Shown here: positions 1-20,000 of the stretch, one piece after another | Layout of the letters: each line of letters starts with the position of its first letter | How positions within the stretch are numbered: position 1 is the first letter of the stretch | Assembly: GCA_000165425.1 (NCBI GenBank) | Contig: CT868020.1 | Coordinates: forward strand, 244,699-264,698 | DNA from: Paramecium tetraurelia | Lineage: Eukaryota | DNA length: 20,000 nt | Direction of reading: 5' to 3' | Made by a program: the position numbers and the translations under genes | Notes under the pieces: model-generated | What the model saw: the letters and a program-made list of their open reading frames with translations, nothing else | Told to the model about the DNA's origin: nothing | The model's database searches: none

Positions 1-488
1 GCTGACAAGAGTCCAGTATTTGCAGGCTTTTTGGTAAATTCAGCCTACAAGAGAAATCAATAAAGAAATGTGATTCAAGCTCTTACAAAAGTAAATGAGG
101 CTCATTATGTTTTAGGAAGGATTTCATGAGGTCACTTAGAATTTGCTGAACACTATGATTGATAATCAAAGAATTTCTTATCTAACTAAGACAGCTGATA
201 AATTCATTGAATATTATAGAATCTTTAATAAGGAAGAAAATATCACTATTATTTCTGCTGAAAACTTATCAGAAGAGCAAAGGTAAATATAGAGGGATTT
301 ATTATAGATCACAAGTAATTTAGGCCTTGAAGGAATCAAGTCCCAATATGCAATTCTCAGTTCAATACAAGGTGGATCCATCCATTTTGGGAGGATTACA
401 AATGTATTCAGGAAATAAATTCTTGGATTGCTCTTTGTAGTCAAGAGTTAATAAATTGAGGTCAGAATTGTAAAAGTTGAGCATCTGA
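1..488 (+). CDS. Mitochondrial ATP synthase OSCP (delta/subunit O), 5'-truncated by the window
   Basis: Code-6 translation with 25-nt introns 91-115 and 283-307 gives ...NLLNTMIDNQRISYL...FSVQYKVDPSILGGLQMYSGNKFLDCSLQSRVNKL..., the OSCP C-terminal VDPSILGG motif. TGA at 486-488. Confidence 0.9.
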
Positions 489-541
489 TGAAGAATAAGT
501 ATTAATAATAAATATTATATATATATATATTATAAATATTA

Positions 542-2306
542 ATGGACATTCTCAAAGACCCTACCAATGATAGATAGGTGAAGACTCTAAAGCCTCCTCC
601 TCATCGACCACTCTCAAAAAATCTGATGTTTCCAGATAAATTGAAAAGTACGCCACAAAATTACATTTTTTAGACAAACCTGATTGGAAATTATTGAAAG
701 ATCATCTTTAAAAAGAGGGAAGAGTAGCAAAAGAAGAATTATTTAAATTGGTTGCTGATTGCAATAAATTATTGAGTAAAGTGACATATTGATTGTTAGA
801 AAATGAGGGAAATGTTCTATATTTGCAAGATCCACTTACTGTTGTTGGTGATATTCATGGGTATGTACCTAAATTTAAATAGATAATTTTATGACTTACT
901 TAAATTATTGGAACCCAAAGTTGGTGGCAACCCTGAGACAACAAAGTAAAATAATTTTACATTATTAGATATCTCTTTTTGGGAGATTTCGTAGATAGGG
1001 GATCATATTCAATAGAAGTAGTCATTTTACTTTATGCGATAAAAATTAATTATCCCAATACTGTTTATTTTTTGAGAGGCAATCACGAATGCAGATAACT
1101 GACAGCATTTTTTAATTTTAAAGATGAATGTACCTATCAATGTTATGATAGGTCTATACAAATATGATTAGGAAACCTACGAGATGTTGATGGATTCCTT
1201 TGATCTATTTCCATTGGCATGTATAATAAATTCAAAATTTATTGCAATTCATGGCGGAATCTCACCTGATTTAAAATCAGTAAAATTTTGATTAATATTT
1301 AGATTGAAGACATAAAGAAATTGGACAGATACCACGAACCACCTCGAAGTGGACTCTTTTGTGATTTGCTATGGAGTGATCCAGTAGATCATGATTAAGG
1401 AAACCTGGATGGATAATGGAAAAGCAACGAGGTTCGTGGATGCAGTTGGTTCTTTGGGATTGATGCAAGCATGAAATTCTTGCAGAGAAACAGTCTCATC
1501 AGTATCATCAGAGCTCATGAAGTAAAGTTCACTCATATTTAAATAGGCACAACTTGATGGATATAAAATGCATCGATGGAATGGTGGCTAAGATTTCCCG
1601 GTTGTGATTACTATTTTCAGTGCCCCCAACTATTGTGACGTTTATAACAATAGAGGTGCAGTGATCAAATTCGAAGTAAGAATCAATTATGAAAATAATA
1701 GAACAATACTCTAAATATTTAATAATTTTAATATACTCCACATCCATATTTACTTCCCAATTTTATGGACATATTTACTTGGTCGATACCTTTTGTGGCT
1801 GAGAAAATCACTGAAATGCTTTACAATTTAATCTAAGCAGGAGATCAAGGAGATGATGAAGATGATGTTAATTAAGAGGACATTGAACAATTCAAATAAT
1901 TAACTAATCAAAATAAGCAGTTTAATAAATAACAATCAGGAGGATCAACTGGAAAAAGTAATTATTATAAATTATAAATTAAAAGGCACAGAGAAATTGA
2001 AAAATAAACTGAAATTCGTTGCAACCATGATGAAACTCCAAAAGACACTCAGAGAAGAAAGTGAGAGTGTTATGAAATTGAAAGGAGCGTGTCCAGATAA
2101 AAGATTGCCTAAAGGTATACTATCAGCTGGTAAAACAGCTATTACTGATGGTAAAATGTATGATCATTGTAGCCCTTGCTGATTTCAATGTCGCCAAAAC
2201 TGCTGATATAGTTAATGAGAAAATGCCAGCTCAAGCATAAATCCCTTAACAATCTATATCAATCAAAAAACCCAGTAATAATACACCTTAGCCCAAGAAA
2301 AAATGA
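542..2306 (+). CDS. CaNA: Calcineurin A (PP2B catalytic subunit)
   Basis: [19 protein letters not shown]..., PPP motifs [36 protein letters not shown]. Also CnB-binding [20 protein letters not shown], CaM-binding [22 protein letters not shown] and autoinhibitory [15 protein letters not shown]. About 10 introns of 22-28 nt (e.g. 648-673, 776-799, 861-882, 946-968, 1130-1151, 1958-1985). TGA at 2304-2306. Confidence 0.97.
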
Positions 2307-2594
2307 GAATCCAATCCATATATTCAAATATAGATGTGTAATAATAATAATTATTATTATCATCATCATTTGTTTCATATTTATATAAGATTTAGTCTCC
2401 CTTGATTTATTTATAAGAACAAGGTATGGGATCTACTCTTCCTCTATTTCCCTGCTTGATTTTCGCAAGATCAAAACGAAAACTAATTTAAATTCGATTC
2501 TTAATACAAAGTTTATATTATTTTTCCTAAATATTAGAATGAAAAATAAGTGATACAAAATAGACTAGCTTTAATAATTATTTCAAATATCGAG

Positions 2595-4408
2595 ATGTAT
2601 ATTGAGTATGTTTAGAATAATTTCAACCCCTCTGCTTCAGAATTAGAGTTATTGAAATCCTAAGAAATAAAAGAATTATACGAATATATTTAGCAATAAG
2701 GAGGATTTATTAAAGTATCATAGAACACTATTTGTAGTATTATTCGCAACAGTACAATGAATTTCAATCCTATGATAACAATGAAATTCTGCAATTGTTT
2801 CAAAAATACTTATTAAATTATGAATTGAGAACAACAGATGTGGATGGACAATATCTGCACAGATGTGCATATATAGAACTTAATAAAGCAATAAATTGTT
2901 TTACAGAACCTCCGTAGATGTGGCTATAAGATTAAGTTACTCTATGGTCGTTGCCTAATTATGTATCTGCAGAATTGAACAAAAATCTGTTTACTTTCTA
3001 AGATTTATCAAAAAATCACAAAAATTTTGAAATTGATATTATAGCTTAGAATCCATTTACTGATACAACATTGGCAGAGGAGGAAAATTATTATTAAACC
3101 TTCAGAATGACATTAAGTTAATATAAAGAATATGCCGAAGATCCAAAATTATTTTTTTAAAACAATCCCCAATATAAAAGTGATAAAGTTTACTAGGCAG
3201 TAAATGTTGATATGGAGGACTGGAAGGAGGAAATCCATAGATTATTTGATTTCTTACCCACCTGCTTCACAAGAAACAACGGATTGAATTATCTAAGGTA
3301 GAATTGTAAAGGTGCAAATGTGCCAGAAATATACATGAGAGTCTAGAATTGTTGGATAGGGGGATAATAGGATTTTTAAGGTCTGAGTTAAGTTAATATC
3401 AATCACGGCCCAGGAGATTGTGTTTGGACGATTATTGATGCCAACTATATCGATAAGTTATTTTCTATAACTCCTGATTTATTCAGGAAGGAGGGAAGGT
3501 GGTATGTCAATATTGAGTTTTTCCTCAAAAATCAAATACCTGTTAGACAAGTAATTTAAAAAAAAGGGGATATACTTATAATTGGGGCGGGATGTTTTTT
3601 TTAGGCCAAAAATATTGGAAATTCTATTCACACATCCTTCAATTTCTTAATGGTGGATGAATTTTCTATTCAACAAATTTATAAAAGACAGAATAGGAAT
3701 GATTTCTTTCGGTTTTAGGATGTTATTGCAATCAGAAATTTGTTTTTAGACATTTATATCCATGAGAAGTTAAGTATTTTACAAAACTACTTAAAATATT
3801 TTATCGATTAAGAATTTCGGCGTTAATTATCAAAAAATAAATTAACTAACTTTGAGTTATTTATATCTTCAAAAGATGTCTTAATTTGTACTAAATGCAA
3901 TAAAGAAATCTTTATATTTTTTTAATTCATCAAAGATTGGGTATATTATTGCCCAGATTGCTACGTTGATTATGAAAAAGTAATATACATGAAATACAGC
4001 ATTATCTAATTGAAATATCTCATTTAAGCTGATAACATTTAATGCTCGAAATTGTTGTGCAGTAACTATGTTGGGGAATCGAATTGTGCCTTAAAGTAGA
4101 TAATCTAAGAACAGGTTTAATTATCGGAGGAAGAAGATAATTCATCGATTTTTGAAAGTAGAAAATTCTTGGATGAATTCATTGTTGGGTTAAACATGGA
4201 ATCGTTGAATTCTCATTTATAAAATGGAGTATCTCAACAATAAGATGTTTTAAGTAATGACACTAGGCAAGTTCAAAAAATAACAAAGAAAATCAAGACT
4301 ATCAAATTACAACAGGTAAAAAAGAAGAAGCATAAAAAAAGTGCAAAATATTCAGAACTTTAAGTAATTAAGTACATATAATAAACCAAAAGAAGCATCT
4401 TAAATTGA
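2595..4408 (+). CDS. ARID + KDM6/UTX-type JmjC + C4 zinc-binding protein (~596 aa), predicted catalytically inactive; start codon uncertain
   Basis: One intron 2715-2737, then a TGA-free frame to 4408. ARID-like IKELYEYIQQQGGF...LQLFQKYLLNYE. KDM6-type GANVPEIYMRV...VNINHGPGDCVW and IPVRQVIQKKGDILIIGAG. Zinc motif CTKC...YCPDC, and a basic C-terminal KKKKHKK. Confidence 0.85.
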
Positions 4409-4648
4409 TGAATTAAATTATACATATATTATCTATAGCAATGAATCATTTCATGGAAATTATTGAATATTTTATAATTGTACTTATTTATTCAATTATT
4501 ATAATAAAGATTAATTAGCATTTTGCCATTTATACTAAATTTTAATCGAAGTGATTCCAACCGCACTGCATTTACAATCTAGTTTGATAATCAAATAACA
4601 TAATATTAGATGTATTGTTAAATTATCTATTAAACACAAATTATGTAA

Positions 4649-5385
4649 TCAATTTATTCCCCATATTTTTTCAAATACCTTATAATATGTGCTTTTTAAA
4701 GATTTTGGCTAATATCAATAAGCTTTCTTACATCATGTTGATAATAATAATGTATGATAGCGATAACAAATGAGAAAACAATAACATCTCCATGAGGAAT
4801 GTCTATCATTTTTCCCCTGCTTTTTAATAGGTTTATAACTGTTTCGCAAAATCTAGGAACTATACTTAAACAAATTTCCATTGCTCTACAATGAAATTCT
4901 AGAAATACCTAGTATTAGATTCTAGAAGGAGAGCAAATGAACTTATGAATCCACCAGATAATGGAACAAATGGGTCGACCTTTTTGAGGAGATTTTTTTG
5001 TTTGCACCAATTATATCTGAGGATTTGAACCATAAAGGAGAGGAAACAAATGCTTTTAAAATATGAAACAAGAGCTCTGCTTATTGTGGATATAGGACTA
5101 ATGATTCAATAGTATTTATGATACCTCTTCATAACTTGTTTTCGTTTGTACAGCAGAAAAGGAATCAGATGAACTGGTAAATACACTTTTGAATTGGATC
5201 TCATGATTCTTGGAAGACTATAATAAGGGATTTCGAATTATACTTACTTTGATAAAATGTTTATTTCACAAGATAGTCCAGGATGCACGATTTCACAACT
5301 AAAGGGAGTTCCTAGTAGTTGGATGGATGATTCTACCTGATTAAATGATTAATTGATCTGCTGCACTGATCACATAACTAGTCAT
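4649..5385 (-). CDS. TMEM135/PMP52-like membrane protein
   Basis: MTSYVISAADQLIIQSG|TPFSCEIVHPGLSCE (intron 5312-5336), VYLPVHLIPFLLY, MEICLSIVPR, FSFVIAIIHYYYQHD|PKSLKSTYYKVFEKIWGIN*. These match the TMEM135 pattern. Several short introns. Confidence 0.8.
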
Positions 5386-5437
5386 GATAATTTTATTTAT
5401 TTTAAAATTTTAGTTGAAATCAATGGATTATAAACAT

Positions 5438-6825
5438 TCATTAATTGATCTTTTTAGTACTATAAGCAGCCAATCCAATTAATAATCCTTGAAAAATGAA
5501 TGTGCCATCAAATCTCAATATTGGGACTATCAATAGTATAGATAGAGAGGAAATGATGAAGCCTAACAATCCACTAAAATTGACAATTGGCAGGATGTCA
5601 GCACCTGTTTTTTTACCAAAAATCTAGAGTAATCCTGGACCTAAAATGACAATAATTCCTTTAGAAACTATCGATAACAAAAGATAATCTAAAAGATAAA
5701 TCAAAATGATACCAATAATGAATAAATCCTTCGAAATATTCAAGGAAATAGGAATCATTACAGCTATAATACTCATAATTATTAATAATTTGTGTAATAA
5801 GAGAGTAAATTTAACCTAATCAGCCATCTTACCAAAGATAAAATTAGCAATAGACCCTAAAATAATTGCAAGTGTGTCAACCCATGTAATCAATTAGTCA
5901 TTATTAATCTCTTAAACTAATAATATCTATTTACCTTTTGTAACACATAAGTTTTATAGTTTAATCCTAATGTCACTTCAAAAAAAAACACAGTGAAATA
6001 AGATCCAAGAATTATTTTGAATTGAGTTGTTTTTACAACTTGCAATAGAGGGTCATTTGGAGTAATTTTGATATTCTAAATTTCACTAGTCAACACCTAT
6101 AATTCCTGCTCTTCGGCCACCTCCAATTTTCTCTGGTTTATTAATATACTACCGCAAACACTTAAAGCGCCTGCTATAAATCCAGCAAACTTTATGGCTT
6201 AGTATGTATTAACAGCAACTTCCTCAGAGAAATATAGATATTCCTGAGAACCTACTTTCATCTATGTTAAAATTAATCAATTACTGATAAAGTTGCTTCT
6301 TCGTTGTTTGGATTTACTATATATGTCACTAGGAGTAAAAAAAAAAATGTCGCAAATCCAAATACTCCAAATAAAATACCTGTGACCATACCTTCTTCTT
6401 CTTAAAAGTGACTCCAGAGGCATTTCAACAAAGGAAAGGCTATTAAAGCATATCCTAAACCAATAAATCCCAAATAAAAAATTATAAATTCTAAATAAGA
6501 GTTTGCATGTAATGCTATGAGAAATGATAAGAATTATAATGATGTTGTGATTCTTATTAGTTTTTCGTAACCTATTCTATCTGCTAACTTTAATGAATAT
6601 ACTGATGCAGCAGCCAAAGGTATGCCCATCAATGCTAAAGGTAAGGTGTTGTAAGCGACTGATAAATTAGGATCATTCATTTTGTAATATGAATAATAAT
6701 AAACGTTAGATTTTCCCCAAGTCATCAATAGTGCTTATCCTGCTTTTACCAATACTGCACCTATTAGACATTTCTAATATATTTTATATTGTTTATACAA
6801 GGCTTTCAGGCGAATATTTATTCAT
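5438..6825 (-). CDS. Major facilitator superfamily transporter (OxlT / oxalate:formate antiporter-like)
   Basis: MNKYSPESL|KCLIGAVLVKAGQALLMTWGKSNVYYYSY, LADRIG, CLWSHF..EGMVTGILFGVFG, YIVNP, LNYKTY, FGKMAD. Multiple hydrophobic helices and three short introns. TGA at 5438-5440. Confidence 0.85.
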
Positions 6826-6856
6826 TAATTTAAAAATATTTAATTATTAAAAAGGA

Positions 6857-7279
6857 ATGTTTTAGTAAAAGGAATTCGATTACTCATAAACTCCAGAAGT
6901 GTAATAATTATACTAAGAATTTGTGGATGCTTTTGAAGAGAAACTAATTGTTGAGGATTTCATTCCAGTGGTGGAAGCAGCTTGTGGAGAACAATGCTCT
7001 CTATTATTAAAGAAATTACAAAGAAGAAAAAATCAAAAATTGGATTAGGATGAATTTTCGCAATAGTTCAACTTTGAATTGTCTGAACCAGAAAACTTCG
7101 ACTGCATCTATGAAGTCTTAGAATAGGGCAAAGGCAAAATAACTTTTGAAGGCCTCAAAGCAGCGAACTAGAAATACAAGTTTGGATTGACTGATTAAGA
7201 CATAAAGATTATGATTTAATACACTAATGTTAAGGATCAGCCTATTACTAAATCAGTATTTAGACAAATGATATCGTGA
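6857..7279 (+). CDS. Small degenerate centrin/calmodulin-like EF-hand protein (140 aa, intronless)
   Basis: TGA-free frame from ATG 6857 to TGA 7277. Centrin-like C-lobe IYEVLEQGKGKITFEGLKAANQKYKFGLTDQDIKIMI, with eroded EF-hand loops. Confidence 0.65.
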
Positions 7280-7312
7280 TTTACATTCAATATTATATTC
7301 AAATGAATAATC

Positions 7313-8392
7313 TCAATTAAACAACAGCCAATCTTTAGCTGTCTATTCAACAAATTCTCCAAAATTTACAAATACTATTCCAAATATTAAACTTAAAAGA
7401 ACTAAACCTATTAGCTTAATTTAGGATGAATATTTGTTTTTATTATTAGCTTGCTCAAATTCTTTTTGTATTTCATCATCCATTTTATTTATTTTATCAT
7501 CTTTTGTTTCATCTATAAACTTTTTCCTCATCTTCTAATTTTGTATAAACTGATTATCATATGATATATTCTTACTTTGATCAAAATATTAAAGTTTTTA
7601 TGTGTGAATACTATCTTTTTATAATTGCTAACTTTTCAATTAAGAATGAACCTTTTCCGTATCTGGAAATACAGTTTTCCAGATTAATCTCTAAAATGCA
7701 TCTACTTATGCTTTTTTGTCTGGAATTTCTTTATCATCCTCAGGTAAATCATTCTTTTACTTTTCTACTTTCTTTTCATTTTCTTTCAAATATTTCGACT
7801 GGGCTTCCTAAGTGTGAGAATTCTAATTTTATTACTATTTTAGCAAACCTAAATTACTTCATTTTAATCGACTTTATGCTACTCTTTTTTTTCAGATTAA
7901 AATTATTCTACTTGTTTTCCTTTTGGAACAATACATTTTATAATGGGACCACATATATCACATTCCCATTTATGACTTGCCAATGCTAAGGATTTTATTT
8001 AATTAGATGTATATTGAATTGAACCAACAGCAAAGTCTTTGACATGGAAATGTTATATTATTCCTTCGACCATAGTTCTGACTATAGAATAATTATTAAA
8101 TCAACTTACTTGTCCAACTTGGATTCCAATTTTCAGGGTGAAATTTTGTAATATTCAAGCAAATTTTTGTTTTTACTTCAAATCTTCCATTAGGAGTCAG
8201 AAAAAATATATTAGGAGGTTTTACGATTTTACCATGATAAATGCCTTCATCATAATCTGAATTTTCTGGGCCTCTTATTGTAAAATGCCATTCATATAGA
8301 TTGTTATTTATGCACTAGGCAACAAATGAAGACGGAGGATCATTTCTCAGCTACTCAAGCTCTTTTATTATTCTTTTTGTCATTAGGCTCAT
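7313..8392 (-). CDS. Tail-anchored ubiquitin-conjugating enzyme, Ubc6/UBE2J1-type, with an internal in-frame deletion
   Basis: RIIKELEQL, NLYEWHFTIRGP, YHGKI, LTPNGRFEVKQKICLNITKFHPENWNPSWT (catalytic Cys), WECDICG and a C-terminal TM LIGLVLLSLIFGIVFV. Introns 8082-8109 and about 7823-7848. Confidence 0.9.
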
Positions 8393-9015
8393 TTTGTTTA
8401 ATAAATAACAAAAAATTAATAAAATAGAATATTTCTCAAAACTGTGTTATTTGAGAGATAATTTAAGAGAATTGAATTGATAATTAAGATACTTGTTTTT
8501 AAACTTCATGCTGTCTAGTTAATGTGATTTTTGAGATATCCATAATGTCCTAAAAACTCCGAAATAAGTAAATCACATTTCCATCATAACAGTCAATGTG
8601 AGTAGAATTTTAATAACATTACAAAATTTCACTTAGAATTTGATTCAACCTAAATTATATGCAAGGCTTTATTTATGATGTTAATATGTCAAAATATAGA
8701 TTAAAACCGAATTTTACCTTAGAATCGATACGATTTTAAGAGTGAACTATGAAACTTCATTTGATTGATCTAAGCATATAACATCTAGATCTAAAACTAA
8801 GTTGAGCGAAATAGGTTATTTTGAATTGGTAAAAATATTATTAAAATAGTGTAATATTATTCATCATTAAATTTAAAAGATTAATTAACAATGAAATCGA
8901 TCATTAAAATTAACTAGAGATAACTTAATAGAGGCAGAAGTTAAATTAAGAACAAAGAATAATAATATATTTTAGAAATATAAAAATTATATAAATAAAT
9001 TGATCTTTTCAGCAG

Positions 9016-9639
9016 ATGTGGAATTATGTTACTTCTAGTAAAATTTTAGAACTAAAACAATAAGCCTATGTAAACATATTTCTATCTTTCAGTCATACGA
9101 TAGACATGTTAAATTAGTGAATAAGGCTAAGGCTACAGTTGATAATGGAAGTCCATACTAACATCAATTTACATCGAGATTAACGAACAAATATTAGTAT
9201 TGATATCTAGTTATTATTATGTAATAACACTACGCTGAGATAAATCGAAGTAATTCAGCCTTACTCAGAAGGATGATGTATATCAACTCTCACACTACTA
9301 ATCTCAATAAATAAAAGCTTGTAAAATCGTACAAGGAAATATCTCACGTTTTCAAAAACAACAAATAGTTGCACACTGAAAGAGACCGAGTGCAGGACGA
9401 AAATGAAGTAAGGATATCATAAATAAATAAATTAGAAAATAGTGGCCAGACTCTAAGCAACAAAATCTTATTATGAAAGAGATAATTAGCTGATTAAAGC
9501 TTAAAAGTACATAGCGTGTCGAAACAACATATCATAAAATGCAAGTATTAATATTGTAAGATCAGGACGAACGGCGTATCAGGACTTTTGTGATGAATCG
9601 TATGGGTTAACAAAGATATCTTTATCCAAGCAATACTGA
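9016..9639 (+). CDS. CFAP97/KIAA1430 (hemingway)-domain ciliary protein; possibly disrupted
   Basis: MWNYVTSSKILELKQQAY|SYDRHVKLVNKAKATVDNGSP...HYAEINRSNSALLRRMMYI...RDRVQDENE|KIVARLQATKSYY. Introns 9070-9092 and 9408-9435. An in-frame TGA at 9201-9203 lies in an intron-like segment with no usable AG. Confidence 0.65.
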
Positions 9640-9747
9640 TATGTATTTTATTTTAATTGGTGTGTCCCTTATGTTATTTGTAATATAAATCTCAAAAAAA
9701 AATTAAATATTAATCAAGGTATTTAAATCTTTTAATATATTTATTCA

Positions 9748-10430
9748 ATGGCTTCCTAAAATAGACCACCTTAAACTCGTCAATTGACTAAACCTAAATG
9801 TATTTGTCTAATTTTAACCTACTAGTTGACAAACTCAGCGATGTCAAACCAGGAATTCATGGATATAATACCTACGTCAAAGTAAGACTCAAATATCTAA
9901 ATCCTAGATTGAAGAAATCAAGAAAGAATAAATCAAAAGATATGACGGATCAACTTTGATTGTTGCTGAAGGTTTGGCCGGAGATGAGACTGGAGTCATT
10001 AGATTCAGAGTTGTTGGAGAATACGCCAACTAACTTGAGAAGGGTAAAAGTTATGCATGGAGAAACGGATTGTCTGAAGTCGTTCAAGAAAGACACAGAC
10101 TTTCACTTGATTAATTTGGACGCATAACTCCTGAAAAAGTAAATTAAGCAATTTATATATCAGGATGATTTAGTTGTCGTCAACTAAAATGGCAAGAAAT
10201 ACTCTGACATTGAATATGTGAGAAAGGAACCAAGACCAAATACAAACAGAAGAGAAAACAGAGACAATAGAGATAACAGAGACAATAGAGACAACAGAGA
10301 CAACAGAGATAACAGAGACAACAGAGATAACAGAGATAACAGAGAAAATAGAGATAATAGAGATAACAGAGGATAAAGAAGACCTTAAGGTAACAGAGGA
10401 AATAGAGGAGGAAATTAAAAGAGAGATTGA
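9748..10430 (+). CDS. Single OB-fold nucleic-acid-binding protein (At4g28440/SSB-like) with (NRD)n and RG-rich tail, ~201 aa
   Basis: LTKPKFDKLSDVKPG, VAEGLAGDETGVIRF, WRNG, RLSLDQFGRI, YSDIEY. Introns 9800-9825, 9882-9907 and 10139-10163. TGA at 10428-10430. Confidence 0.85.
10257..10373 (+). repeat. Coding 9-bp minisatellite, 13 units of AAY-AGA-GAN, encoding (N-R-D/E)12 then NRG
   Basis: Direct count of units (aacagagac/aatagagat/aacagagat...). Variation is almost all at synonymous third positions. Confidence 0.95.
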
Positions 10431-10600
10431 GTTAGTCAATATATGGAACATAATAATATTTTAACATCATTATTCTCTCTGTTGTAACTACTGAAATCAT
10501 TTATTAATTGATTCAAAAATCAATTGGATCATTCCTTCTCTATGATTATTTCAGAATTTAAAATAAATAAAGTAGATAATTTAAGTATAACTAAATATTC

Positions 10601-11002
10601 TCAATTAGCAAAGGATCTCCTTCTAGAAAACTCAGATCTTTGGGGCTAATGCTGATTTTTCTGAGTTTCAAATTTCTTCATTAGATAATAACAATTCAAT
10701 TTCTCGTAGTTATTTTCTTTATCCCCAATAAAGTAGGAGTCTTACTAGTTCATACTAAAATTCTGCACTCCTTTACTAAATTATTTTTGAGGGGTGTATT
10801 TCCTTAACTATGCTTTTGTCTCATAATTTCTATTTTCAATTGCCTATTGCAAATAATCTAATTTATTCATCATAGAATTGATGTTAAGCAAAATATCTTC
10901 ACATTATTAACTTGCTTTCAACTTTTTTGATTGATTTCGACTGGATGACAAGCTGTTTCTTACAGATTTTCTGTAACCACTGCTTTCCTAAACATATAGC
11001 AT
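10601..11002 (-). CDS. Hypothetical protein (133 aa, intronless)
   Basis: ATG at 11002 after an AT-rich leader, TGA-free frame MLYVQESSGYRKSVRNSLSSSRNQ...RRSFAN*. No recognisable motif. Confidence 0.5.
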
Positions 11003-11183
11003 ATTTATTTTTAACGAAAATTAATAATCATAAAAGTCATAAATATTTTACTTTCAATGTATATTTCTATTTCCCACTCTATTTTCTTTTAGAAAAATTC
11101 ACTTATTCTACTCTTTATTCCTTAGACTCTTGAATAGATAAGATAATCTGGGGAGTTTTAATTATATATTTATTTTTATAATA

Positions 11184-12940
11184 ATGGGAAGTGTTTCATC
11201 AAATCCAAATGCAGACGAAACTGGCACAATCAGTAATCTTCCAATGCATCTTCGGAGGATGGAATTGAAATTTGATATTACCAAGGGTGTTAATCCAAAC
11301 CTCAAATAACTATTGCATTGTAAGAGTAAGCTATAAATATAGGGTCATTATTGGAGATCAGATAGGTTTATGAACAATTTTAGAGAAGGTCAACTTCTCC
11401 TTTTATTGATAAAAATATTTTCTGTAAAATTGTCCCTTTTAGCAGATCAAATGCAAGCTTCATCTTTGATTAATTTTGTGTCGGAAACAAAGTTCTTTCC
11501 ATTTATGAATTCATATGTATTCTTACCATCACTGCCTACACCTAATATATCCATAAAGTTCATTGTATTTATTAACATCAACACCTTTGCTAGTCTTATA
11601 TGTAGTGTTCGATCTTGATTGCAGTGGAAACATAAGTCTAAACGAATTACTGATAATATTTAAATCAATTATTTTAGGATACTGCAAGTTGACAGAAGCT
11701 GAATTGCCATCATATATCTAATTAGAGAAGTTTGCCAAATTGATGTTTCTCAAGAGTGATATATAAGTTGACAATTCTTTAGAGCTGAGCGAGTAATATT
11801 ACTTATAATTTTAGGATAATAGAGTGGTTAGACAATAATCCTACTGGTTTACAATTATTTTAGATGTATGAACCAAAGCAAAAAGTTTAAGAACCCTTTG
11901 AAGCCTTTCGTTCTTTTAGAGCTTATACAGAATAAGAAGCAGAAAATATGCTAGAAATGATCACTAAATCAAATAAGAATGAATATTATATGAAAAGCTT
12001 AAACGATTAGGTTGGCAAAAGGAATAAGTTCAGTTACATGGCCAATACTAAAAGTTAATAATAATAATAGATTTCTGTTATATAATAATAAAGAAATTAA
12101 TCTTTACCAAAAATTCAAGCCTAAAAATAAGTTAATTTGGAAGAAGAATTAGAAGAGCTAAATATCTTGGAAAAAGCATTAGATTAACACTAAAAGAAAT
12201 ATGATTTGTCAACAGAGAAACCTTCTTAAAGTTTACATCATCCTGCTTAAAATCCTATATCATTAGGAAAAAGAGTTAAAAGCTAAGGGAGGATAATGAA
12301 AAACATTATTATCACTAAAGGGTGTACTTTAACAAGAAATGAAATATTTAGAGTAAAAAATTATTTTGATTCCCTATCTGATAATAAAAAGGTTATTGGA
12401 GTTAAGGATTTTACGAAAGCATTCTAAAATAAACCTCATATGAAAAGAGTGACAGCCAGCTTATATAATTACTTAGATTCAAAATAAAAAGGATTTGTCA
12501 CTTTCGATCAATTGATTTTAAAGCTCTATCCTTCATTAACGAAAGTCTAATTGGATATTATTAATAATTGGATTAAGTAATATAACGAAGTATTTTCTAA
12601 GAGTTCAAAAGAGAGCATCGAATTAGATGTTCTAAAAAATAATGATACAAAGCAGATAAAAAGAAAGCGAATATTACCAAAAAGTAGTATGATTAGAATT
12701 CAATAGATTTATGATTTGATAGATCAAGAAAATAAAGGATGTAAATAGATATAATAAAAACTAGATATCTCTTTGGAAGATCTCAAAAAGACTTTTACTT
12801 ATGGTTTTACAGCCAAAGAAGTTGAAGATTTATTTAGATTACATGATTTAGACAAGGACGGAAAATTAGGAATGGATGATTTTATCAGAATTATACTTCC
12901 CCCAGACTATGTAATTGAAGATGAAGCAGAGGAATAATGA
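11184..12940 (+). CDS. N-myristoylated multi-EF-hand protein (~552 aa): calcineurin-B/NCS-like N-module plus calmodulin-like C-module
   Basis: MGSVSS start. EF loops FDLDCSGNISLNEL, LDSKQKGFVTFDQL, IDQENKG|YISLEDL and HDLDKDGKLGMDDF. Introns 11320-11342, 11565-11593, 11793-11814 and 12741-12764. Confidence 0.85.
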
Positions 12941-12967
12941 TAAATATTAACATTTCTTATTATATCA

Positions 12968-14340
12968 TCATTCCTTTTGTTGTGACCTTTTAAATTATTA
13001 TTACGAATAACTAGTAGCAAATTACAAAATAATCAACAATATTAAATAATACACTAGCGATTATCCATCAAGAAAGATAGCAACAAGATTTATAAACATT
13101 ACGCCAAAATTTTAACAGAATAAATATAATCCAAAAATTGCCATATCTTCATTCCAAATATCTGAGATAATTACTGCTGAATTAAATTATCCTGAGTTGT
13201 CTGTAAATCCTCTAAAAATGAAAATCTATATTATACATTAATAAGCCTAAAATTATATTGATATCGTAATTTTGTTAAAATGCACTTAGAATAGCAATTA
13301 TATTCATGCATTAAAAGGCATTTCCATAAAAAATTGAATTTTAAATAATTCCAACGAAAGATCTAGACAAACCATTAAAAATCCCGCTCACTATTTAAGC
13401 CACTCCCACATACAAGAAGATTCTGGCTGTTCTCACATTTACTGTTATTTAATCTTCACCAGGAAGTGAGGCTGAAATGAATTTATGAAAAATTCCAAAC
13501 TCAAAACCTATCACAACTCCAGTAGAAATAAATAAAGAAAATAAAAATTTCATTTCCTTTAATTAAAATTTTTACATAATCTATTTCAGTTATGCTTAAA
13601 ATCCAATTTTGGCAAACTCTTCATTGATATTTGCAACCTATTCTTCAGATTTTCCAATAGAATCATTCTATATCATATTTTAAGTTGCCTCTGAGATTTT
13701 ATGTTAATTACTTTTATCAGGTTATTACACAAAAATAAATAAAATAGATAATCCGCATTCAAATAATCCGCTGTATAAAAAGAAACTCTCTCTACCAATA
13801 TATTTTAATAATTAATCAGATGTGAGTCCATTCAACAAATATGCACATCCAAGTAACATGTAAGTTATCCCAAAATACAACTCTTTGGTTTTTTCATTTG
13901 TACAGTCACTTACATATGTATTTTACAAAACAAAATATCCGCCTAATCCAGCCCCTAAAAAGACACATCCTATTAGAGTTAGGGGAATCAACATATAAGG
14001 ATTGCATATTAAATCTTCAATGTTGTCCCCATTGCATCTTGATACATAAAATGCAGGAATAAAGCAAGGCAACACTAAAATTGCTTGAAAGACAAACCCA
14101 TATCTATATTTCATTTTAGTTAAATAAAGAGGAGCTATATTATGTTATAATCTTACCAATCAGATTGAATATTAGATTCACTGTGTATATGCAAATTAAT
14201 CCTAATTCACCTAAAGAGGGGTAATTATTTTATTCAGCTATTTGAGGCAATAGACTGGCTAAGGCTAAACATTAAGATAAATGAAATGTCAGAACTAGAT
14301 TCATATACAAGACTTTCCATAAGTTTGCATACTGTTTCAT
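12968..14340 (-). CDS. UNC-93-like / MFSD11-type multi-pass membrane protein
   Basis: SLGELGLICIYTVNLIFNLI|APLYL, GCVFLGAGLGGYFVLQNTYVSDC, KELYFGITY. Many hydrophobic helices and short introns. TGA at 12968-12970. Confidence 0.75.
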
Positions 14341-14709
14341 AGTAAAATATAATGACGAACTTTAAATATAAAAAATTATATTTAACAAGTCATTATACAA
14401 TATATAATCTAATTATTGTTTCATTCATTGTTTTTCTTTTTTATTAATCTATACTGATATTTAATCTATTCTTTTACCTTTCCTAGTTAGAATAAACAAT
14501 TCTTATCCTTGTTTAATCTTGTCTAAAAAATTGATAAAATATTGCATTCTAAACAAGAATAACAATATAAAAATAATGAAACAATTTTATTGACATAATT
14601 TTCTTTAAGCTTAAATCCTTTCTTCAAATAAGAAACAATTAATTTGCGAGTAATAATCCTTTAAAATTAATCAAAATTACTTTTTCAAATTTTTAATTAT
14701 AATTCTAGT

Positions 14710-15141
14710 TTGAAAAAATAAGCTCAGCAAAAATATTGCAATCTTCTTTAGTTTACGTTAAAAACTATCCATCCTTAAGAATAATTAAAACGCCGAAGTG
14801 CCTTTAATGAAAAGATTTAAAGTGTGTTTATTGCAGCATCTGAAAAAATTAAGAAGAATATTTATAGTACTAAAATGAAATTTAACACTTTGAAAAGCAT
14901 TTTATAAGGAATAGAAAATACTTGAAGAAAATTGATTGCATAGAAAGTATCTAAGTATTTATTATAATAGAAAGAATTATTAGTTGAATCGAAAAGCATG
15001 TTGCCTAATGCATTTTTAAGATTGGGACTCATTGAAAATGTGGCGGTGTTTGGAAAGATAAATGAGTAATTAAAAGAACAGGTATTAAATGTATAGATTA
15101 ATCCTAATTTTCTTCATAAAGTACATCCCTCTATGATTTGA
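14710..15141 (+). pseudogene. Possible gene relic of unknown family
   Basis: Coding-like frame ...IHPQEQLKRRSAFNEKIQSVFIAASE... broken by TGA at 14923-14925, then an intron-like gtatct...aatag and KELLVESKSMLPNAFLRLGLIENVAVFGK...PSMI*. No clear start codon. Confidence 0.3.
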
Positions 15142-15179
15142 ATATTATTTATCTCAAATTATTATAAAATTTTGTAAAG

Positions 15180-15798
15180 ATGAAATCATCAAATATGTTA
15201 AATCAAGTTGATTTAAGTTAGACTTAAAAAGAAGAAACAAACAAAATCCTTGAAATATAAAATGATCAATCATTTCAACCTCATTATGGAAAAAACTACA
15301 TGTTTAGATTTTATAATGGTCAGCCGCAAATTACAATCGGTCCTCATTGTAATTTATTATTTCAATGAAGGGCCTCTGAGTGTTTGCACTTTTATTTTGA
15401 TAATAGTGGGAGCTTATTTCATTAGTGCTATCATTCACATTAAATCAGGAATATGGTATAGTTCAGGATCGGTAATAAGCAGTTTAATATTGGAAATATG
15501 CTTTTTAAGGGTTTTTCTAAAAAATCCAGGAATTAATTTTACTTCAACTTATGTTCATAAACTGAGAGTATCAATTTTAACTAATTCAAATTTTTAGAAT
15601 TCTTGCTAACCATGTAAACTTGAAAAAGAATATGGAACCTATCATTGCTATTAATGTGATATTTGTGTTAAAGGCTATGATCATCATTGTCCTTGGGTTG
15701 GAAAATGTATAGGAGTAGGCAATATAAAAGAATTCTAAATGTTCTTGATGTCACTTTTATTTTTTTTTTCTTGCAATTTATTTTTAATCATGATTTGA
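15180..15798 (+). CDS. Short DHHC palmitoyltransferase
   Basis: ITIGPH|WP (intron 15349-15370), two TM helices, KNPGI, CQPCKLEKEYGTYHCYQCDICVKGYDHHCPWVGKCIGVGN, a third TM, then TGA at 15796-15798. Confidence 0.92.
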
Positions 15799-16276
15799 AT
15801 TCAATAATACTTCAATTACAATTTTTAAGGTTTTAAAAAAATAAAAGTTATGTAATGATGAATGAACAATATTTTCTGGATTTATCCTAAATAATTGTAA
15901 CGAGAACAAATTTCAAAAAGAGAAAACTAATTCTTTATCTATTCTTGTCAAATATCTATCATTATTAGAAAGATAATTTAGTATTTTTCAATAAATTTAC
16001 TTTTTTTTGTAAACATAAAGTCATATGGAATTAGATCTTACTTTGATTCCATATTTATATTCTAGCTGGTTCAACCTAACTCATTTTAAATCTTTAGAGA
16101 ATTTATCTAGTTAAGTAAGATTTAGAATTCATTTTTTTCAGTTTAGTATAGTAATTTTTTCATAATACTAATTTATTAATTTGAAAAAATATACCTTCTC
16201 TTTCCAAAAATATTGACTTAGTTTTGGCAACACAAATCTTATCTCTGTTAGAACTCTAATTAGTAATATATAAAAA

Positions 16277-16734
16277 TCATAATAAACTCTGTTCAAAGTG
16301 AGCTCTTAATTTTTATGCTTCATAATATATATCTTCTTCACTTCTTTCCGTTTTCAGATTTTCGGCTTAAGCTATCAAGATCTTGCCTTATTAAGGTATT
16401 AAATGGCATGTATTCCATCTTAAATGGAAACATGACAATTTGTCTTAAATTTTGATTAAATGATTACTTTAAAATATCAGACATCACTTTGGCAACTTCT
16501 TGGACAGTTATCCAAAACTCTACAGTTTCTACTTCTGTCATATCTTAGAGATATTTTTACAGGTCTTCTTGAACACACTAATACATGACCATTATAATTT
16601 ACGAATAAAAAACCTAACACCACCGGCTTTAAGTTTACAGCAGCGAATACATGTCTTCTTGTTAATATAAATAACTGTGAAAAAGGTATTTAGACTGGTC
16701 CAAATTGAACAAACTATTATAATGGTTTCGGCAT
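16277..16734 (-). pseudogene. FHIT: Fhit-type HIT hydrolase (dinucleoside triphosphatase) pseudogene
   Basis: QFGPVQIPFSQLF..FAAVNLKPVVLG/HVLVCSRRPVK, LQDMTEVETVEFW, SIQDG and RSEEDIYYEAQKLR are Fhit-like. Lesions are an AG-less intron at 16590-16613, a frameshift near 16555, a phase mismatch near 16468 and deletion of the HxHxH segment near 16405. Confidence 0.85.
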
Positions 16735-17541
16735 ATTTTTAATATATATTAGTTATTTATATTTCAAAGTTGTAATAGTAGTTTTAGAATGTTGTTGTCC
16801 AATCAAAAACTATTTATTAATTTATATAGAGAACCTAATAATAATAAGTTAAATGAGATAAGAAACGCTTTAAAAGTATTAACTTGCTCGAAGGTACATG
16901 TAAGCAAGACGTTTCATCAAAATTCAAAAAATGAGAAATGATATCTTCAATTATAAGAATGTTAATAAATGTATTATTGGCATCTCATATATCTTTAAGA
17001 AGTAAAGATTTATTTTCAGATTGTCAATTAACCGCATAATTATTCGATTTATTTGTAATTTAAATAATAAATTCAATTATAAAGCGATAAATATTTACTT
17101 TCACTATCAAAAAGAATAATTTTGAGAAAAATTATATGAAGCATTAAATGTTGATATTGTATAATCATAAATCTAATAAAATCTTAAAGAATAATACTTT
17201 AATAATCTTTTTGGTTGATTTGAATAGAATCTCATTCAAATCTAATCATATAATAGATATTTATAATTTGAATTACTCATTTAAATATCTGAAAGCAATA
17301 AATTTTTAAAACCTAAAATGACCAAAAATAATAAAATAAACATAAATGAATAATTTAATATTCTATTTAAGTAAACATATGCAATAAAGCTTCCATTTAA
17401 CAAAAAAATCCATATTGATTGTATTCATATAGATAATAATTATATTTTATTACACAAAAATTAAATATTTATACATAGTATAAATTTATCCTCTGATAGA
17501 GATGTAAAAAATAATTTGATAAGTCTCATTAATCATCAATG

Positions 17542-19300
<1,759 letters not shown>

Positions 19301-19459
19301 TGCTAATTTCTATTAGTTAAAAAAAAAATTAGAGAATAAATAAAATAATTTCATAATTTTGGGTGAATTTAATTTAAAGAAGTTGAGAGTTTATTATTAA
19401 ATCTCAAAAATAAACAGACTTCTTATAATTTTCTAATTATATTTTTATGTAATTGGTTT

Positions 19460-19612
19460 GGTACCTACTTTCCATTTTTGGTAAAGCCGCCCCTGTCTAC
19501 TTCTTTTCTAAAGAAAACGACAGTACTGAGTACGGTTGGCCTAGAGGAACAGACTAACTCAATACGTATTAGTGTGGGTAGGGCTGAGTCAGTGAGGTGT
19601 TAAAAACGCGAA
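19460..19612. other. GC-richer non-coding segment with several inverted repeats (candidate structured RNA or repeated element)
   Basis: Stems ctgtc(19493-97)/gacag(19519-23) enclosing ttcttt/aaagaa, gtactgagt(19523-31)/actcaatac(19557-65), agcc/ggct and gtgtt/aacgc. No known RNA family recognised. Confidence 0.35.
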
Positions 19613-20000
19613 GTTATTAAAGATAGATTAGAAGAGGTGTAAGTTGTATATTTTTGCAAAAATGGGTTTGTTATAACTTTTTTTAGTATTTGTCATTTTT
19701 TGATAGAAAAATTATTTGAGAGAGAGATGAGGCTGGTGCTGCCCAATTATGGTCCAAAGCCATTATTATAAAAATTAGTTGAAACCGATTGTTAAATTTA
19801 GTTAAATTTGTAACTGTCTTATTGACACATACTAAATAGGTTTTGTTTAGCATCTTGGATGATAGACACGCCTAGGCATGCTGTAGTAATTAAAAAAATC
19901 AAATTGTATCATAGTTTTCCCAGTATATTATATGCAATCAATTTCATAAATGATCAAGATAAGGGTTATCATTTTAAAAAACTATCGCATGTCATAACGG

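What the first reader, a model, noticed from the sequence alone, without database searches (positions are those of the whole stretch)
2595..4408. ARID-fused KDM6/UTX-type JmjC protein with both Fe(II)-binding histidines lost: candidate H3K27 pseudo-demethylase
Seen: the segment aligning to UTX/JMJD3 LYMKVPGSRTPGHQENN reads IYMRVQNCWIGGQQDFQ (HxE to QxD at 3365-3373; the 2-oxoglutarate Lys and Thr become Arg and Ile). The distal His of NAGTVHW reads GAGCFFQ (F at 3599-3601). The ORF is otherwise intact and keeps NINHGPGDC and the C4 Zn motif. Known: KDM6 enzymes remove H3K27me3, H3K27me3/H3K9me3 laid by Ezl1-PRC2 guides DNA elimination in Paramecium, and JARID2 is a dead ARID-JmjC PRC2 cofactor in animals. 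Inference: a non-catalytic chromatin reader or scaffold, possibly a convergent JARID2-like factor built on a KDM6 core.
Basis: partly seen in the sequence, partly recalled or inferred. Interest (0 to 1): 0.7.

Follow-up and report, generated by a model that had tools for sequence, protein, structure and literature searches.

The report
Catalytically dead KDM6 paralog in Paramecium
This Paramecium gene makes a conserved, transcribed copy of a histone-mark-erasing enzyme that has lost its catalytic residues, one of three such dead lineages in the genome, and it probably binds the mark that guides DNA elimination instead of removing it.

Summary
The gene (2595-4408, ciliate code, one 23-nt intron) encodes a 596-aa P. 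tetraurelia KDM6/Jmj1-type protein (GSPATT00032584001). The iron ligands read Q250-x-D252...F328; the 2-oxoglutarate Lys/Thr are R241/I247 (T-to-I alone abolishes UTX activity). The ARID is a degenerate remnant of an ARID-JmjC layout shared with active paralogs and other eukaryote KDM6-like proteins, not a JARID2-like fusion. No JmjC protein is among the published Ezl1 partners. New here: 5 of 8 KDM6 paralogs in this genome lack the triad, in three clades that do not form one group (AU p=0.002). Only this clade keeps the substrate-side residues (UTX Y1135, E999, N1087, D1089, G1128 equivalents). Best reading (0.45): a non-catalytic H3K27-tail binder that tunes or shields H3K27me3 against its active sister enzymes. 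H3 binding, developmental timing and a role in DNA elimination are inferred, not shown.

The parts
2538..4436 (+). Transcribed unit (extent of a spliced transcript contig; true ends not shown by a contig)
   Evidence: Run X4 contig of 1876 nt lies at 2538-4436 with 23 letters left out at 2715; sense-strand reads in X22-X24
2595..2714 (+). Exon 1 (residues 1-40)
2715..2737 (+). 23-nt GTA..TAG intron, phase 0; an intron sits at the equivalent position in 6 of 8 paralogs
2738..4408 (+). Exon 2 (residues 41-596, stop TGA 4406-4408)
2595..2827 (+). Degenerate ARID-like helical module (residues 1-70, spans the intron); keeps the LY..I...GGF and KYLL.YE motifs; the Trp present in 13 of 13 family ARIDs is Tyr here
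   Evidence: family ARID profile 13.9 bits, 0 of 200 shuffles reach it; hhalign of pooled Paramecium N-termini 80.5%, clade C alone 12.7%; no Pfam ARID
3035..3049 (+). D140-x-I142-x-Q144 = UTX E999-x-R1001-x-Q1003; acidic residue kept, Arg changed to Ile in 2 of 9 clade members including this one
3203..3211 (+). N196-x-D198 = UTX N1087-x-D1089, kept in 9 of 9 clade members
3329..3646 (+). JmjC domain (residues 238-343)
   Evidence: Pfam PF02373 E 7.8e-13; best structural matches KDM6A/B/UTY
3332..3340 (+). Y239 (UTX Y1135, methyl-lysine contact, kept) and R241 (UTX K1137, changed)
3356..3376 (+). I247 (T1143), Q250 (H1146), D252 (E1148), F253 (N1149): altered cofactor and metal strand
3599..3601 (+). 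F328 in place of the distal iron-binding His (UTX H1226)
3887..3961 (+). C4 zinc-binding module (C424, C427, C445, C448)
   Evidence: invariant in 8 of 8 paralogs; aligns to the KDM6 Zn domain at family level
4043..4087 (+). Three further cysteines (C476, C481, C490), invariant in 8 of 8 paralogs; possible second metal site (inference)
4286..4342 (+). Lys-rich cluster in a low-confidence tail, NLS-like (inference)

Best explanation
A functional pseudo-enzyme. The gene arose by duplication from the active Paramecium KDM6/Jmj1-type demethylase (clade A, L003) before the last whole-genome duplication. It replaced its iron and 2-oxoglutarate ligands and has since been held by purifying selection. 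Shown: fold, ligand loss, conservation, splicing and transcription. Strongly inferred (about 0.93): no Fe(II)/2OG demethylase activity. Inferred (about half of the remainder): it still docks the H3 tail around K27 through the retained groove, Y239 and the Zn domain, but cannot remove the methyl groups. It would then occupy H3K27-methylated nucleosomes as a competitor or shield against the active paralogs (L003, L004, L005), or as a docking platform, and so tune where and how long Ezl1-laid H3K27me3 persists in the developing macronucleus. The developmental setting is inferred from Tetrahymena Jmj1p, not shown here.
For: Both His ligands, the Glu, and the 2OG Lys and Thr are changed. Single H1146A or T1143I changes abolish UTX activity in cells (PMC3459986, passages). 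9 of 9 clade members from five species keep Q-x-D...F at 68-98% pairwise identity. dN/dS against the syntenic ohnolog is 0.14 (bootstrap 0.10-0.20) and 0.10 in the JmjC core. Invariant columns: JmjC 112 of 155, tail 39 of 101. A spliced transcript exists, and sense reads per billion letters were 1.0, 5.1 and 0.8 in three poly(A) runs while two neighbours stayed within 1.4-fold. The AF2 model (pLDDT 80) matches KDM6 best over JmjC, helical and Zn domains (Foldseek E 4e-27; VIA Z 29.4, rmsd 3.5, 390 aligned). Y1135, E999(D), N1087, D1089, G1128, N1156, W1166 and N1240 equivalents are kept in 9 of 9 of this clade; the first five are lost in dead clades D and E. Y1135 and E999 roles are; the N1087, D1089 and G1128 substrate roles are recalled. 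Tetrahymena Jmj1p confines H3K9/K27me3 to eliminated DNA (PMC5357732, passages).
Against: No direct evidence of H3 binding, nuclear location or stage of expression. Several pocket positions are remodelled (N1149 to F, S1154 to Q, Q1133 to E, W1227 to Q, W1239 to F), so the methyl-lysine site may be filled or changed in specificity. R1001 is Ile in this copy. The retained residues could reflect closeness to active clade A rather than function. Invariance of the 11 replaced pocket sites (10 of 11) is not significant against the JmjC background (p 0.12). Constraint is about 2.5- to 3-fold weaker than in the active pair L004/L005 (0.056 overall, 0.03 in JmjC), and dS of 1.2-1.5 is near saturation. 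Transcript depth is low (about 1x in two of three runs) and the run conditions are unknown. The co-PGM promoter motif is absent (5 mismatches).
Confidence: 0.45

Rival explanations
1. Non-catalytic anti-silencing scaffold that works like S. pombe Epe1: the dead JmjC protein binds an HP1/chromodomain partner or an active Jmj paralog, not the methyl mark itself, and helps confine heterochromatin at the borders of eliminated DNA.
For: Descends from the Jmj1-type family that acts as a boundary factor in Tetrahymena, where recruitment by HP1-like Coi6p was proposed (PMC5357732). Epe1 opposes heterochromatin non-enzymatically through Swi6 (PMC7192584, abstract only). The pocket is remodelled while the fold is conserved.
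Against: Only this clade keeps the substrate-side residues; clades D and E, which lost them, fit a pure scaffold better. No partner data.
Confidence: 0.22
2. JARID2-like PRC2-Ezl1 cofactor that recruits or stimulates Ezl1.
For: Dead JmjC plus ARID-like module plus Zn finger resembles JARID2 in outline. The recombinant Ezl1 core is inactive without cofactors (10.1101/2021.08.12.456067, passages).
Against: The ARID remnant is shared with active paralogs. The core is KDM6, not JARID2. The model is ordered from residue 1, so there is no long disordered N-terminal arm, which is where JARID2 binds PRC2 (recalled). No JmjC protein is named among the Ezl1 partners in that paper's main text, and 'jmj' has 0 hits in PMC13159322; their supplements could not be read.
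Confidence: 0.08
3. A slowly decaying duplicate kept mainly by dosage balance or fold-level constraint, with no specific new function.
For: The ohnologs are only 68-70% identical against 90% for the active pair; dN/dS is relaxed about 2.5-fold; expression is low.
Against: Both ohnologs are retained in four of five species sampled. dN/dS is far below 1. A long stem (0.66) is followed by short crown branches, the pattern of a shift followed by constraint.
Confidence: 0.12
4. Neofunctionalised enzyme or small-ligand binder: the rebuilt pocket (R241, Q250, D252, Q258, N260, H338) binds another metal, metabolite or substrate.
For: The replaced residues are fixed, not random (10 of 11 invariant; p 0.01-0.02 against the whole protein). 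An acidic residue is kept at the Glu position.
Against: No histidine is left in the facial triad; Phe and Ile occupy the metal and 2OG positions; 135 of 141 relatives keep H-x-E...H.
Confidence: 0.08

Closest known systems
KDM6A/UTX, KDM6B/JMJD3, UTY (H3K27 demethylases)
   Same: Best sequence and structure matches: JmjC, helical and C4 Zn domains; Y1135, N1156 and W1166 equivalents kept.
   Different: Fe triad and 2OG Lys/Thr replaced; no TPRs found by Pfam; N-terminal ARID remnant; three extra conserved Cys.
Mouse UTY (impaired KDM6 with demethylase-independent roles)
   Same: Carries the same Thr-to-Ile change at UTX T1143 (PMC3459986).
   Different: UTY keeps H1146/E1148 and loses Y1135; this protein loses the triad and keeps the Tyr.
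Tetrahymena Jmj1p (JMJD3-type boundary factor)
   Same: KDM6-type ciliate JmjC acting on H3K27me3 during DNA elimination (PMC5357732); probable family context.
   Different: Described as an H3K27 demethylase. I did not identify its sequence among my hits, so orthology is untested; the likely counterparts are active L003/L004/L005.
JARID2
   Same: Inactive JmjC with an ARID and a Zn finger (domain list recalled).
   Different: Different JmjC lineage (E 2.5e-13 against 1e-104); no N-terminal arm; ARID degenerate and ancestral; no PRC2 link found.
S. pombe Epe1
   Same: JmjC protein with a non-enzymatic role in heterochromatin control (PMC7192584, abstract).
   Different: Acts on H3K9me/Swi6 chromatin; a different JmjC subfamily (recalled).

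Membership tests
KDM6 (UTX/JMJD3) family, by descent | JmjC domain closest to KDM6 in sequence and fold | tested here: met
   phmmer: 9 of 9 PDB hits at E<=0.001 are KDM6A/B/UTY; Foldseek and VIA top ranks are KDM6
KDM6 (UTX/JMJD3) family, by descent | Helical domain plus C4 Zn-binding domain after JmjC | tested here: met
   Four Cys invariant; model aligns 73-475 to KDM6B 9nqu_K; Pfam KDM6_GATAL itself not hit
Active KDM6 demethylase | H-x-E...H Fe(II) triad | tested here: not met
   Q250-x-D252...F328 in 9 of 9 clade members
Active KDM6 demethylase | 2-oxoglutarate ligands K1137, T1143, N1156 | tested here: not met
   R241, I247 (Ile 8, Leu 1 of 9); N260 kept
Active KDM6 demethylase | Methyl-lysine Tyr (Y1135) and substrate acid (E999) | tested here: met
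   Y239 and D140 in 9 of 9; Asp is also the residue in active clades A and B
Active KDM6 demethylase | H3K27me2/3 demethylation | not testable with these tools
   Needs an enzyme assay
ARID domain (PF01388) | Profile match over the curated cut-off, conserved Trp helix | tested here: inconclusive
   No Pfam hit on the spliced protein; significant against a profile of 13 family ARIDs; Trp replaced; a family alignment that includes those ARIDs hits ARID structures at positions 3-90, best E 3.3e-4
JARID2 | JmjC of the JARID2/KDM5 lineage | tested here: not met
JARID2 | Inactive JmjC site | tested here: met
   (by sequence)
JARID2 | Long disordered N-terminal PRC2-binding region (recalled) | tested here: not met
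   Protein starts with the ARID-like module; pLDDT 85-95 over residues 1-80
JARID2 | Association with PRC2 | tested here: inconclusive
Tetrahymena Jmj1p orthologs | Orthology in a tree with Jmj1p | not tested
   Jmj1p was not identified among the unnamed representatives

The most novel reading that the evidence does not exclude
Paramecium has repeatedly turned copies of its H3K27 demethylase into a set of pseudo-enzymes (three independent losses, 5 of 8 genes). This clade is a dedicated H3K27me3 shield or reader built from the eraser itself. It competes with the active Jmj enzymes to set the border and lifetime of the Ezl1 mark and so helps decide which germline DNA is eliminated.
Probability: 0.2. 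Interest if true: 0.8.

Novelty: new variant of a known kind. Interest (0 to 1): 0.52.

Why it matters
In Paramecium, H3K27me3/H3K9me3 laid by PRC2-Ezl1 guides programmed DNA elimination. Writers and readers are described, but my searches of the held library found no paper on its erasers. This analysis names three candidate active KDM6 genes and five dead ones in three lineages, and singles out one lineage that keeps the substrate-side residues. That makes the question of how the mark is confined and removed directly testable by RNAi. It is also a clean case of repeated pseudo-enzyme birth after gene duplication, apparently limited to the KDM6 branch, since the KDM4-, KDM5- and JMJD6-like loci read keep their triads. 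Dead JmjC proteins as such are known (JARID2, Epe1, mouse UTY), so the kind is not new.

Tried and rejected
Pseudogene or frameshift artefact: rejected (intron spliced in RNA; same residues in five species). The T8 run at the F327-F328 codons is not a sequencing slip: the frame stays open and no indel was listed there (low depth in that bin). Single origin of all dead paralogs: rejected (AU p 0.0019, catalytic columns removed). WGD synteny linking clades A-E: none within about 10 kb; only C37/C48 are collinear. Complex prediction of residues 72-492 with H3(6-41): no answer (score 0.02; unmethylated peptide; alignment not used); this is no evidence either way. ESM Atlas search of residues 1-80: no family named. 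A single-sequence fold of a 61-aa fragment was poorly chosen and uninformative (pLDDT 62), so the ARID fold was not tested structurally on its own. The VIA wide search listed no ARID chain in its top 50, which JmjC chains fill. The 'longer' homolog search found 0 of 2466 candidates (weak). The look-up of sequencing runs: no RNA holder listed on record. Autogamy expression and IP data: supplements of PMC3091696, PMC11723920, PMC10711438 (table cut at 4,086 rows) and PMC11385659 gave no hit; PMC10066578 gave rows for a guessed scaffold prefix that I could not assign to this gene; PMC5485702's expression table and the supplements of PMC13159322 and PMC11724296 were too large. These unseen tables may bear on timing and on the PRC2 link. 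Chung and Yao 2012 and Sengoku and Yokoyama 2011 are not held. Literature searches for a description of this gene or of dead ciliate KDM6 proteins showed none in the listings. Earlier scan findings: none. An early notebook entry that the 2OG Asn became Ser was wrong and was corrected (N260 is kept).

Full report
Gene and observation. The window reads with the ciliate code. The own-genome search places it at G000:C37:244699-264698 in a 72.09-Mb, 697-contig assembly, and the encoded protein is annotated as P. tetraurelia GSPATT00032584001 / XP_001430130. The ATG at 2595 opens only 77 codons; removing a 23-nt GTA..TAG intron (2715-2737) gives 596 aa ending at TGA 4406-4408, identical to database protein P0003. 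An intron sits at the equivalent position in 6 of 8 paralogs. A transcript contig of run X4 spans 2538-4436 with exactly these 23 letters missing. Three stranded poly(A) runs give sense reads: 1.0, 5.1 and 0.8 mean depth per billion letters read, against 7.8-10.5 and 21.0-23.5 for the two neighbours. The gene is therefore transcribed at a low and apparently variable level; the conditions of these runs are not known and counts are small.

Family and catalytic site. Pfam finds JmjC at residues 238-343 (E 7.8e-13). All 9 PDB sequence hits are KDM6A, KDM6B or UTY. An AlphaFold2 model from a 52-sequence alignment (pLDDT 80.3, tail below 50) matches KDM6 structures first by Foldseek (E 3.9e-27) and VIA (9nqu_K Z 29.4, rmsd 3.5, 390 aligned). 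In UTX numbering the site reads Y1135=Y239, K1137=R241, T1143=I247, H1146=Q250, E1148=D252, N1149=F253, S1154=Q258, N1156=N260, H1226=F328. In PMC3459986 (passages read) H1146A, T1143I and Y1135C each abolish UTX activity in cells, and Y1135 contacts two methyl groups of K27me3. PMC9111933 (passages) names Y1135, K1137 and N1156 as active-site residues and E999 as a sequence-specific substrate contact. Of 146 representatives outside the Paramecium clades, 141 cover the triad and 135 keep it. Loss of Fe/2OG chemistry is thus a strong inference, not a measurement.

Not a pseudogene. Nine sequences form this clade (C): two each from P. tetraurelia, octaurelia, primaurelia and pentaurelia and one from sonneborni. 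All 9 have Q-Q-D and F at 68-98% pairwise identity. The second P. tetraurelia copy (L002) lies in a collinear block, so the change predates the last genome duplication. Nei-Gojobori dN/dS for L001/L002 is 0.14 (bootstrap 0.10-0.20), 0.10 in JmjC and 0.25 in the tail; the active pair L004/L005 gives 0.056 and the other dead pair L006/L007 0.15. dS is 1.1-1.5 over whole genes, near saturation, so these values are rough. Selection is purifying but weaker than on the active enzyme.

A family of dead paralogs. The genome holds 8 KDM6-type genes (8 of 8 candidates scored, a lower bound). Three keep H-x-E...H (L003; L004/L005). Five do not: clade C (Q-D-F), clade D L006/L007 (K-E-Y) and clade E L008 (S-D-S). 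In a 34-row tree of the exon-2 core with nine catalytic columns removed and eight outgroups chosen from the representatives, Paramecium genes are one group (100/100), E joins active B (97/95), D joins A+C (99/95) and C joins active A (90/86, not starred). A tree with C+D+E held together is rejected (AU p 0.0019). That means at least two and most simply three separate losses; the tool warns that long branches meet. Clade C has a long stem (0.66) and short crown branches. Only C keeps the equivalents of E999, N1087, D1089, G1128 and Y1135 (9 of 9 each); D and E lose all five. The substrate roles of N1087, D1089 and G1128 are recalled, not read. Twelve KDM4-, KDM5- and JMJD6-like loci keep H-x-D/E...H, of 14 printed; one showed only the distal His and one was not resolved.

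ARID. Pfam gives no ARID for the spliced protein or eight other proteins scanned. Of 57 representatives I chose to scan, 13 match ARID at E<=0.05 (6 over the curated cut-off), and 9 of the 13 have an intact triad. A profile of those 13 scores the first 90 residues at 13.9 bits (L001), 20.9 (L002) and 19.1 (active L003), with 0 of about 200 shuffles as high in each case; over the full-length protein L001 is not significant (E 0.77). hhalign gives 80.5% for pooled Paramecium N-termini, 12.7% for clade C alone and 0.2% for clade D. The Trp seen in 13 of 13 family ARIDs is Tyr here. So the module is a real but worn ARID remnant inherited from an ARID-JmjC ancestor. It is not a fusion special to the dead copy, and DNA binding is doubtful.

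Mechanism. The anatomy is an intact KDM6 scaffold with substrate-side residues and Zn domain kept, and metal and cosubstrate sites rebuilt. The simplest reading is a protein that still docks the H3 tail but cannot demethylate it, and so competes with or complements the three active paralogs (0.45). Against it, N1149F, S1154Q, Q1133E, W1227Q and W1239F reshape the pocket; R1001 is Ile in this copy; and the invariance of 10 of 11 replaced sites is significant against the whole protein (p 0.01-0.02) but not against JmjC (p 0.12). The developmental context rests on Tetrahymena Jmj1p, whose loss spreads H3K9/K27me3 and causes ectopic elimination (PMC5357732, passages). No stage-resolved expression could be read for this gene, and the co-PGM promoter motif of PMC10711438 is absent. 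An Epe1-like scaffold (0.22; PMC7192584, abstract), slow decay (0.12), a new ligand (0.08) and a JARID2-like PRC2 cofactor (0.08) remain. The last is weakened because the family profile matches KDM6 at E 1e-104 and JARID2 at 2.5e-13, and because the Ezl1 purification preprint names Caf1, Eed, Suz12.like, Rf1a/b, Rf2, Rf4, Eap1 and Ptiwi09 and never mentions a Jmj protein in its main text (supplements closed).

Context and novelty. Neighbours are unrelated housekeeping genes (OSCP, calcineurin-like phosphatase, MFS transporters, E2 enzyme, DHHC, kinase). Inactive JmjC proteins are a known kind. My searches of the held library (listings only, most subscription journals not held) showed no description of this gene or of dead KDM6 paralogs in ciliates. 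Verdict: a real, conserved KDM6 pseudo-enzyme and a new variant of a known kind. The repeated losses make it more interesting than the single gene; the JARID2 analogy is mostly not supported.

Noticed in passing
L006 (G000:C668), L007 (G000:C624), L008 (G000:C335): Two further dead KDM6 clades: D (K-E...Y, no ARID remnant, intronless 5' end) and E (S-D...S, sister to active L004/L005). Both also lose the methyl-lysine Tyr and are conserved in other aurelia species.
   Followed up: partly
L003 (G000:C447:274539-275336), L004 (C697), L005 (C613): Three KDM6/Jmj1-type genes with an intact H-x-E...H triad and 2OG ligands: the likely true H3K27 demethylases of P. tetraurelia; I found no paper on them in the held library.
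   Followed up: partly
P0046, P0056, P0110, P0133, P0144, P0156, P0009: KDM6-like proteins from other eukaryotes also lack triad residues (6 of 141 representatives, plus P0009); four carry an ARID match. Pseudo-KDM6 proteins seem to have arisen in other lineages too.
   Followed up: no
P0019, P0046, P0067: Other domain partners on KDM6-like cores: ARID plus a TFIIS/Med26 helical bundle (P0019), PHD finger (P0046), Myb (P0067).
   Followed up: no
window 4043-4087: A three-cysteine motif after the C4 Zn domain is invariant in all 8 Paramecium paralogs, active and dead; possible second metal site.
   Followed up: no
L004, first intron: The intron at the conserved position ends in GAG, not TAG.
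   Followed up: no
window 9960-10430 (+): ORF with a tandem Arg-Asp-Asn tripeptide repeat of about ten copies followed by an Arg/Gly-rich end; no Pfam match.
   Followed up: no
window 4733-5400 (-): Small, multi-intron, well-expressed gene converging on the JmjC gene; no Pfam match for the one frame scanned; conserved at the ohnologous locus.
   Followed up: no
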